Notes under the pieces: model-generated
Told to the model about the DNA's origin: nothing
The model's database searches: none
The model's input: the letters and a program-made list of their open reading frames with translations, nothing else
Translations under genes and position numbers: made by a program
In this document: positions 1 to 64,000 of the stretch, piece by piece
Layout: the number at the start of each line of letters is the position of its first letter
How positions within the stretch are numbered: position 1 is the stretch's first letter
DNA from: a virus
Strand: one strand, 5' to 3'
Virus record (IMG/VR): IMGVR_UViG_3300010399_000033
Coordinates: 46,244-110,243 of that record
Length of the DNA stretch: 64,000 nucleotides

Positions 1-377
1 CAACCCCTCCACACGAAGACGCCGTCGACCGGCTCGTAGATCGGTAGACGCATTCTGCGCCATTCCTTGCCGATGTACATGAATGCGCGATGGATCTCGT
101 TGTTGCTGTCACGCACTTCGACCTCCTTGCGGTCGTAACTGCCCTCGATCCGGTCCAGTTCCGCGAACAGCAGGTCGGGGACCGAGTAAAGCTCGCCCGC
201 CACAGGATGCTTATGGCTGCTTTCGGGATCGTAGCGCACGACCGGGAAGCCGAGATCGTGCATGACGAACTGCTCGATCGTCTGGCATTCGCCGAGGAAC
301 TGCTTGTCAGGACCGGACAGCATGCGGTTCAGGCTGTATCCGCGCTTGAGCGATCCGTAGACAAAAAGCAATGGCAT
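1..377 (-). CDS. Gamma-glutamylcyclotransferase (GGACT/AIG2-like); stop codon at or beyond the window edge
   Basis: Not in the ORF track. Manual translation gives MPLLFVYGSLKRG...GELY...LDRIEG, with the FVYGSL signature and catalytic LD..EG. AAGGA RBS upstream. Confidence 0.85.
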   Translation of the reverse strand, partial: MPLLFVYGSLKRGYSLNRMLSGPDKQFLGECQTIEQFVMHDLGFPVVRYDPESSHKHPVAGELYSVPDLLFAELDRIEGSYDRKEVEVRDSNNEIHRAFMYIGKEWRRMRLPIYEPVDGVFVWRG

Positions 378-567
378 GGTGGCATCCTTTTGTTTGATCA
401 TGGTTGCAGGTCGAGACGCCTGTCATTCAGGGTATCAGCCCTATATCCTGTCCACGGGGTTAGCGCCGCGAGTTGACAGGCGGAAGTTTGCCTTCCGTGA
501 CAGGCGTCCGGATCTGCATCCCGGAGAAAGACGCGCGCCCAGCTTTTGGACCGAGCGCGCGTCAGAC

Positions 568-1101
568 TCAGTAGTCCTCGTCGTCCGGGTCTCCGAGCGG
601 ATCGTCCTCCTCGTCCTCCTCGTCCACACCCAGGACCTGCATTGGCAGCGGCGCTGGGAGGATCTGCGCAGCCGATCGAGGCGTCGACGGTGCGGGCGAG
701 GCGTCGATCGTGCGCCCCAGAAGGTTGAGCGTTTCGACGTAGGAGTCGTTGATCGGGTAGACCTTGATGCCGCGCCCGTCGGCGAAGCTGATGACCAGAA
801 CATCGGGGTTGGCGTTGCTCTGGTTCACCCCGGAGAGATGCGCTGGATAGACCGAGATCCGCCGACCATCAGGACGCGTGAACTCGACCAGGGTGCCGCC
901 AGCCTCGCGCAGGCGAGCGCAGACGTCAGTGTAGCTGACCGAGGTTTTGTAGCCACGACCGTTCTGCATGCGGATGATTACGCAGTTGCGGTCGTCGGCG
1001 CCGGGGCTGGGGTCGGGAGCGTTCGGCTCCAAAACACCCGCCACGTAGCTCGGGTGGACGTTCAGACGCGTCCCATCGGGACGATTGAATTCGACGAGCA
1101 T
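568..1101 (-). CDS. Hypothetical protein with an internal tandem domain duplication and an acidic tail
   Basis: LVEFNRPDG.../LVEFTRPDG... repeat; AGGAGG RBS. Confidence 0.7.
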   Translation of the reverse strand: MLVEFNRPDGTRLNVHPSYVAGVLEPNAPDPSPGADDRNCVIIRMQNGRGYKTSVSYTDVCARLREAGGTLVEFTRPDGRRISVYPAHLSGVNQSNANPDVLVISFADGRGIKVYPINDSYVETLNLLGRTIDASPAPSTPRSAAQILPAPLPMQVLGVDEEDEEDDPLGDPDDEDY

Positions 1102-1159
1102 GGTTGTTCCTCCTATCTGCGTCGAATGATGGTGCCGATCGCACCGCGAGCAGCTCCGC

Positions 1160-1432
1160 TTAGGAAGCTGCTGACGCTGCGGTCATGGCTAGTGCTTTGA
1201 TCGCCTCTTTCAAATCGGCAGCCTCCTGCCGCCATGCTCTCGCCTCATGCTCCTTGTGGATAACCCAAAAACGAAGCTTGAGCGCAAGTGGATTGACAAG
1301 CTGCCCATTCACCCAGCAAGCCTCGAGACGCGGGCGAAAGTGCGTAGCAACCGCTTCGCTGCCCTCGGCGAGAAGCTCCAAACTGTCGACCTGCTCCTGC
1401 AGCTTGTCGGCCAATGATTTTTCCGTGCTCAT
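1160..1432 (-). CDS. Hypothetical protein
   Basis: ORF from MSTEK, collinear with neighbours. Confidence 0.5.
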   Translation of the reverse strand: MSTEKSLADKLQEQVDSLELLAEGSEAVATHFRPRLEACWVNGQLVNPLALKLRFWVIHKEHEARAWRQEAADLKEAIKALAMTAASAAS

Positions 1433-1591
1433 TTGTGGACCCATCCAATGTTGATCGAACCGTCGAGGCCTCGCGTGAACCGCACGCCGTTGCGAACGTA
1501 GCAGCAGGTGCCCTGCCGCCAATGGATCATCTTCCGGAACGTCTGAAACGCGCGTTGGTATTCGCCACGCCTGATCATGACTGGTCTCCTT

Positions 1592-1813
1592 TTACAGTCC
1601 ATATGACTGCGCGAGCAACTCTGCTTGTCGGGGATCGCGGACCGCGGCGACGCTGCCGGCGATGGCGAGCACGCGAAAGCGGGTGGTGGATAAGCTGTCG
1701 AGCGTGCCGCCGCTTTCGCAGCGCATGTACGCCTCGACGTGGCGGGGGTCGATCTTGGGCAGTGGTGGGATGATGCCCAAGATCTGCTGCTGGTATGCCG
1801 ATTTGTGTGCCAT
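1592..1813 (-). CDS. Hypothetical early protein
   Basis: Start MAHKS is coupled to the upstream stop (TGATG). Confidence 0.55.
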   Translation of the reverse strand: MAHKSAYQQQILGIIPPLPKIDPRHVEAYMRCESGGTLDSLSTTRFRVLAIAGSVAAVRDPRQAELLAQSYGL

Positions 1814-2013
1814 CACTGCACCGTCTCGTCGACGAAGGGGATGGAAAACCGCTTGGCGTATTTTGCGGCGTGCTTCCGCAAACCGGGGAGTGACTTGCCG
1901 GTTCGGTACGGAAAGCTCTCGATCACGGTGGATCCGCTCTTGGTCTCCGGAGCGAACACGCGCAATTGGATGTGCGTCGCTGTCCGCTGCAGCACGATTT
2001 TGGTGGGGGTCAT
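1813..2013 (-). CDS. Hypothetical early protein
   Basis: GGAG RBS; first gene after the leftward promoter. Confidence 0.55.
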   Translation of the reverse strand: MTPTKIVLQRTATHIQLRVFAPETKSGSTVIESFPYRTGKSLPGLRKHAAKYAKRFSIPFVDETVQ

Positions 2014-2039
2014 TGCCGATCTCCATTTCGATGGAAACG

Positions 2040-2068
2040 AGCATAAGCTAGAGAAAAATGGATTGCAA
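2040..2068 (-). promoter_or_regulatory. Leftward sigma70-like promoter
   Basis: TTGCAA-17 nt-TATGCT on the minus strand in an AT-rich intergenic gap. Confidence 0.6.
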
Positions 2069-2137
2069 GAACTATTTTTGTGCATATTCCCATACCATGT
2101 CATTGATTTTGCTATGCTTTCGTGTCGCACAATTCCC

Positions 2138-2166
2138 TTGACATCCATTTCGTGAGCCGATATTCA
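2138..2166 (+). promoter_or_regulatory. Rightward sigma70-like promoter
   Basis: TTGACA-17 nt-TATTCA upstream of the plus-strand early operon. Confidence 0.65.
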
Positions 2167-2213
2167 TTGCCACATCGGCTCAGACGGAGCCTTTTCCGAA
2201 GGGGCACTTCCCA

Positions 2214-2513
2214 ATGACAGACAATCGTCCCGGCATCGTCTTGTGGCGTGACCGCGAGGCGGGGTGTTGGATGCGGACCGATCGCGGCGCGTCCATCCGC
2301 GATGACGTCACATCCAATATGGCGTACTCCAGCGCTGAAAAGGCGGGAGACGTGGCGCGGATAGTGATGAGGGCCAATCCCGGAACGCGCGTGGGTATCA
2401 AGTCTTGTGAGTTCGGCCCGATGACTGTTGCTTATTGCATCCGCAATGGCTATGGCGACGTTCTGTGGATGCAAGCACGCCAGCTGTTTGAGGCTATTCC
2501 CAATGTCCGATAA
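2214..2513 (+). CDS. Hypothetical early protein
   Basis: ORF with AAGGGG RBS following the promoter. Confidence 0.55.
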   Translation: MTDNRPGIVLWRDREAGCWMRTDRGASIRDDVTSNMAYSSAEKAGDVARIVMRANPGTRVGIKSCEFGPMTVAYCIRNGYGDVLWMQARQLFEAIPNVR

Positions 2514-2988
2514 AACCACATGCCAGATCTGCGCGCGGCGGATCAAGGCCGCCAAGGGCGTGATTGCTCACCATGGGTACAAGCGGCCCGGTGGTGGATG
2601 GCAGACCGGCTCATGCTTCGGCGCACGGCACCTTCCCTACGAGGTTTCGTGCGACGTCATTCCGCTTGCGATCGCAAATACTGAGCGGCAGCGGGAAAGG
2701 ACGGTCGCCGCGTTGGAAAAGCTGCGCACGTCGCCGCCGGATAGGATGTCATACATCAAAAGGGGGTATGACGCGAGCTACCGACAGACTCAAACTCTGG
2801 TCGAGGTCCCTCGACCGGATGGCTTCGATCCCAAGACCTGTCGGAATAACTTCATTTCCGGGTCTTATGTGGGCCTCTATCTTAGCGCCATCAAGGACGA
2901 TGAATTCGCTATCCAGGACATGACCGCATTTTTGAAGTATCTCAATGAGCGCCTCGCCAACTGGAAACCGGTGAGGACTGGGGGCTGA
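2503..2988 (+). CDS. Hypothetical protein with an N-terminal Zn-binding motif
   Basis: CQIC...HHGY...C motif. Confidence 0.65.
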   Translation: MSDKTTCQICARRIKAAKGVIAHHGYKRPGGGWQTGSCFGARHLPYEVSCDVIPLAIANTERQRERTVAALEKLRTSPPDRMSYIKRGYDASYRQTQTLVEVPRPDGFDPKTCRNNFISGSYVGLYLSAIKDDEFAIQDMTAFLKYLNERLANWKPVRTGG

Positions 2989-2990
2989 CA

Positions 2991-4214
2991 ATGGCGAACA
3001 CCACCCTTGGACGTACCTTCGGTGTCGAGATTGAGTGCGTCTCCAATCTGGCACGCAGCGAGTTGGCGCAACGCATCAGCCATGCCGGCGTCGACTGCCA
3101 ATCAGAAAGCCTTTCGCATCACACGCGGGACTATTGGCGTGTGACCACTGACGGATCCGTGGGCGCGAGCGGAATAGAGATCGTATCTCCGGTGCTGAAC
3201 TGGACGCGCGGGCCCGAGGAGATCATGCGAGTGTGCGAGGTGCTCCGCGCCGCCGGATGCCGTGTCAATCCGCAGTGTGGACTGCATGTGCATGTCGGTG
3301 TTCGGCATCCGTCGACGTCGTGGTCCACTCCCATGGCAAAGCGGCTGCCGCTGGCATACGCGCGAGCAGAGCATGTGATCGACAAGTGGATGCCACCGTC
3401 TCGGCGCGGCGACAGCAACTACTACTGTCGCTCGCTGGCGCAGAGGCTGAAGCAGCATAGGGTCCTGGAGGCGAACAGCCCTCGCGATGTCATTGTGGCG
3501 GCACGTATGATACACGACTACGCCAACCGCGGTAACCGGTATGTCAAGCTCAATATGATACCGGTCTACGATTACGGCACTGTCGAGTTCCGGCAGCATA
3601 GCGGCACGCTCGACGACACGAAGGTGATCCAGTGGGCGAAGTTTTGCCTGCGCTTCGTGGACGCGGCGGCAAGCTACGTGCCGCCAGCGCAGACCGAGGC
3701 ACCCGCGCCTGCAGCAGCTACTACGCAGACGCTGGCGGCTGGAACTACGCCGCGACGTCCACGTAGCGGCACCGCGCGTGCTGTCATATTCGACATGCTG
3801 ACCCGTCCGGAGGGATGCACCACACGCGAGGTTCTCGACGCCACTGGGTGGCGACAGGTGTCGGTGCTTGGCACCGCTAACCAGATGGGCCTGACTGTCC
3901 GCACCGTGCGCGTGCGCGAGACTTACGGCGCGAGGACGCGCAGCGTTCTGCGGTTCTATGCCGACTTGCTTGCGCCTATGTTCCAGGCCGCAGTGCAATC
4001 TACCCTGGAAATGGCTGTCGCTCCTCCGCTGCTGCCCATGACGTTCACGCAAGACGAGCTGTTTGAATACCTCGGAATGCCGGACGACGAGCGACTCTAC
4101 TGGACAACACGAGCGCGGCGCCTGGCTACGATCGAGCAGGGAGCGTCAAACCCCTCGGCGGTTGGAATGACTGACGACAGTTACAGAGCATACGCACAGG
4201 AGGCGATGTCATGA
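2991..4214 (+). CDS. Amidoligase (COOH-NH2 ligase, Amidoligase_2-like) with an embedded DUF3489-like wHTH
   Basis: RTFGVEIE, W...DGS, EIVSP, CGLHVHV, RY.KLN, GTVEFRQH motifs; C-terminal IFDMLTRPEGCTTREVLDATGW. Confidence 0.88.
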   Translation: MANTTLGRTFGVEIECVSNLARSELAQRISHAGVDCQSESLSHHTRDYWRVTTDGSVGASGIEIVSPVLNWTRGPEEIMRVCEVLRAAGCRVNPQCGLHVHVGVRHPSTSWSTPMAKRLPLAYARAEHVIDKWMPPSRRGDSNYYCRSLAQRLKQHRVLEANSPRDVIVAARMIHDYANRGNRYVKLNMIPVYDYGTVEFRQHSGTLDDTKVIQWAKFCLRFVDAAASYVPPAQTEAPAPAAATTQTLAAGTTPRRPRSGTARAVIFDMLTRPEGCTTREVLDATGWRQVSVLGTANQMGLTVRTVRVRETYGARTRSVLRFYADLLAPMFQAAVQSTLEMAVAPPLLPMTFTQDELFEYLGMPDDERLYWTTRARRLATIEQGASNPSAVGMTDDSYRAYAQEAMS

Positions 4215-4924
4215 GCAAGGTGATCATCCGGCGCGGCGCCAAGACAACCAGCAAAACAAAGAAGCGTCCCACCACAGAGTTCAGGCGAACGTTGAACGCT
4301 CCTGCGGTGAAGCGGCCGAAGCCAACTATCCTGTATATGGCCTACGGATCCAACCTGCACATTCGCAGCATGATGCGGAGGTGCCCCGACGCCGAACCGA
4401 TCGGGACACGCATGCTCAACAATGCGCGCCTGGTGTTCCGTGGCGTCGCGGATTTGGCATTCGAGCCTGACCACTTGGCGCCCGTGGCGCTGTGGAATAT
4501 CTCGACACGCGATGAAGCATCGCTCGACGGATACGAGGGCGTGTCGGCTGGGATCTATGGGCGCTACTGGATCCCGCTTGGCGGCGGATACCGCGGCCGC
4601 AGGGCGCTGGTCTATCTGATGCACGACACCGGGATCTTCCCGCCGTCTGCACACTACGTGTCAACGATCCGCGATGGATACCGCAACTTCCGTCTGGATC
4701 AAAGCTTTCTGGACGAGGCGATCGCGCACAGCTATGACCAAAAGACCCCAACGACTCACACACGAGATCGACGCGGGCGGCAGCGCGCACTGCGCCAACC
4801 GCTGGTCGAGATGCCGGAGGAGGTCGCGCTGGCGCGGTTGGACAGTGTCCAGCTGTTCCAGCAGACGCAGAAGTTCCCGTTCCAACTGACGTATGATGCT
4901 GCAGTCGAGATCATAGAGGAGTGA
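4211..4924 (+). CDS. Gamma-glutamylcyclotransferase family protein
   Basis: LYMAYGSNL...MMRRCPDA...LDGYEG...PS..Y; coupled to the amidoligase. Confidence 0.88.
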   Translation: MSKVIIRRGAKTTSKTKKRPTTEFRRTLNAPAVKRPKPTILYMAYGSNLHIRSMMRRCPDAEPIGTRMLNNARLVFRGVADLAFEPDHLAPVALWNISTRDEASLDGYEGVSAGIYGRYWIPLGGGYRGRRALVYLMHDTGIFPPSAHYVSTIRDGYRNFRLDQSFLDEAIAHSYDQKTPTTHTRDRRGRQRALRQPLVEMPEEVALARLDSVQLFQQTQKFPFQLTYDAAVEIIEE

Positions 4925-4929
4925 CGTCC

Positions 4930-5256
4930 ATGTCCGATCGAACCAAAAGGATGACCGAGCCGCCCCCGTGCATGCTGCCTGACGGCACGCTGAACGTGGT
5001 GGATCCGCTCGACGTCGCAATACACATGTGCGAGAACTGGGAAAAGCAGCGCCGCACAACCAAGAAGGAGAAAGTCATGGATCCGAATGCATGCCTTCTG
5101 CAGCTGCTGCAGGCAATCGAGGCGCGTAGGTGGGGCGAGGCGCGTGAGTCTCTTTCCCACATGGAGCAGTGGATCCAGAACGGCGGGTTTCAGGGGGCTG
5201 GCATCGCTGCAGCATCAGCCGCAGTCTATAAAGTGATTTGGGATAAGAAAGGATGA
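4930..5256 (+). CDS. Hypothetical protein with a PPPxMLPDGTLNVV motif
   Basis: GAGGAG RBS; motif shared with 32502..32894. Confidence 0.6.
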   Translation: MSDRTKRMTEPPPCMLPDGTLNVVDPLDVAIHMCENWEKQRRTTKKEKVMDPNACLLQLLQAIEARRWGEARESLSHMEQWIQNGGFQGAGIAAASAAVYKVIWDKKG

Positions 5257-5259
5257 CTT

Positions 5260-5568
5260 ATGTCGGAGGAACGACAGAAGGTGCTGAACCGGGCGCGGCG
5301 TGTGCTGGCGCTGATTGAAGCGAACGCAAAACAAGCCACGCCGGGCCCGTGGGATATCAGCCATGGGCACGTCTTCAAAGGCGAGGAAAAGAATGGAAAG
5401 TGGCATGCGTATGACATCGCGTGTCAGCCATGGGAGCGCAGCCAGTGCGTTTACGGCGTGAACCCGGACAACAAGCGCGACCGCAATGTGCGGCACATCG
5501 CGACCTGTCATCCCAAGGCCATGCAGCAGTTGGGTCGACGATCTGCGCGAGCTGCTGCCCCGAACTGA
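5260..5568 (+). CDS. Ead/Ea22-like (ATPGPW motif) phage protein, probably frameshifted near its 3' end
   Basis: AKQATPGPW...N..HIATCHP motif. Confidence 0.6.
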   Translation: MSEERQKVLNRARRVLALIEANAKQATPGPWDISHGHVFKGEEKNGKWHAYDIACQPWERSQCVYGVNPDNKRDRNVRHIATCHPKAMQQLGRRSARAAAPN

Positions 5569-5587
5569 AACTGGAGGAAAAGAAGTC

Positions 5588-5899
5588 ATGAGCCGATTGT
5601 TTGGATGGAGCCTGCCACCGGGGTGCTCGACGCTCCCCGGCGAGGAGGACGAGGGCCCCTGCGACGTCTGCAAGAAGGCTGTCGACGATTGCATCTGCGA
5701 TGAGTGTCCGACGTGCGAGGCACAGGGCGATCCGAAGTGTTTTCGCGAGCATGGTCTGCGCCTGACGCGCGAGCAAGTGGTGTCCCGTCTTGAGGCCGAG
5801 GCGTACGAACTGCAGGAACGCCTTGACGGCGTTCGGGCGGAGGCAAGCCGTGTGCGTAATGGCGGAGAGTTCCTCGACTGGCTTCCGCGGTCGGGGTGA
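5588..5899 (+). CDS. Cys-rich hypothetical phage protein
   Basis: FGWSLPPGC...CDVC...CICDECPTC. Confidence 0.65.
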   Translation: MSRLFGWSLPPGCSTLPGEEDEGPCDVCKKAVDDCICDECPTCEAQGDPKCFREHGLRLTREQVVSRLEAEAYELQERLDGVRAEASRVRNGGEFLDWLPRSG

Positions 5900-5902
5900 G
5901 TC

Positions 5903-6148
5903 ATGCGGTTCGTGTGCAAGGGACTGCGTACGGTCCGAGCGGGACCGAGTGTCCGCAACGCAGATGACGCCGGCCGGGTGTTCGCTCACCGGCTGGCGTC
6001 CAAGATGTTCGGACGCCATGCGCGCTGCCTGTCGATTTCACGGGTGCGGGGAATGCGCCCCGCCACTTACATGGTGGAGATCGGAAACAGCCGAATGCGC
6101 GCGACCGAGATCATTCGCGTCGAGGTGCGATACGGGAGGGAAGAATGA
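5903..6148 (+). CDS. Hypothetical protein
   Basis: ORF packed between neighbours. Confidence 0.4.
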   Translation: MRFVCKGLRTVRAGPSVRNADDAGRVFAHRLASKMFGRHARCLSISRVRGMRPATYMVEIGNSRMRATEIIRVEVRYGREE

Positions 6149-6429
6149 AAGTCTATGAGATGATGAACCTGGACGGAGTGAACGCCTGCATGGTGGCTGC
6201 GAAAAATCTGAAAGAAGCGGCCGAGCTTATGGACATTACGCCGTATCAAATGCGCCGCATGGGCTGGAGGTACGCGTCAGACGCCACCACTGATCAGAGC
6301 ACGCTTGACGCCGCGTCCACTGCTCTGGCCAAGCCAGGTGTGCGCTTGTATCGACCGGTCACGCCCCGCGCCGAACCGTGGCGCGAGGAGCGCTACTTGC
6401 GCGAGGAGCTGTATCGCCGTCCAAGATAG
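6145..6429 (+). CDS. Hypothetical protein
   Basis: GGAGG RBS, ATGA overlap. Confidence 0.6.
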   Translation: MKVYEMMNLDGVNACMVAAKNLKEAAELMDITPYQMRRMGWRYASDATTDQSTLDAASTALAKPGVRLYRPVTPRAEPWREERYLREELYRRPR

Positions 6430-7951
6430 CGTGCATCTGCTCCTGGCCCTCGCGCACGAACTCCAGCACCTTCTCGTCATTGGTGTCCTCGGTGACCAAG
6501 TCGTACAAGAACACGTGCTCATGTGCGGAGCCCTGCCGCCGGATGCGGCCTTCGCACTGCGCACGGACCGTGCTCGACACCGGCGACTCATAGAAGAAAC
6601 CGTACTTCGCAATCTGGATGTTCAGGCCGGCGCCGAACAAGTTCTGCAGCAGCATGACCCGGCGCCGATCGTCGTTGACAAAGGACAGCAGCTCCTGATC
6701 GCTGCGTTTCGCCCTTCCCGCCAGATGGCTATATCCGATCTTCAGTCGTTTGAGCTGCTCGGCGATCCGCGCCGCGGACCAGGTGAACTCGTAGAAGATT
6801 ACACACTTGTGCTCGTCGACGACGCCCTCCACCAGCGACATCAGCATTTCAAGCTTCGGGTTCTCGTCGAAGGCAAACTGCGCTCGCGTCCCCGTATCGT
6901 CGTCGCTGTAGCCGACAAATCCGGACGAGATCTGCCGCAGGCGTAGGAACGCGTTCTTGCTCTCCTGAATACTGCCGCGCCCGTTCTTCCACAGCTCCCA
7001 GGCGCGTTTGTAATGCGTCTGCGCATCGGTCGGCAGCTGGATGTATTTCTTGATCATGCTGCATGCCGGAAGATCGGCTTCGTTGGCGCGGATGCGGATG
7101 GACCGGTGATTCAGGACCCGGCGCAGTTCCGGCATCATCTGCTTTCGGAAATTGTACTCGCGTCCGCCCCAATAGTTGTCCTTGGCTGAGAAGAACACGT
7201 CGCGGAAGAACCCGAGCGTCTTGCCCAAAGTCTCGCCGTTGTCGACCAGGAACATCTGCGACCACACCCGCTCGACGTTTCGACCGAACGGCGTTCCTGA
7301 CAGAGCGAAGACCAATTGCGCGGTCTGGCCCAGCTTGCGGCTGATGCGGAAGGGAAGCGTCTTCTTGTTGGCGCAGTTCTGCGACTCGTCGATCACCAGC
7401 CCGGACGTCAGTCGAGAAAGCTTAGTGATCTTGCCGCGCTTCGGAACCACACGCAGCTTCTTGCTCTTGCTTTTGCCCTTTCGTCCGTCGCGGCCGAGGT
7501 CGCCCACCAGCCGCGCCATGCCGCCGTAAGTCTCAATCATCAGGAGCGCATCATCGCCGTGCTCCTCGATCTGTGCCCACTTGTCGCGAGACGAGCCGCG
7601 AAGCACCAGGTATGGCAGGTGAGGCATGTGCTTCTCGATCTCACGCTGCCACTCGGCCTTGTTTGGCTTGCGCGGGACGAGCACGATCACTGGGATGCGC
7701 AGATGGTTGACTAGCGCCAGCATGACGAAAGTTTTGCCCGTTCCCGTCGCCGCCCATAGGGCGAACCGGCGTGTGCGCAGGCAGATGAGGAACATGACCT
7801 TCTGGTGCCGGCGCATGCGGCGCCACACATCGGGGTCGACCTTATGCTTTCGCGCCAGCCGGTCGAGCTGGACGGCGCTGAGTCGCTGGTAGACTCGCCA
7901 GTCGTCGCGCTCCTTCTCCAGGAACGCGCGGATGATGCGCTCTGGTGTCAT
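6359..7951 (-). CDS. SNF2-like superfamily 2 helicase
   Basis: ATGTGKT (Walker A), VIDESQ (Walker B), ALSGTP, LRQISSGF, GLNIQ, QCEGRIRRQG. Confidence 0.9.
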   Translation of the reverse strand: MTPERIIRAFLEKERDDWRVYQRLSAVQLDRLARKHKVDPDVWRRMRRHQKVMFLICLRTRRFALWAATGTGKTFVMLALVNHLRIPVIVLVPRKPNKAEWQREIEKHMPHLPYLVLRGSSRDKWAQIEEHGDDALLMIETYGGMARLVGDLGRDGRKGKSKSKKLRVVPKRGKITKLSRLTSGLVIDESQNCANKKTLPFRISRKLGQTAQLVFALSGTPFGRNVERVWSQMFLVDNGETLGKTLGFFRDVFFSAKDNYWGGREYNFRKQMMPELRRVLNHRSIRIRANEADLPACSMIKKYIQLPTDAQTHYKRAWELWKNGRGSIQESKNAFLRLRQISSGFVGYSDDDTGTRAQFAFDENPKLEMLMSLVEGVVDEHKCVIFYEFTWSAARIAEQLKRLKIGYSHLAGRAKRSDQELLSFVNDDRRRVMLLQNLFGAGLNIQIAKYGFFYESPVSSTVRAQCEGRIRRQGSAHEHVFLYDLVTEDTNDEKVLEFVREGQEQMHAILDGDTAPRASSAPRATVRRGA

Positions 7952-8418
7952 CAGTGATGCGTCGCCACGCTGGCGACGGGGCCTTCCAGCGCCTCGCATA
8001 TGAGCACCAAGGGCCCGCCGCGGTGTGTCCGGATGGTGATCGGCCTTTTGGTCTCTGTGATCGCAACTCTGATCGGATTCCTCATTTCGCGCTCCACCAG
8101 GCATGCACCTGCTCGGTAATCAGGTGCCCGCGCAGACCAAGAGCATGCAGCTTGGCGCGGAAGACATGGAGCGAAATCTCCCGCGCGTTGAACTGCCGAC
8201 CGGCTTCGGCAATCCGCGCCTCGATGATCTCCCGCCGCTCCGGATCATCGCGGTTCACTGACGTTTTCCTGACTTCTTTGCGCCTAAGCGTTCAAGCCAC
8301 ACACCGAACTGGAACCCACCCATCGCGGCCTGCAGCGCGATCATCCATGGCTCACTCAGCACAGTTGCAGCTAGGATTATCAGAGCTGTAGCAATGACTA
8401 GGCGGATGCGTTCATGGT

Positions 8419-9333
8419 TCATTGGCACTCACCGGGCAGCGACTTGCGAAATTGGCGCCAGCCGCGGAGGTTGCCGTGAAGGTGCGGGCACTCCCAGGCG
8501 GTTCTGGTGCAGGCCGCGTCGACCCACACCTGCGTGTCAGGCGTCGCCTGATGCTCGCACGGTGAGGCGTGGAGCGGGACGGAGGCCACCAGCCGGTCGT
8601 AGAGCGCGAGGTCCTGCTCGACCGTCGGCACCTTGCCGTCCTGGGTCAGGTATGAGACGCGAGCACAGCGCGCCACCGACACCTTGATGACCTGCTCCAG
8701 GTTCATGGGGACCTCGTCGGCACCGCTCTCGTGCTGGCGGGGTGTCACATAGGGCAGATGCCACTCGCCGGGCTGCAGCACCCGCGGGGTTGCGCCAGCG
8801 ATCGCGTCCCGCACAGCCTCGGCGAGCGCACGCATCTCTGGCTGCGCGTCGGGATGGCAGCGCAGCGCGAAGAAGTTGGACCACTCGGTCGCGGTCACGA
8901 CCACGTTGATGTGCAGCCACGGTTCCAGCAGGCGGTTGACGATCTGCTTGTGATATTTGGCCTTGGCGAAAGCCCCCGCCGCATCGACCATCTGATCTCG
9001 CGCACGCAGCCACGCGTGCAAACGATCGCAGACCATGTGAGTGCGGTCATCACGGTCGGACATCGGCATCAGCACCGGCTCGTCGCACTCCTCCCGCGCC
9101 TGCATGCCGGGCTGGTTCTTGCCCCAGTGCATTGGGATGACCGGGTCGTCCAGCACGTCCTGGATCATGCGTTCGACCGGGATCGCGCGGGACGACGAGG
9201 CGTTGCGCGAAAATACGCGGTGCGTCATCAGCTCGCCGTGGATGAGCTTGGGGTAGCGGAGCTGCAGAGTGTAGAGCGGCGGGCCGCCGTGCGGGTGGGC
9301 GGATGCCGCGATGATCTTTGCCGTGATGGTCAT
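8419..9333 (-). CDS. thyX: FAD-dependent thymidylate synthase (phage type)
   Basis: ELMTHRVFSRNASSSRAIP, NFFALRC...AQPE, HASPCEHQA. Confidence 0.9.
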   Translation of the reverse strand: MTITAKIIAASAHPHGGPPLYTLQLRYPKLIHGELMTHRVFSRNASSSRAIPVERMIQDVLDDPVIPMHWGKNQPGMQAREECDEPVLMPMSDRDDRTHMVCDRLHAWLRARDQMVDAAGAFAKAKYHKQIVNRLLEPWLHINVVVTATEWSNFFALRCHPDAQPEMRALAEAVRDAIAGATPRVLQPGEWHLPYVTPRQHESGADEVPMNLEQVIKVSVARCARVSYLTQDGKVPTVEQDLALYDRLVASVPLHASPCEHQATPDTQVWVDAACTRTAWECPHLHGNLRGWRQFRKSLPGECQ

Positions 9334-9677
9334 GTGTTCCGTCTCCTACTTATTACCAAACAAAGATGCTGAATGCCGATTAGAGTGAACCCCCAACGCG
9401 GCGCGAGCGATAGCATTAGCAAGAACAACAGCCATGCCGGCACCTGTACGATCTCCGTCCACATGTAAGTTTCCCCGAACAGCACAGCGAAGGCGCTGAC
9501 TATAACTGCCCCCACGCACAAGGTAGCTAGCAGTTCTTTGTTATTGGCAGCCTCTATTAGTATCCCGCCGAGCCACCAAACAGGGAACGCGAGCAGGCCA
9601 AATTCGCTAGGGATCAGCCCGGCGAGGATTAGCGTGACCGCCAGGATCGGGAAACCGATCAGCCATCCGACGTACAT
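9330..9677 (-). CDS. Membrane protein
   Basis: Several hydrophobic segments from MYVGW. Confidence 0.55.
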   Translation of the reverse strand: MYVGWLIGFPILAVTLILAGLIPSEFGLLAFPVWWLGGILIEAANNKELLATLCVGAVIVSAFAVLFGETYMWTEIVQVPAWLLFLLMLSLAPRWGFTLIGIQHLCLVISRRRNT

Positions 9678-10078
9678 GGGTTTACCCCTAGGTTTTGCCG
9701 ACGTTCGTAGTCGGCGTAGTAGTTGAGATACCACTGCGCCTTGGCAATGTCCTCGCTCCCGCCCTTCTTCTTGGCGCGGGCAAGGTATTTGTGGATGTTG
9801 AACTTGAGCGCGCCGCGGAATTCTTCGGGCGTCAGCCATGCTTCCAATACCTTGATGACCTCGTACGGGTTGTCTGCACCGCCGTAGTGGTCAGGATGGT
9901 TCACAGCTTCCTCGGAAGTGCCGCCTTCGAGCAACTCGACGGTCAGGTCGATCTTTGACGGATCTGTGCAATCAAGCCCTTCCAGAATTATTTCGCGCAT
10001 CTCATATGCCACGTTCTCGTCACCTACTTCGGTGAAGCAGAACTGCGGCAGTGTGACACGAAATGAATGGCTGGTCAT
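9659..10078 (-). CDS. DUF3310 domain protein (T7 gp1.7-like nucleotide kinase family)
   Basis: VNHPDHY...KYLARAKKKGGSEDIAKAQWYL. Confidence 0.85.
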   Translation of the reverse strand: MTSHSFRVTLPQFCFTEVGDENVAYEMREIILEGLDCTDPSKIDLTVELLEGGTSEEAVNHPDHYGGADNPYEVIKVLEAWLTPEEFRGALKFNIHKYLARAKKKGGSEDIAKAQWYLNYYADYERRQNLGVNPCTSDG

Positions 10079-10566
10079 GAAGTAGCATCCTTCTGTCGGC
10101 GACGGATCTCGCTCTCGGCTAGCCTAGACAGCTCGTGGGTCAATGTAGGCCCACCCGCTGCCACCAGCATGTCGCACGCGCGACATTCTTGCAAAGTCAG
10201 ATTCGGTCGACGCGCACCAAAGTGTTTGAGGTAGTACGCGAACATGATCTGCGCGGCGGCATAGTCGACGCCATGATCGTGAACGAAGTGCATAACCGGG
10301 AAAGCTCCAGTGCGCTGCGCCACATCGGATTTGTGCAAGGCATTGTAGACAGCCTCGGCTTCGCTGCGGTGCTCGGGCGTATGCTTGGCAACGTCCGCCT
10401 CGAACCTTTCCACTGAATACCCGGGACGTCCGGGTTCTCCGATCTTGATGCCCAATCGATCGAGACTGGCGTGCATGGCGTGCCGCGACAACGCCTCGGC
10501 GATCAGAGCGATGGTCTCGTCCTTCGACATCGGATCAATCTCCCGGAACCCCGTTGTCCTCTTCAT
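10075..10566 (-). CDS. Hypothetical protein
   Basis: ORF within the replication operon. Confidence 0.55.
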   Translation of the reverse strand: MKRTTGFREIDPMSKDETIALIAEALSRHAMHASLDRLGIKIGEPGRPGYSVERFEADVAKHTPEHRSEAEAVYNALHKSDVAQRTGAFPVMHFVHDHGVDYAAAQIMFAYYLKHFGARRPNLTLQECRACDMLVAAGGPTLTHELSRLAESEIRRRQKDATS

Positions 10567-11995
10567 ATGTCTCAGCTACGCCGTTCGTCGGCATCAGCGT
10601 GTCGAAATAGTCGTCAGGCAACACTACCGAGTCGGTGCAGAACTGCCCTCGGTCGAGGTGCTGGGTAATCAACAGACCGAACTTGTCCTTTTTCGATCGC
10701 GCGTGCTCGACATACACGCGCGCCAAGCCGAATTGCCTTTCCGGACGAGTCGCCGAGTAGGTCAGGACGATATCCGCCGTCTGGATCTGGCTGATGTCCT
10801 CGCCGATGTCGGTGGAGCGAGCCACCTCGTTTTCGTTACCTTTCCTGTTGAGCTGATCAACCACAACCAGTGCAAGATTGCGCTCGAACGCCAACGCGCG
10901 CAGCCGTTCCAGATTATGCCCAAGACTGATCCGGTAGTCGCTCGCCGACCGTGCGTTCTGTTTCATCAGCTTGGGATAGTCCAGGACCATCAGGTCGGGG
11001 ATGAAGCCATCAACCATCTCAATGCTGTCGAGGTAAGCTGACAGCATCTCGACACTCAGCGCGCGGTTGGGGAACTGCTTGATGATCAGATTGGACTCCT
11101 TGCCGCGCAGCTGTTCCATTCGCGCCGCAAGTTCCTCGGCGAGCACCGGGCTGTTGAGGTCAAACTGAACCGGGACGTCCTCGTGCTCGATCGCGCGGAT
11201 GTCGCCGTTGCCGTCGCGGAGGATGATTGGCGCGCGCGTCATCTCAGCTGATTGCTGCGGCACGCCGAACAGCGACTGGTAGTAGCGCATCCGCGTTTCG
11301 TTTTCCGAGTTCTCCAAGCTGATATGCAGGACGCGCAGTCGGCGCAGCAATGCGGCCTTGGCAACGCCGACCAGGAACCACGACTTGCCACCACCCTTAG
11401 GTCCGATCAGCAGGAAAATACGTTTCCGCGCCGGGACGATTCCGCGCCGGTCCAGGACCGCAATTCCTGTCGAGAACTCACGATTGTCATTGCGCAGCCA
11501 TTCGATGAATTCCTCAAGTGGATCGTCTAGCTTGACGCCGCGCTCGAACATCTGGTTCCGCGCGCGCATGATGTCGGCAAGGATTTCCTCGACATCCTCG
11601 ATCGAGCTGTCGCCCTGCCGCGTAATGATTTCAGCGGAGCGAAGGATTGCTTCCTTGAGCTGACCTTCACGGTTCTTCCGCTGCAGCGTGTCGACCACGT
11701 ATTTGGCATTGATGCCCTCGGAGAGCATCGCCATCTGCATCAGGATGCGGCGGATCAGACTGGCGCGACGGTTCGTCGGATCCTCGAGGATATCCGCGAA
11801 CAGATCAGCCGTGTGTGCCTTCGGCGCGTGCCCATACTGCCGCCAGTAAGTCACGCACCGCTCGGCGATCAGGCGGTACTCGCCGTCGAGCGCCTCGACG
11901 TCGAGCGCAGAGGCGACGATCCGACCGTTCTGGTCGTCGTGAGCTAGGATCGTGATAATATTCTCACATTGGGCGCCAGATGGTTTCTCAGTCAT
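10535..11995 (-). CDS. DnaB-like replicative helicase
   Basis: GPKGGGKS, HISLEN, MVLDYP, DQLNR, GEDISQIQTAD. Confidence 0.88.
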   Translation of the reverse strand: MTEKPSGAQCENIITILAHDDQNGRIVASALDVEALDGEYRLIAERCVTYWRQYGHAPKAHTADLFADILEDPTNRRASLIRRILMQMAMLSEGINAKYVVDTLQRKNREGQLKEAILRSAEIITRQGDSSIEDVEEILADIMRARNQMFERGVKLDDPLEEFIEWLRNDNREFSTGIAVLDRRGIVPARKRIFLLIGPKGGGKSWFLVGVAKAALLRRLRVLHISLENSENETRMRYYQSLFGVPQQSAEMTRAPIILRDGNGDIRAIEHEDVPVQFDLNSPVLAEELAARMEQLRGKESNLIIKQFPNRALSVEMLSAYLDSIEMVDGFIPDLMVLDYPKLMKQNARSASDYRISLGHNLERLRALAFERNLALVVVDQLNRKGNENEVARSTDIGEDISQIQTADIVLTYSATRPERQFGLARVYVEHARSKKDKFGLLITQHLDRGQFCTDSVVLPDDYFDTLMPTNGVAETYEEDNGVPGD

Positions 11996-12468
11996 TTTTT
12001 GAGCCCCTTGTTCCAAGCAACTCTCCCCATTGTAGCGAATGATATTTTTCGGCGATGCTCCTCAGATTTAGGAATACCCTTAGTTTTCCCACGAAGACCC
12101 TTCGATATCTTTTTCTTGTGGGCGGATGTTAGCTTCCTTCCCCTCATTGCTATTGATTGCTTTTCCTTATGCTCCTGTGTTTTTGGAATACCTCGCATTC
12201 TGGGAGCTGCGTCGATATGATTTTGCTCGCATCTGGTTATGATTACATTTCCGACTTCGTATGAGCCGACGTCCCCTGGCCGCGCCATAACGAACTGACC
12301 AAGCATGCGTCCTCGATTTTTCAAATGCCCTGAATCCTGCCAAATACTAAGCCAATCCTCGAATGTCAGCGTGAATGCGATTCCACGCCTCTTAGCGGAG
12401 GAGCGTTGGGTGCACCAGGCTCTTCTCCACTTCCTTATTTGCGCGGCAGTCGGCATTGCTGAAGTCAT
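11992..12468 (-). CDS. Free-standing HNH-like homing endonuclease with NUMOD3-like repeats
   Basis: AKRRGIAF.LTFEDW...MARPGDVGSYEVGNV....N; KTQEHKEK/KSEEHRRKIS repeats; lower GC. Confidence 0.75.
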   Translation of the reverse strand: MTSAMPTAAQIRKWRRAWCTQRSSAKRRGIAFTLTFEDWLSIWQDSGHLKNRGRMLGQFVMARPGDVGSYEVGNVIITRCEQNHIDAAPRMRGIPKTQEHKEKQSIAMRGRKLTSAHKKKISKGLRGKTKGIPKSEEHRRKISFATMGRVAWNKGLKK

Positions 12469-12476
12469 GGTTGTTG

Positions 12477-12953
12477 TTAACTCTCCCTGATACGGACGAT
12501 CCATTGCATCATGCCGCCGCGCGCGTATCCGGGGAATGCTCGATTGATCGCGGCCGGCAGGCGGTGGATGTGTCCCATCAGCGTCCGCGCGGTGACGGGA
12601 TATCCCGCGTTGGTCATATCCTTGTAGAGAAGCTCAACCCCCATGCGCAGCACGACGATCTGTCCTTGTCGCTGCGGGTGAGCATTCCGCAGATAGGTTA
12701 GCAGTCCGGGCAGCTTCTGCCGAAACCTGGAATCGATCGCCCGCATCAGCACGCCGGCATGCGGACACTCGACGCCCATGCCGGTCAGCGTTCGCGCGAT
12801 CGCGTCAACCACCATGACTTCGCCGGACTCCGCCTCCTCGGTGCCGTCTATGGAAAGCTGCAGCAGTGCGCGAGCGCGGGCGATCAATCGCGTCAGCTGC
12901 TCGTGCGTCAGCTGTGGCAGCAGTGCGTTGATCTGCTCAGCTGGCGTGGTCAT
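12477..12953 (-). CDS. Hypothetical protein (replication block)
   Basis: ORF from MTTPAEQ. Confidence 0.6.
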   Translation of the reverse strand: MTTPAEQINALLPQLTHEQLTRLIARARALLQLSIDGTEEAESGEVMVVDAIARTLTGMGVECPHAGVLMRAIDSRFRQKLPGLLTYLRNAHPQRQGQIVVLRMGVELLYKDMTNAGYPVTARTLMGHIHRLPAAINRAFPGYARGGMMQWIVRIRES

Positions 12954-13095
12954 GACTTCTTGCGCTCTTGTCGTTTCTTTGCCCGGCGCTGATGGCGATT
13001 GGTTGGATGCTCCCACGGGCGTTGCTTGTTCGGTTTATCTGATGGACCGCGACCGATTGGAGCGATGGTCGCTTTGGTGATTCCACGTCGAGCCT

Positions 13096-13545
13096 TCATA
13101 CTCGTTTCCCCTCCAGGCATGCGGCGCAGATGTCCAGACCGCGCGTGTCGCGGCGGATCTCAGGATTGCTGAGTTGGGAGGCGACGAGCAGGCCGCACGC
13201 CGAGCCGCTGTCGGTCCACACATGCGCGAGCAGCGCGTACTGGTTCCGGATGATGTAGCGCGGGCCCAGTCGCTTGCGCGGTGGAGGATTGCAAGCAGGT
13301 CGTGCGGCTGTGCTTGCTTGCCGAGATGATTCGGCTGGCGGGAGTACCTTAAGCCTGTCGGCCGGGACGTTCAGCGTCATCAGCTCGCCGCAACGGATGC
13401 AACGAAACCGCGTGGTGGGTTTGACCCGCTCGCGATCGACGAGGCCTAGGCTGCCGCACTTGAGGCAGAGCACGGCCCGCTTGTTCGGCGGAACGAACAC
13501 AGCCTTCGCTTTGCGTGGCACAGCGTTGTACGTATTCTTACTCAT
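13096..13545 (-). CDS. Zn-ribbon protein
   Basis: CLKC, CIRC, H...C...CAAC motifs. Confidence 0.6.
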   Translation of the reverse strand: MSKNTYNAVPRKAKAVFVPPNKRAVLCLKCGSLGLVDRERVKPTTRFRCIRCGELMTLNVPADRLKVLPPAESSRQASTAARPACNPPPRKRLGPRYIIRNQYALLAHVWTDSGSACGLLVASQLSNPEIRRDTRGLDICAACLEGKRV

Positions 13546-13569
13546 CCCCTGCCCATCTGTGGTGCCCAC

Positions 13570-14284
13570 CGGTGCGCGCGAGCGCGCGGAGCATGGGTTC
13601 TACTGCCTCATATCGCCCGGCGCACCGGTGGCGACCGCACGAGCATGGCGGAGCATTCCAGGGATTGACAAGGGCGGGGATTATCGGGGACAAAAGAAAT
13701 GCCCCGGCGATGCGTGTCACATCCCGGGGCGGAGATCCGTGTTTAGGGCTGGCAGGCCTCACGGAAACTGCGAAGACGGTACACGAAGTTGCCTCTCCGC
13801 GCAATCCCTCCCCCGCCAGAAAATCGGACACGACATGCCCATCCCGGGTGAACCCGGGGTCCACCAGCAGGAAGCTCGGGAGACGAGCGACCGGACGGGC
13901 CACCCAATCAGTCCGAGGTCGTGCGCCACTTCCGCGTGGGGGACCGAGAGACCCGCAGGTCATTGAACCTGACCGGGAGTGGGGAACAGCGCCGCGTGGA
14001 TGCGCTGTCTCTCCTGCCGTCGAGAACTTAGCCATGGGGAGTCACGAGGCGCCACAGCTCGACCCGCCTCAAGATGACTGTCCTTCCTCTGGGAAGGTTT
14101 AGGGCTCCCACCCACGCTCAGCCAAAGTGACCAGGCTCCGCCAGTTGCAAAAGCTCATACCATGGTCCTTGCTAGGCCATGGTATGCCTGCTTCCCTCAC
14201 CTGCCGTTGCAAACCAGTTCAGGTTTTCCTCATTGTCCTGGCCAGCCCTGGAAGGATTTTAAGCTAGCGGAGATATGACCAGCT
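13570..14284. other. Hairpin-rich, probably non-coding divergence region between the replication and late operons
   Basis: Strand switch; inverted repeats at 13701-13730, 13729-13800 and 14156-14186; TTGACA near 13667. Confidence 0.55.
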
Positions 14285-14314
14285 GTGATGGAAAAATCCT
14301 GGCGGAGAACTCAG

Positions 14315-14533
14315 ATGTCGAGGAAATGGGAATACTATACAGAGACTTTGACTGGTGGCCCTGACGGATGGGTCAAGGACCTGGACCAGCTAGGCCAGGA
14401 GGGGTGGGAGCTGGTCCAGGTGGACTTTACTTCATTTCCTCACGTAGCTGTGCTGAAGCGGCCAGCAGATGTGTCGGATGATCTTGGAATGGGGGATCTT
14501 GCAGACCGGGACTTGGACAAGGAGCGGCGATGA
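14315..14533 (+). CDS. DUF4177-like protein
   Basis: KWEY...LDQLGQEGWELVQV...LKRP. Confidence 0.75.
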   Translation: MSRKWEYYTETLTGGPDGWVKDLDQLGQEGWELVQVDFTSFPHVAVLKRPADVSDDLGMGDLADRDLDKERR

Positions 14534-14763
14534 AGCGAGCGCGCAAGAAGCTGAATGTGTGGGGTGGGCTCGTCATGCTTCCCGAAGGCCAAACGCGCGT
14601 GCTGGTTGCGACCAAGACACAGGCCGAGGCCGCGCAACTGTTTGGCGAGTCCGTCTATCACTTTCGAGAACACATGACGCAGACGTTCAACAAGGACGAG
14701 ATCGCGCTGGCGCTGGGATCTCACGGCGTCCGGCTTTATCCGAAAGGAAGGGGAAACCGATGA
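14530..14763 (+). CDS. Hypothetical protein
   Basis: ATGA-coupled ORF; resembles 6145..6429 (VA.K...EAA.L...PGVRLY/HGVRLY). Confidence 0.6.
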   Translation: MKRARKKLNVWGGLVMLPEGQTRVLVATKTQAEAAQLFGESVYHFREHMTQTFNKDEIALALGSHGVRLYPKGRGNR

Positions 14764-15020
14764 TTTTTGAAGCCAAGGCTGAGCATGAAGTCGCTTACCA
14801 GGAACTCGCGGAGCTGATTCACCGACATGCCGACAGCATGACTGCACTGGAAGTGTTGGCGGTTGCTGCAAATATTGTTGGCAAGCTGGTGGCACTGCAG
14901 GACCAACGCACAATCACTGCTGAGCAGGCGCTGGAAGTCGTAGCGCGCAACATCGAACTCGGCAATCGCCAAGTGCTCGGCCATCAGCAGGAACTTGTGG
15001 GAGGCAAAGTAAATCGATGA
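14760..15020 (+). CDS. Hypothetical protein
   Basis: ATGA-coupled ORF. Confidence 0.6.
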   Translation: MIFEAKAEHEVAYQELAELIHRHADSMTALEVLAVAANIVGKLVALQDQRTITAEQALEVVARNIELGNRQVLGHQQELVGGKVNR

Positions 15021-15238
15021 GCAGCAGCGTTTCCGACAAGCTGAAGGCGCTCAAGTGCGCGCACAAAGCGCTTCGTGCGATGTCAATCATCTCTGGGAGC
15101 AGCTCCGCCGATCAGCATCTCACAGTACTTTCCGAGGTCGTCGATGAGTACGAGGAAAAAGCCGAGGCCGAGGAAGCAGCCAATCTGGCAGAATTGGAAA
15201 GAGTGACCGCGGATTTGAAACGGAGGAAAAACCAATGA
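15017..15238 (+). CDS. Hypothetical protein
   Basis: ATGA-coupled ORF. Confidence 0.55.
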   Translation: MSSSVSDKLKALKCAHKALRAMSIISGSSSADQHLTVLSEVVDEYEEKAEAEEAANLAELERVTADLKRRKNQ

Positions 15239-16221
15239 GCAGAAAACCGAACGAGCAACTGGCCCGAACCATTCTTGACGGACCGCAGGGCCAGCTTATC
15301 CGCACGCTGGTGCTGCAGGAGCAGTCGCCGGTTTCGGATGCGGAGCTGGCAGAACTGATCAAGCAGCTGAAGGATTACGGCGACACTCTGCAGAAGATCG
15401 GCGAGCGCAATGTCTCAAGCCATTATCAAGACGTGGCAAGGGCCGGGCAGCAGAGACTGGACTGGGCGGCGATGGTCAAGAAGGCCGCCGACATCCTCGC
15501 CGCTCAGGACGCCACGATTTTGGGCGTGCGGGGGAGAGCAGCTGTACTTCAGGGGCAACTTGATGGCGCCAATGAAAAGATTGAGCAGATGAATGCCATC
15601 GACCGTGAGGCCGCCGAGCACGTCGAAAGCGTGATCTGCATGCGCAGCGCGCACTTCACCGGAGAGGATCCGTATGTGGGATGGAAGGGTCTAGGACTTG
15701 CTCTGACGCAGGACTACGATGACCTCGCGATCAAGGAAGCACAGCTTACCGCGGCTCGCGCCCTGCTCGACGATGTCTTGCGGAAGCATTCCGATGTCAA
15801 TAAGCAGCTGGAGCATGTCCTGTCCGACTATGTGCATTGGTTGGACGCACGCATGCAGCGCGCCGGCCGGTCGAGTACAACGCCGGATCAACGTATTGAG
15901 GCGGCCAAGCGGAAAATCGTGGATACGTCACACCTTCCGGGCCACACGAACCTGGTGCATGTCGAACTGAAGAAGGTCGTTCCCACTTCAGACAAGGAAG
16001 CGTCGGCGCTGACGGACAGGGAGATTCAGATAGATTACACGCTTCACTGTCAGCTGTGGGACGCAAGAAGCGCGGACGACGACGGATACAGCGGATCCCC
16101 CGGCGAATGGATCGTCGAGCGCCTCGACGAGCTGAAGACCGCAGCCAAGGAACGCGGCATCACGCTGGTCGAACCGCCTCATGTCGTGTCGGCGCTGGAC
16201 AAAAATGACGAGGTCGATTGA
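15235..16221 (+). CDS. Coiled-coil hypothetical protein
   Basis: GGAGG RBS, 328 aa ORF. Confidence 0.65.
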   Translation: MSRKPNEQLARTILDGPQGQLIRTLVLQEQSPVSDAELAELIKQLKDYGDTLQKIGERNVSSHYQDVARAGQQRLDWAAMVKKAADILAAQDATILGVRGRAAVLQGQLDGANEKIEQMNAIDREAAEHVESVICMRSAHFTGEDPYVGWKGLGLALTQDYDDLAIKEAQLTAARALLDDVLRKHSDVNKQLEHVLSDYVHWLDARMQRAGRSSTTPDQRIEAAKRKIVDTSHLPGHTNLVHVELKKVVPTSDKEASALTDREIQIDYTLHCQLWDARSADDDGYSGSPGEWIVERLDELKTAAKERGITLVEPPHVVSALDKNDEVD

Positions 16222-16280
16222 CTTCGTCTGCGGTACGTGTTGTATCGTGTGTGGAACAACTGCTGACTCGCGGGCGGAAC

Positions 16281-16508
16281 ATGTCAGTGAAATCAGAGCC
16301 ATCTGTCGCATGGGCACGACTCGCTCGCGAGTTGCGAGCGGATCGCGATGAAATGCAGCGTTCCTTCCGCGATACGGCACGTCTCGCCGGTGTGAGTCTG
16401 GCAGCGTATCAGCGTGCCGAGACTGGACGTCCCGTCGACAGCCGAAACTTCCTCCTGCTGTGCGATTGGATCGATGCCGATCCTCGCTCCTTCCTGGAAA
16501 AGACGTGA
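16281..16508 (+). CDS. XRE-type HTH protein
   Basis: SFRDTARLAGVSLAAYQRAETG. Confidence 0.7.
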   Translation: MSVKSEPSVAWARLARELRADRDEMQRSFRDTARLAGVSLAAYQRAETGRPVDSRNFLLLCDWIDADPRSFLEKT

Positions 16509-16560
16509 CCCCTCCCTCCAATATGACCAATGCGTGTGGGAAAAGCAGGAGACGCGTCAG

Positions 16561-17040
16561 ATGAGAACGTGGCTTCACGCCAAGACCGGGCGCCGGTACA
16601 TCGAGATTGGACGAGGTCCGCTATCCGTATCGGCCGGGCCCGGACTGCAGGAGAATGATCGTGTCGTTGCCTACCGGCCCGAGGCCCCGGCCGGCGAGGA
16701 CATCTACTTTCGAGGCGAGCGCGAGTTCGACGACGGCCGGTTCGTTTTGCTGGACAGTCGTCCCGATGACGATGGCATCGCAGTCAAGGTCGATGTGATC
16801 GCGGCAGCCGACGCTGGACACCGCCTCGACGAGGCGCGCGGCGAGTTCATCAAGTGGGTGCTGCACAGTGCATTCATCTCAGGTGTGGCGGGAAACGATA
16901 TCGGGCAAAAGATTGTTCACAAGGCAATTGATCTTGGAGTGGCTCGCAAGGAGCACTACGATTCGGTGAATGATCATTCCGGACGACCGTTCACTGAACC
17001 GCATGGAACTCCATGGATTGTCGTGATGGTGACAGAATGA
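16561..17040 (+). CDS. Hypothetical protein
   Basis: AGGAG RBS; W.H.KTG..Y...Y.R...EF.DGRF motif. Confidence 0.6.
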   Translation: MRTWLHAKTGRRYIEIGRGPLSVSAGPGLQENDRVVAYRPEAPAGEDIYFRGEREFDDGRFVLLDSRPDDDGIAVKVDVIAAADAGHRLDEARGEFIKWVLHSAFISGVAGNDIGQKIVHKAIDLGVARKEHYDSVNDHSGRPFTEPHGTPWIVVMVTE

Positions 17041-17176
17041 CCAAGCAACGCATGTCGGGGAGCGAGGTGGATGCCGTGTCCCGCTGGGGACGTCGCTATC
17101 TGCGCTGGCGTGCCGGCCAGCGCGCGTGGTGGAAACGCAAACTGCGGCGCCGCATCCGGCGCGGAAGGATCGAGCA

Positions 17177-17380
17177 ATGACGCAAGCAGTGAAACGCGAT
17201 ACCGGCCCGTGGACTTTTGAGCTGCAAGGAACCAGCGTGGTGATCATGTTCGATTGCGGCTCGGATCAAGGCGCTGCGGAGATGTATGAAGCGTTTTGTC
17301 AGGCAGCTGCGACAGGGTCCGTGGTCCATTTTGAGCTGAATGGTGCCGAGATCACGCCACCCGGGACGATTGTCCAATGA
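17177..17380 (+). CDS. Hypothetical protein
   Basis: ATGA-coupled ORF. Confidence 0.5.
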   Translation: MTQAVKRDTGPWTFELQGTSVVIMFDCGSDQGAAEMYEAFCQAAATGSVVHFELNGAEITPPGTIVQ

Positions 17381-17803
17381 CCGCGATCACCTGGTTTCGA
17401 GGCCGTTACGGCTTCCTGTCGAACTTCTTTCCAGCGAAGATCCGTTACGGGGAGCACGAATACCCGACCGTGGAGCACGCCTACCAGGCGATGAAGTCGC
17501 TTTCGCCTGTGGAGCGACACGCCATATGGATGGCGTTGACGCCGGGAAAGGCGAAGCGCCTCGGCCATCGGGTGCAATATCCGCGTCCGGACTGGCATGA
17601 ATACAAGCTCCCCGCTGATGAATGAGCTTGTGCGGATCAAGTTCGAGGATCCTAAGCTTGCGGCGCTGCTCGTCGCAACATCGCCGCTCGACCTGATCGA
17701 AGGCAATGAGCATGGTGACGTGTTCTGGGGACAATGCCCGATCGGCGACGGCGAGAACCATCTTGGCCGCATTCTCATGCGCGTTCGCGCGTCGTTGGGG
17801 TGA
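17377..17803 (+). CDS. NADAR family protein split by a +1 frameshift at ~17610
   Basis: N-half FLSNF...YPTVEHAYQAMK...AKRLG...DW; C-half in the next frame M...KF...LIEGN..GDVFWG...GENHLGRILM.VR. Confidence 0.88.
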
Positions 17804-17805
17804 GC

Positions 17806-18429
17806 ATGATCATCATTCCGGAAATCGAGCGAGTCGTCTTGCTGGTCCCGCGCACCGGCTCGGGGTCGTTGCGTAGGGCGATCGCCGAGAAGTACCCGCG
17901 CTCGTTCATGCTCTACCGCCACATGGAAGCCGACGGCGTGCCGCAGGGATACGATCGTTGGCCCCGGCTGGGCGTGGTGCGCAATCCGGTCGCACGCCTG
18001 TGGTCGCTCTACAAATTCCTGCCGCATGTCCATCGCTACGGCGACGGGCCGATTGAGCGGGCGTGGGAAGCGGCGCAACACGCCAGCGTTCGTGGAAAGG
18101 CGTTTGAGGAATGGATGCTCACCAATGAGACGCCGTTTGTCGGCACCGGGATATTTGCGATCACTGACTGTCGGCACGCGATGCCCGAGAACCGCAAAAG
18201 CCAGTGGGTCTATCTGCGTCCGGATCTTGGAACGAAGATCATCAAGTATCCGGAGCTTGCTCGACAGATCAAGGTTCATCTGGATGTCGACTTGACGGAT
18301 CGACGTGAGAATGCGAGCAGATGCGACGCGGAGATGCCTGAACTGTCGGCGGAGGGCTGGTTCCACGTCGCCCAGATGTTCAGATGGGATATGCGGATGT
18401 GCGATGATGAGCTGGGAGTGCGCGCATGA
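17806..18429 (+). CDS. Sulfotransferase-like protein (Sulfotransfer_2 type)
   Basis: VPRTGSGS (5'-PSB-like) and VRNPVARLWSLY (3'-PB-like). Confidence 0.7.
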   Translation: MIIIPEIERVVLLVPRTGSGSLRRAIAEKYPRSFMLYRHMEADGVPQGYDRWPRLGVVRNPVARLWSLYKFLPHVHRYGDGPIERAWEAAQHASVRGKAFEEWMLTNETPFVGTGIFAITDCRHAMPENRKSQWVYLRPDLGTKIIKYPELARQIKVHLDVDLTDRRENASRCDAEMPELSAEGWFHVAQMFRWDMRMCDDELGVRA

Positions 18430-18926
18430 CCGATGAGGAACCGCAGTGGATCTTGGCTCGTACCAAGGCGCGGCGCGAGCAGTACGCCGCCGAGAACATT
18501 CAGCGACAGGGCCTCCCTTTCTACTTGCCTTTCGCAGTAGATGCGCGGGACAAGATAGTCCCGATGTTCCCCAGCTACATTTTTGTTCGGATCACCGGCC
18601 GCTGGCGCTTTCTGGAGTCCACCTATGGCGTGGTCAGCGTGGTGAAACGTAGCGGGACTCCGGAAATCGTGCCTCTGCCGATCATTCTGGAGCTGCAGGC
18701 GCGAGCTAACAGGAAGGGGATGATTGAGCTTCCGGACCCGGAGTTCACGCTCGGTCAGACTCTACTCGTCCGAACAGGACTATTGCAAGGCGAGACTTGC
18801 TGGTATAAAGGCATGACAGGGACGAGTCGCGTGGCTGTGCTGATGGAGATCCTGGGAGCAACCAGGGCTGTGACACTGCCCCTCGACGCCGTCGAAGCTG
18901 CGCCCGCGCCACTCCGGGTGCGGTAG
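18426..18926 (+). CDS. NusG/RfaH-like transcription antiterminator
   Basis: W....TK.RRE..A..N..RQG...YLP, PMFPSYIFV, STYGV, C-terminal KOW-like segment. Confidence 0.85.
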   Translation: MTDEEPQWILARTKARREQYAAENIQRQGLPFYLPFAVDARDKIVPMFPSYIFVRITGRWRFLESTYGVVSVVKRSGTPEIVPLPIILELQARANRKGMIELPDPEFTLGQTLLVRTGLLQGETCWYKGMTGTSRVAVLMEILGATRAVTLPLDAVEAAPAPLRVR

Positions 18927-18932
18927 CTTTAG

Positions 18933-19181
18933 ATGAGCACACCAGACCAAGAGATTCTTTCGCCGCGCGAGTCCGAGCCGCTCGTCCTTCCACACAAGGG
19001 GATGCAGCGCAGCGAGGTCGAAGGCTTCCTTTACGGTGTCGCCTGGATCCTGGCCGAGAACGGCGTGCCGCGCGAACGCATCAGCAAGATCATCCATGGA
19101 CCAGCTGTTCAAAAAGCGAAGGAGCTTTGGCCTGACTTCGATATGACTACAGTGAGCAAACAAAAACGGGATGGTCCGTGA
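18933..19181 (+). CDS. Hypothetical protein
   Basis: ORF in operon. Confidence 0.5.
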   Translation: MSTPDQEILSPRESEPLVLPHKGMQRSEVEGFLYGVAWILAENGVPRERISKIIHGPAVQKAKELWPDFDMTTVSKQKRDGP

Positions 19182-19770
19182 AATGTTGAAGCTGTATCCG
19201 CGCGAGAACGACGTGGCTCAGTTGCTGATGCGAGGCATGTCGTCGAAGCAGATCGCCAAGGAACTGAATATCTCGTACTACACTGCTCGCTCGTATCGAG
19301 AACGTCTCTACCGGAAGCTCGGCGTCAGAAAGATCACACAGTTGATCCGTATCCTGTTGCAGGAGCCGAAGATCCTGGTCGACCGCTACGGACGCTCCGA
19401 CACCGGAGGAATCAATTTGCACTTCTCGACCGTCTCGCAGCTGAAGGGGTCCGGAGGCCCGCCGACGCATCCGATCCCGTGCGAGGGAACGCACCGCCGG
19501 GAGATCTACGACAAGCTGCAGCAGAATCGCGGATGCCCTGTTCAGTTCAGCGGACGCAGCCTGCATAGCGTCATGCGCTCGCTGCGTGACGAATATGGGC
19601 TGGACATTCGCTGCACCCGCAAGGGCAATCAGCACAATCAGCCATCGTACATCCTTGTTGGCGAATGGTTCGGCGAGCGATATGAGGACTATGTGGCGGC
19701 GCGGATGGACGCGCCGAATGCGCCGGTAGCCCAATTGGCAGAGGCGGCGGGCCCAAAATCCGTGCAATGA
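19171..19770 (+). CDS. LuxR-type HTH protein; its 3' end overlaps a tRNA fragment
   Basis: PRENDVAQLL.RGMSSKQIAKELNIS..T..SY...LYRKLGV. Confidence 0.75.
   Translation: MVREMLKLYPRENDVAQLLMRGMSSKQIAKELNISYYTARSYRERLYRKLGVRKITQLIRILLQEPKILVDRYGRSDTGGINLHFSTVSQLKGSGGPPTHPIPCEGTHRREIYDKLQQNRGCPVQFSGRSLHSVMRSLRDEYGLDIRCTRKGNQHNQPSYILVGEWFGERYEDYVAARMDAPNAPVAQLAEAAGPKSVQ
19720..19768 (+). pseudogene. 5' portion of a second tRNA-Leu(CAA)-like gene, lacking the T arm and 3' acceptor strand
   Basis: GCGCCGG-TA-GCCCAATTGGCAGAGGC-G-GCGGG-CCCAAAA-TCCGT; acceptor and D arm nearly identical to the tRNA at 19923. Confidence 0.7.
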
Positions 19771-19922
19771 GCTACCGCGATCCGCTAGAAGCCAAAGCAT
19801 ATGCTAGAAGGCACTATCAAAAGCATAAAGCTTTGTATAAAGCGAGATCGAAAGAAAACAACAAGCGATCCAGGAAAATAGCTAGAGAGTTTATCAACAT
19901 ATACAAAGCTGGGCTGGGTTGT
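19767..19922 (+). pseudogene. Truncated N-terminus of an HNH-endonuclease-like gene
   Basis: AT-rich, basic ..YARRHYQKHK..YK....EFINIYKAGLGC, ending at the first Cys of an expected CxxC where the tRNA begins. Confidence 0.5.
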
Positions 19923-19999
19923 GCGTCGGTAGCCCAATTGGTAGAGGCACTGCCCTCAAAAAGCAGTAAGTGGGAGTTCGAGTCTCTCCCGGCGCACCA
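19923..19999 (+). tRNA. tRNA-Leu(CAA), short variable loop, encoded CCA
   Basis: Cloverleaf: acceptor GCGTCGG/CCGGCGC, anticodon CAA at 19957-19959, T arm GGGAG-TTCGAGT-CTCTC, 3' ACCA. Confidence 0.88.
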
Positions 20000-20004
20000 A
20001 CTGA

Positions 20005-20183
20005 TCGCGGCAGATGCCCTGGGCCGTTCCCGCTCGCGGTCGGTCTTGTCGACTAGGCATCTCGTTAAGCCCTCGGGAGGGGCCGCGACAAATGGAGTTC
20101 CAGCGGTGGCGAAAAGCCATGTGTGCGCCGCAAGACAGTCGGATGAGGCGTTGCGGTCCTGGTCGCCCTTCGGCCCGCTGGAA
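20005..20183 (+). ncRNA. Candidate structured RNA directly downstream of the tRNA
   Basis: Stems TCGCGGC/GCCGCGA, AGATGCC/GGCATCT, TTCCAGCGG/CCGCTGGAA. Confidence 0.4.
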
Positions 20184-20216
20184 TGGGGAATTCACTCGAA
20201 ACCGGGAACTTGAGCT

Positions 20217-20630
20217 ATGAAGCACCAGGACATCAAGCAGCTCGACGGCGTGATCGCAGGCATGCCCACCCGCAAGGAGAAGCTGGATAGGTGGGCGGGG
20301 CTGGTGAGTTTGTACGATGGAGACCTTACTCCGCTGCATGCGGTGGAGTATACCGCGGTGACCACCCTGCGTTACGAGGGAGTCCTTAGTCAATGGGCTG
20401 GAAGGGTCGCCTACGAGGACCCGCTGTTTCGTGTCATGGGGCTCAAGTCGGCATCCGCCTGGGACGTGGTCGAGTTCTTCGAGCTGACGCGCCATGAACT
20501 GCACGAGATCAGCTGCGATTGCCAGCAGAAAGCCACGGCGGAGCGGACGGTCAAGGCCATTCAGGAAGCGCAGAACGCCGGAAGGATCAGCCAGGTCCGT
20601 GGGCGGCTGTGGCGGTGGTGGAACAGATGA
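20217..20630 (+). CDS. Hypothetical protein
   Basis: 137 aa ORF with phage-like codon usage. Confidence 0.6.
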   Translation: MKHQDIKQLDGVIAGMPTRKEKLDRWAGLVSLYDGDLTPLHAVEYTAVTTLRYEGVLSQWAGRVAYEDPLFRVMGLKSASAWDVVEFFELTRHELHEISCDCQQKATAERTVKAIQEAQNAGRISQVRGRLWRWWNR

Positions 20631-20928
20631 GCTGACTCGCTGGCTCGCGCGTGCCGGCAAATGGCCATGTCAGTCCTTGCGAAGAACGGAGGGCGGGTCG
20701 GCCAGGATCGTGGCCCCGTGATCAAGGACGAAACGGGGCGCCTAATTCCTCTAGAATAGTGAGCTGGGAGATGAGCAGATTTCAGTGGTTTGTGGCGGTG
20801 ACGCTTGGCTTGGGGCTTGGTCTGGCCTGCATCGCGCTGGTGAATATCCTGGTTTCGGACGTTCCTGCAGGACGTCGGATTGCGCCCAAGACTTGGCCGA
20901 CCCAGGCGCGGATGATGGTGGGTCTGAG

Positions 20929-21150
20929 ATGAGCGTCGCACCCATCACCCAGCTGCTGATTCCCTGGGCCAGCATGGCGCCGCATGCGCGCTACTTCGTT
21001 GTCGCGTTGCACGATCGGATCACCTTCTGCGACTATAGTGTCGCGGAGCTTGTCGACGACAGGTGGCAGGTCACGCAGCATGGTCGGAGCGCCTTCGGAG
21101 AGGCACATCGCTTTGTCTCCATGACGATGGCAGCTAAGCTAAGCGAATAA
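20929..21150 (+). CDS. Hypothetical protein
   Basis: ATGA-coupled ORF MSVAP. Confidence 0.45.
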   Translation: MSVAPITQLLIPWASMAPHARYFVVALHDRITFCDYSVAELVDDRWQVTQHGRSAFGEAHRFVSMTMAAKLSE

Positions 21151-21187
21151 GCTAACAGGTTTTTTCCAACTTAGATTAGTAACCGCA

Positions 21188-21688
21188 ATGCAACGCAGAG
21201 CAATCCGACAGAGGCCTATCACCACTGAGCCAGAACCCGATGTCAGGGATGGCCGGAAGAATAACAAGGGCAATCCCAATTGGCATAAGGGCATGACTAA
21301 GCCGGAGGGATCCGGACGTAAGCCTGGCCAGGGGAATCGTGTGACCTCCAACCTGAAGACCGCGCTGATGATGGCAGCGGAACAGATTGGAGAGGATGGT
21401 GAGGGGCTGAACGGGCTGGTGGGGTTCCTCAAGCGATTGGAGATGCGGCACCCGCCGTCATTCGCCAGACTGCTTGCCATGCTCCTGCCGCTGCATATCC
21501 GTGGCGACTTCACGGAGCGGCCGGTGGAGGAGATCGACGAGAACACCAGTGTCCAGGACGCGCTGGAACGCTACCTGCAGACCTTGCGTGCCCCGCCGGG
21601 CCAGCTGCCGGCACCGCGCGTGATCGAGCACGAGCCCGTGGATATGGCCAATGTGCGCCCTGAGAGGGCGAACGGGAGGACGCACTGA
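21188..21688 (+). CDS. Terminase small subunit (putative)
   Basis: GSGRKPG..NRVT..LK.AL..AAE..G....L..FL.......P..F..LL..LLP pattern; upstream of TerL. Confidence 0.7.
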   Translation: MQRRAIRQRPITTEPEPDVRDGRKNNKGNPNWHKGMTKPEGSGRKPGQGNRVTSNLKTALMMAAEQIGEDGEGLNGLVGFLKRLEMRHPPSFARLLAMLLPLHIRGDFTERPVEEIDENTSVQDALERYLQTLRAPPGQLPAPRVIEHEPVDMANVRPERANGRTH

Positions 21689-22146
21689 TGGCCACGGAAC
21701 TGGAAACACTTCGCATACTCACTCTGCTGGACGCATTCCCTGACTCGCTCCCCGGAGGTCTTTCCGGCGCCCAGATCGGGAAGATACTCGACATGGGGCC
21801 CGGGACGCTCTACCCGGCATTGATGCGGCTGGAGATCGATAGAAAGGTCGTCAGCGAGTGGGCACAAGAGCCGTACCCACGACGGCGCCTCTATCGGATC
21901 TGCCGGGATGCCCAGAAAGCGGACAAGATCACACGGCTGCGTATCAGCATGGAGGGCGACCAGTTCATGGTCGACGATCCCAGCCTGACCGGCTCGCCGC
22001 CTGTCGGACGCGGCAAGACGATGATCGAGGCCATCGGCTCATTCGTTCACAATAACCAGGACCGTTTCGGCTTTGTTTTCGACGTCGATCCGTCAGCGGA
22101 GCACGCCGAGGAGGAACGCCGGGAAAGGGAGTTGGCGCGGCGATGA
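21688..22146 (+). CDS. PadR-like wHTH protein
   Basis: GPGTLYPALMRLE....V.SEW.....RRRLYRI. Confidence 0.75.
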   Translation: MATELETLRILTLLDAFPDSLPGGLSGAQIGKILDMGPGTLYPALMRLEIDRKVVSEWAQEPYPRRRLYRICRDAQKADKITRLRISMEGDQFMVDDPSLTGSPPVGRGKTMIEAIGSFVHNNQDRFGFVFDVDPSAEHAEEERRERELARR

Positions 22147-22475
22147 GGGCCACCGGAGCAATTCCCGCGATGGCGAGCAGCATGTCAGACCCCGAGGTGC
22201 TGGACGTTGTGGTGCGTGGCGGCGCCTGGCCGCAGCGCCGTACGTTCACGTTCGTCACTGAGCGGACGTATCAGGGCGAGTCAGTCAAGCTGCGCGGCAT
22301 TGCGCTCGTGCTCGGCGAATACGACATGCCCGACCTGCTGATCCCGGACGGCGCGCGCGGCTTTGTGGACGGCGACAACGGCAGCCGCTACGTCTATGTC
22401 CGCTTCCCGGTCTACCGTGGTGTGCGGGCGTCGGTACTGCGATCGCGCCTGATCTACAGCTCAGATGTGCATTGA
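22143..22475 (+). CDS. Hypothetical protein
   Basis: ORF in operon. Confidence 0.5.
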   Translation: MRATGAIPAMASSMSDPEVLDVVVRGGAWPQRRTFTFVTERTYQGESVKLRGIALVLGEYDMPDLLIPDGARGFVDGDNGSRYVYVRFPVYRGVRASVLRSRLIYSSDVH

Positions 22476-22520
22476 TGCGAGTCCTCGATCATTCGTGGTT
22501 TGATGAAGGGAAATGGTACG

Positions 22521-22763
22521 ATGAAGCACGCACGAGCTGATTACGATCCAATCCAGGATCCACGCGGACTGATCCCGGACGACGAGCCGGTGATGTTGTT
22601 CCGTGCCCAGGACGAGAACTTCGGGGACGTCTGTATGTTCTATGCGGCGCGTTTGGAGAGCAAGGGCGGGGATCCCGAGATGATCCGGCGAGTGCGTGCG
22701 CACGCCAAGCTTGGCGCAGCGTGGCCGAACAAGAAGAAGCCTGATCTTGCGTCGAATAGCTGA
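22521..22763 (+). CDS. Hypothetical phage protein
   Basis: IPDDEPVMLFRAQD motif. Confidence 0.65.
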   Translation: MKHARADYDPIQDPRGLIPDDEPVMLFRAQDENFGDVCMFYAARLESKGGDPEMIRRVRAHAKLGAAWPNKKKPDLASNS

Positions 22764-22803
22764 GAACGTGCCGTATATGATCGAGGTGTGAAGGCCTGCA
22801 AGT

Positions 22804-23250
22804 CCCCTGCCGATCTGCTGTGGGTTGGCATCGCTCAGTTGGTCGGCAGGGGTTTTCCCAAAGTTTCGTTGCGAGGCGTTTGTCGGCTGCCGTTAGCCCC
22901 CCGACACCCGAAGCCGGCAGGCGCCTCCAAAGGATCCGCCCGGGAGAGTCCGAACGTTCCGTGCCTACACCCCGGACGTTCTTGTGTGGGAAGCCAATGC
23001 CCCTTGCGCTTCCCCCGTCCCCCACTCCCGGGCGGATCCGTTCTTTTCGGATGGCAATGACTGCGGCACCCGTCCAGGTAATGCGTACCCGCCGCAAAGC
23101 TTTGTCTCCGAGGTGTGGTCGGAGGGTCAGAATCCTCCCGGAGGCCCTCCGACCCACTCCCCCTTCTCGCACCCGGAGCTTTTGGCAATGCCACTCGCCG
23201 ATTCTCCGATCTTCTCCGACAAGAAGCCGCCGTCCGCGCCTGAGACAGGT
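22804..23250. ncRNA. Candidate structured non-coding region between TerS and TerL
   Basis: Long stems at 22804-22852, 22873-22927 and 22932-23039 (15-bp perfect stem); no convincing ORF. Confidence 0.45.
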
Positions 23251-23264
23251 CGGGAGCATGTGAC

Positions 23265-23542
23265 ATGAGCCAAGAGTTCGAGACTTGTGGCGGCTGTCCG
23301 ACGCCCACGATCTGCTCGGCGTGGGGACGTCGCTCGTGCTCGGCAGCGCCAGTCGTCGACTTGGCCAAGTTCCGCGAGGCACGCAATGTGGTGATCGAGA
23401 AGTCGCGTGTGATGGGCGCGACCTGGGCGCGCAAGCAATCCCTCAAGGCGATCGCAGTCGGATCTATGACAAGCCAGCGCTCAAGTCGAGCACCAGCGTG
23501 TCGATGACCTATTTCGACGAGATCGAGTCCGAGGACGATTGA
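23265..23542 (+). CDS. Small protein containing a copy of the TerL Walker A segment (probable frameshift ~23460)
   Basis: IEKSRVMGATW versus TerL VEKSREMGATW. Confidence 0.5.
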
Positions 23543-23769
23543 AGGCTCTGTGTGTCGAAGTGATCGGCGACATCTACGATGGAGCTGAGGTGGTGCTGAC
23601 CGCGCCGATCCAGACCTTCTTTTCCGGACAGCCGAGAGAACTGCTCCCCGAGGGGACGCGCGGTGTCTTCGTTGCGCGCAATGACGTTGACATCCAGGAA
23701 GTGGCGCCGGTGCGGATTGGAACATCGATCATTCTGGTGCCGTGGGCTCAGCTGGAGTGGGTGCAGTGA
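23539..23769 (+). CDS. Hypothetical protein
   Basis: GAGGA RBS, TTG start overlapping the upstream stop. Confidence 0.5.
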   Translation: MKALCVEVIGDIYDGAEVVLTAPIQTFFSGQPRELLPEGTRGVFVARNDVDIQEVAPVRIGTSIILVPWAQLEWVQ

Positions 23770-23771
23770 GC

Positions 23772-24164
23772 ATGCGCTTTAAGCTGGGAGACAAGGTGCG
23801 GCTGATCGATGGTGGGCCCGGAGGCGAAGGCCTGGGCCCGGTCATGGAAGTAATTGTCCTGCATGCCGACAGCTTATACACATGCATTTGGAATAGCCCT
23901 GAGGGTGGTATGTTCAAGTCCGTGTACCACCATGACAGACTGGTGAGCGGCCCATATCCCGCGCCAGCATGTATCGCGCCCATGCCCTGTCCGTCGACGC
24001 AGCACTTGGGTCCGTTCTCAGATGTTAGGCGAGCTAATGGAGAGCATGCGTTTCGCTGCGACTGTTGTCAGCAGACTGTCGGGCCGGAGTCTCCGACATT
24101 CGACGTGACGCGTCGGGCGATCATTCGTCTGTGCGCGCTCAAGCTGCACGCGAAAGCGTCGTAG
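23772..24164 (+). CDS. YodC/DUF2158-like protein
   Basis: FKLGDKVRL..GGP...VMEV......YTCIW. Confidence 0.6.
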   Translation: MRFKLGDKVRLIDGGPGGEGLGPVMEVIVLHADSLYTCIWNSPEGGMFKSVYHHDRLVSGPYPAPACIAPMPCPSTQHLGPFSDVRRANGEHAFRCDCCQQTVGPESPTFDVTRRAIIRLCALKLHAKAS

Positions 24165-24533
24165 ATGACTCTGCCCGAATCCGTGCTTGTCGGCATACTG
24201 CTTGTGATCTTCCTGGTCGGATTGGGCCTGGTGCTTTCCGGACGTAGACGCTGATGTGGGACATGGCCATGGTGCTGGTTGTGCTTGTCGTGATCCTGTT
24301 CCTGTTGGGGCGTTGAAGCTTCCTATGCCCGCACAGAAACGTGAGTGGTACGACCTCAAGCGCGTTTCACAATCGCCACTCGGTCCAGGAATGTCATGGC
24401 TCACGACTGCGGCGGTTCGCAGCTGCAATCTGTGCGGTGAGGCAATCGACGGCATGGGCGGCCCTGGTCGTTCGATCTGCATCGCTTGTGGCGACGATTT
24501 GCTGGCTGGTCGCTTGCGTGGTCTGGTGAAGCG

Positions 24534-26288
24534 ATGACCATTCGCCAGCGCATATCGCTCGACCCGCCGCGTACCGTGTGGGAGCGCGGCGACTGGCCGC
24601 CGGATTATGTCAAGGTGCTGGCATGGCGGCAGCAACAGCTTGTGCTGATCCGCGAGAACGAGGAACTGAAGGAAGGCGCCCTCGCCTATTACAGCGACGA
24701 GGACCACATCTGCGACTTCATCAACCATTGGGCCGTGACCTATGACCCGCGGTTGGCGATGGACTTGAACCGACTGACCACAATGCCGTTCATCCTGTTC
24801 GGGCGACAGGAGCAGCTGGTCCAGTTCCTGGTCGAATGCCTGATGCTCCAGGAATCGGGGCTGGTCGAGAAGTCGCGCGAGATGGGTGCGACTTGGGTGT
24901 GCATCTGGGTGACCATCTGGCTATGGCGCTTCCGTCCTGGGTCAGCGACCGGCTGGGGCTCACGTGATCAGGACACGGTCGACCACATCGGAGACCCTGA
25001 CTCAATCTTCGAGAAGATCCGCCGTAGCCTCGGCTATCTGCCGACTGAGTTCCTGCCACGTGGGTTCAGCTTCCGCGACCACTGCTCGTTCATGCGGATC
25101 ATCAATCCGGAGAACGAGGCGACCATCACCGGAGACTGCGGCGACAACATCGGCCGCGGCGGCCGCAAGCTCTGGTATCTGAAGGACGAGAGCAGCCATT
25201 ACGTCCACCCCGAGAAGATCGAGTCGGCGCTGTCGGAGAACACGCGCTGTCAGATCGACATCTCGTCGGTGGGCCCGCTGGGCAACGTGTTCAACCGTCG
25301 CCGCGAAGCTGGGTCGGACTGGGCGCCTGGAGTGCAGATCGAACATGGCCGCACGCGTGTGTTCGTCATGGACTGGCGCGACCATCCCGAGAAGGATCAG
25401 GCGTGGTACGATACCAAGCGGCAGAAGGCGGAGGCCGAGGGCCTGCTGCACGTCTTCGCTCGCGAGATCGACCGTGACTACGCCGGCTCGGTCGAAAGCG
25501 TCATCATCCCGGCTGAGTGGGTCAGGGCCTGCGTCGATGCGCACCTCAAGCTTGGAATCGACGTCACAGGCGATCCGTGGCGCGCTGCACTCGATGTCGC
25601 TGACGGTGGCGGCGACACCAATGCGCTGAGCTTGGAGGAAGGCATCGTCCTGCGTCAGGTCAAGGAATGGGCTGCGCGCGATGTCGGCGTCACCACCCGC
25701 CATGTCGCCGAAGTGTGCGGTCCGTACGCGCCGATCGACGTGCAGTACGACTCGGTCAGCATCGGCGCAGCGGTCAAGGCAGAGATCAACCGGCTGATCG
25801 ACGAGAACCAGCTGCCGAAGAACGTCCGCTTTGTGCCGTGGAACGGCGGACTCCCTCCAATCGATCCCGAGGGATATGTGATCCAGCTACCGAACGGGCA
25901 GCCCGACAAGAAATCGCCGAAGTGGAAAAGCTTCGCGCACAATCTCAAGGCTCAGGGTTGGTGGAAGATGCGGCGTCGCTGCCAGATCACTTTCCGCGCG
26001 GTGACCGAGCCTGGTTTCACCTGGGACCGCGAGGACCTGTTCTCGATTGACTCGCGCATTCCCCTGCTGCAGAAGATCATCAAAGAGCTGTCGCAACCCA
26101 CGCATGGTCTGTCGGCGACCATGAAGATGATCGTGAACAAGCAGCCCGAAGGCACCAAGTCGCCCAACATCGGCGACTCGGTCATGATGTGCAATCACCC
26201 GATCACCTCGGCCGGCATCAGGCAGATCCCCGACGCTGCGTTGAAATGGGCTGCCATCGCCGGTGTAGCGCGCAGGGCAATCCGATGA
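24534..26288 (+). CDS. terL: Terminase large subunit
   Basis: EKSREMGATW (Walker A), GRGGR...YLKDES (Walker B), ALDVADGGGD nuclease motif, SPNIGDS. Confidence 0.92.
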   Translation: MTIRQRISLDPPRTVWERGDWPPDYVKVLAWRQQQLVLIRENEELKEGALAYYSDEDHICDFINHWAVTYDPRLAMDLNRLTTMPFILFGRQEQLVQFLVECLMLQESGLVEKSREMGATWVCIWVTIWLWRFRPGSATGWGSRDQDTVDHIGDPDSIFEKIRRSLGYLPTEFLPRGFSFRDHCSFMRIINPENEATITGDCGDNIGRGGRKLWYLKDESSHYVHPEKIESALSENTRCQIDISSVGPLGNVFNRRREAGSDWAPGVQIEHGRTRVFVMDWRDHPEKDQAWYDTKRQKAEAEGLLHVFAREIDRDYAGSVESVIIPAEWVRACVDAHLKLGIDVTGDPWRAALDVADGGGDTNALSLEEGIVLRQVKEWAARDVGVTTRHVAEVCGPYAPIDVQYDSVSIGAAVKAEINRLIDENQLPKNVRFVPWNGGLPPIDPEGYVIQLPNGQPDKKSPKWKSFAHNLKAQGWWKMRRRCQITFRAVTEPGFTWDREDLFSIDSRIPLLQKIIKELSQPTHGLSATMKMIVNKQPEGTKSPNIGDSVMMCNHPITSAGIRQIPDAALKWAAIAGVARRAIR

Positions 26289-26473
26289 GCGCTGAGGGGC
26301 GATACAAGAAGCTGTTGGAGGCATTTAGCGAACTGCAGGCCGCAGCTCAGAAGGTCGTGGACGAGACTGACCGAATCCATGACAGCAGCCCATTTCCCGC
26401 GAAGTACCGGGCCCCTTATGGGGCGATTGTCGAGTTGCGGAAGCTTTTAGCAAAGCAGTATGGCGCGAGATGA
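26285..26473 (+). CDS. Hypothetical protein
   Basis: ATGA-coupled ORF. Confidence 0.5.
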   Translation: MSAEGRYKKLLEAFSELQAAAQKVVDETDRIHDSSPFPAKYRAPYGAIVELRKLLAKQYGAR

Positions 26474-26679
26474 GCACTGAGCCAAAGATCAGCGTTCGTG
26501 TGTCCGATGGCATTCCATCAGGGATGGTCGTGCTGACGCACAAGACGTGCGTACTGGCGGTGTGGACCGTGACCCATCTACACGAGCGCGGCCTTCCGGA
26601 GCTGTGCGACACTATCCATTATTCGGGCGCTGACATCAGCCTGGCCGAGGTCCAGCGTGTCATCCTGGAGATCGCATGA
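26470..26679 (+). CDS. Hypothetical protein
   Basis: ATGA-coupled ORF. Confidence 0.5.
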   Translation: MSTEPKISVRVSDGIPSGMVVLTHKTCVLAVWTVTHLHERGLPELCDTIHYSGADISLAEVQRVILEIA

Positions 26680-27092
26680 GCGGGCAGTTCGACGCGAAAG
26701 GCTTTCAGGAGTTCAAGGCGTCGCTTGCCGACAACGTTACGATGGGCGAAGCATGCGCCCGCTGGTATCGAATGTCCTATGGCGGCCGGCTTGCCTGGGG
26801 CGCGCGTGCGATCGGCGCTGTGAATGCCCCAGAACCGGAGGACGTGGTCATGGATGACGAGAAGTGGACCCATGTGACGGTGCGTCTGCGTCCTGAGGAG
26901 CGCGCCTACCTTGAATCCGTGGCGGACCGGAACAGCATCAGCCTGTCGGCGCTCGGCCGCTCGATCATGGTGGACGCGATCGCCGAGGAGCGCGAGCGCG
27001 ACAAGCGACTCGCTTCGCGAAAGTCGGCTGCCCCGGCGACCCCGGATGCACCCAAGGACGTCCCCTCCCCTGTCGGTTCTACCGCAGATTAG
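26676..27092 (+). CDS. Protein with a ribbon-helix-helix-like segment
   Basis: VTVRLRPEERAYLESVA....ISLSALGR. Confidence 0.55.
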   Translation: MSGQFDAKGFQEFKASLADNVTMGEACARWYRMSYGGRLAWGARAIGAVNAPEPEDVVMDDEKWTHVTVRLRPEERAYLESVADRNSISLSALGRSIMVDAIAEERERDKRLASRKSAAPATPDAPKDVPSPVGSTAD

Positions 27093-27216
27093 CATCGCCC
27101 GAGACGCCGCGCCCGTTGGCGCTGGCGGTCGCGCCTCACAATCCCCCATCCTCGACCCGAAAACGCACCAGCGGCGCCCGTAGCGCGCCCACGGGGCGGT
27201 TCGGTGGGAGTGCAAG

Positions 27217-30200
27217 ATGCTCGATCTCACCAAGGCAGCGAAGCGGCGCATACGCAGGCGTGCAATGCCTGCGATCTCGCGCACGCTGGTTGCGAGGGTC
27301 GCACAGCGCCGGAACGACGAGGTCGCGAGTGCGCGAGAGGCTGCGTACAAGACGATCTTCGCGCCGGCAGTTCACCCGCCGGGGTCGACGCCTGACAAGA
27401 CATTGGCGCAGGACGAAGCCATCGGCGAGTCGCTGGCGTGGTCGGCGGGCAATGCTGTAGCCGCAGCTGGTGCGATCGCAATGTCCTCGGCTTACGCCGA
27501 GGGGATGGCATTCCCCGGTTACGCCTACTTGTCGATGCTGGCGCAGCGGCCCGAATACCGCCGGATGTCGGAGATCCTGGCGCAGGAGATGACGCGTAAG
27601 TGGATCCGCCTGACCTCGTCCGCGTCGGACGACGACAAGCAGCGTGAGGTCAAGATCCGCCAGTTGGCTGACCTGATGGATCGAGTCAAGCTGCGCGATG
27701 CCTTCTGCACTGCTGCCGAGCATGACGGATACTTCGGACGAGGTCACCTGTTCATCGACACCGGCACCGAGGACGACAACGAGCTGAAGACGTCGATTGG
27801 TGATGGTCGCTCGGAGCAGTCCAAGACCAGGGTCGGAACCAAGAACCCGGTCCGCGCGATCCGTCCGGTCGAGCCGGTGTGGGCCTATCCGATCGATTAC
27901 AACAGCAACAATCCACTCAGCGCCAACTGGTATACGCCGAGCCGTTGGTACGTCATGGGCACTGAGACGCACGCCACGCGTCTGCTGACCTTCGCGAGCA
28001 GGCCGGTCCCCGACATGCTCAAGCCCGCCTATTCGTTCGGCGGACTCAGCCTGTCGCAGATGGCCAAGCCGTACGTCGACAATTGGCTGCGCACGCGCCA
28101 GTCGGTGTCGGACCTTGTCCACTCGTTCTCGGTTCAGGGGGTGAAGACCAATCTGCAGGATCTGCTGATGGCCGATGGCGATCAGCTGATGCGGCGGATC
28201 GAGCTGTTCAACCTGTGCCGCGACAACCGCGGTGCCATGCTGCTCGACAAGGAGACCGAGGAGTTCTTCAATGTCGTGACCCCGCTGGGCACGCTCGACC
28301 ACCTGCAGGCACAGGCGCAGGAGCAGATGTCGTCGGTGTCCGGCATTCCGGTGGTCAAGCTGTTCGGCATTACGCCGTCAGGCTTGAACGCTAGCTCAGA
28401 CGGCGAAGTGCGCACGTTTTACGACACCATCCTAGCCAAGCAGGAGCGGGTGTTCAGCTCACACCTGCGCACGGTGCTGTATTTCCTGCAGCTGTCGCTG
28501 TGGGACGAGGTCGATCCGTCGATCACCTTCAGCTGGGTGCCGCTGTGGTCGCTCGACGCAGCCGGCGAGGCCGGCGTGCGTGAGACCGAGGCGCGTACCG
28601 ACGCGACGCTGATCGATGCCGGTGTCATCCGTCCCGAGGAAAGCCGCAAGCGTGTGGCGTCCGATCCGTCCACGCCATACGCCTCGCTCGACGTCGACGA
28701 CGTGCCGATCGACCCGGCCAATGTCCCCGACCTGGAGGAGATTCCGCCGGACCTCGACGCCGCGGCTGGCGGTGGTGGCGGCAAGTCTGCGCCGGGCGGG
28801 AAAGGCAAAGGCGCGGGCGGAAAGCCGGCAGGGTCGCCGCAGGGCCCAGTCGACCATGACGAGGCGGTGCCGGAGCTTGGGGACGACGACGAGGAAGAAC
28901 TCGACGATCTGTCCGACATCATCCCCAAGACGCCGCGCGAGCTGCGCGAGCAGCGCCGGCCCATCCCGCCGGAGGACCGCACCGGTCTGCGCGCGACCCG
29001 CCCCCGCCCTCCCCGCGACGTGACCGCGCGCGATCTCCGCAATGACCGGCGTGCTGCCCGAGGCGCGAACCCGCGCGCTGCGATGGATGCCGAATTCAAG
29101 GAGTCGGACCACCCGCGGAAGGATGACGGTAAGTTTGGCTCTGGCAGCGGTGGAAGCGCCTCGGAACAAAAGAAGCACTACGTTCAGGACATCCCGACCA
29201 CACGTGAGCTTGATGCCTACCAGAAAAGCGTCGATGCGCGGGTGGGAGAAATCGAGGCGGCTGGTGAGGATCACCCGGACAACAGGGAATACGCAGCGCT
29301 TGCGCACATGGCGACGGTGCTGGATGACTACAAAGCCACGCCATTGTCGCAGAAAGCCAACACGCGTGCTGCGTTCCTCGCGGGCAATGGCGGTGTCTTG
29401 GCCGCTGCCGGCATCATGCGCAATGTGAAGAAGGGCGGCACTGCGGAGATCACCAATGTCGGAAGCCTGGAGAAGGGTGGCGGCACTCTGGTCATGCAGA
29501 AGCTGGTGTCGGCAGCACGTGAGAAAGGTGTGCGCGCGATCGATCTGACATCGGAAGCGCGCGAGTTCTACACGAAGCTTGGCTTCAAGCCGGTGGGCGG
29601 TGAGGGCAGCAGCAAGATGCGCCTGGCCCTAGACGAATCCAAGTTCAACGAGATGGACCATCCGCGTGATGCAGACGGCAAGTTCACCTCGGGCGGCGGC
29701 GGTGGCAAATCCGGCGGAGCTGATCCCGACGAGGTCAGCGCAGTCTCCAAGCTGGGAAAGACTATCCTGAGCAAAGCCAAGTCAGCTAAGACGGGCAATG
29801 AATTCTGGGAATCGTTGACCCAGTCCGAGACAGACCATATTGCGGACCATCCGGTGCTTGGGCCGATGCCTGTCGATGCGATATTCAAGCATGCACAGAA
29901 GGTGGATGTTGCATCCGTCAGCCAGTCGATCATTGACAAGGCCAAATTGGCCAAGACGGGAACGGAGTTTGCACAACAGCTGACCAGTGCCGAGATCCAG
30001 GAGCTTGTAGAGGATCCTAAGTACGAAAAGATGGACTGGCATGACATCATGGCGGACCTTGGCGCGGGGTCCAAGCCGGCGGTCAGCCAGGGGATCATGG
30101 ATAAGGTCGCGGCGGCGAGCAGCTGGAAGCAGTTTGCGAACTCGCTGAGCGACGAGCAGATGAACGAGATCGACGCAACGTTCGGCAAGGAGATGCCAAC

Positions 30201-32505
30201 GAAGGAGATCTTCGCGAAGCTTGGAGGCTCGACCGAGGACAAGCTCTCTCTCAGCCAGTCCATCATCGACAAGGCTAATGAGGAGGATAATGTCACCGGC
30301 TTTTTGAATTCGCTGACTGGGGAAGAGTTGACTGAGCTGGAAAAGAAGATTCCCGACTATGACAACATAAGCGGCGGGGAGATCCTGGCCCACGCGAAAA
30401 ACGCGATTGGCGAAGGCGCGAAGGAAGCTGCGGAGAGCATCAATCCGGACATCATGAACAGCACGCTCGGCTTCAAGAGTGTCAATGGGTGGACGTCGGC
30501 GCTGACCGATCAGGAGATCGATGAGCTGAAGAAGTTCTATCCGGACACGGCGACCGGCAGCCCCGAGTCAATCAAGGCTGTATTCGAGGACCTTAAGAAG
30601 AAGGCCGAGGCGGCGCAGGTGCCTCATACTGAGCAGGCAGGCGAGCAGCTTGTGGGTGGCAGCAAGGTGGCCGAGGAGGAGCCGGCCAAGAAGTACAGCT
30701 TCACATTCTCGTCTCCGGAGATGTATCAGCCGTCGTCCAACAAGCACGAGCACCTTGCCAAGTTCGAGAAGGTCATCAGTTCTGCAGCCAAGAACGATGG
30801 AAAGTACCGCGCTCTGCTCAAGAAGCTAATCGACGAGGCGCCGAAGTTTGGCAATGACGGACTGATCGATGGCCTCAAAGGCAAGATGATCGAGTCGTTC
30901 GAGAAGCTGAGTCAGTATTACAGCAACAAGGGCGACGCCGCGCAGGCGGACAAGATCAACGCCAAGGTCGCGCAGATGAAGGCTGCGCATACCAACGAGG
31001 CGGCGAAGTCTAAGCTGAACGCGGAAGTCGCCGCGATCCAGAATACGGAGAAAGCCGCGAAGCCTGCACCGGCCCCCGCGACGTTTGTTAAACCAAACTC
31101 GGCGGCGTTCAAGACCGATTTGGACACGATCGATGCCTCCGGCGGTAGCCACCATTACAAGGGCTTGGCGAAGGCGGTTGCCGGCGCGAGTCATGGCCTG
31201 AGCTTTGCGGACGTGCATGACTCGCTGACCAGCGAGGAGATCAAGGCGGTCAGTGAGAAGTTCGGTAGCGTGGAAACTGCATTTTACAGCGCGATCGACA
31301 ATCCAATTTCCATGTCAAAGGCGGTGCAGGCGTATGCGCCGAAGGGCGAGAAACCTGCCGCTGCTGAGACGAATAAGGCGGCCGAGAGCAGCGCGCCGAA
31401 AGTTCCGGCACCCAAGCTTAGTCAGGGTATCGTCGACAAAGCTAAGGAGATTAGCAATCCGAACAATTGGTACGTGCTGCTGAATGCCGCGCAGAAAAAT
31501 GAGGTGTGGGCGAAGTACACCGATGCAGACGGTGACATGACCCCGGCGATGAAGGTGCAGGCGCACGCGGATGCGGTTGCTGCATCGAAGGCGACATCGC
31601 AGCCTGAGGCGCCCGCGGAAGCTGCGAAGATTGAGGAGAAGAAGCCCGAACCCAAGAAGCCGTCCGGTATCGACCCTGAGCACATTCAGAGCAGCGTCGA
31701 ATCCTGGAAAGCCAACGAACTCAAGGGCGGCAATTGGGAAAAGGAGCAGATGAACAACCTGCTCAAGCAGGTCAAGGATCCGGCCAATAAGGCTGCCCTC
31801 GAGCAGAAGCTCAAGGACTCGCACGAGCTGACCGAGAAGAAGAAGAAGGCGAAGGAAGCCGAGATCCAGGAAGCACAGAAGAAGTATGCGGAGGAGCAGA
31901 AAGCTTCCAATGAGAAGAAGAAGAAAGAAGCTGAGAAGGCTCTGGCCGCGTACAGCAGCGACCCGATCGTTCATCGCCAGCTGAAAGCGGTTGCTGCCAT
32001 TGCCGGGCATGAGAATGTCGCGTCGATGATTGGATATGTGGAGCAGGCACACGCCAAAGCTAAGGGGGCCGGATACGAGGATATGAGCGGCCCCGAGGCA
32101 ATGGCGGTTCAGCTGTACAGTGAGTCGCACTATGCATCGCTCAATGAACAGCTGCGCCAAGGCGCAATGAATGAGAAGAACTACGAATTCAAGCTTGCGC
32201 TGTCATCGGCATTGCAGAAAATGCCGATCCATGCCGGAACGGTCAAGCGTGGAGCTTCTTTGAGTGCACAAGCTTTTGGGCTTTACAAGCCGGGCATGAT
32301 CATTGAAGAACGCGGATTCATGTCCACCTCGACTAACAAGCCGTTCAGTGGTAATTACCAATTCCATGTCGAGAGCAAGACCGGGCGGAATATCAAGAAG
32401 CTTTCTTCCCACTCTAGCGAGAACGAAGTCCTGTTCCCTGCTGGGACTCATTTCAAGGTGACCGAGATCGAAGGCACCACAATTCATATGGAGGAAATGA
32501 CATGA
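27217..32505 (+). CDS. Portal protein (DUF1073-type) fused to GNAT, helical repeats and a C-terminal ADP-ribosyltransferase
   Basis: Portal FPGYAYL..LAQRPEYR, H.TRL, GIP.VKLFGITPSGLNAS; GNAT GGGT.VM..L...A......I.L......FYTKLGF; ART VKRG...FMSTS...ENEVLFP. Confidence 0.9.
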   Translation: MLDLTKAAKRRIRRRAMPAISRTLVARVAQRRNDEVASAREAAYKTIFAPAVHPPGSTPDKTLAQDEAIGESLAWSAGNAVAAAGAIAMSSAYAEGMAFPGYAYLSMLAQRPEYRRMSEILAQEMTRKWIRLTSSASDDDKQREVKIRQLADLMDRVKLRDAFCTAAEHDGYFGRGHLFIDTGTEDDNELKTSIGDGRSEQSKTRVGTKNPVRAIRPVEPVWAYPIDYNSNNPLSANWYTPSRWYVMGTETHATRLLTFASRPVPDMLKPAYSFGGLSLSQMAKPYVDNWLRTRQSVSDLVHSFSVQGVKTNLQDLLMADGDQLMRRIELFNLCRDNRGAMLLDKETEEFFNVVTPLGTLDHLQAQAQEQMSSVSGIPVVKLFGITPSGLNASSDGEVRTFYDTILAKQERVFSSHLRTVLYFLQLSLWDEVDPSITFSWVPLWSLDAAGEAGVRETEARTDATLIDAGVIRPEESRKRVASDPSTPYASLDVDDVPIDPANVPDLEEIPPDLDAAAGGGGGKSAPGGKGKGAGGKPAGSPQGPVDHDEAVPELGDDDEEELDDLSDIIPKTPRELREQRRPIPPEDRTGLRATRPRPPRDVTARDLRNDRRAARGANPRAAMDAEFKESDHPRKDDGKFGSGSGGSASEQKKHYVQDIPTTRELDAYQKSVDARVGEIEAAGEDHPDNREYAALAHMATVLDDYKATPLSQKANTRAAFLAGNGGVLAAAGIMRNVKKGGTAEITNVGSLEKGGGTLVMQKLVSAAREKGVRAIDLTSEAREFYTKLGFKPVGGEGSSKMRLALDESKFNEMDHPRDADGKFTSGGGGGKSGGADPDEVSAVSKLGKTILSKAKSAKTGNEFWESLTQSETDHIADHPVLGPMPVDAIFKHAQKVDVASVSQSIIDKAKLAKTGTEFAQQLTSAEIQELVEDPKYEKMDWHDIMADLGAGSKPAVSQGIMDKVAAASSWKQFANSLSDEQMNEIDATFGKEMPTKEIFAKLGGSTEDKLSLSQSIIDKANEEDNVTGFLNSLTGEELTELEKKIPDYDNISGGEILAHAKNAIGEGAKEAAESINPDIMNSTLGFKSVNGWTSALTDQEIDELKKFYPDTATGSPESIKAVFEDLKKKAEAAQVPHTEQAGEQLVGGSKVAEEEPAKKYSFTFSSPEMYQPSSNKHEHLAKFEKVISSAAKNDGKYRALLKKLIDEAPKFGNDGLIDGLKGKMIESFEKLSQYYSNKGDAAQADKINAKVAQMKAAHTNEAAKSKLNAEVAAIQNTEKAAKPAPAPATFVKPNSAAFKTDLDTIDASGGSHHYKGLAKAVAGASHGLSFADVHDSLTSEEIKAVSEKFGSVETAFYSAIDNPISMSKAVQAYAPKGEKPAAAETNKAAESSAPKVPAPKLSQGIVDKAKEISNPNNWYVLLNAAQKNEVWAKYTDADGDMTPAMKVQAHADAVAASKATSQPEAPAEAAKIEEKKPEPKKPSGIDPEHIQSSVESWKANELKGGNWEKEQMNNLLKQVKDPANKAALEQKLKDSHELTEKKKKAKEAEIQEAQKKYAEEQKASNEKKKKEAEKALAAYSSDPIVHRQLKAVAAIAGHENVASMIGYVEQAHAKAKGAGYEDMSGPEAMAVQLYSESHYASLNEQLRQGAMNEKNYEFKLALSSALQKMPIHAGTVKRGASLSAQAFGLYKPGMIIEERGFMSTSTNKPFSGNYQFHVESKTGRNIKKLSSHSSENEVLFPAGTHFKVTEIEGTTIHMEEMT

Positions 32506-32894
32506 GCAAACCCAGGGACGAGTTCGTTGATCGGACGGATGAGGCGCCACCTCCCGGCATGCTGCCCGACGGCACGCTGAACGTGGTGGAGGAAGGTCCT
32601 CCCTCGCAGGAGGAGGTTGATGCTGATGACCTCAACGAGTACGACGAGCTGTTCGGTATCGGCGCAGGAGCAGAGACTAAGAAGGAACAGAACGAGGTCG
32701 GCTACGTTGGTCCGGACGGCGACCGGCCGAATGGACAGCGTTGCGATAAGTGCACGATGTTCGTTCGTGCAGCTGAGGATGCCTCCGATGATCCCGGCAC
32801 ATGCACCGCAGTCAATGGTCCGATCGACCCGGCCGGGTGGTGTGAGCTATACAAAGCCGAAAGTGAGAATGTGGGCGGGCTCCAAGAGGAGTGA
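32502..32894 (+). CDS. Acidic protein with a C-terminal HiPIP-like four-Cys domain
   Basis: QRCDKCTMF...CTAVNGPIDPAGWC; coupled to the portal-ART stop. Confidence 0.7.
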   Translation: MSKPRDEFVDRTDEAPPPGMLPDGTLNVVEEGPPSQEEVDADDLNEYDELFGIGAGAETKKEQNEVGYVGPDGDRPNGQRCDKCTMFVRAAEDASDDPGTCTAVNGPIDPAGWCELYKAESENVGGLQEE

Positions 32895-32899
32895 CGTCA

Positions 32900-33331
32900 A
32901 TGGCTGCTGCTTTCATGGACTTCCTTATCGTGGTCGTCGGCCTGGGTATCATCGTTGGGCTGATGTGGATCGCGCTCGATAAGATCGGAGGGTTCGATCC
33001 CTTCTTCGTGCAGATAGGCCGCTACGCTGTCGGCGGTGCAGCCGTCCCGCTGTTCCTGTACGCACTCAAGGGCGTGCTGTTCAGCGGCGGCCACGGCGTC
33101 ACCGTCACCCCCGGTGGGGTGTTGGAGTTTGGCATCGGCCTGATTATCATCCTTCTCGTCGTCTACCTGCTGTTCCTGCTGATCGATGCCTTCGTTCCGG
33201 CACCGTTCCAGGGTCCGGTGCGCTATATCGCCGGTGCGCTGGCCCTGATCGCTCTGATGTACGTCGCTGAGCAGGTGCTGGTTGGCGGCGGTCTGGGTCT
33301 GGGCCTGCAGCCCTTTCGACTCAGCCGCTGA
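32900..33331 (+). CDS. Four-TM membrane protein with an internal duplication
   Basis: Two similar hydrophobic hairpins (..RYAVGG.. / ..RYIAGA..). Confidence 0.7.
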   Translation: MAAAFMDFLIVVVGLGIIVGLMWIALDKIGGFDPFFVQIGRYAVGGAAVPLFLYALKGVLFSGGHGVTVTPGGVLEFGIGLIIILLVVYLLFLLIDAFVPAPFQGPVRYIAGALALIALMYVAEQVLVGGGLGLGLQPFRLSR

Positions 33332-33375
33332 CCCTGTTCCGTCAATCTGTCACGGATGCTAGAGAGGAGAACGAA

Positions 33376-33760
33376 TATGGACTTGGACTCTGATCTGAAG
33401 AGGCTGAATAATCGCGTCGCCGCGTTGGAAGCTGCGGCCATCGCGCCGGCAGCCGAGCTTCCGATGGTTCCCAAAACAGGAGTGGCGGCAACTTCGCCAT
33501 TCGACGATCGACTCGCGCAGCTAGAAGGTATGGTAGAGATGCTGGCCACGCATGTTCAGTCGCTGCAGGCTGAGCGGAGCGGGGTTGACGCGTTGGCCGA
33601 TCGCGTCACGGCGTTGGAGGAAGCGCGGAACGCTGTGGCGGCCGATGACGATGACACTGGCGAGGATCCCCTTGGGCTCGAAGCCGGGCCCGAGGGCGAA
33701 GGCGAGCCGCATGAGCGCGAGCACCTCAAGAAATCGAAGACGAAGAAGCACGGGAAGTAA
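33376..33760 (+). CDS. Coiled-coil hypothetical protein
   Basis: AGGAG RBS; RVAALE/RLAQLE/RVTALE repeats. Confidence 0.65.
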
Positions 33761-33765
33761 TTCCC

Positions 33766-34278
33766 ATGCTGTCCGACGCGGCGTCCGTCGCCCTGTTTGG
33801 GACCATCGCAGGATTGGCGACTACTGTGTCGCCAATCATCCTGGCTGTTCTCATGGGACGGCAGCGGCGTCGTGAAAAGGCGGATGACTACGCGCGACAG
33901 GACCAGGTCGCGGAGAAGGCGGCAGCTGCCAACTCGGCGGCTGCTGCGAAGGCCGCGGAAGTGGCTAGCTTGCTGCTGGCCGCAAATGAGCGGGTAGCGC
34001 GTCAGACGTCCGACTTGGCTGCAAAGACGAACTCCAAGATTGATCAGGTTCATGTATTGGTCAATTCCAACTACACACAGGAGATGGAAGCTCGGTTGGT
34101 TGCGCTTGATGCCCTGGTGGGGATGACCGAGGAGGTCGCACGTCTCAATCTGGCGGCAGGTGCGGAACCAACAGAAGCTTCTAAGATCGCATTGGAAAAC
34201 CTGAAACGCACGGCTGAGGGGCTGAGGAAGTCTCTTGCTGAGCGATCGTTGGCCACTGTGGCGGCGCAATTGCAATGA
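33766..34278 (+). CDS. N-terminal TM plus coiled-coil protein
   Basis: Hydrophobic N-terminus; VHVLVNSN motif. Confidence 0.65.
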   Translation: MLSDAASVALFGTIAGLATTVSPIILAVLMGRQRRREKADDYARQDQVAEKAAAANSAAAAKAAEVASLLLAANERVARQTSDLAAKTNSKIDQVHVLVNSNYTQEMEARLVALDALVGMTEEVARLNLAAGAEPTEASKIALENLKRTAEGLRKSLAERSLATVAAQLQ

Positions 34279-35057
34279 AGAATCCCAAGACACTGCGACC
34301 AGTGCAGCCGTCGGCGGGGATCCGCATCGACTATCAGCGCCGGCTGAAGAAACTGATCGACAAGATGCACGAAAGTGTAATTTATTGGCTTAGAGCGGCA
34401 TACCGCGCGGACACACCTCACCTCGCACGTGACGCCTCGCCGGCAACCGAGCTGCAGGCGGCAGTGAGACGTCTGGCCAGGCGGTGGATTAGGAACTGGA
34501 ATGACGCCGCGCCGAAGCTCGCCAAATGGTTCCTGCTCAGTGTGCAGCAGCGGTCGGATAGCACGCTGCATCGTATCCTCAAGGACCACGGCTTCAGCGT
34601 TCAATTCAAGATGACGCCGGAAATGCAGGACGCGTCCACGGCCGTGGTCAAGGCTAACGTGGCTTTGATCAAGTCGATCCCGCAAAAGTACTTCGGACAA
34701 ATCGAGCAGATCGTCATGCGGTCGGTGATGACCGGCCGCGACCTGCAGCAGGCGACGCGCGATTTGCAGCAGCAGTTTGGAGTAGCGCGTCGCCGCGCTG
34801 AGCTGATCGCTACTGACCAGAACAACAAGGCACACTCCGCACTCCAGCACATCAGGCAGCTACAACTGGGGATGACCGAGGGGATCTGGATCCATTCCGG
34901 CGGTGGACGTGAGCCACGGCCCGAACACGTTAAGATGGATGGCAAGCGTTACAAGCTTGCGGAAGGCATGTGGGATCCACATGAACGGAAGTACGTACAG
35001 CCAGGTGAGCTTATCCGGTGCAGATGCGTCCATAAAGCTGTGATCCCGGGGCTGTGA
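34275..35057 (+). CDS. MuF-like head morphogenesis protein (no toxin extension)
   Basis: LIKSIP..Y, RAELIATDQNNKA, W.H.....PRPEH..MDG, PGELIRCRC. Confidence 0.9.
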   Translation: MKNPKTLRPVQPSAGIRIDYQRRLKKLIDKMHESVIYWLRAAYRADTPHLARDASPATELQAAVRRLARRWIRNWNDAAPKLAKWFLLSVQQRSDSTLHRILKDHGFSVQFKMTPEMQDASTAVVKANVALIKSIPQKYFGQIEQIVMRSVMTGRDLQQATRDLQQQFGVARRRAELIATDQNNKAHSALQHIRQLQLGMTEGIWIHSGGGREPRPEHVKMDGKRYKLAEGMWDPHERKYVQPGELIRCRCVHKAVIPGL

Positions 35058-35060
35058 GCA

Positions 35061-35270
35061 ATGCGATGCAGCTACTGTGGATCTAGGCGTCATTCTCTGG
35101 CGTTGTGTCCGAAGACTCATGAGGGCTCTGCTGCCCGCCTTCATCTTCGCTGCGATTATTGTGGTGCTCGCGACCACGATTGTGCAGCATGCCCGAAAAC
35201 AGCGGGCGGTACGGATCGCCGTTCGGGGAAAGTAGACGATCACTTCGTTCTGGATAGAGGACGACGTTGA
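35061..35270 (+). CDS. Tandem CCHC zinc-knuckle protein
   Basis: Two exact CX2CX4HX4C motifs. Confidence 0.7.
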   Translation: MRCSYCGSRRHSLALCPKTHEGSAARLHLRCDYCGARDHDCAACPKTAGGTDRRSGKVDDHFVLDRGRR

Positions 35271-35794
35271 TGGGACTCATGATTGAGGCTCCGGACCGTG
35301 GTCCAATTCCACGTCACTCCGTTCTCACACTGCGGTGCGACGTTCATCCAGGCGGCTTTTTCTCAGCACCGCGTGAGCAGACGTTCACGCGCGGCTGTTT
35401 CACGGATCAGTACAGCGATGCGATGCAGGCGGGGTGGAAGGAAGTCTTCAGAAGTGATCGATTGTTCCTCTGCCCTGAATGTAGCGGCAAGCCGGGAGAT
35501 GGAGCTGTACGACAGTCTGCACCGACGCAGCAGGGAAGCTCTGGACAACATGCCCGTAGGCATCGCGTTGGGAAGCTTGCCAGCAACCGTCATGTTTTGG
35601 GGGCGGAAAGCGCCGACACGGTTCGTCGGATGGATCGAAAAGAAGCTACAAGATCGCGACGACGCTAGAACGCTGTACGGACGCGCAGGACTGGACCCAC
35701 ATCGTTGTGCAGGGCTGATGCGATCGCGCGTTGATTACGCGGCCATCGTGCCTCGTCGCCAAATCCCGATTTCCCTGAAGAAGGAGAGGCTGTC

Positions 35795-36121
35795 GTGACA
35801 CCTCGGCTATTCCCTATCCTGTACCCCAGTCACGAGCTGAAGGACGACGTGTCGCGCTTGTGTCGAGCCGGTCACGCGTTTCTTCTGACCGGCTTTCCAT
35901 GGGATCTGCTGGCCGCGCATGAGGAGCAGGCAATCAAGAATCACGGCCAATCGTTGGCACGCCTTGCTGAGCGCGGTGGACTTGATCCTGAGGAAATGCT
36001 GGCTGTGATGCAGGATCGTGGCGTGCGCTGGCACGGCCTATCAGTGGTCGAGGCGCAGACAGAGCTGTTGAAGATCCTGGTGCGTTCCGGCATGGTGCCG
36101 AGCATCTTCTCTCCTGCATAA
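35795..36121 (+). CDS. Hypothetical phage protein
   Basis: PW.LLA.HEEQA.KNHGQSL.RLAERGGL motif; AGGAG RBS. Confidence 0.7.
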   Translation: MTPRLFPILYPSHELKDDVSRLCRAGHAFLLTGFPWDLLAAHEEQAIKNHGQSLARLAERGGLDPEEMLAVMQDRGVRWHGLSVVEAQTELLKILVRSGMVPSIFSPA

Positions 36122-36207
36122 ATGAAACGGTGGAAAACGTGCATAGCTCTGCTATCGGAAGATTCATTATTGGTCTGTCCCCCATTTCGGGCAGTGAGGA
36201 GAAGTCC

Positions 36208-36489
36208 ATGACTACGGTTTACACGGGCCAGACAGTAATGAGCATGGTCACCCTATCTGGTACTGCGGGAACCGCCCTGACGGCGCCGGGGACGCTTGCG
36301 GGCGATGCGGTGATGCAGGCTTTCGACCTGGTCTCGGGTGCGGATGTGCAGGCTGTGTTGGCGCCTCGCGTACCGGCAGATGGAAAGCTAATGCAGTTGA
36401 CGGCGGACGAGTCTGGTCATTTGGCTCTGGTATTGCTTCGTCGCATGGTGCCGGTTGAGCAGGTGATTGAGCTGGTTCCGGCGATCTGA
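36208..36489 (+). CDS. Hypothetical protein, possibly virion-associated
   Basis: GAGGAG RBS. Confidence 0.55.
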   Translation: MTTVYTGQTVMSMVTLSGTAGTALTAPGTLAGDAVMQAFDLVSGADVQAVLAPRVPADGKLMQLTADESGHLALVLLRRMVPVEQVIELVPAI

Positions 36490-36504
36490 TCCTTCGGGAC
36501 TTCA

Positions 36505-38043
36505 ATGAAGATCGATGATCTGTACAGGGTCCTCGCGCGGGACGCCGATCCTTTGATTGCGGCAGGGCTGGCGCTTGTCTCGCCGGCCGGCCGTGTGCTT
36601 TTTTTGAAGCGCAGTGGAGCCAAGAAGTTCAACGGCGGAATGTGGTGTCTTCCGGGCGGGAAGGCCGAACGCGGCGAGACACCGGTGCATGCCGCCCTGC
36701 GCGAGACCGAGGAAGAAACCGGGTGGACGGCCGGTCCGGATGATAAGCCGCAACGCGCGGGCGCTGTACAGTACTATGAAGTGACCTACATCGTGTTTCG
36801 GCTAAATGTCGCCGAGGAGTTCGTTGCAGATCTGTCGGACGGCGAGCACACCGAGTATGCGTGGGCATCCCCCGACGATCCGCCGCAGCCGCTGCATCCG
36901 GGATTGGGCGAGGTGCTCCCGCAGCTGGCGGCAGACGAGGACTTCCGCGCCAGTCGCGACAAGATGGCGAACGCGGCACGCGATCTGATTGAGCGCAAGG
37001 TTGCAGCTCAGGATGCGAAGGGCGAGTCCGAGCACCGTATCGTGATCGAGTTCAATGGCGACTTCGCCATGGGTGAATTCATTCGTACCCTGCAAGCTTT
37101 GGGATCATGGGGCGCATCGCGCAATGTCGATATTTCTGTGGAGGATGTTGGAACACGCCAAGAGCTGGAGGGTAAGGGATTCCGGACCAAGTTTGGCTGG
37201 GACGGCGATGGTGCGGACAAGATCGTCTCTGCTGAGCTGGATGGACAAGACCTCCTCGCGATGGATGCGGACTTCGACGAAAGCAAGCATCCACGCGACC
37301 ACGGGAAGTTCTCGTCTACATCTGGTGGAAGCGGCGAGGAACCGACGCCGAAGGCCAAGAAGCAACAGGCAATCGATCCAGCCAAGATGAAGAAGGTCGG
37401 GTCGCAGATGGGCTCCAATCCCGGAGGAGTTTATGAGGATGCGGATGGGACCCGCTTCTACGTCAAGAAGGGCAAGTCTCCCGAGCATGTGAAGAACGAG
37501 CTTGCTGCGGCCGATCTCTACGCCCTCGCTGGATCCCCGACGCTGGAATACACGCCCACCACCAGCGGTGACTACATCGCGACCAAAATGTCGAAGCTCG
37601 ACAAGCCGCGCGCCGATCAGTTCTCCCCGGATGAAAAGAAGAAAGCGCAGGAAGACTTCGCCACGCATGCTTGGCTGGCAAATTGGGATGCAGCGGGACT
37701 TGACTTTGACAATGTTGGCACGGTTAGCGGAAAGCCGACGGCCCTTGATCTTGGCGGCGCGATGCTCTACCGCGGAATGGGTGCCCCCAAGGGCGACAAG
37801 TTCTCGGCGCAAGCTGGCGAGTGGGACAGCATGCGCAATTCGCAGGTCAACCCGCAAAACGCGAAGCTGTTTGGAGGCATGTCTCCGGAAGCTTTGAAGA
37901 AGTCAGCCAGCAAGGTCGCCAAGATTCCCGATGACGCGATCCGTTCTGTGGTTCAGAAACGCGGTCTTCCCGCAGCGGTGGCTGACAAGTTGATCTCGCG
38001 CAAGAACGATATTGCAAAACGTGCCGGACTTGGGAGTGTGTGA
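36505..38043 (+). CDS. Nudix hydrolase fused to a small middle domain and a PI3/4-kinase/HipA-like kinase domain
   Basis: Nudix box [23 protein letters not shown]; GSNPGG...FYVK...NE...WLANWD....DN...ALDLG. Confidence 0.8.
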
Positions 38044-39689
38044 TGGCTACCTTGGCGATGGATGAGGGCATGGCTCGGATCTTCCGTCGACCGAATGACC
38101 AACTGGCATTTGATCGGAAGTCGGTTCGCACGATTGATGCTGATGGGCGCCTGCATGTCAGTGTAGCCAATATCAGCAAGGCTTGCGTCAACCCGTACAT
38201 CGGACGTGAGATCCCCGGATGGAAGGAGCTTGGACTCGATTCGAGCAAGATCTATTACCTGCTGCGCGATCCCAAAGAGCTGGAAAAGGGCGCAGCCACA
38301 TTCAACAATCTGCCGCTGCTCGACGAGCATAAGCCAGTCACCGCCGACGATCATGACAAGGAAAGGACTGTGGGGTCGACTGGCACTGATGCGGTCTTCA
38401 ATTATCCGTATTTGCAGAACTCGTTGGTGGTGTGGACACGTGAGGCCATTCAGGGAGTCACGTCAAAGAAGCAGAGACAGCTATCGTCAGCATACCGCTA
38501 CAAACCTGACATGACGCCGGGTGTGTGGGAGCCGACTGGTGAGCGTTACGACGGCGTCATGCGCGATATCATCGGAAATCACGTCTGCCTCGTGGAGGAA
38601 GGGCGTGCAGGAGCCGACGTTGTGGTCGGCGATAGTGCAGAGGAGCTAGCCAAGATGGCGAAGGCAAGCAAGAAGGCGACTGCGACGCGGCTGGGCCTCA
38701 TGGCGTCGGCCACGATCGCGTACACGGCGCTGCCGTACACGCTCGCACAGGATGCGAAGCCGCTGACGGCCATGGATATCATGCCGTGCTTCAACGGCGT
38801 GACGGCGAAGAACTGGAAGGACAAGAAGCCCGAGGTGGCCAAGAAGCTGGCAGCGCTGCTCAAGCCGCGCTACAGCAATTACGCGCAGGACGAGGGCGCG
38901 ACTCCGGACGACGTGACATTGAAGCTGCTCGACATGCTCGATGGCGGCCAGCCCGATGCGATGGGTGAGTCGATCGACGAGTCGGTCAGTGAGCCGCAAC
39001 ACAATGCTATGGAAGCGGCGGCGGAAGGTCACTCGAACCTCGGAATTCCGCAGGAGACCGGCAAGGAATTCGTCAAGAAGGACGCGGCCAAAGATGAAGG
39101 CGGTGTCGAAGCGGAAATCCTCAAGTTTCTGTCTGACAAGCTCACCCCCGAGGATTTGGAGCTGATCAAGGGGATGTTGGCGAAGGAGGACGAGGCCGAG
39201 GAAGCGGCCGGCGGTGAGGGTGAAGGTGACCCTGTCGTCAATGAAAACCCCGACGAGGAGAAGGCTCAGGACGAGCCGCCGCCGTTCAAGGGACGTCCCA
39301 ATCCCGGCGGCGCGATGGACAATGAGGAGAAGGAGAAGGACATGGTCACGAAGACCGCGATGGATGCGGCTATCGAGGATGCGGTGAAGAAGGAGCGTGT
39401 TCGGCAGGGCAAGATCCGCGAGGCGTTCGATGCGGTCGCCCCGTATGTCGGCCGGCTGCAGATCGCGGCCGACTCCGCTGACGATGTGTACGGCGCTGCG
39501 CTCAAGAGCCTGGGCGAGGACATCAAGGACATCCCCCCGGCGGCGTTTCCGCATATTCTCAAGCATTACCCGCGTCTCGATGCCCGGCGCACCGGTACGC
39601 GTCAGATCGCGCAGGATAAGGCTGAGGGCGCGACCAAGTCTTACGGCGAGATGTTCCCGCAGGCGGGCCGCATCACGCGCGTGGGCTGA
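38040..39689 (+). CDS. DUF2213 head maturation (protease/scaffold) protein
   Basis: [41 protein letters not shown]; acidic scaffold-like C-terminal half. Confidence 0.88.
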
Positions 39690-39739
39690 TCCGAACCTAT
39701 CCCGAAAAAGCCGTTCCATCGAAGAAAGGACCCAAACTC

Positions 39740-40762
39740 ATGGAACTGATCCGAAAGGCGCTGCTCAGCAGCTCCGATCCTCGGGCGATGGCGTTGTACA
39801 TGGCTGGCGGATTCCAGACCAGCGTGTCGACGCAGCCGGCCCCGGCTGTCGAAGGTGACTTCGCCTCGAACAACCCGTATTTCACTGTGGATGCGGGCCC
39901 GGGCGCGTTGGTTGCCGGCGCTTCTGGTGTCACCATCGGCCGGTTTGCCTGGATTGTGCCCCCGCACGACCCGGACGGGACCGCGTCGATTGTCAACAGC
40001 TTCGGCACCGGTCCGGTGGCGGGGTTCGTTCACCGCGAGCAGCAGGGCTTGATCACGGCATTCCTCGACAATGCCGAGATGACGATCCCGAAGGGCTTCC
40101 CCGTGACGCTTCACAACGGCGGCGACTTCTGGGTCAAGAACAACGGTACGACCCAGGCCCTCCCCGGCCAGAAGGCCTACGCGAACTACTCCAATGGAGC
40201 CGTTACCTTCGCCGCGACGGGGTCGCTCACCAACGCTACCGTTACCGGCTCGATCGGCCCGCAGTCTGCCACCATCACCGGCTCGATCTCGGGCGACGTT
40301 CTCACCGTCACCGCGGTGGTGGGCGCGACGCTCGTCCCGGGAGCCGTCCTGTCCGGCACCGGCGGTGGCGGTGTGGCGTCCGGAACCAAGATCACGTCGC
40401 AGATCTCGGGGACGGTTGGCGGTGTCGGCACCTACTACGTCGATCCCGGCAATCAGACGGTTACGTCGACCTCGATCACCGCTGCTTACGGACTGCTCAC
40501 CATCGCCTCGGTGTCCTCGGGCACTTTGGGTGTCGGTGACGTCCTGTCTGGCACCGGCGGCGGCGGCGTGACTTCCGGCACGTTCATCTCGGGCCTCGGC
40601 ACCGGCTCGGGCGGCACTGGCACATACTACGTGTCGCCGTCGCAGACTGTGGCTGTCGGCACTGTGATCACTGCCGGACTCAACGTCGAGACCAAGTGGA
40701 TCGCGATGTCCGCCGGTCTTGCTGGCGAGCTGGTCAAGATCTCGGATCACGCTAACGGCTAA
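39740..40762 (+). CDS. Capsid decoration/cement protein with two Ser/Thr/Gly-rich inserted modules
   Basis: [27 protein letters not shown]; lies between DUF2213 and the capsid gene. Confidence 0.8.
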
Positions 40763-40832
40763 AAGCCGCTAGCTTTCTCTCCCTTCAATTTCTCCAACCT
40801 CCCGGCTGGGCCGGAACAAAGGAGCGATCCAA

Positions 40833-41948
40833 ATGAACCTTCAGGAAGCCAGGGACCTGTGGGAGGCTCACCGGCCCCTTCACGAGAGCCGCGGTGCATA
40901 CATGCGTGGCGTTCGGATGTATGTGCCCGACGAGTGGAAGCACAACTACGATCTCGCCTGTGACGCGATGCCTGAGTTGGCCATGGATGCGCAGGCGACG
41001 ATGCAGACCGATGCGAACTCGGCTGTGCCGCTGATCCTCACCACCATGATCGACCCGTCGGTGTTCAAGGTGCTGTTCGCACCCAACAGGGCGGCCGAGA
41101 TCTTCGGCGAGCAGCGCAAGGGGACATGGCTCGACGAGACCGCGATGTTCCCGCAGGTCGAGCACACCGGCGAGGTCTCCAGCTACGGAGACTTCAACAA
41201 CAACGGCCGTGCTGGCGTCAACACCAACTGGCCCCAACGCCAGAGCTATCTGTTCCAGGTGATCAAGAAGTACGGCGAGCGTGAGCTTGAGCGCGCCGGA
41301 CTCGCCCGCATCAACTGGGTCAGCGAGATCGACGAAGCTGCCGCGACCGTGATGAACAAGTTCAGCAACTACACCTATTTCTTCGGGGTGTTGGGGCTGC
41401 AGAATTACGGTCTGTTGAATGACCCTGGTCTGTCGGCGGCACTCACTCCGGCAACCAAGGCGGCCACCGGCACTGCATGGCTCAATGCTGCCGGAATTCC
41501 TGTCGCCACCGCGAATGAAATCTATGCCGACATCCAGGCCATGTTTTGGCAGATGCAGGTACAGACCGCGGGCCTGGTCACCGCCGAAGACAAGATCGTC
41601 CTGGCGATGGCTCCGACCACCAGCGTGGCGCTGAAGACCACCAACAGCTTCAACGTCAACGTCTACGACTTGCTGAAGAAAAACTTCCCCAATATCCGCT
41701 TTGAGACGGCGGTGCAGTACGGGGCGCAGACGGCCGGCAATCCGCAGGGAGTTGCGGCCGGCAACATGGTGCAGATGTTCGTGGAGTCCATCGAAGGACA
41801 GGACACGGGCTACTGCGCCTTCAACGAGAAGGCACGCTCGCACCCGATCATCCGGCAAGTTTCCTCCTTCGAGCAGAAGCAGACGGCCGGAACGTGGGGA
41901 GCGATCATCCGTATGCCGTTCGCCCTGGTCCAGATGATCGGCGTTTGA
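40833..41948 (+). CDS. Major capsid protein (DUF2184-like)
   Basis: KGTW, GEVSSYGDF, RQSYLFQ...YGERELE, NYGLLNDP; gene position. Confidence 0.88.
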   Translation: MNLQEARDLWEAHRPLHESRGAYMRGVRMYVPDEWKHNYDLACDAMPELAMDAQATMQTDANSAVPLILTTMIDPSVFKVLFAPNRAAEIFGEQRKGTWLDETAMFPQVEHTGEVSSYGDFNNNGRAGVNTNWPQRQSYLFQVIKKYGERELERAGLARINWVSEIDEAAATVMNKFSNYTYFFGVLGLQNYGLLNDPGLSAALTPATKAATGTAWLNAAGIPVATANEIYADIQAMFWQMQVQTAGLVTAEDKIVLAMAPTTSVALKTTNSFNVNVYDLLKKNFPNIRFETAVQYGAQTAGNPQGVAAGNMVQMFVESIEGQDTGYCAFNEKARSHPIIRQVSSFEQKQTAGTWGAIIRMPFALVQMIGV

Positions 41949-41965
41949 TCATCTGGATTGACGCT

Positions 41966-42010
41966 CCCGCAGTGCGGGTAAGACCCGCCTGCGGGTGAAA
42001 CCTTTTCTTT
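41966..42010 (+). terminator. Putative intrinsic terminator after the capsid gene
   Basis: CCCGCAGTGCGGGT-AAG-ACCCGCCTGCGGG stem followed by TTTTCTTT. Confidence 0.5.
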
Positions 42011-42025
42011 GGAGCAGTGACTACA

Positions 42026-42514
42026 ATGACTGAGCGAGTTCGTACCCGACTCAACGCGCCGTCCGGCACCGTGACCGTGGCCTGCAAGCTTCCGCACGGC
42101 TTTGTGCTCAAGGTTTATGACATGGTCGAGACCAATGAGGTCGCGCCGCAGGGCTACAAAACTGTCAAGGTGGCGCAACAGCGTGGCGAGCCTATCACCA
42201 TCAATGGATGGTGGTCGGATCACCAGAAGCAGCAGGCGCGGCGCCGCACCAAGACGCCGCCGATCGCGATGGAGGGTGGATACGCCCTTACGCACAATGT
42301 TCCCGAGGACGTCTGGAACAAGTGGCTGGAGGACAATAAGAGCAGCGACCTGGTCAAGAAGCGCCTTGTGTTCGCGGCGACCACGGCCGACCGTGTGGAT
42401 GGTATGATCGACGACAATGCACAGACCATGAGCGGACTGGAGCCGATCGACCCCGACAAGCCGCCGACTGACGTCCGCCGTGTCCAGCCCGCGAGCGAGG
42501 ACGCTCGTCCGTAA
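42026..42514 (+). CDS. Conserved head-module protein
   Basis: VTVACKLPHG, GYALT.NVP...W..WL, SGLEPIDP. Confidence 0.7.
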   Translation: MTERVRTRLNAPSGTVTVACKLPHGFVLKVYDMVETNEVAPQGYKTVKVAQQRGEPITINGWWSDHQKQQARRRTKTPPIAMEGGYALTHNVPEDVWNKWLEDNKSSDLVKKRLVFAATTADRVDGMIDDNAQTMSGLEPIDPDKPPTDVRRVQPASEDARP

Positions 42515-42532
42515 AAGGAAAGGGATGGTCCG

Positions 42533-42943
42533 ATGGCTGGCCCCGTCACATTCGACTTCACCGCGTGGACAACGCTCTATCCGGAGTTCGCGTCGGTGAG
42601 TCCTGTGCTCGCGCAAAGCTACTTCAACCGGGCGACGCTGTACTGCCGGAATGACGGCCGGCACCCAGCGTCGACCGACGCCATCCTGAGCGAGCTGCTC
42701 TACATGCTGACTTCGCACATCGCCAAGATGAGCGCGCCGGCTGGAGGGCAGGCGCCCACGCTGACTGGACGTGTGTCCTCGGTCAGCGAGGGTTCGGTGT
42801 CGATCTCGACTGAGCTGCCGATGCAAGCAAATGCCGCGTGGTTCCAGCAGACGACATATGGCTTCAACTACTGGACTGCGACGGCGCAGTACCGCACCAT
42901 GCACTATGTGCCGGGGATCCGCCGCGTATTCTTCCCTGGCTGA
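42533..42943 (+). CDS. DUF4054 head-tail adaptor-like protein
   Basis: YPEF, LY.LTSHIA, GRVSS.SEGSVS, WFQQT.YG..YW. Confidence 0.85.
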   Translation: MAGPVTFDFTAWTTLYPEFASVSPVLAQSYFNRATLYCRNDGRHPASTDAILSELLYMLTSHIAKMSAPAGGQAPTLTGRVSSVSEGSVSISTELPMQANAAWFQQTTYGFNYWTATAQYRTMHYVPGIRRVFFPG

Positions 42944-42986
42944 TATATGATCCTGACGTGAGAAGCAGGATTAACAAAGGAGCGTT

Positions 42987-43916
42987 TTGATGTGGGGACC
43001 CGACGATATCCCTCCGCAGCGCCCCGAACACGAGGGAATGCCGGTGACGTATAAAGCGGATGGAAACGGATTGGTGCATGAGGTTCCGGCTGCGAGGACT
43101 GCGGCGCATGGGCCGGGGGCCGCTACGTATAATAATCTCTACATCGGCGAGAAGGAATCCGACCGACTGGTGCCTCGCGACGCGCCGCCCGTGCGGAATG
43201 TCGACGGTGTCTCGGTGGAGTTGCGCGGAACCGTGTTCGTTCCGGATCATAGGTCAGCTTCTGGAATGCGTCTGCGCGAAATGAGCACGCCGGTTACAGC
43301 GGAGGAGCTGGCTGACATTGTGGCGCATGACACGCTGAGCGGCGGCGAGCTGACCGAGGACGATCTGCTTCGGGGACTGGAGGATCTGTATCCACGTGTC
43401 GACGACCCGCTTCTGGAGGGGGCTATCGAGGCGCTGCGACAGGGCCCCATCCATATCGAGATGAAGCATGATGAGCGCCAGTGGCAGTGGCTGCCGACTT
43501 TGGCGGAGCTGGTCGACTGCATGGTGATCTGCCGACTGAAGGCGGTTTTCGTCGAGGGCAGCAAAGATGCCTATGAGCGCGAGATCGCCGACATCCGCCA
43601 TGACATCGATCTGATCCTCGACCAGAAGTCCGGCAATGGCTTTGTGTTTGGCGCCGAGGCGATTCATGCGGCGGTGGTCATCACGTTGGCCAACCGCTAC
43701 ATCTGGGAGAATGAGGCGAAGGCGCGGGCCGGCGGCTCCGAGCAGGACCACCTGCTCAAGCTGACACACAGCATCAATGGCGTGCGCAATACCGCCAAGA
43801 ATGTGCTGTCGAAGCTTGCTGGCGACCGTATCGACCTCAAGATCGACTGTTTCGCCGCCGACCTTGCGGCTGAGTTCGGCAACTGGAATATTTTTGGATC
43901 GACAGGGGCGGCCTGA
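42987..43916 (+). CDS. Protein with a C-terminal DUF4254/DUF6165-like helical domain
   Basis: TLAELVD...I..LK...LANRYIWENE...N..RN..KN. Confidence 0.55.
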   Translation: MMWGPDDIPPQRPEHEGMPVTYKADGNGLVHEVPAARTAAHGPGAATYNNLYIGEKESDRLVPRDAPPVRNVDGVSVELRGTVFVPDHRSASGMRLREMSTPVTAEELADIVAHDTLSGGELTEDDLLRGLEDLYPRVDDPLLEGAIEALRQGPIHIEMKHDERQWQWLPTLAELVDCMVICRLKAVFVEGSKDAYEREIADIRHDIDLILDQKSGNGFVFGAEAIHAAVVITLANRYIWENEAKARAGGSEQDHLLKLTHSINGVRNTAKNVLSKLAGDRIDLKIDCFAADLAAEFGNWNIFGSTGAA

Positions 43917-43995
43917 TTCTCCTTGGGCGGTTGAACGTTGGTGCGCCGCCTACGTTTCGGAAAAGCACCAACTTTTATTCGGAGCTAGAACCCGG

Positions 43996-44148
43996 ATGAG
44001 TGACCTGAACGATAAAGTCAATAAGCTGATCGACAAAGCGGTCTCCGCCTCCAAGTCGGAGGACGCTTTGCGGTTTTCTCAAGCGGCATTGAATGCGGCG
44101 CACACCAAGCACGCGCTTGACACGCTATATCCGCCGAAGCAAAGCTGA
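43996..44148 (+). CDS. Small hypothetical protein
   Basis: GGAG RBS; DALRFSQAALNAAH. Confidence 0.55.
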   Translation: MSDLNDKVNKLIDKAVSASKSEDALRFSQAALNAAHTKHALDTLYPPKQS

Positions 44149-44167
44149 AACAAAAGGAGTTGTTGGG

Positions 44168-44395
44168 ATGCCTGCAGCACAAGCCCTCGCCAATCGCGTT
44201 CAGAAGACGCTCGCTGTCGTCGCCGCCACGAGCGGCGCTCCCGTGGTCGCAACCCTGGACGCGATGGCCGTGAACGACCTCGTTCGCTTTGGCTATGCGA
44301 CCCGCGTGTGGGATGGACGGCAGTACGTCGTCTATCCGACGGCTGCGGGGAATGCCGCGGCTGGTTTTGCAGGCATCCCACGCCCCGGGCGGTGA
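44168..44395 (+). CDS. Small hypothetical protein
   Basis: AAGGAG RBS. Confidence 0.5.
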   Translation: MPAAQALANRVQKTLAVVAATSGAPVVATLDAMAVNDLVRFGYATRVWDGRQYVVYPTAAGNAAAGFAGIPRPGR

Positions 44396-44471
44396 GTAGC
44401 TCACGCCATGCCGTCTATATGATGTAGATTGACGGCGGCAGGCGCCGCTACCATAGCGAAAGGGTAGGAAG

Positions 44472-44861
44472 ATGACGAAGAAGCGTTCCGGAGATCCGGT
44501 TGACGTCTACGTGGGCAAGCAGATCAGCATCGCCCGCAAGATGTCCGGCCTGTCCCAGACGGACCTGGGCGCCGCGCTGAGCGTCACGTTCCAGCAGATC
44601 CAGAAGTACGAGAAGGGATCGAACCGATGCGCACCGGGCCGCCTGGTCGTCGTGGCGCATAAGCTGGGTCAGCCGGTCACATTCTTCCTGCCCGAGGATA
44701 TTCGGCAGATCGTGGCACAGCCCAATCTGCTGACCGACATGATGACGACGCATCATGGTTTCAACATCGCGCGCGACTTTGCGCGAGTGCCGGAGGCCAA
44801 GCGTGAGCCGTTGGCGCGGGCGTTCTCGACGATCGTCGACGCCATGTTGAGCGTGGCCTGA
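44472..44861 (+). CDS. XRE-family transcriptional regulator, alphaproteobacterial type
   Basis: DPVDVYVG....AR...GLSQTDLG.AL.VTFQQIQKYEKGSNR. Confidence 0.9.
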   Translation: MTKKRSGDPVDVYVGKQISIARKMSGLSQTDLGAALSVTFQQIQKYEKGSNRCAPGRLVVVAHKLGQPVTFFLPEDIRQIVAQPNLLTDMMTTHHGFNIARDFARVPEAKREPLARAFSTIVDAMLSVA

Positions 44862-45145
44862 TCTTCGGGACGAAGCTACCAAAAACCAGCAGCGGAGGTT
44901 GTCCAGATGAGTATGGCCTAATCCACATGCGATAAAAATGGTTGATGAGCTATAAAAAGTTGAGAACTTGTGAACGAAACTGGGGCTTATGCGTCACCTG
45001 CGTGTCGATCTTCAAAAACGCTAGCTTCCGGTCCGAATCCTGCGGCGTGACCGCGGGACGGATTGAAGATAGGTCTGGGTTTTTGCTGATGAGTGGTGAG
45101 CGAGGCTGGGCGGCTACCCAGCCATAAAATTCAGGAACTTGATCA

Positions 45146-45445
45146 ATGAGCCATGCGGCGACCTCGATCCTCTCTCTGCCTGTGCATATGAGCGCGCATC
45201 TGATCCACAATGAGCACAAGATGAGCTACGGAACAGTAGCGGATTCGGTAGCGATGCAGGAGCATGGTTACGCAGACGACGCGTGGGTCAGTCCGGAGCA
45301 GCGCCAAAAGGCGATCGATAGCAACGAGTGCTGGTCGCTTCAGTGGTATCCCAAAAACCCGGACGGGTTTCACATCCGATCGGCGGCCGATCTGGATGTG
45401 CTGCTGTCGGATGCGCTTATGTTGGAAATGCAGCAGAACACATGA
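45146..45445 (+). CDS. Hypothetical phage protein
   Basis: WVSPEQRQKAI..NE.WSLQWYP motif. Confidence 0.65.
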   Translation: MSHAATSILSLPVHMSAHLIHNEHKMSYGTVADSVAMQEHGYADDAWVSPEQRQKAIDSNECWSLQWYPKNPDGFHIRSAADLDVLLSDALMLEMQQNT

Positions 45446-45647
45446 GCCACGTGATCCCAATACTCGAGCATGTGAAGCTCCATCTTGGGATGCCATGGTC
45501 AATGCTGCCAACAGCAGCGCAGAAACATTTCAAAGATCTGTGCACCGAGATTCATTTTTACGATGGGGGTCGCGTTGTGAAGAATCACGGTGAGTGGGGC
45601 CCTTGTGATCAGGGCCGATCCGATGAGGCCGTGGGGTTCCTGGGGAG

Positions 45648-46289
45648 ATGATCACCAATCACACACCTGGGTCACTGAAGGCATTCGAGCAGCGGGTTGC
45701 CGAGGCGTTCAACGCCGGCAAGATCCGAGCGCCGGTGCATCTGTCCGGCGGCAATGAGCATGAGCTGATCGAGATTTTCAGACAGGTGCGGTCCGATGAC
45801 TGGGTGTGCGGCGCGTGGCGCATGCATTATCAGTGCCTGCTCAAGGGCGTGCCCGAGGACAAGCTGTTCGATGACATCGTCGCCGGCAAGTCGATCGCGC
45901 TGTGCTATCCCGAGTATCGCGTGATCTCGTCGGCGATTGTCGGCGGCATTCTGCCGATCGCTGTTGGCCTTGCTATGGCGATCGTTCGCAAGGCGCGCGA
46001 GGCGCCATTGCGTCAGGCGACCCCGTCGGTTTCACCCGAACCGCGCGAGCCTGTTGTGTGGGCCTTCTGCGGTGACATGACTGCTCGCACCGGGATCTAC
46101 CATGAGTGCTTGCAGTATGCCGTCGGCCATTCGCTGCCGATCCGCTTCGTGACCGAGGACAATCGCAAATCGGTCTGTACCCCAACTGCGGATGTGTGGG
46201 GACATGGACACGCTTTCCCGCTGGAGTCCCGCTACCGCTATGAGCTTCCGTGGCCTCATGCAGGAGCGGGAAAGCGTGTCCAGTTCTGA
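45648..46289 (+). CDS. TPP-dependent enzyme, E1-alpha-like subunit (shortened)
   Basis: PVHLSGGNE, WR.HY..LLKG, SAIVGG..PIAVG, GDM...EDN (variant GDG..N motif). Confidence 0.85.
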   Translation: MITNHTPGSLKAFEQRVAEAFNAGKIRAPVHLSGGNEHELIEIFRQVRSDDWVCGAWRMHYQCLLKGVPEDKLFDDIVAGKSIALCYPEYRVISSAIVGGILPIAVGLAMAIVRKAREAPLRQATPSVSPEPREPVVWAFCGDMTARTGIYHECLQYAVGHSLPIRFVTEDNRKSVCTPTADVWGHGHAFPLESRYRYELPWPHAGAGKRVQF

Positions 46290-46476
46290 CATCCATCCTC
46301 TGCTGCGTTCTCGGAAGTTTCATCCGCTACGCCTGATCTTGGTTGCCATGTGCTTGGCTTCTGGGGCGCTCGACGTGCTTTACCCACATCCAAGTATTGG
46401 TTTGCGAGACTCGCGTTCTCAGCTCTGGTATGTAGTTGACAGGACCCACAAGGGCCGACCAATTGGACGTGAGGCG

Positions 46477-46866
46477 ATGATGTCAACTGTTCATGTACTT
46501 CCATCCGCTGCAATGGAGCTGTTGCGCGCTCTGTTCTTTCATGGCCCGACGGCTGATGGTGATCTCGTTTCCAAGCCCGCGCGCACCAGGATGGTCGAGA
46601 TGGGCTATGTCGTGCGCGACAACGGATGGAACACGTTGACGCAAAGCGGGCTGGCGCTTTCTCTCAGCTTTGGCTACGACCGCGAAAAGGAGAAGTGGGA
46701 CCGTGCTCGACGGGAACTTTCATACCGGCAGCACCGCGCATATTCCGCATTGGGCACTGCGCTCTGCATGCTCCTGACGGACGGCGAGGCATCGGACTCG
46801 GTGCGTGCCATGGGCACCGAAACACTGGATAAGATCTTTCGGCATGAGAAGGCGTCCGGAGCATGA
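46477..46866 (+). CDS. Hypothetical protein inserted between the TPP subunits
   Basis: GAGG RBS; ATGA overlap with the beta subunit. Confidence 0.55.
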   Translation: MMSTVHVLPSAAMELLRALFFHGPTADGDLVSKPARTRMVEMGYVVRDNGWNTLTQSGLALSLSFGYDREKEKWDRARRELSYRQHRAYSALGTALCMLLTDGEASDSVRAMGTETLDKIFRHEKASGA

Positions 46867-47384
46867 GCGGCTATCTCTCCGAGCTGAAGCGCGCGATGCA
46901 TGCGTGCGCGTGCTATCCTCGCTCTGTATTTATGGGGCAGGCGGTCGCATTCCCCGGCACCGCGATGTCGCAGACTTTTGAGGGCGTCGATTCCTCCCAG
47001 CTCATCGAGATGCCGGTGGCCGAGGACATGCAAATGGGCATGGCGATCGGCATGTCGCTTGCCGGCTACCTTCCGATCTGTGTCTACCCACGCTGGAACT
47101 TCCTTCTGCTCGCGACGAACCAGCTCGTCCTGCATCTGGACAAGCTGCCGGTGTATTCGGACTACTGCCCGAAGGTGATCATTCGGGTCGCGACCGCAAC
47201 TCACGAGCCGATGGACCCAGGTCCGCAACATCTCGGTGATTACCACGGACAGTTCAATAGGATGCTCAGGACTGTTGACGTTGTGCCGCTTCGCCACACC
47301 GATATGATCGAGCCGGCGTATGAGGCTGCGCTCGCCAGCCCGCGCTCGACAATCCTTGCTGAGTATGCGGAGCTTTACGCCTGA
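46863..47384 (+). CDS. TPP-dependent enzyme, E1-beta/transketolase pyrimidine-binding subunit (no C-terminal domain)
   Basis: FMGQ.V, IEMPVAE..QMGMAIG.SLAG, FL..A.NQL, GPQH. Confidence 0.85.
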   Translation: MSGYLSELKRAMHACACYPRSVFMGQAVAFPGTAMSQTFEGVDSSQLIEMPVAEDMQMGMAIGMSLAGYLPICVYPRWNFLLLATNQLVLHLDKLPVYSDYCPKVIIRVATATHEPMDPGPQHLGDYHGQFNRMLRTVDVVPLRHTDMIEPAYEAALASPRSTILAEYAELYA

Positions 47385-47568
47385 TGGTTGCGATCGTTGA
47401 CGATATCAAGGACATCAAGCGCCGGCTTCGCGGTGACGACTGGTGGACCGCTCGGAAGGATCAGGCGCTGCTGCAGCCGTCGAAGACGTATGCGCCGACA
47501 ATCAAGCGGGACTACACGCCCTCGCCATATGACCTTGTTGATGGCGGCGCTGATTGAAGGAGGCGTGT

Positions 47569-48699
47569 GTGAACTTTTATTATCCGACAGCTTTTCGGCG
47601 TTGGAATGACGACGAACTCTACGCGATTGAGCGCGTGCTCGTGTCCGGCAATCTCACCATGGGTCAGGAGGTCAAAGCGTTTGAGGTTGAGTTCGCCGCG
47701 TATCACGGCCGGCGTCACGGCATCATGGTCAATTCCGGATCGTCAGCCAATCTGATCGCTGTTGCCGCGGCTTGTGCGGGTGGGTTCATGCATCGGGGAG
47801 ATAGGATCGCGGTCCCTGCTGTGGCATGGTCTACGACGTATGCGCCACTGGTTCAGCATGGGCTGGAGCTGGATGTCGTCGATATCGACAGCTCGTGGAA
47901 TATGGATCCGTCCTTGCTTCGCATGGTGCGTGATCGTACCGGTGCCCGGCATGTGCTGATCTGTCCTGTGCTTGGCAATCCGATGAACATGGAGGAATAT
48001 CCGCAAGCGATCATCGAGGACTGCTGTGAGTCGCTCGGGGCGGTGACGGCATCGGGACGCAAGTGTGGAACGTTTGGCTTGATGTCGACATTCTCGTTCT
48101 TCCACTCGCACCAGATCAGCGCCGTTGAGGGCGGCATGATCCTGACTGACAGTGACGATCTGGCCAACCTGTGCCGCATGCTGCGCGCGCATGGGTGGAC
48201 GCGAGATACGGGTCGCCGTGAGGGGTTCGATTTCGAGTATGACTTCCGCGTCATGGGATACAACGTGCGCCCGACAGAGATCTATGCGGCGGTGGCGCGT
48301 GAGCAGCTGAAGAAGCTTCCGGAGTTTGTCGATATGCGTCGCCGCAATCTCGAATGCTTCTGGGAGCTTGTGGCGCAGAAGAACGTGGCGGTTTTCGGGC
48401 CGGTTCATCCAGCCGGCAGTGTGCCGTCCCCCTTCGGCATCGCGTTTGACTTCGACTTCAGAGTCGATACCGATCGCGCCCGCGTTGTGGATGCCCTGCG
48501 TCAGCATGGGATTGATGCGCGTCCCCCGACAGGCGGATCGTTCCTGAAGCACTGTTATGGAGAGCCGTATCGCGAGCGTTGTGCCACACCACAAGCGGAT
48601 TGGCTGCACGATCACGCGTTGTTCATCGGCAATGCGCCATATGTCATTTCCGACAAGATCGCGGTAGCGGTCGAGACTCTGGCGGAGGCTCTCAGCTGA
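47569..48699 (+). CDS. DegT/DnrJ-fold PLP enzyme, ColD-like NDP-4-keto-6-deoxyhexose 3-dehydratase
   Basis: MVNSGSSANL, EDCCESLGA, SFFHSHQIS.VEGG (His at the usual Schiff-base Lys), HGWTR, GYNVRPTE. Confidence 0.85.
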   Translation: MNFYYPTAFRRWNDDELYAIERVLVSGNLTMGQEVKAFEVEFAAYHGRRHGIMVNSGSSANLIAVAAACAGGFMHRGDRIAVPAVAWSTTYAPLVQHGLELDVVDIDSSWNMDPSLLRMVRDRTGARHVLICPVLGNPMNMEEYPQAIIEDCCESLGAVTASGRKCGTFGLMSTFSFFHSHQISAVEGGMILTDSDDLANLCRMLRAHGWTRDTGRREGFDFEYDFRVMGYNVRPTEIYAAVAREQLKKLPEFVDMRRRNLECFWELVAQKNVAVFGPVHPAGSVPSPFGIAFDFDFRVDTDRARVVDALRQHGIDARPPTGGSFLKHCYGEPYRERCATPQADWLHDHALFIGNAPYVISDKIAVAVETLAEALS

Positions 48700-49631
48700 T
48701 GAAAATTTTGGTCACGGGCGGCGCCGGATATATCGGCAGTGTGCTGACCCCTTATCTGCTGGCGCGCGGCTGGTCGGTGACGGTGCTTGAAAACTTCGTA
48801 CATGGAGTGCCGTCTCTGGCTCATATCGCGCATGACAGGAGACTGCGGATCGTGCGTGGCGATGCCCGATCCAGGGACTTGATGCGATCGTTGTTGCCGC
48901 AACATGACGTCCTGATCCCGCTGGCTGCGGTGGTGGGCGCGCCTGCTTGTGATGCCGATCCGATCGGCGCCACTTCCACAAATTACGAAGCCATCGATAT
49001 GGCTTTGTCGCTGATGTCTCCGGAGCAGTGGGTTGTGTATCCGAACACGAACAGCGGCTATGGGACCACGGCCCCCGGCACGATGTGCGACGAGACGACG
49101 CCGCTCGCGCCTATCAGCCTGTACGGCAAGCTGAAGTGTCTGGCCGAGTCACTGGTGATGGCGCGCGACAACTCTATAACGCTGCGGCTGGCGACCGTCT
49201 TCGGTTGGTCGCCGCGCATGCGGTTGGACCTGATGGTCAACGACTTTACCTACCGGGCCGTCACTGACAGGACGCTTGTTCTGTTCGAGGGCGGTTTTCG
49301 GCGCAACTTCATCCACGTGCGCGACGTCGTGCGGGCATTCGTCTGGGCGCTGTCGAAGCGGCCCTACCCTGCCGGTTTGGTGTTTAACGTCGGCGACGAC
49401 GCGGCCAACATGACGAAGGCCGAGCTGTGCAAACGTATCGCATGCCACACCAAGTTCAACTGGATCGAGCACCCGTCCGCCACTGACCCCGACAGGCGCG
49501 ACTACGTGGTGTCGACCGCCAGGATCAGGGCCCTGGGCTGGCGGACCACCCGCGACTTCGACGAGGGGATCGGCGAGCTTGTGCAAGGCTATGCCATGCT
49601 TGGCGGGTCGGGCGGACTCCGCAATGCCTGA
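48699..49631 (+). CDS. NAD-dependent epimerase/dehydratase/reductase (extended SDR)
   Basis: TGGAGYIG, YGKLK, LRLATVFG.SPRMRLDL. Confidence 0.9.
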   Translation: MKILVTGGAGYIGSVLTPYLLARGWSVTVLENFVHGVPSLAHIAHDRRLRIVRGDARSRDLMRSLLPQHDVLIPLAAVVGAPACDADPIGATSTNYEAIDMALSLMSPEQWVVYPNTNSGYGTTAPGTMCDETTPLAPISLYGKLKCLAESLVMARDNSITLRLATVFGWSPRMRLDLMVNDFTYRAVTDRTLVLFEGGFRRNFIHVRDVVRAFVWALSKRPYPAGLVFNVGDDAANMTKAELCKRIACHTKFNWIEHPSATDPDRRDYVVSTARIRALGWRTTRDFDEGIGELVQGYAMLGGSGGLRNA

Positions 49632-49793
49632 CCAGCTCCAGATGGTGGTGCTGGATGGACCTCGTGTTGGTGCTATGATCCGTGTGGGTTGGATGTGGCC
49701 ATGTGTTGATTCCTCGCTTGTCGGAGTGTGGGCTCGTTTATGACAGGTACGTGGTGCATATGGGACACTATCTGATCAAGGAAGACTTTCCTC

Positions 49794-50099
49794 GTGTCTG
49801 ACACCAAATCGAACGTCGTCAGGTTTAAGCGGAAGCCGCGCCCGCTCCGCAAGCGTTATGATCCGGCGATGCCGTTTTCGGTCGAGCGGGAAGATTTGGA
49901 CGACGGGTCGATCACATACAGCGTGGTGGATCTGCGTCCCGACAGCTGTCGCACCTTGTGCGAGATGAACGATCAATGTCACGACCAATGTCGTGACGAA
50001 GACATGCCAGACGATATTTCGACAACAGCGAAGTCGGATGCCGAGATGATCGTCCGCGCGCTCAACCTGCTACATAGCTACAAGGGCACGAAGTCGTGA
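49794..50099 (+). CDS. Hypothetical protein
   Basis: ORF coupled to the radical SAM start. Confidence 0.5.
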   Translation: MSDTKSNVVRFKRKPRPLRKRYDPAMPFSVEREDLDDGSITYSVVDLRPDSCRTLCEMNDQCHDQCRDEDMPDDISTTAKSDAEMIVRALNLLHSYKGTKS

Positions 50100-52627
50100 C
50101 TAACGTTGTTCTGATCAATCCACCGTCGCGCTCTGGGTATGGCGATCTTGCTGACGATCTGTCGGCGATCGAACCACCCGCATGGAGTCGGATGATTGCC
50201 GGATATCTTCGCGATCGTGGCTTCCGCGTATTCATTATTGATGCGGATGGTGAACGCCTGTCGGCGGATGATATTGGCAATGCCATCGCGCGGATGGCGA
50301 GCCCTCCTCGGATTGCTTGTGTCGTAGTGCACGGACATCAGCCGTCTGCTTCTACCCAGCTGATGGGCGCGGCTGAGGAAGTGTGCCGCGCGATCAAAAT
50401 TCGCATGGCGGATGTATCGACCATGGTGGTTGGCGGACACCCATCGGCACTGCCCGTGCGGACGTTGCTGGAATGCTCGGATTTTGACTATGCTTGTGTG
50501 GGTGAAGGCCCGATCACGATCGAGCGGTTGCTGCAAGGTGATAAGCTCGCGTTTGTTCCTGGGCTTGTGTGGCGGAACTATGCGTCCGGGGAGGTTGTGG
50601 TCAACTCACGCGCGCCACTGCTTCCGATCGACGATCTGCGTGGGAATGCATGGTACATGCTCCCGCCGCTCAGCCAGTACCGTGCGCACAACTGGCAATG
50701 TCTGGACGGATGGCCTCGTTCTCCATACGCCTCGATCTACACCACACTTGGATGCCCTTACAGCTGCCTTACGGGAGATACTGTCGTCAACACGATTTAC
50801 GGTGATATCCCAATCAAGGAGCTTTCCGAGAAATATGGCGACCAGGGGGTTCCGGTCTATACGTATGATCCGAAGACCGGAAAAGCTTTTGTGGCGGACA
50901 GCGTTTATATCCGCATGTACGGGCGGAATAAGCGTGTGGTGCGTGTATCGTTTGATGATGGTTCGCACATCGACTGCACTCCGGATCATATGTTCCTTCA
51001 GTTCAAGTGGGGAAACGGACGGTCGCCAAGAAAGCAGTGGCAATGTGAGGCGCAAGATCTGGTCGCTGGTGCGCATGTGCGCGCAGTGCGCTTTGAACAG
51101 CATCCGCTTGGACGGGTCTACGTGTCATGGGGGAGGAAGAGTCGTCAACTGCGTTCGCGAATGGTCATGGAATATATTCTTGGACGCAAGCTTCGGCGCG
51201 TAGAACATGTTCACCATGTTGACCGCAACAAGTCCAATGATCTCCCCGGCAATTTGAAGCATTTTGCTTCGGCGAAGGAGCATTTTGTCGAACACCCTGA
51301 GATCGCTCAGCGGATGCGCGTGCAAAATCCTGCGCGTCACATGACGCCTGTGTGGCGGGGAAAACTGGCGGCGGCGAACCGTGGTTTGAGGCGGTCTCCG
51401 GAAGCGATTGATAATTACCGGACGGCAGCACGCCGAAGGTCCACAGATCCAGCATACCGCGAGAAACTTCGACAAGCAGCTTTGAGCAGAGGTCCGCGCG
51501 GGAGCTGGTGGACTGCGGCTGACGGAACGCATTATGTGGCTACTGTCGCCCGCGCACGTGGTGATCGAAGGGGGCGGATCGGATTCAACCCACATCGCAT
51601 GGTCAACCATTGCGTCGTATCTGTGACAGAGCTGGATCAGCGACAGGACGTCTATTGTCTGACGGTTCCCGCAACCGGGTGGTTCTTCGCGAACAACGTG
51701 CTGGTGAAGAACTGCCACTTCTGCATGATCAATGCGCCGTTTGATAGCCACGCATACCGCATGCGTCAGCCACAGCATGTTGCGGCTGAGATCGTGCGTC
51801 TGTATCGTCAGTTCGGCGTGCGCACATTCAAGATCGTGGATGAGATGTTCATTCTCAACCCGCGACACTACGGCGAGATCTGCAATGGCATTATCGAAGC
51901 AGGGATCGGCGATGATATCAACATCTGGGCTTATGCGCGGGTTGACACCGTGCGGTCCGACAGGTTGGCGCAGCTGAGGAATGCCGGCTTCCGTTGGTTG
52001 GCGCTTGGAATCGAGTCCGCGTCAGCATATGTGCGTGACGGTGCGCGCAAGCGGCTCAAGAACGACGACATCATCGGAGTTGTTCGCGCGATCCAGGCGG
52101 CCGGTATCAACGTGATCGGCAACTTCATCTTCGGCTTGCCTGATGACGATTTTTCTTCGATGCGCGCCACGCTCGCTCTGGCGCAGGAGTTGAATTGCGA
52201 GTTCGCCAACTTCTACTCGGCGATGGCCTATCCTGGCTCGCCGCTGTATGCCGAGGCTGCGCGTGAAGGCTGGGATCTGCCGTCGACATGGGATGGGTAT
52301 TCGCAGCACGGGTACGAAACCCGTCCGCTTGCGACGCGCGCCCTGGCGGCAAGGGACGCGCTCGCTTTCCGCGACCAGGCTTTCGACGCCTATTTCGGTT
52401 CGGCGCGCTACACCGACATGATCGGGCGGAAGTTCGGGGATACTGCCTTGATGCAACTCAAGAAGATGCGGGAGCACGCGATCCCTCGCGGGTTGTTCGG
52501 AGGATGCACGGCGAGGGATCTTCCGGATTTGACCACCAGCGCGCCGGACGTGCTGGGCGGCACCGATCATCAGGCGACCCAGGAAAACGCACCGGTGGGT
52601 GCTTTCCCGGCGACCACGGGACACTGA
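50096..52627 (+). CDS. Cobalamin-binding radical SAM enzyme (class B methylase-like) interrupted by an intein
   Basis: LINPP, GGHPS, GEG B12 domain; GCPYS[intein]CHFC; DE.F, GIES, FIFGLP. Confidence 0.9.
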   Translation: MTNVVLINPPSRSGYGDLADDLSAIEPPAWSRMIAGYLRDRGFRVFIIDADGERLSADDIGNAIARMASPPRIACVVVHGHQPSASTQLMGAAEEVCRAIKIRMADVSTMVVGGHPSALPVRTLLECSDFDYACVGEGPITIERLLQGDKLAFVPGLVWRNYASGEVVVNSRAPLLPIDDLRGNAWYMLPPLSQYRAHNWQCLDGWPRSPYASIYTTLGCPYSCLTGDTVVNTIYGDIPIKELSEKYGDQGVPVYTYDPKTGKAFVADSVYIRMYGRNKRVVRVSFDDGSHIDCTPDHMFLQFKWGNGRSPRKQWQCEAQDLVAGAHVRAVRFEQHPLGRVYVSWGRKSRQLRSRMVMEYILGRKLRRVEHVHHVDRNKSNDLPGNLKHFASAKEHFVEHPEIAQRMRVQNPARHMTPVWRGKLAAANRGLRRSPEAIDNYRTAARRRSTDPAYREKLRQAALSRGPRGSWWTAADGTHYVATVARARGDRRGRIGFNPHRMVNHCVVSVTELDQRQDVYCLTVPATGWFFANNVLVKNCHFCMINAPFDSHAYRMRQPQHVAAEIVRLYRQFGVRTFKIVDEMFILNPRHYGEICNGIIEAGIGDDINIWAYARVDTVRSDRLAQLRNAGFRWLALGIESASAYVRDGARKRLKNDDIIGVVRAIQAAGINVIGNFIFGLPDDDFSSMRATLALAQELNCEFANFYSAMAYPGSPLYAEAAREGWDLPSTWDGYSQHGYETRPLATRALAARDALAFRDQAFDAYFGSARYTDMIGRKFGDTALMQLKKMREHAIPRGLFGGCTARDLPDLTTSAPDVLGGTDHQATQENAPVGAFPATTGH
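50765..51712 (+). mobile_element. Intein (316 aa) with an HNH homing endonuclease
   Basis: N-terminus CLTGDT, block B CTPDH, HNH VHHVDRNKSND..NL, block F/G VYCLTV....FFANNVLVKN followed by +1 Cys. Confidence 0.92.
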
Positions 52628-52693
52628 GCATGGATGACCTCGACCGCATTGTGAACGATCCGCGCCTACTCCCATACTGGTGGTAACAGAAGC

Positions 52694-53041
52694 ATGTTCG
52701 GACCGACGCAGAATGACTGCCCCAATCCACTGGCAGGAGCTGCCTACCAGATCGTGTATGAGAAGCTAAATCCGGCATCGGTGACGCCGACAAAGCTTCA
52801 GGATCTGCGCGTACGTGTGCTCGCACTCGCCACATGGGCCGCCGGGCAGCCACCTGAGGTGGCGAATGCATATGGTTGGGCGTTGACGCGTATCATGGCT
52901 GACATCGATCAGCGCGTCATGCTCGCGGGCCGCGCTGCGGCGATCCGGGACGCTCTGGAAAAGTTGCCGCGCCCACCTGAGCCCGACACACTGGCAGACT
53001 GGCCGACCCGTCGCCTGCAGAACCCGCTGGAACCGAGTTGA
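52694..53041 (+). CDS. Hypothetical protein
   Basis: ORF in operon. Confidence 0.55.
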   Translation: MFGPTQNDCPNPLAGAAYQIVYEKLNPASVTPTKLQDLRVRVLALATWAAGQPPEVANAYGWALTRIMADIDQRVMLAGRAAAIRDALEKLPRPPEPDTLADWPTRRLQNPLEPS

Positions 53042-53044
53042 AAA

Positions 53045-53425
53045 ATGACTTCGCCGCTCCATGCGCTTCTTATCGCGGCCTCGCTGGTCATGCCGGTGAC
53101 GGACGTCGCTCCGTCTACCCATGCGGTCCGCGCGGAATTCTACATGAAGAAGCGCGCCAACTTTCTGGAGCTTGTGCGCGAGCTGTACAACGCGCTTGCC
53201 TGCGGCGTGTTCAAGTCGGAGGTCGAATTCATCGGTCTATACCGGGCAGCGGTTGGAGAGCTTGCTGCGATCGACAGGCCGGGTACCGCGTGGCCGCCAA
53301 GTGATATCCGTCTCGGCACGGATGTGCGTGCAGCAGCGGCTCGTGGTGGATCCGAGTCGTGCGATCTCTGGGCCGATCCGCGTCGTGCACTCGCTTTGCA
53401 GCTGGCGGCGGAGGCTCTGCGATGA
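53045..53425 (+). CDS. Hypothetical protein with a signal-peptide-like N-terminus
   Basis: Hydrophobic N-terminus, two Cys. Confidence 0.5.
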   Translation: MTSPLHALLIAASLVMPVTDVAPSTHAVRAEFYMKKRANFLELVRELYNALACGVFKSEVEFIGLYRAAVGELAAIDRPGTAWPPSDIRLGTDVRAAAARGGSESCDLWADPRRALALQLAAEALR

Positions 53426-54324
53426 ATTGGCTATTCAACATGCTCAATCATAACCCGAAGGGACAGCGCTCCTTGGAGGACGTGATCGGCATCATCGGTC
53501 ACCAGCTACGCGAGCTGGGACATACCGCTGTATGGGACAAGAAGAACGACCAATTTCTGACGGGCGAAGCCGGGATCAATGTGATCGTGGAGGGCTTCAC
53601 CCCGCCGGTGATTGAGATCATGGCGGGGGCACGTGCGCGTGGGTGTCGGTTTGTCATCCTCGCGACCGAGGAGCCGACCGAGAAAGGGTTCAATCACGGC
53701 GTCGACCCCGAGATGGTCATGCGTCAGCGGATGTTTCCCGAGGCGGCGCGCTACTGTGAGGGGATCATCCATCTTGTCCCTGGGAAGCGTGTGACTGACT
53801 GGTATGGACAGTTCGCGCCAGCAGCCTATACCGAGCTGGGGTTCGCGCGCACATTGGTGCGGCTATCTCCGCAGGAACCGGTTTACGACTTTGGGTTTTT
53901 TGGGTCGGTGAGCCGCCGCCGCATGGGCATCCTAAACAAGCTGGCGAAGCGATCCGGACGGAAGGACGCTGTCCGCTATATTGGAGACTTCCCCGATCAG
54001 GAGACGCGCGACAGACAGATCAGGGAAGCGCGGGTCGTGGTGCAGCTGCGCAAGGTCGACGCCATGGGTCTTGTCTCATCGTCACGCTGCAACACAGCTT
54101 TGTGCGTCGGTCGCCCGGTGATTGCCGAGCCTCACGAGCTGTCGGCGCCTTGGGATCAGATCGTGTCGTTCGCCTCGTCGACTGATCATTTCTACAACTT
54201 GGCTGTCATGGCTAGGATGAACTGGCAGTCGCTGTGGTATGATCAGTTCAAGCGCTTCCGCGAAATGCTTCCGGCAGACGCCTGCATTGGCAAGGCTCTG
54301 CGCGATATCGGTGTGATGCGATGA
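53422..54324 (+). CDS. Glycosyltransferase-like protein (GT-B), paralog 1
   Basis: YDFGFFGS...RR..IL, RD...R.A.VV.Q, S..RC..AL..GRPVIAE. Confidence 0.7.
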   Translation: MNWLFNMLNHNPKGQRSLEDVIGIIGHQLRELGHTAVWDKKNDQFLTGEAGINVIVEGFTPPVIEIMAGARARGCRFVILATEEPTEKGFNHGVDPEMVMRQRMFPEAARYCEGIIHLVPGKRVTDWYGQFAPAAYTELGFARTLVRLSPQEPVYDFGFFGSVSRRRMGILNKLAKRSGRKDAVRYIGDFPDQETRDRQIREARVVVQLRKVDAMGLVSSSRCNTALCVGRPVIAEPHELSAPWDQIVSFASSTDHFYNLAVMARMNWQSLWYDQFKRFREMLPADACIGKALRDIGVMR

Positions 54325-54953
54325 TGACCACCTTTGACCACATCGTCCATGACCCCCGTTTCATGCCGTATTGGGGGTGGCACGATGACCAGCGCGACGG
54401 CGACGGAACTCCCGACTACAGGCCTGCCGCGCAGCAGGTCCGGCAGGAGTTCCTGGACTTTGCTGAGGCGCTGCGCGATCTCGTGCTTGTCAGGCACCCG
54501 CTGAAGGTTGGCAGGTCATGTTTGCAGCTTGGGCTTGGTGTCCCCGGCGCGACACACATGCTGTTCTCGGCGATCTTCGATGAGGTTCGCTCTGTCGAGC
54601 GCGACCGCGGCACGGTCGATCAGTTCCTACACCGGTTTCCTGATGTCCGTGGTGGGATTATTCACGGCGACACCAACAGCGCGGCCACGTATCAGCTGTG
54701 TGCGAGCTTCCCGCCATGGGATATGCTTTTCATCGACGCCGGTCACAGGTACGAGGAGGTCCTTCTCGACCATACCATGTACTCGTCGCTGGTCAGGCCT
54801 GGAGGGATCGTCGCATTTCACGACGCCGTCCACAGGCCGCAGTTCGGCGACGGCATCGGCGTGTGGCGCCTGCTCGCCGAGCTGCGCGGGGATGGCTTCG
54901 ATGTCCAGACGATCGGCGATGAAGTCGGCATCGCATATTACGTGGTGCCGTGA
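54321..54953 (+). CDS. Class I SAM methyltransferase (Methyltransf_24-like)
   Basis: LQLG...G, GDT, DMLFIDAGHRYE.V..D...Y..LVRPGGIVAFHD. Confidence 0.85.
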   Translation: MMTTFDHIVHDPRFMPYWGWHDDQRDGDGTPDYRPAAQQVRQEFLDFAEALRDLVLVRHPLKVGRSCLQLGLGVPGATHMLFSAIFDEVRSVERDRGTVDQFLHRFPDVRGGIIHGDTNSAATYQLCASFPPWDMLFIDAGHRYEEVLLDHTMYSSLVRPGGIVAFHDAVHRPQFGDGIGVWRLLAELRGDGFDVQTIGDEVGIAYYVVP

Positions 54954-55885
54954 TGGCTTGGTTCAATTTCAACACGTTCAATCACTGCCGGCAGGGCCGG
55001 ATTATCGTCGAGGACATCACCCGCACGATGGGTCTGCAGATGCGGGCGCTCGGCCACCAAGTAATGTGGTCTGATGACCTATTGCCCGTAGTTTCCGGTC
55101 CAATTTACAATGTGTTGCTTGAGTCGTTCGCCGACGACCCACAGACCCTGCAGACAATTGCCAAGGCACACGGATACGGCTGCAAGTTCATCTACGTGGC
55201 GACCGAGGAACCCAGCGACGCCGGCTTCAACCACGGCCTCGACCCGGCGATGATCGACAGGCAGAACGCCTACGCCGAAGCCATGAAGTACGCTGTCGGA
55301 ACGCTGCACCTGATCCCCGGCCAGCACGTCACCGACTGGTACGCGCAGTTTGGCCCTGCTGCTTACGCGGAACTCGGATGGGCACCATACCTTGATGCGG
55401 ATCGGCCGCTGGTCATGCCGAAGTGGGAGCAGCAGCCCGATCACGACGTCGGCTTCTTCGGCAAGATGACGTGGCGTCGTGGCCAGATCCTCGACACCAT
55501 GGAGGCGATGGGCCTCAAGGTGCTGCGGCTGACCGGACTCGACACACCGCGCGCAGAGCGCGACGCCATCATGCGGCGGGCGAAGGTGATCGTGCAGATC
55601 AGGGGCAACGACGAGTGGACGACCGTGTCCTCGACCCGCTGCGTCGCCGCGCTCGCCATGGGCCGCCCGGTGATCGCCGAGTCGCATCCGGCACCCGCGC
55701 CGTGGGATCAGTGTGTCTCGTTCTCCAAGTCCATGGACGAGTTTTACGCGGATGTGCGCTTGGTGGCGCAGTACTCACCCGCGCTGCTCGCCCATTACCA
55801 TCAGATGCAGTACAACGCATTCAGCAAGTGGCTGACACCGGAGCACTGCATCGGCGGCGCGCTGCGTACGCTGGGGGTCGCCTGA
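54950..55885 (+). CDS. Glycosyltransferase-like protein (GT-B), paralog 2
   Basis: Paralog of 53422..54324 (ATEEP...GFNHG.DP.M..RQ; HL.PG..VTDWY.QF.PAAY.ELG). Confidence 0.7.
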   Translation: MMAWFNFNTFNHCRQGRIIVEDITRTMGLQMRALGHQVMWSDDLLPVVSGPIYNVLLESFADDPQTLQTIAKAHGYGCKFIYVATEEPSDAGFNHGLDPAMIDRQNAYAEAMKYAVGTLHLIPGQHVTDWYAQFGPAAYAELGWAPYLDADRPLVMPKWEQQPDHDVGFFGKMTWRRGQILDTMEAMGLKVLRLTGLDTPRAERDAIMRRAKVIVQIRGNDEWTTVSSTRCVAALAMGRPVIAESHPAPAPWDQCVSFSKSMDEFYADVRLVAQYSPALLAHYHQMQYNAFSKWLTPEHCIGGALRTLGVA

Positions 55886-55887
55886 AC

Positions 55888-57228
55888 ATGCTGACAGCGG
55901 CGCACCTGGGCATCGCACCCCACGAGTTCGCGATTGCGTCCCTGCACGGGATTGGGGACACATGTCTGGTCGCCGGCCATATGAAGACGTTCGCCAACAC
56001 CCACCAGCATCCTGTTGTGATGGCCGTGCGTCAGGGACATCAGGAAGTCGCCTCGATGTTCCCGGGGGTATCGCGCACCGTCATCGTGCCGGAGTACGAG
56101 ATCGCGCCACTGACCAACACCATCACGGTCGGCGTGCCGCAGCCAGGTAATTTGTTTGTCGCGCACCCGTCCACCGTCCCCGCGCGACTTGATCACTGCG
56201 TCGCGCACGGCCGCATGTCGGACGCGGCGATGTACGCACTGATCCTGGGACTCCCGCCGCAGAGCCGCCTCGCGCTGCCCAGCATTCCGTCCGACAAGCG
56301 TGAGTTCGCACATGCGCTTGCTTCTGCACTTGGCATATCTCCGGGTCGGACGGCAGTTCTTGTGCCGCATGCGAACTCATGGCCGCCGATCGATAATATC
56401 TTCTGGGAGCAATTGCGCGCAAAGCTTCACAGTGTTGGATGGTGGGTGTGGGTGAATGACCCAGGCACGTTGCCGCTGCCTTGTGCGCTGCCGTTTCTTG
56501 AGGTTGCCGGATGGGTGATCGGCGCTAACTGCGGCTTCATGCAGATGGCTGTGCAGTCCGGCATTCAATGCCGCAAGACGATTCTATCGCGCGCGATGTA
56601 TCCGGACGAGCCGCATGGAGAGCGTCATCCGCTGCCGATCACGCGTATATGGCCAGACTACAGCATGTTTCGGAAGGTCGATGGCTACCAGTATGACATA
56701 GAGGAGTTCCGCGTGGACGGTCCCACCTCATGGCCAGGAGCGATTGCCGCTGTCACGCAGGGACGCAACGCACATGGCCCAGTGCCTGATCCAGGTCCGC
56801 TGTTGTTCATGGATGTGCAGATGTCACCAGGCGAGCTGCTGGACCGTCTGTCCATCATGGAGATCAAGCAGGCGCGGCTGCCATCCAAGGCGCAGCATCT
56901 GGCGACCGAGGTCACCAGGCTGGCGCCATTGCGTGAGCACCTTCTGCGCGCTCACCCCGAGATCGTCACGCTCGCGCAGGAACTGCGCAATCTCAACGAT
57001 CAGGCGTGGACTCTAAACGAGGTGTTGATCACAGACTACCAACACAACGTCGGCGGCCCCGGCTGGCATGTCGTCCAGGACAGCATAGTCGACGGACTGA
57101 CGCACGTCGAACGGCACGTGAGGACAGCGTACGAGGCTCATCACTGCAACAGGCGGAGGGTCGAGGTCCGCAATGATATTGACGCCCACTGCAGGGCGGG
57201 TCATGTGGAGGTGAAGTCTTACAGATGA
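55888..57228 (+). CDS. GT9/heptosyltransferase-like protein with a C-terminal DUF6165-like domain
   Basis: GIGD, VIG.N.GFMQMA; SPGELLDRLSI.EIK...LN...W..N...N.RR......ID....VKSY. Confidence 0.6.
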   Translation: MLTAAHLGIAPHEFAIASLHGIGDTCLVAGHMKTFANTHQHPVVMAVRQGHQEVASMFPGVSRTVIVPEYEIAPLTNTITVGVPQPGNLFVAHPSTVPARLDHCVAHGRMSDAAMYALILGLPPQSRLALPSIPSDKREFAHALASALGISPGRTAVLVPHANSWPPIDNIFWEQLRAKLHSVGWWVWVNDPGTLPLPCALPFLEVAGWVIGANCGFMQMAVQSGIQCRKTILSRAMYPDEPHGERHPLPITRIWPDYSMFRKVDGYQYDIEEFRVDGPTSWPGAIAAVTQGRNAHGPVPDPGPLLFMDVQMSPGELLDRLSIMEIKQARLPSKAQHLATEVTRLAPLREHLLRAHPEIVTLAQELRNLNDQAWTLNEVLITDYQHNVGGPGWHVVQDSIVDGLTHVERHVRTAYEAHHCNRRRVEVRNDIDAHCRAGHVEVKSYR

Positions 57229-57461
57229 CCAACAACAATGCAGGGCGCATCGCACTTGCACTCCTGTCGATCCCGGCGGTCGGATGCCTCGCTGTCTATC
57301 TGACGATCTCTCAGAAGCAGCGGACAGCGCAGGTCCGTCCGGGAGTCGACTACTGCAAGAACGTGGTGGTCGTGCCTAACCCGGAGGTTCCTGGTGCGTG
57401 GCGGCCGGTCGTGTTCTCCTCGTGCCCAGGGTCACAACCGTCAGGGAGCGCTGCGCCGTGA
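57225..57461 (+). CDS. Small single-TM protein
   Basis: N-terminal TM; C-terminal C..CP..SGSAAP. Confidence 0.55.
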   Translation: MTNNNAGRIALALLSIPAVGCLAVYLTISQKQRTAQVRPGVDYCKNVVVVPNPEVPGAWRPVVFSSCPGSQPSGSAAP

Positions 57462-57616
57462 GCCCGGTCGCAAGGCTGTTGTTGTCACTCGCCGCTGCAG
57501 GCTTCTTTTACACGGCTTTCATGGCTAGCACGCACCACCGCATCGAGCCACCGGGAGATCTGTGCACCGTCAACGGCGTGACATGTCCTTCTCGAAGTGG
57601 GAGCGCTGCGCCGTGA
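57458..57616 (+). CDS. Small single-TM protein, paralogous tail
   Basis: GTGA overlap; ends CPSRSGSAAP. Confidence 0.5.
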   Translation: MSPVARLLLSLAAAGFFYTAFMASTHHRIEPPGDLCTVNGVTCPSRSGSAAP

Positions 57617-57833
57617 GCCGCAACAAGAACCGCCTGACAAACGCGCAGCGGGAAGCGCTGGCGCACGCTGAGATGGTGGAGGCGCAGGCTACCCACCTCG
57701 CGACCCCTGTCACCCGCGAGGAGCTGATCAAGCTGCTGCGCGAGATCGCGCACGAGTACGACATGACACGCAGGACACCGCCGCACCCGCCGCAGCAGCT
57801 GCTCCGTGACCTGGCCGAAAGGTTGTGCTTCAA

Positions 57834-58565
57834 ATGACCGATGTAGTCGAGCAACTCCGCCGAGACGGGATTGTGGTACTGCCGCGCAGGTTCGAGAACG
57901 TCGCAGGCATGGTACGGCATCTCGACACCAAGCCTGTCTACGAGAACCACGTCAGGCAGCGCAAGCCGCCGGTACAGGGTGGACTTGGCAGTCACCCATG
58001 GATGTGCCGCGACATGCATGACGTGCTGCGCGCGCCGGGATGGCTGGAAACAGCATTGTCGACCTACGATATCGTCAAGGAGTATCTGGGACGTCCGCCG
58101 CTCCTTTACAGCGTCAACGTGTTCTACACAGAGCCGTCACCTCCGCAGCCCAAGGCCGATATTCAGGGGTGGCACAGGGACACCGACGACAGCGCATTCC
58201 TCGCGCTGTTCGCCTACCTGACGGACGTCCACCAACCCGAGGATGGCGCGCATGAGTACGTGCTGGGATCACAGGGGGACGCGATCAAGAAAGACAGAGA
58301 CCATCCTACGGAATCCTCGCGTATCGGCCGGGTCCTTGGTGATGCCGGCAGAATGTTCCTCAGCGATCCGCGCGGGCTGCACAGGGGCCTTGTTCCGGAG
58401 CACAGGCGAAGGGCGATAGCGTGGGCGCGATGGGGTGTCAGTGATCCGCCGCCGTCATACGTGTGGGACATGCTAGAGCCCATGCCTGCGGAGTCGCTGG
58501 GCTACGGCAGGTATCCGAATGATCAGGAGCTGCGCGACGCGATAAGATTGGTGGTGCGTGCATGA
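57834..58565 (+). CDS. PhyH-like 2OG-Fe(II) dioxygenase
   Basis: L.RDGIVVL, WHRDTD (HxD), DGAHEYV.GS, GLHRG. Confidence 0.8.
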   Translation: MTDVVEQLRRDGIVVLPRRFENVAGMVRHLDTKPVYENHVRQRKPPVQGGLGSHPWMCRDMHDVLRAPGWLETALSTYDIVKEYLGRPPLLYSVNVFYTEPSPPQPKADIQGWHRDTDDSAFLALFAYLTDVHQPEDGAHEYVLGSQGDAIKKDRDHPTESSRIGRVLGDAGRMFLSDPRGLHRGLVPEHRRRAIAWARWGVSDPPPSYVWDMLEPMPAESLGYGRYPNDQELRDAIRLVVRA

Positions 58566-58879
58566 CCGATCTGAAAGCTGACATCGAGCAGCGTATGCTG
58601 AAGATCCTGGGTGAGGAGATCAGGCTGGTCGCTAGACAGGAATACAACTGCGAGACCTGCGGCGAACCCACCGTGTGGATGGTCAAGCCGGGAACCTTGG
58701 AGCGCGCTGTGTCGTGCATCGTTGTCAGCATCGAGGCCGGTGCCGAGCTTGCAGCGAAGAAGGTCGCGCTAGAGATCCTTGCAGAGAAGGATGCCGAGAT
58801 CGCGCGCCTGAGATCCCGACTGGCGGGCCTGGAGGAATATTCCGACACCTACGGTCCGGGGGTGGAGGTAGTGCCATGA
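58562..58879 (+). CDS. Hypothetical protein
   Basis: ATGA-coupled ORF. Confidence 0.5.
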   Translation: MTDLKADIEQRMLKILGEEIRLVARQEYNCETCGEPTVWMVKPGTLERAVSCIVVSIEAGAELAAKKVALEILAEKDAEIARLRSRLAGLEEYSDTYGPGVEVVP

Positions 58880-59081
58880 TTGTGGAATGCACCGCTGTGT
58901 GGCTCACGCTGCAGCTCGCCGCGATCGACGCCGGTGTGAAGCACTACGACCCGGCCGTCTACGGCTACATGTCGGTTGTACTCAACAGGAACGAGCGCAC
59001 CCGCGCGGAGTACGATCGAGATCATCTGATAGAGCAGTACAAGAAGACCTGCGGAACGCGGTGAGCCAGGAGGCTTGAGCT

Positions 59082-59495
59082 ATGGCGGGACTCAACCTGC
59101 ATCAGCTTGCTCGCGGCTACATCAACGTAGTCAATCCGGACATTCCCGCCATCCTGCGCAAGAGCGCGGGATACACGATTGATGATGATGGAACGCAGAT
59201 CCCGGCATACGAAGCGCCGGTCACGGTATCCGCGCAGGTCCAGTCGCTGACCACGCGCGACTTGCGGCAGCTGGAAGCGCTGAATATCCAGAACGCGGGG
59301 ATTGCCGTCTACTTCAACGGCGTCATTGACGGCGTCCTCCGCGTCAGTCAGAAGGGCGGCGATCTTGTCGAGTTTCCTGCGGTGCTTCCGGACAATCCGG
59401 AGCTTGCGGGAACTGTCTGGCTGACTACGAATGTGCTGGAGCAATGGCCGACAGGATGGTGCAAGGTCTCGCTGACCTTGCAGAATGGAAGCTGA
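59082..59495 (+). CDS. Head-closure / neck protein
   Basis: LNLH, QVQ.L...DL..LE.LNIQ, R...KGGDL, LEQWP.GW; gene position. Confidence 0.75.
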   Translation: MAGLNLHQLARGYINVVNPDIPAILRKSAGYTIDDDGTQIPAYEAPVTVSAQVQSLTTRDLRQLEALNIQNAGIAVYFNGVIDGVLRVSQKGGDLVEFPAVLPDNPELAGTVWLTTNVLEQWPTGWCKVSLTLQNGS

Positions 59496-59496
59496 C

Positions 59497-60030
59497 ATGT
59501 CTGTCGAAGGCGGGGATCGGCTCAAGCGTGCTCTGGACCAGATCGCGCAGAAACTGGGATCGGCCAAGAGCGTCAAGGTTGGTTTCCTGGACAAGTCCAC
59601 CTATCCGGACGGAACGCCGGTCCCGATGGTGGCCGCCATCCAGGAGTTTGGCGCACCGCGCGCTGGAATTCCGCCACGCCCATTCATGCGTCCGACCGCA
59701 CATCAGAACCGCGATGAATGGGCGCGGGCGCTGCAAGCAGCGCTCGTAGCTAGCGAATGGGACACAAGCAAGGCGCTTGCCATGCTGGGTGAGCATGTGG
59801 CTGGCGATATTCGGATGGCGATCTCCAAGCTAGCGTCGCCTCCGCTTTCGCTCGTCACGCTGATGCTGCGCAAGATGAAGGCGGAAACGCCTGGCTTGAA
59901 GGTGACGCGCAAGACGGTTGAGATCGCGCGTCAGCGTGTGGCGGCCGGCGAGTCAGTAGCTGGAGCTTCGACCAAGCCCTTGGTCGAAACCGGAAATCTG
60001 CTCAGCTCGGTTGAGTACGAAGTCGAGTAA
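59497..60030 (+). CDS. Neck / tail completion protein
   Basis: VKVGF....YPDGTPV..VAAIQEFG...IPPRPFMR, KPLVETG.L. Confidence 0.8.
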   Translation: MSVEGGDRLKRALDQIAQKLGSAKSVKVGFLDKSTYPDGTPVPMVAAIQEFGAPRAGIPPRPFMRPTAHQNRDEWARALQAALVASEWDTSKALAMLGEHVAGDIRMAISKLASPPLSLVTLMLRKMKAETPGLKVTRKTVEIARQRVAAGESVAGASTKPLVETGNLLSSVEYEVE

Positions 60031-60048
60031 AAAGCTAATTCACATCTC

Positions 60049-60774
60049 ATGACCATTACCGTCGCCCCGACTCAGCGGGACGCGCTCACGGCGCTGCGTG
60101 CGCTCGTGCTCAGCGTGATCCCGGGTATTGAATGCATCCGTGGACAGGTCAACCGCGTCCCCGAGCCGCGTTCTCCCGACTTCATCGTGATGTGGCCGAT
60201 CATGCGCGCCCGCGCGGCGACCAACGTGGTCAGCTACGCGGATTGCCGCTTCACAGCATCGATTGCCGGAACGGTGATGGACGTCACCAATGTCAGTTTC
60301 GGGACGATCGAGGCCGGCGCTAAGCTTCTAGGCTCAGGCCTGTCAGGAACGGCAGTGGTTACAGGAACGCTTTCGGGCACAGGAGGCGTGGGCACATACA
60401 GTGTGTCTCCCACGCAAACATTGTCTTCGCAAGTGCTCGCTACCGGAGTCATGAATATTGGACAGTCGACCGAGTTGACGGTGCAGCTTGATGTGCATGG
60501 TCCTGCATCAGCTGAGAACGCGCAGATCCTGACGACACTCCTGCGCGACGATTATGCAAATCTATTGTTCGCCCGCACGGGATTTCCGGACGTAACCGCG
60601 CTGTACACGGACGATCCGCGCCAAGTTCCATTTATCAATGCCGAGTCCCAGTACGAGGACCGCTGGGTTGTTGATTCGCACCTGCACCTCGATGCCGTTG
60701 TGCAGGACATCCCGCAAGAGTTCATGGACGAGATCATTGTCACGACTGTTGAGGTCGATGACTCGGACGTGTAG
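60049..60774 (+). CDS. Tail terminator-like protein with one Ser/Thr/Gly-rich insert
   Basis: GQVNRVPEP, VQLDVHG, LRD, P....E.QYEDRW. Confidence 0.75.
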   Translation: MTITVAPTQRDALTALRALVLSVIPGIECIRGQVNRVPEPRSPDFIVMWPIMRARAATNVVSYADCRFTASIAGTVMDVTNVSFGTIEAGAKLLGSGLSGTAVVTGTLSGTGGVGTYSVSPTQTLSSQVLATGVMNIGQSTELTVQLDVHGPASAENAQILTTLLRDDYANLLFARTGFPDVTALYTDDPRQVPFINAESQYEDRWVVDSHLHLDAVVQDIPQEFMDEIIVTTVEVDDSDV

Positions 60775-60804
60775 AGACAGCGTGAGGAAAAGGAGTCCAA
60801 TTCT

Positions 60805-62790
60805 ATGAGCACGATTCCGGCAAGTGAAATCGTCCAGGTAAATCCGGCCGTACTTCCCGCGGGCGGCAGGGCGCTTGATATCAACGGGGTGATCCTCACC
60901 CACTCCACCCGTGTTCCGGTCGGAGCTGTTCAGCCATTTGCGACAGCGGATGATGTCTCCGACTACTTCGGAGGTTCCTCGCAGGAGGCGGACCTCGCCG
61001 ACAACTATTTCAATGGCTTCGAGAACAGCTCGATCAAGCCGGCGCAGGTGTTTTACACACAGTTCAATCCGACCGCTGTCCCCGCCTACCTGCGTGGCGG
61101 CACGATCTCGGGCATCACTTTGCAGCAGCTGCAGCTTCTGTCGGGCACTTTGATCCTGACGGTCGACGGCTATTTGCGGACGTCCGCGTCAATCAGCCTT
61201 GCTGCCGCGACGTCGTTCTCGTCGGCCGCTGCCCTGATCCAGGCGGGCTTTGTCGGAACCGAGCCGACTGCGGCAACCGTCACCGGATCCATCGGCCCGG
61301 GCACCGCATCCCTCAATGGCTATATTGACGGAAACATTTTGACGGCAACGACCGTCACCGGTACCCTGCGTGTCGGCGGATCGGTCGGCGGCTCAGGCGT
61401 TGCTGTCGGCACTCGCATCACCGGACAGCTGTCAGGTGTTGATGGTGCTGCTGGCACTTACGCTGTGTCGATCTCGCAGACCGTTCCCGCGACAGCAATG
61501 ACCCTGACCTTCGGCATCCTGACGGTCGCGTCTGTCGCCTCGGGCTTCGTCGACACTGGGCAGACCGTAACCGGAACCGGCGGAGGTGGTGTGACGGCCG
61601 GCACCATAATCACAGCCGGCCTGTCAGGGACGGGCGGAACCGGCACCTATATCGTCGCGCCTTCGGGTACGGTGTCGAGCACGACCCTTGTCCTCAAGGC
61701 GACCCCGCTGACCGTGACCTACGACAGCACCAGCAACTCCTTCCTGCTGACCTCGGGTGTCGCGGGCGCCGCCTCGACCGTGACCTTCGCGACAGGGACG
61801 CTCGCCGCGTCGATCAACTTCACCCAGGCGGAGGCTGCCGTCCTGTCCCAGGGCGCCAACCCGGCGACCCCCGGCACGTTTATGGACTCGATCACTGACG
61901 TCACCCAGAACTGGGCGACCTTCATGACGGCATTCGATCCCGACTCGGGTTCCGGCTTCAACACCCAGAAGCTGCTGTTCGCGCAGTGGACGGCCGAGTC
62001 CAACAATCGCTACGCCTATGTGTGCTGGGATCCGGACGAGGGTCCGGCAGCGACCAATCCCGACGTCGCTTCCCTTGGATGGCTGCTCAATCAGTCGAAC
62101 TCGTCGGGCACCTTCCTGTTCGGGCAGGGGGTTGGGGCCAGCAATGGTGCGGGTGACGCCGTCCCTGTCACCGCGAACTACGCGGCCTTCATCTGCGGGG
62201 CGGCTGCCTCCATCAACTTCGAGCAGTTCAACGGCCGCACGACCTTCGCCTTCCGCATTCAGTCCGGCCTGTTCCCGACGGTCACCGACGCGACCAGCGC
62301 GAACAACCTGCTGCAGAACGGGTACAACTACTACGGCGCCTACGCTACCGCGAACGACGACTTCATCTGGGTGTACAACGGGCAGATCTCGGGCGAGTTC
62401 CTGTGGATGGACTCGTACATCAACCAGATCTGGATGAACAACGCCTTCCAGCTGGCGCTGATGGTTCTGCTCAAGTCGGCGAAGTCGATCCCGTACAACA
62501 CGGCCGGCTACTCGCTGATCTCGGCTGCGCTTCTCGACCCGATCCTCGCCGCTGTCAACTTCGGCGCGATCAGGCCGGGCATCACCCTGTCCGAGTCGCA
62601 GGCGGCGCAGGTCAACAGTCAGGCGGGTGTCAAGATCGACGATATCCTGAACCGGCAGGGCTGGTACCTGCAGGTCCGCGACGCCAGCCCACAGGTCCGG
62701 CAGGCCCGCGGCACCCCGCCCTGCACCTTCTGGTATATGGACGGGCAAAGTGTTCAGAGGATAGTCTTGGCGTCCATTGAATTGACTTAA
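60805..62790 (+). CDS. Tail sheath protein (DUF3383) with two Ser/Thr/Gly-rich inserts
   Basis: IPASEIV.V.P.VL, YF.GF.NS...P, QNWATF, GYNYYG.YA, W.DSY.NQIW, FWYMDG.SVQ. Confidence 0.9.
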   Translation: MSTIPASEIVQVNPAVLPAGGRALDINGVILTHSTRVPVGAVQPFATADDVSDYFGGSSQEADLADNYFNGFENSSIKPAQVFYTQFNPTAVPAYLRGGTISGITLQQLQLLSGTLILTVDGYLRTSASISLAAATSFSSAAALIQAGFVGTEPTAATVTGSIGPGTASLNGYIDGNILTATTVTGTLRVGGSVGGSGVAVGTRITGQLSGVDGAAGTYAVSISQTVPATAMTLTFGILTVASVASGFVDTGQTVTGTGGGGVTAGTIITAGLSGTGGTGTYIVAPSGTVSSTTLVLKATPLTVTYDSTSNSFLLTSGVAGAASTVTFATGTLAASINFTQAEAAVLSQGANPATPGTFMDSITDVTQNWATFMTAFDPDSGSGFNTQKLLFAQWTAESNNRYAYVCWDPDEGPAATNPDVASLGWLLNQSNSSGTFLFGQGVGASNGAGDAVPVTANYAAFICGAAASINFEQFNGRTTFAFRIQSGLFPTVTDATSANNLLQNGYNYYGAYATANDDFIWVYNGQISGEFLWMDSYINQIWMNNAFQLALMVLLKSAKSIPYNTAGYSLISAALLDPILAAVNFGAIRPGITLSESQAAQVNSQAGVKIDDILNRQGWYLQVRDASPQVRQARGTPPCTFWYMDGQSVQRIVLASIELT

Positions 62791-62804
62791 GTGGACTGAC
62801 AGCG

Positions 62805-62840
62805 CAGGCTCCTGCTAACCTAAACATTTAGCAGGAGCCT
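62805..62840 (+). promoter_or_regulatory. 14-bp hairpin sequestering the RBS of the downstream HNH gene
   Basis: CAGGCTCCTGCTAA...TTAGCAGGAGCCTG; the AGGAG lies in the 3' arm, with ATG at 62846. Confidence 0.7.
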
Positions 62841-62845
62841 GAGTA

Positions 62846-63460
62846 ATGCCTCGGGAATGGAATAGAATCAGGAATTCGTTGGAGCATGTTTACCGGCAGC
62901 AGAAGCGAAATGCGGTCCGCCGCGGGATCGTGTTTCTGCTGTCGTTCGATGAGTGGCTAGAAATTTGGGAAGCTTCCGGTTTCCTGGATATGCGCGGCCG
63001 TCGATCGAACGAGTATTGCATGTCCAGGATCGGTGACTGTGGTGCGTATGCAATCGGGAATGTCGTGATCAAAACGAATGGCGACAACCATCGGGAGCGC
63101 GCACCAGCGCAGCACACGGAAGCTTTCAAACGCAAAATGAGTCGGCGACTTCGTGGAAATAAGTACGGCAAAGGACAAAAGCTTGGGTTCAGGCACACAG
63201 AAGAAAGTCGATTGTGTATTGGTGAGGCGAGTAAGGCTGCTTGGAAAGACCCAGCATATCGGAAAAAGATGCGCAAGCGTGATAGATTGAATTCAAAACG
63301 GCTTCAGGGGCATGAAGTCACCCCTGAGACTCGCGAGAAAATTGGAGCGGCGCATATCGGTCGGGAACACTCTGTATCTACTCGCACGAAGATGAGCGCA
63401 ACGCACAGAAAGCGGCAGTGCATGATCAGGGCCGCGTTGTCCAAGATGCAAGAGGAGTAA
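62846..63460 (+). CDS. Free-standing HNH-like homing endonuclease with NUMOD3-like repeats
   Basis: Paralog of 11992..12468; HTEAFKRKMS, HTEESR..I, TPETREKIG. Confidence 0.75.
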   Translation: MPREWNRIRNSLEHVYRQQKRNAVRRGIVFLLSFDEWLEIWEASGFLDMRGRRSNEYCMSRIGDCGAYAIGNVVIKTNGDNHRERAPAQHTEAFKRKMSRRLRGNKYGKGQKLGFRHTEESRLCIGEASKAAWKDPAYRKKMRKRDRLNSKRLQGHEVTPETREKIGAAHIGREHSVSTRTKMSATHRKRQCMIRAALSKMQEE

Positions 63461-63463
63461 GCA

Positions 63464-63913
63464 ATGGCTGGTAGTATCACGTCTGTCAACTCGGTGATCT
63501 CTATGTCGGTCACCAACCTGTTCGCGGCGCCGCAGGTTCTGCAGGGCTACTCCGCGGACGACATCTTCACTAACGAGGCGATCGACGCGGCCGAGACGAT
63601 GATGGGCCTCGACAGCAAGCTGGCAGCGGGATTCGTTCCGTCGGCCGTTACCCAGAACTACGTTCTGATGGCGAACAGCCCGTCCCTTCCCTTCTTCGAC
63701 GAGTGGTACCGCGCAATGAAGGAGACGAAAGATGTGTTCTTCGCGCAGGCCGTTATCGTGCTGCCCTCGGTGTTCATGAAGTACACGATGATCAACGGTG
63801 TGCTGCGCAACTACCCTCCACTGCCTAACGCCTCGCGCACCCTGCGCCCGCGCACCTTCACCATTGTCTGGGAATCCGCCGATCCGCAGGTGATCGCGGC
63901 AGGGGCTGCGTGA
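63464..63913 (+). CDS. Tail tube protein (putative)
   Basis: ITS.N, LQGYSADDIF, MGLD.KLAAGFV; follows the sheath. Confidence 0.75.
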   Translation: MAGSITSVNSVISMSVTNLFAAPQVLQGYSADDIFTNEAIDAAETMMGLDSKLAAGFVPSAVTQNYVLMANSPSLPFFDEWYRAMKETKDVFFAQAVIVLPSVFMKYTMINGVLRNYPPLPNASRTLRPRTFTIVWESADPQVIAAGAA

Positions 63914-63917
63914 TCTC

Positions 63918-64000
63918 ATGCGCAAGGCCGAGATCGTACAGATCGACGAGGGGTCGCGGGAGACGAACCGCGACTTCGGAAAGAAGTTCCTCCTCACCGA
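63918..64000 (+). CDS. Tail assembly chaperone-like protein (partial)
   Basis: MRKAEIVQI...NRDFGKKFLLT; follows the tube gene and runs off the window. Confidence 0.55.
   Translation, partial: MRKAEIVQIDEGSRETNRDFGKKFLLT

Follow-up and report, generated by a model that had tools for sequence, protein, structure and literature searches.

A recurrent junction tag and predicted head-protease sites in the enzyme-bearing head proteins of an uncultured phage

Phage T4 loads internal cargo including an ADP-ribosyltransferase (ART) into its prohead, cuts it with gp21 after an acidic residue and injects it together with the DNA, and the capsid-targeting sequence of this cargo precedes the cut and is discarded. 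The T4 internal proteins and Alt (gp21) as well as the ejection proteins of phiKZ and SPN3US (gp175/gp245; PMC9958956, PMC10052503) resemble the system proposed below in that enzymes are loaded, trimmed by a prohead protease and injected. Polyvalent proteins (Iyer, Burroughs, Anand, de Souza, Aravind 2017, PMC5512222; Iyer et al. 2022, PMC9503650) are large strings of ART, NUDIX, GNAT, kinase, RNase and other conflict domains linked to head genes, often fused to portal or MuF, among them portal fusions and a NUDIX domain fused to a capsid-processing protease, and their packaging and injection have been proposed. As their processor these papers propose a zincin-like MPTase, which is frequent but not obligatory; a text search of PMC5512222 turned up no recurrent junction peptide. 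MuF polymorphic toxins (Jamet et al. 2017, PMC5576092, where a junction motif is not mentioned) likewise combine a head-protein carrier with swappable C-terminal toxic domains and a small gene downstream.

The window analysed here comprises 64,000 nucleotides (positions 46,244 to 110,243 of IMG/VR record IMGVR_UViG_3300010399_000033) of an uncultured 110-kb phage genome. This phage carries a variant of the known polyvalent head cargo, set apart by a junction tag combined with predicted prohead-protease sites. As in polyvalent proteins, unrelated effector domains are found in single polypeptides (portal, GNAT and ART in one, NUDIX and a kinase-like domain in another). In contrast to the published proposal, neither the portal fusion nor the NUDIX-kinase protein gave a match to MPTase-PolyVal or another metallopeptidase, and each module comes with a predicted prohead-protease site and the universal tag instead. 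The two proteins and the neighbour of the ART are built as follows:

27217-32505, + strand: portal fusion protein, 1762 aa, one open frame (portal, linker, site and tag 1, GNAT, site and tag 2, repeats, ART)
27478-28839, + strand: portal domain, aa 88-541 (PF06381 E 1e-72; phrog_146 E 2e-98)
29077-29088, + strand: predicted protease site 1, A-A-M-D, aa 621-624, cut expected after D624 (same A-M-D as in the capsid-protein and scaffold sites; KPP12 Edman)
29089-29163, + strand: tag 1 (AEFKESDHPRKDDGKF) and Gly/Ser linker (tag HMM 51 bits)
29179-29622, + strand: GNAT-fold acetyltransferase-like module (PF00583 21.9 bits, cut-off 20.7)
29623-29634, + strand: predicted protease site 2, L-A-L-D, aa 803-806 (variant of the A-M-D site)
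29635-29712, + strand: tag 2 (ESKFNEMDHPRDADGKF) and Gly linker (tag HMM 43 bits)
29764-30621, + strand: five ~55-aa repeats (SQSIIDKAK...F..SLT..E..EL; no Pfam or PHROG match)
32056-32496, + strand: Arg-type ADP-ribosyltransferase domain (PF01129 E 4e-11, PF03496 E 1e-9; R, STS and ExE visible)
32502-32894, + strand: small acidic Cys4 ORF, start overlapping the ART stop (ATGA; HiPIP-like 21.9 bits vs cut-off 22)
36505-38043, + strand: NUDIX-kinase protein, 512 aa (NUDIX, small domain, site and tag 3, kinase-like), stop overlapping the protease start (TGATG)
36556-36927, + strand: NUDIX hydrolase domain, Nudix box intact (PF00293 E 2e-19)
37255-37266, + strand: predicted protease site 3, L-A-M-D, aa 251-254 (sequence match to the capsid/scaffold site)
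37267-37338, + strand: tag 3 and Ser/Gly linker (tag HMM 42 bits)
37357-38040, + strand: protein-kinase-like domain (Gly loop GSNPGG, YVK Lys, NE, NWD..DN, LDxGG; model and Foldseek)

Translation of the frames 27217-32505 (1762 aa) and 36505-38043 (512 aa) places three copies of the motif at domain boundaries: AAMD-AEFKESDHPRKDDGKF-GSGSGGS at 29077-29157, LALD-ESKFNEMDHPRDADGKF-TSGGGGG at 29623-29706, and a third cut site with tag and Ser/Gly linker at 37255-37332. In the portal fusion they separate the portal (PF06381, aa 103-462), the GNAT module and the repeats with the ART (PF01129/PF03496, aa 1622-1753), and in the second protein the NUDIX (PF00293, aa 18-141) plus small domain from the kinase-like domain. 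The earlier note, made from the sequence alone, had given these copies with exact coordinates, at domain boundaries and followed by linkers. It had, however, counted AxD as part of the shared tag, whereas the motif has two parts: a lineage-specific upstream [A/L]-A-[M/L]-D, which is the putative protease site, and a universal core, [FW]xE[SE]xHPRxxxG[KR]F, which begins at the aromatic residue and is followed by the Gly/Ser linker. When the 110-kb genome was searched in six frames with an HMM made from 73 tags that occur in other phages, the runner-up to the three copies reached only 6 bits, and a regex scan, likewise in all six frames, gave no further real copy. Most synonymous positions differ among the three copies and the longest identical run is ~8 nt, which argues for selection on the peptide rather than a recent DNA repeat; a pure DNA-repeat origin was therefore rejected. 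In the predicted structure tag 1 and its linker are flexible (pLDDT 40-55). A weak resemblance of the tag to the MuF core motif (R..H...DGK.Y) has a different spacing and no HMM match and was treated as chance. No model in Pfam, PHROG or NCBIfam covers the tag stretch, no PDB chain contains it, and a search of the literature on the motif, on DUF2213 specificity and on processed portal fusions did not turn up a description.

The tag, a peptide of 16 residues, is thus apparently undescribed, yet widespread. The core was recovered in 3,286 clusters of a library of 1.84 billion proteins (E<=1e-3), a single protein having up to 17 copies, and 120 tag loci were confirmed in viral contigs. With few exceptions the tag separates a portal or head domain from an effector domain or else stands at the N-terminus of a protein of its own; a portal domain precedes the first tag in 27 of 37 proteins, and the downstream segments include ART, TopoIB, NUDIX, zeta, LPD3, GNAT, InPase, PBECR3, ddrB-ParB, 2H, kinases and RNases. 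The earlier note had held that its proposal would fall if head-module proteins of other phages showed no enrichment of the tag at their domain boundaries; the HMM search and the tabulated downstream domains reveal a strong one. Many proteins elsewhere carry the tag 2-20 residues from the initiator Met, so that the tag seems to work in an N-terminal position. Besides, the tag co-occurs with unrelated head-protease families (DUF2213, XkdF-type S78_2, Mu-like_Pro) and with different portal families. A tblastn search of the tag against cultured phages, insensitive for so short a query, returned only 8 records at E<=1. Cultured carriers include Pseudomonas phage Orimi01 (portal-tag-ART) and Burkholderia phage vB_E436/phiE131 (portal-tag-PBECR3), in which freed cargo would be predicted to begin, right behind the Asp, with ADFDENKHPR... 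or SQFKEDDHPR.... The polyvalent protein phi24B gp47, which was detected in virions by MS (bioRxiv 10.64898/2026.04.10.717836), was ruled out as a model because it carries no tag.

Regarding the enzymes themselves, modelling confirms that the GNAT module has a GNAT fold with an acetyl-CoA loop (core pLDDT 80-90; top Foldseek matches all GNATs), and we predict that it is an acetyltransferase. A sixth copy of the ~55-aa repeats begins at aa 1405, and the Lys/Glu/Ala-rich stretch between the repeats and the ART is presumably helical. The closest solved relatives of the ART are 6dre/6drh (titled PAAR repeat-containing protein, E 1e-13), which we take to be the T6SS effector Tre1, followed by Vis, XopAI and ExoS/T; the product of the small Cys4 ORF is possibly a partner or inhibitor of the ART. 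No Pfam family matches the kinase-like domain itself, but its model (pLDDT 91, pTM 0.82) confirms a bilobal protein-kinase-like fold with Gly loop, Lys, catalytic Asp/Asn and metal-binding Asp. Foldseek finds H. pylori CtkA (3akl, E 1e-5), then JAK2, APH and PknB, and K, D, N and D are invariant in 31 relatives. The three enzymes of the earlier note are borne out by Pfam, Foldseek and the solved relatives; it had missed a fourth, the NUDIX hydrolase upstream of tag 3. In relatives, NUDIX, tag, kinase and DUF2213 are joined in one chain, and tags lie immediately on either side of the kinase module.

As expected of polyvalent proteins, the fusion is encoded among virion genes: TerL, the portal fusion, MuF, protease and capsid protein form one co-oriented block, whose remaining head genes of interest are:

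34275-35057, + strand: MuF head morphogenesis protein, short and toxin-free (PF04233 E 2e-14; phrog_324 E 3e-79)
38040-39689, + strand: DUF2213 head maturation protease fused to a scaffold-like tail (PF09979 E 3e-46; phrog_2229 E 4e-116)
40833-41948, + strand: major capsid protein (phrog_264 E 4e-63)

The MuF protein (260 aa) consists of the PF04233 domain only and has no C-terminal toxin; unlike in the MuF polymorphic toxins, the carrier in this phage is the portal. The DUF2213 protein is predicted to be the head protease on account of its annotation and an invariant His/Ser/His (H97, S149, H181). PB1-like phages (KPP12, PMC3474789; E217, PMC10329688) have a homologous DUF2213 protease domain, and when their capsid protein is aligned with that of our phage, A-M-D stands at the matching place. 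In KPP12 the mature capsid N-terminus, determined by Edman sequencing, comes right after A-M-D (PMC3474789), and the E217 capsid protein model begins at residue 66 (PMC10329688). In our phage L-A-M-D at aa 49-52 of the capsid protein (40977-40988) aligns with the E217/KPP12 cleavage site and is the predicted propeptide cut; at this position (L/I/V)AMD|A recurs in the capsid proteins of related DUF2213 phages. Furthermore, the protease-scaffold contains A-M-D at aa 6-8, 244-246, 425-427 and 440-442 (4 vs 0.08 expected, P 1.5e-6), and 7 of the 11 AMD in the genome fall in the four head proteins (portal fusion, NUDIX-kinase, protease-scaffold and capsid protein). As [AL]A[ML]D directly precedes all three tags, the junction sites appear identical in type to those of capsid protein and scaffold. 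Cleavage at AxD that leaves the tag at the N-terminus of GNAT, ART and kinase, as the earlier note had predicted, can therefore be inferred with good support from the Edman data, the homologous protease, the aligned LAMD and the four scaffold sites. Other DUF2213 phages have only small-x-D before the tag and not A-M-D, which makes a cut in those phages less sure. Just ahead of the tag, similarity is higher within proteins (0.29-0.39) than between proteins (0.10-0.18), but variable positions inside the tag give a similar ratio; internal duplication confounds this comparison, and we did not count it for the cut sites. A complex prediction with protease-scaffold, MuF and tag peptide scored 0.00, which bears neither way.

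Based on these data we consider it probable, albeit with some reserve, that the phage frees protease-cut, tagged enzymes inside its capsid and delivers them with the DNA. Each junction cassette would consist of a head-protease site ([A/L]-A-[M/L]-D), the cargo tag ([FW]xE[SE]xHPRxxxGKF), a Gly/Ser linker and the enzyme. The portal fusion would take its place at the portal vertex with the C-terminal extension inside the prohead, and the NUDIX-kinase protein, which is fused to the protease-scaffold in relatives, would be made with it by stop-start coupled translation. During maturation the DUF2213 protease would cut after the Asp of A-M-D in the capsid propeptide, in its own scaffold tail and at the three junctions. 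The portal fusion would thereby yield portal (aa 1-624), tag-GNAT (625-806) and tag-repeats-ART (807-1762), and the second protein NUDIX plus small domain (1-254) and tag-kinase (255-512). The freed enzymes (~12 copies of each portal-borne one) would be confined to the closed head and enter the host with the DNA, where early in infection they would modify targets by acetylation, ADP-ribosylation and phosphorylation and would hydrolyse nucleotides. Cutting at the three junctions and delivery are steps that we infer, and the packaging of the NUDIX-kinase protein, for which no head anchor is known, is a guess.

The comparison with the T4 targeting sequence, drawn in the earlier note, holds as an analogy only, because the tag would stay on the cargo and not be removed. 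No removed N-terminal targeting peptide is seen here; the conserved peptide follows the predicted cut, has no sequence similarity to the T4 targeting sequence and, in the proteins with a tag near the Met, stands at the N-terminus anyway. In contrast to T4-type cargo, it also spans many head-module types and not one phage group. Our best guess is that the tag is a handle which each free cargo needs, either to load unfused cargo into the prohead or to lead the exit via the portal/tail channel. On the other hand, portal-fused modules would need no loading signal.

The swapping of cassettes may take place at the tag, too. In a 98%-identical relative from a different metagenome the portal-fusion frame recurs with one cassette more, and at the DNA level tag 2 combines the 5' part of one tag of this close relative with the 3' part of another; judged from these sequences, it is cassette gain or loss within a tag that sets the two phages apart. 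Such recombination would equally be accounted for if the fusions stayed uncut, so that twelve copies of each enzyme remained bound to the portal and no cargo was ever freed; tag plus linker would then be no more than a conserved flexible joint at which cassettes can recombine. The predicted flexibility of the tags would suit a joint, and so would the portal extension of E217, which is untagged; indeed E217, AP22 and Aeromonas phage 51 possess the DUF2213 protease and the A-M-D site, but neither tag nor tagged cargo. We nevertheless regard an uncut joint as unlikely: it does not explain why all three tags are preceded by four residues that fully match the cut site of capsid protein and scaffold, why the peptide is kept while its DNA diverges, or why the tag also heads stand-alone proteins with nothing to be tethered to, and an enzyme tethered to the portal could not exit the head.

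If the junctions are cut, the tag could still be nothing but the primed-side recognition element of the protease, making the junction cleavable and having no later role. Its position directly after the predicted scissile bond throughout this phage and its lack of structure, as in protease substrates, speak for this, but the capsid and scaffold sites do without it, it accompanies unrelated head-protease and portal families, and 2-10 residues from an initiator Met there is nothing to cut off; this makes such a restricted role very improbable. Alternatively, the tag might act in the infected cell and not in the capsid, by docking on a conserved host component, controlling stability or switching the enzyme on after delivery. 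A core that is nearly invariant across phages differing in portal, protease and capsid protein fits a partner conserved outside the phage; since no host-binding motif was recognised in it and no solved structure contains it, we give this idea a small chance. The reading that we prefer hence remains that of enzymes cut free in the capsid and delivered with the DNA.

Which proteins are injected, and how they are selected, has been worked out in no more than a handful of model phages. If the tag marks cargo modules across its thousands of phage proteins, candidate injected effectors could be listed from sequence, and the tag would also offer a handle to load chosen proteins into phage heads. For polyvalent proteins the proposed scheme would provide a concrete model of disassembly by an ordinary head protease, with sites readable from the capsid protein, and the A-M-D rule predicts exactly where the fragments should end, in this phage as well as in relatives that have been cultured. 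More doubtful, though possible, is that HPR..GKF is a portable cross-lineage signal, necessary and sufficient for head loading or for exit via the portal/tail channel. If this were true, any tagged protein could be delivered by many unrelated phages, and the thousands of tagged proteins would amount to a catalogue of injected effectors.

All three peptides proposed in the earlier note were recovered at exactly its positions; the core common to them is [FW]xE[SE]xHPRxxxG[KR]F, with a Gly/Ser linker behind it. An HMM built from 73 non-redundant tags, all from other phages, scored them at 51, 43 and 42 bits, with everything else in the six frames of the whole genome at 6 bits or less. At the DNA level, most third-codon positions differ among the three copies, so selection appears to act on the peptide itself; both structure models predict it to be flexible (pLDDT 40-75). 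The tags lie in the head module, whose genes all run in the same orientation from terminase through capsid protein, within a window that forms the final 64 kb of the 110-kb IMG/VR virus record.

Features of the head module
24486-26288, +, large terminase
27217-32505, +, portal fusion (1762 aa)
between portal fusion and MuF, four small ORFs
34275-35057, +, MuF
between MuF and NUDIX protein, three small ORFs
36505-38043, +, NUDIX protein (512 aa)
38040-39689, +, DUF2213 head maturation protease with scaffold-like tail
between protease-scaffold and major capsid protein, minor head protein
40833-41948, +, major capsid protein

The conserved MuF core R..H...DGK.Y (34275-35057) was considered as kin of the tag (HPR..DGKF), but its spacing is unlike and the tag HMM misses MuF, so the resemblance is probably chance. 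Upstream of the module lies a single tRNA gene, tRNA-Leu (CAA) at 19923-19999. Between portal fusion and MuF, one ORF is strongly hydrophobic and membrane-like (32891-33331) and two are coiled-coil-like (33356-33760, 33766-34278); no family matches were found for these three. In the fourth, acidic and 130 aa long (32502-32894), the start codon overlaps the stop of the portal fusion with the ART (ATGA). This ORF contains a C-x2-C-x16-C-x13-C pattern with GWC..Y at its end and reaches 21.9 bits for Pfam HiPIP, just under the cut-off of 22. By position it sits where an immunity or partner gene of the ART would; a HiPIP-like protein within a phage head module is unusual.

Dissection of 68 multi-tag proteins from a global library separates a core conserved in all (aromatic, x, E, x, x, HPR, x3, G, K/R, F) from the 2-4 residues preceding the aromatic, which vary from protein to protein. 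The AxD that the earlier note had placed within the shared tag does precede all three tags here, but belongs to this variable stretch. In this phage, [A/L]-A-[M/L]-D stands directly before the tag in 3/3 cases, the capsid protein carries LAMD at aa 49-52, and the protease-scaffold contains four A-M-D where 0.08 are expected (P 1.5e-6), one at the N-terminus, one shortly past the protease domain and two in the tail. Together, portal fusion, NUDIX-kinase, protease-scaffold and capsid protein hold 7 of the 11 A-M-D of the genome, as counted on a rough gene set. In related DUF2213 phages, the capsid proteins read (L/I/V)-A-M-D with A or S next where they align with this site, and the scaffolds contain several A-M-D. 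By sequence, the variable part before the tags matches the predicted head-protease site of this phage.

In the PB1-like lineage, which encodes a DUF2213 protein homologous to that of the window, a cut behind the A-M-D Asp is demonstrated: around the site, the E217 capsid sequence is ...[26 protein letters not shown], Edman sequencing of the KPP12 capsid protein gave precisely [20 protein letters not shown] as its N-terminus (PMC3474789), and the E217 cryo-EM capsid model starts at residue 66 (PMC10329688). A cut is expected at the capsid site of this phage by homology, and at the three tag junctions by site identity. DUF2213 is taken to be the protease on the basis of its annotation and of the invariant residues His97, Ser149 and His181. 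The portals of E217, Aeromonas phage 51 and AP22 may be trimmed N-terminally too, given the A-M-D that they carry around residues 54-72 and, for E217, a portal model beginning at residue 97; the window portal reads AIAMSS at the matching place, without Asp.

Products predicted from cleavage before the tags
portal fusion, aa 1-624, portal
portal fusion, aa 625-806, tag-GNAT
portal fusion, aa 807-1762, tag-repeats-ART
512-aa protein, aa 1-254, NUDIX and small domain
512-aa protein, aa 255-512, tag-kinase

Since portal C-termini point into the head interior, the portal-borne modules would be set free inside the head, in ~12 copies each. For the 512-aa protein, the overlap of its stop with the start of the protease gene (TGATG) and relatives in which a single chain runs from NUDIX through tag and kinase to protease, with an A-Q-D / T-M-D stretch as the connection, suggest that it would enter the prohead together with the protease-scaffold.

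Pfam hits and fold models agree with the GNAT, ART and kinase-like neighbours named earlier; that list had omitted an intact NUDIX domain, which lies upstream of tag 3 with a small domain without assigned family. The GNAT module scores barely over the Pfam cut-off, and the confident core of its model matches GNAT structures only. The ART domain has clear Pfam matches, its nearest solved relatives being 6dre/6drh (titled PAAR repeat-containing protein, which we take to be the T6SS effector Tre1), then Vis, XopAI and ExoS/T. The C-terminal domain of the 512-aa protein has no match in Pfam; its model adopts a protein-kinase-like fold (pLDDT 91) with H. pylori CtkA as top structure match, and 31 relatives share its Gly loop, Lys, Asp/Asn and metal-binding Asp without exception. 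The ~750 aa between tag 2 and ART comprise six ~55-aa repeats (SQSIIDKAK...F..SLT..E..EL; 29764-30621 and about 31429-31600), which have no match in Pfam or PHROG, and then a long Lys/Glu/Ala-rich part; GC is lower here (0.57) and AT skew strong.

The tag is widespread and marks the borders between modules. In viral contigs, a scan confirmed 120 tag loci, 80 of them retrieved, with 1-6 copies per ORF. In other phages, the head-module proteins carry tags preferentially where domains meet, the opposite of one refuting outcome that the earlier note had named: a portal domain precedes the first tag in 27/37 non-redundant proteins, and the 77 segments downstream of tags include ART, TopoIB, NUDIX, DUF2213, LPD3, zeta toxin, GNAT, InPase, PBECR3, ddrB-ParB, 2H, PI3/4-kinase, HipA-like and SAM lyase domains. 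In relatives, the kinase module is flanked directly by tags, and it moves among partners (ART, protease, TopoIB, MuF). Among 1.84 billion representative proteins, a profile search at E<=1e-3 returned 3,286 proteins with the tag, one of which (7,334 aa) contains the maximum of 17 copies; in a sample of 60, the phage-type repertoire recurred and conjugation domains were absent. Cultured carriers are Pseudomonas phage Orimi01 (portal-tag-ART) and Burkholderia phage vB_E436 with relatives (portal-tag-PBECR3).

The tag also serves as a joint for recombination. The portal fusion of a close relative (L004, IMGVR_UViG_3300005467_000044) is 98.4% identical over aa 1-823, and compared with the window it holds one additional cassette, consisting of a tag and 166 aa. 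The two tags flanking this cassette have an identical 36-nt core in common, and the DNA of window tag 2 is hybrid, joining the 5' part of one to the 3' part of the other. The 166-aa domain (L004:4086-4583) has no match in Pfam.

Effectors fused to portal or MuF, polyvalent proteins and injected proteins trimmed by a protease are already known, and the downstream domain set is that of phage-type polyvalent proteins (Iyer et al. 2017, PMC5512222), where term searches turned up no junction peptide. Neither the universal tag nor its arrangement in a cassette (head-protease site, tag, linker, enzyme) was found in the literature, Pfam, PHROGs, NCBIfam or PDB.

The tag occurs with several portal (PF06381, Mu, lambda) and head-protease families (DUF2213, XkdF-type S78_2, Mu-like_Pro), so it is not the determinant of any single protease. 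Because many proteins start with the tag 2-20 residues after Met, it seems to work at the N-terminus, a state that protease cutting of the fusions would recreate. This fits a handle that each free cargo would need for loading or exit.
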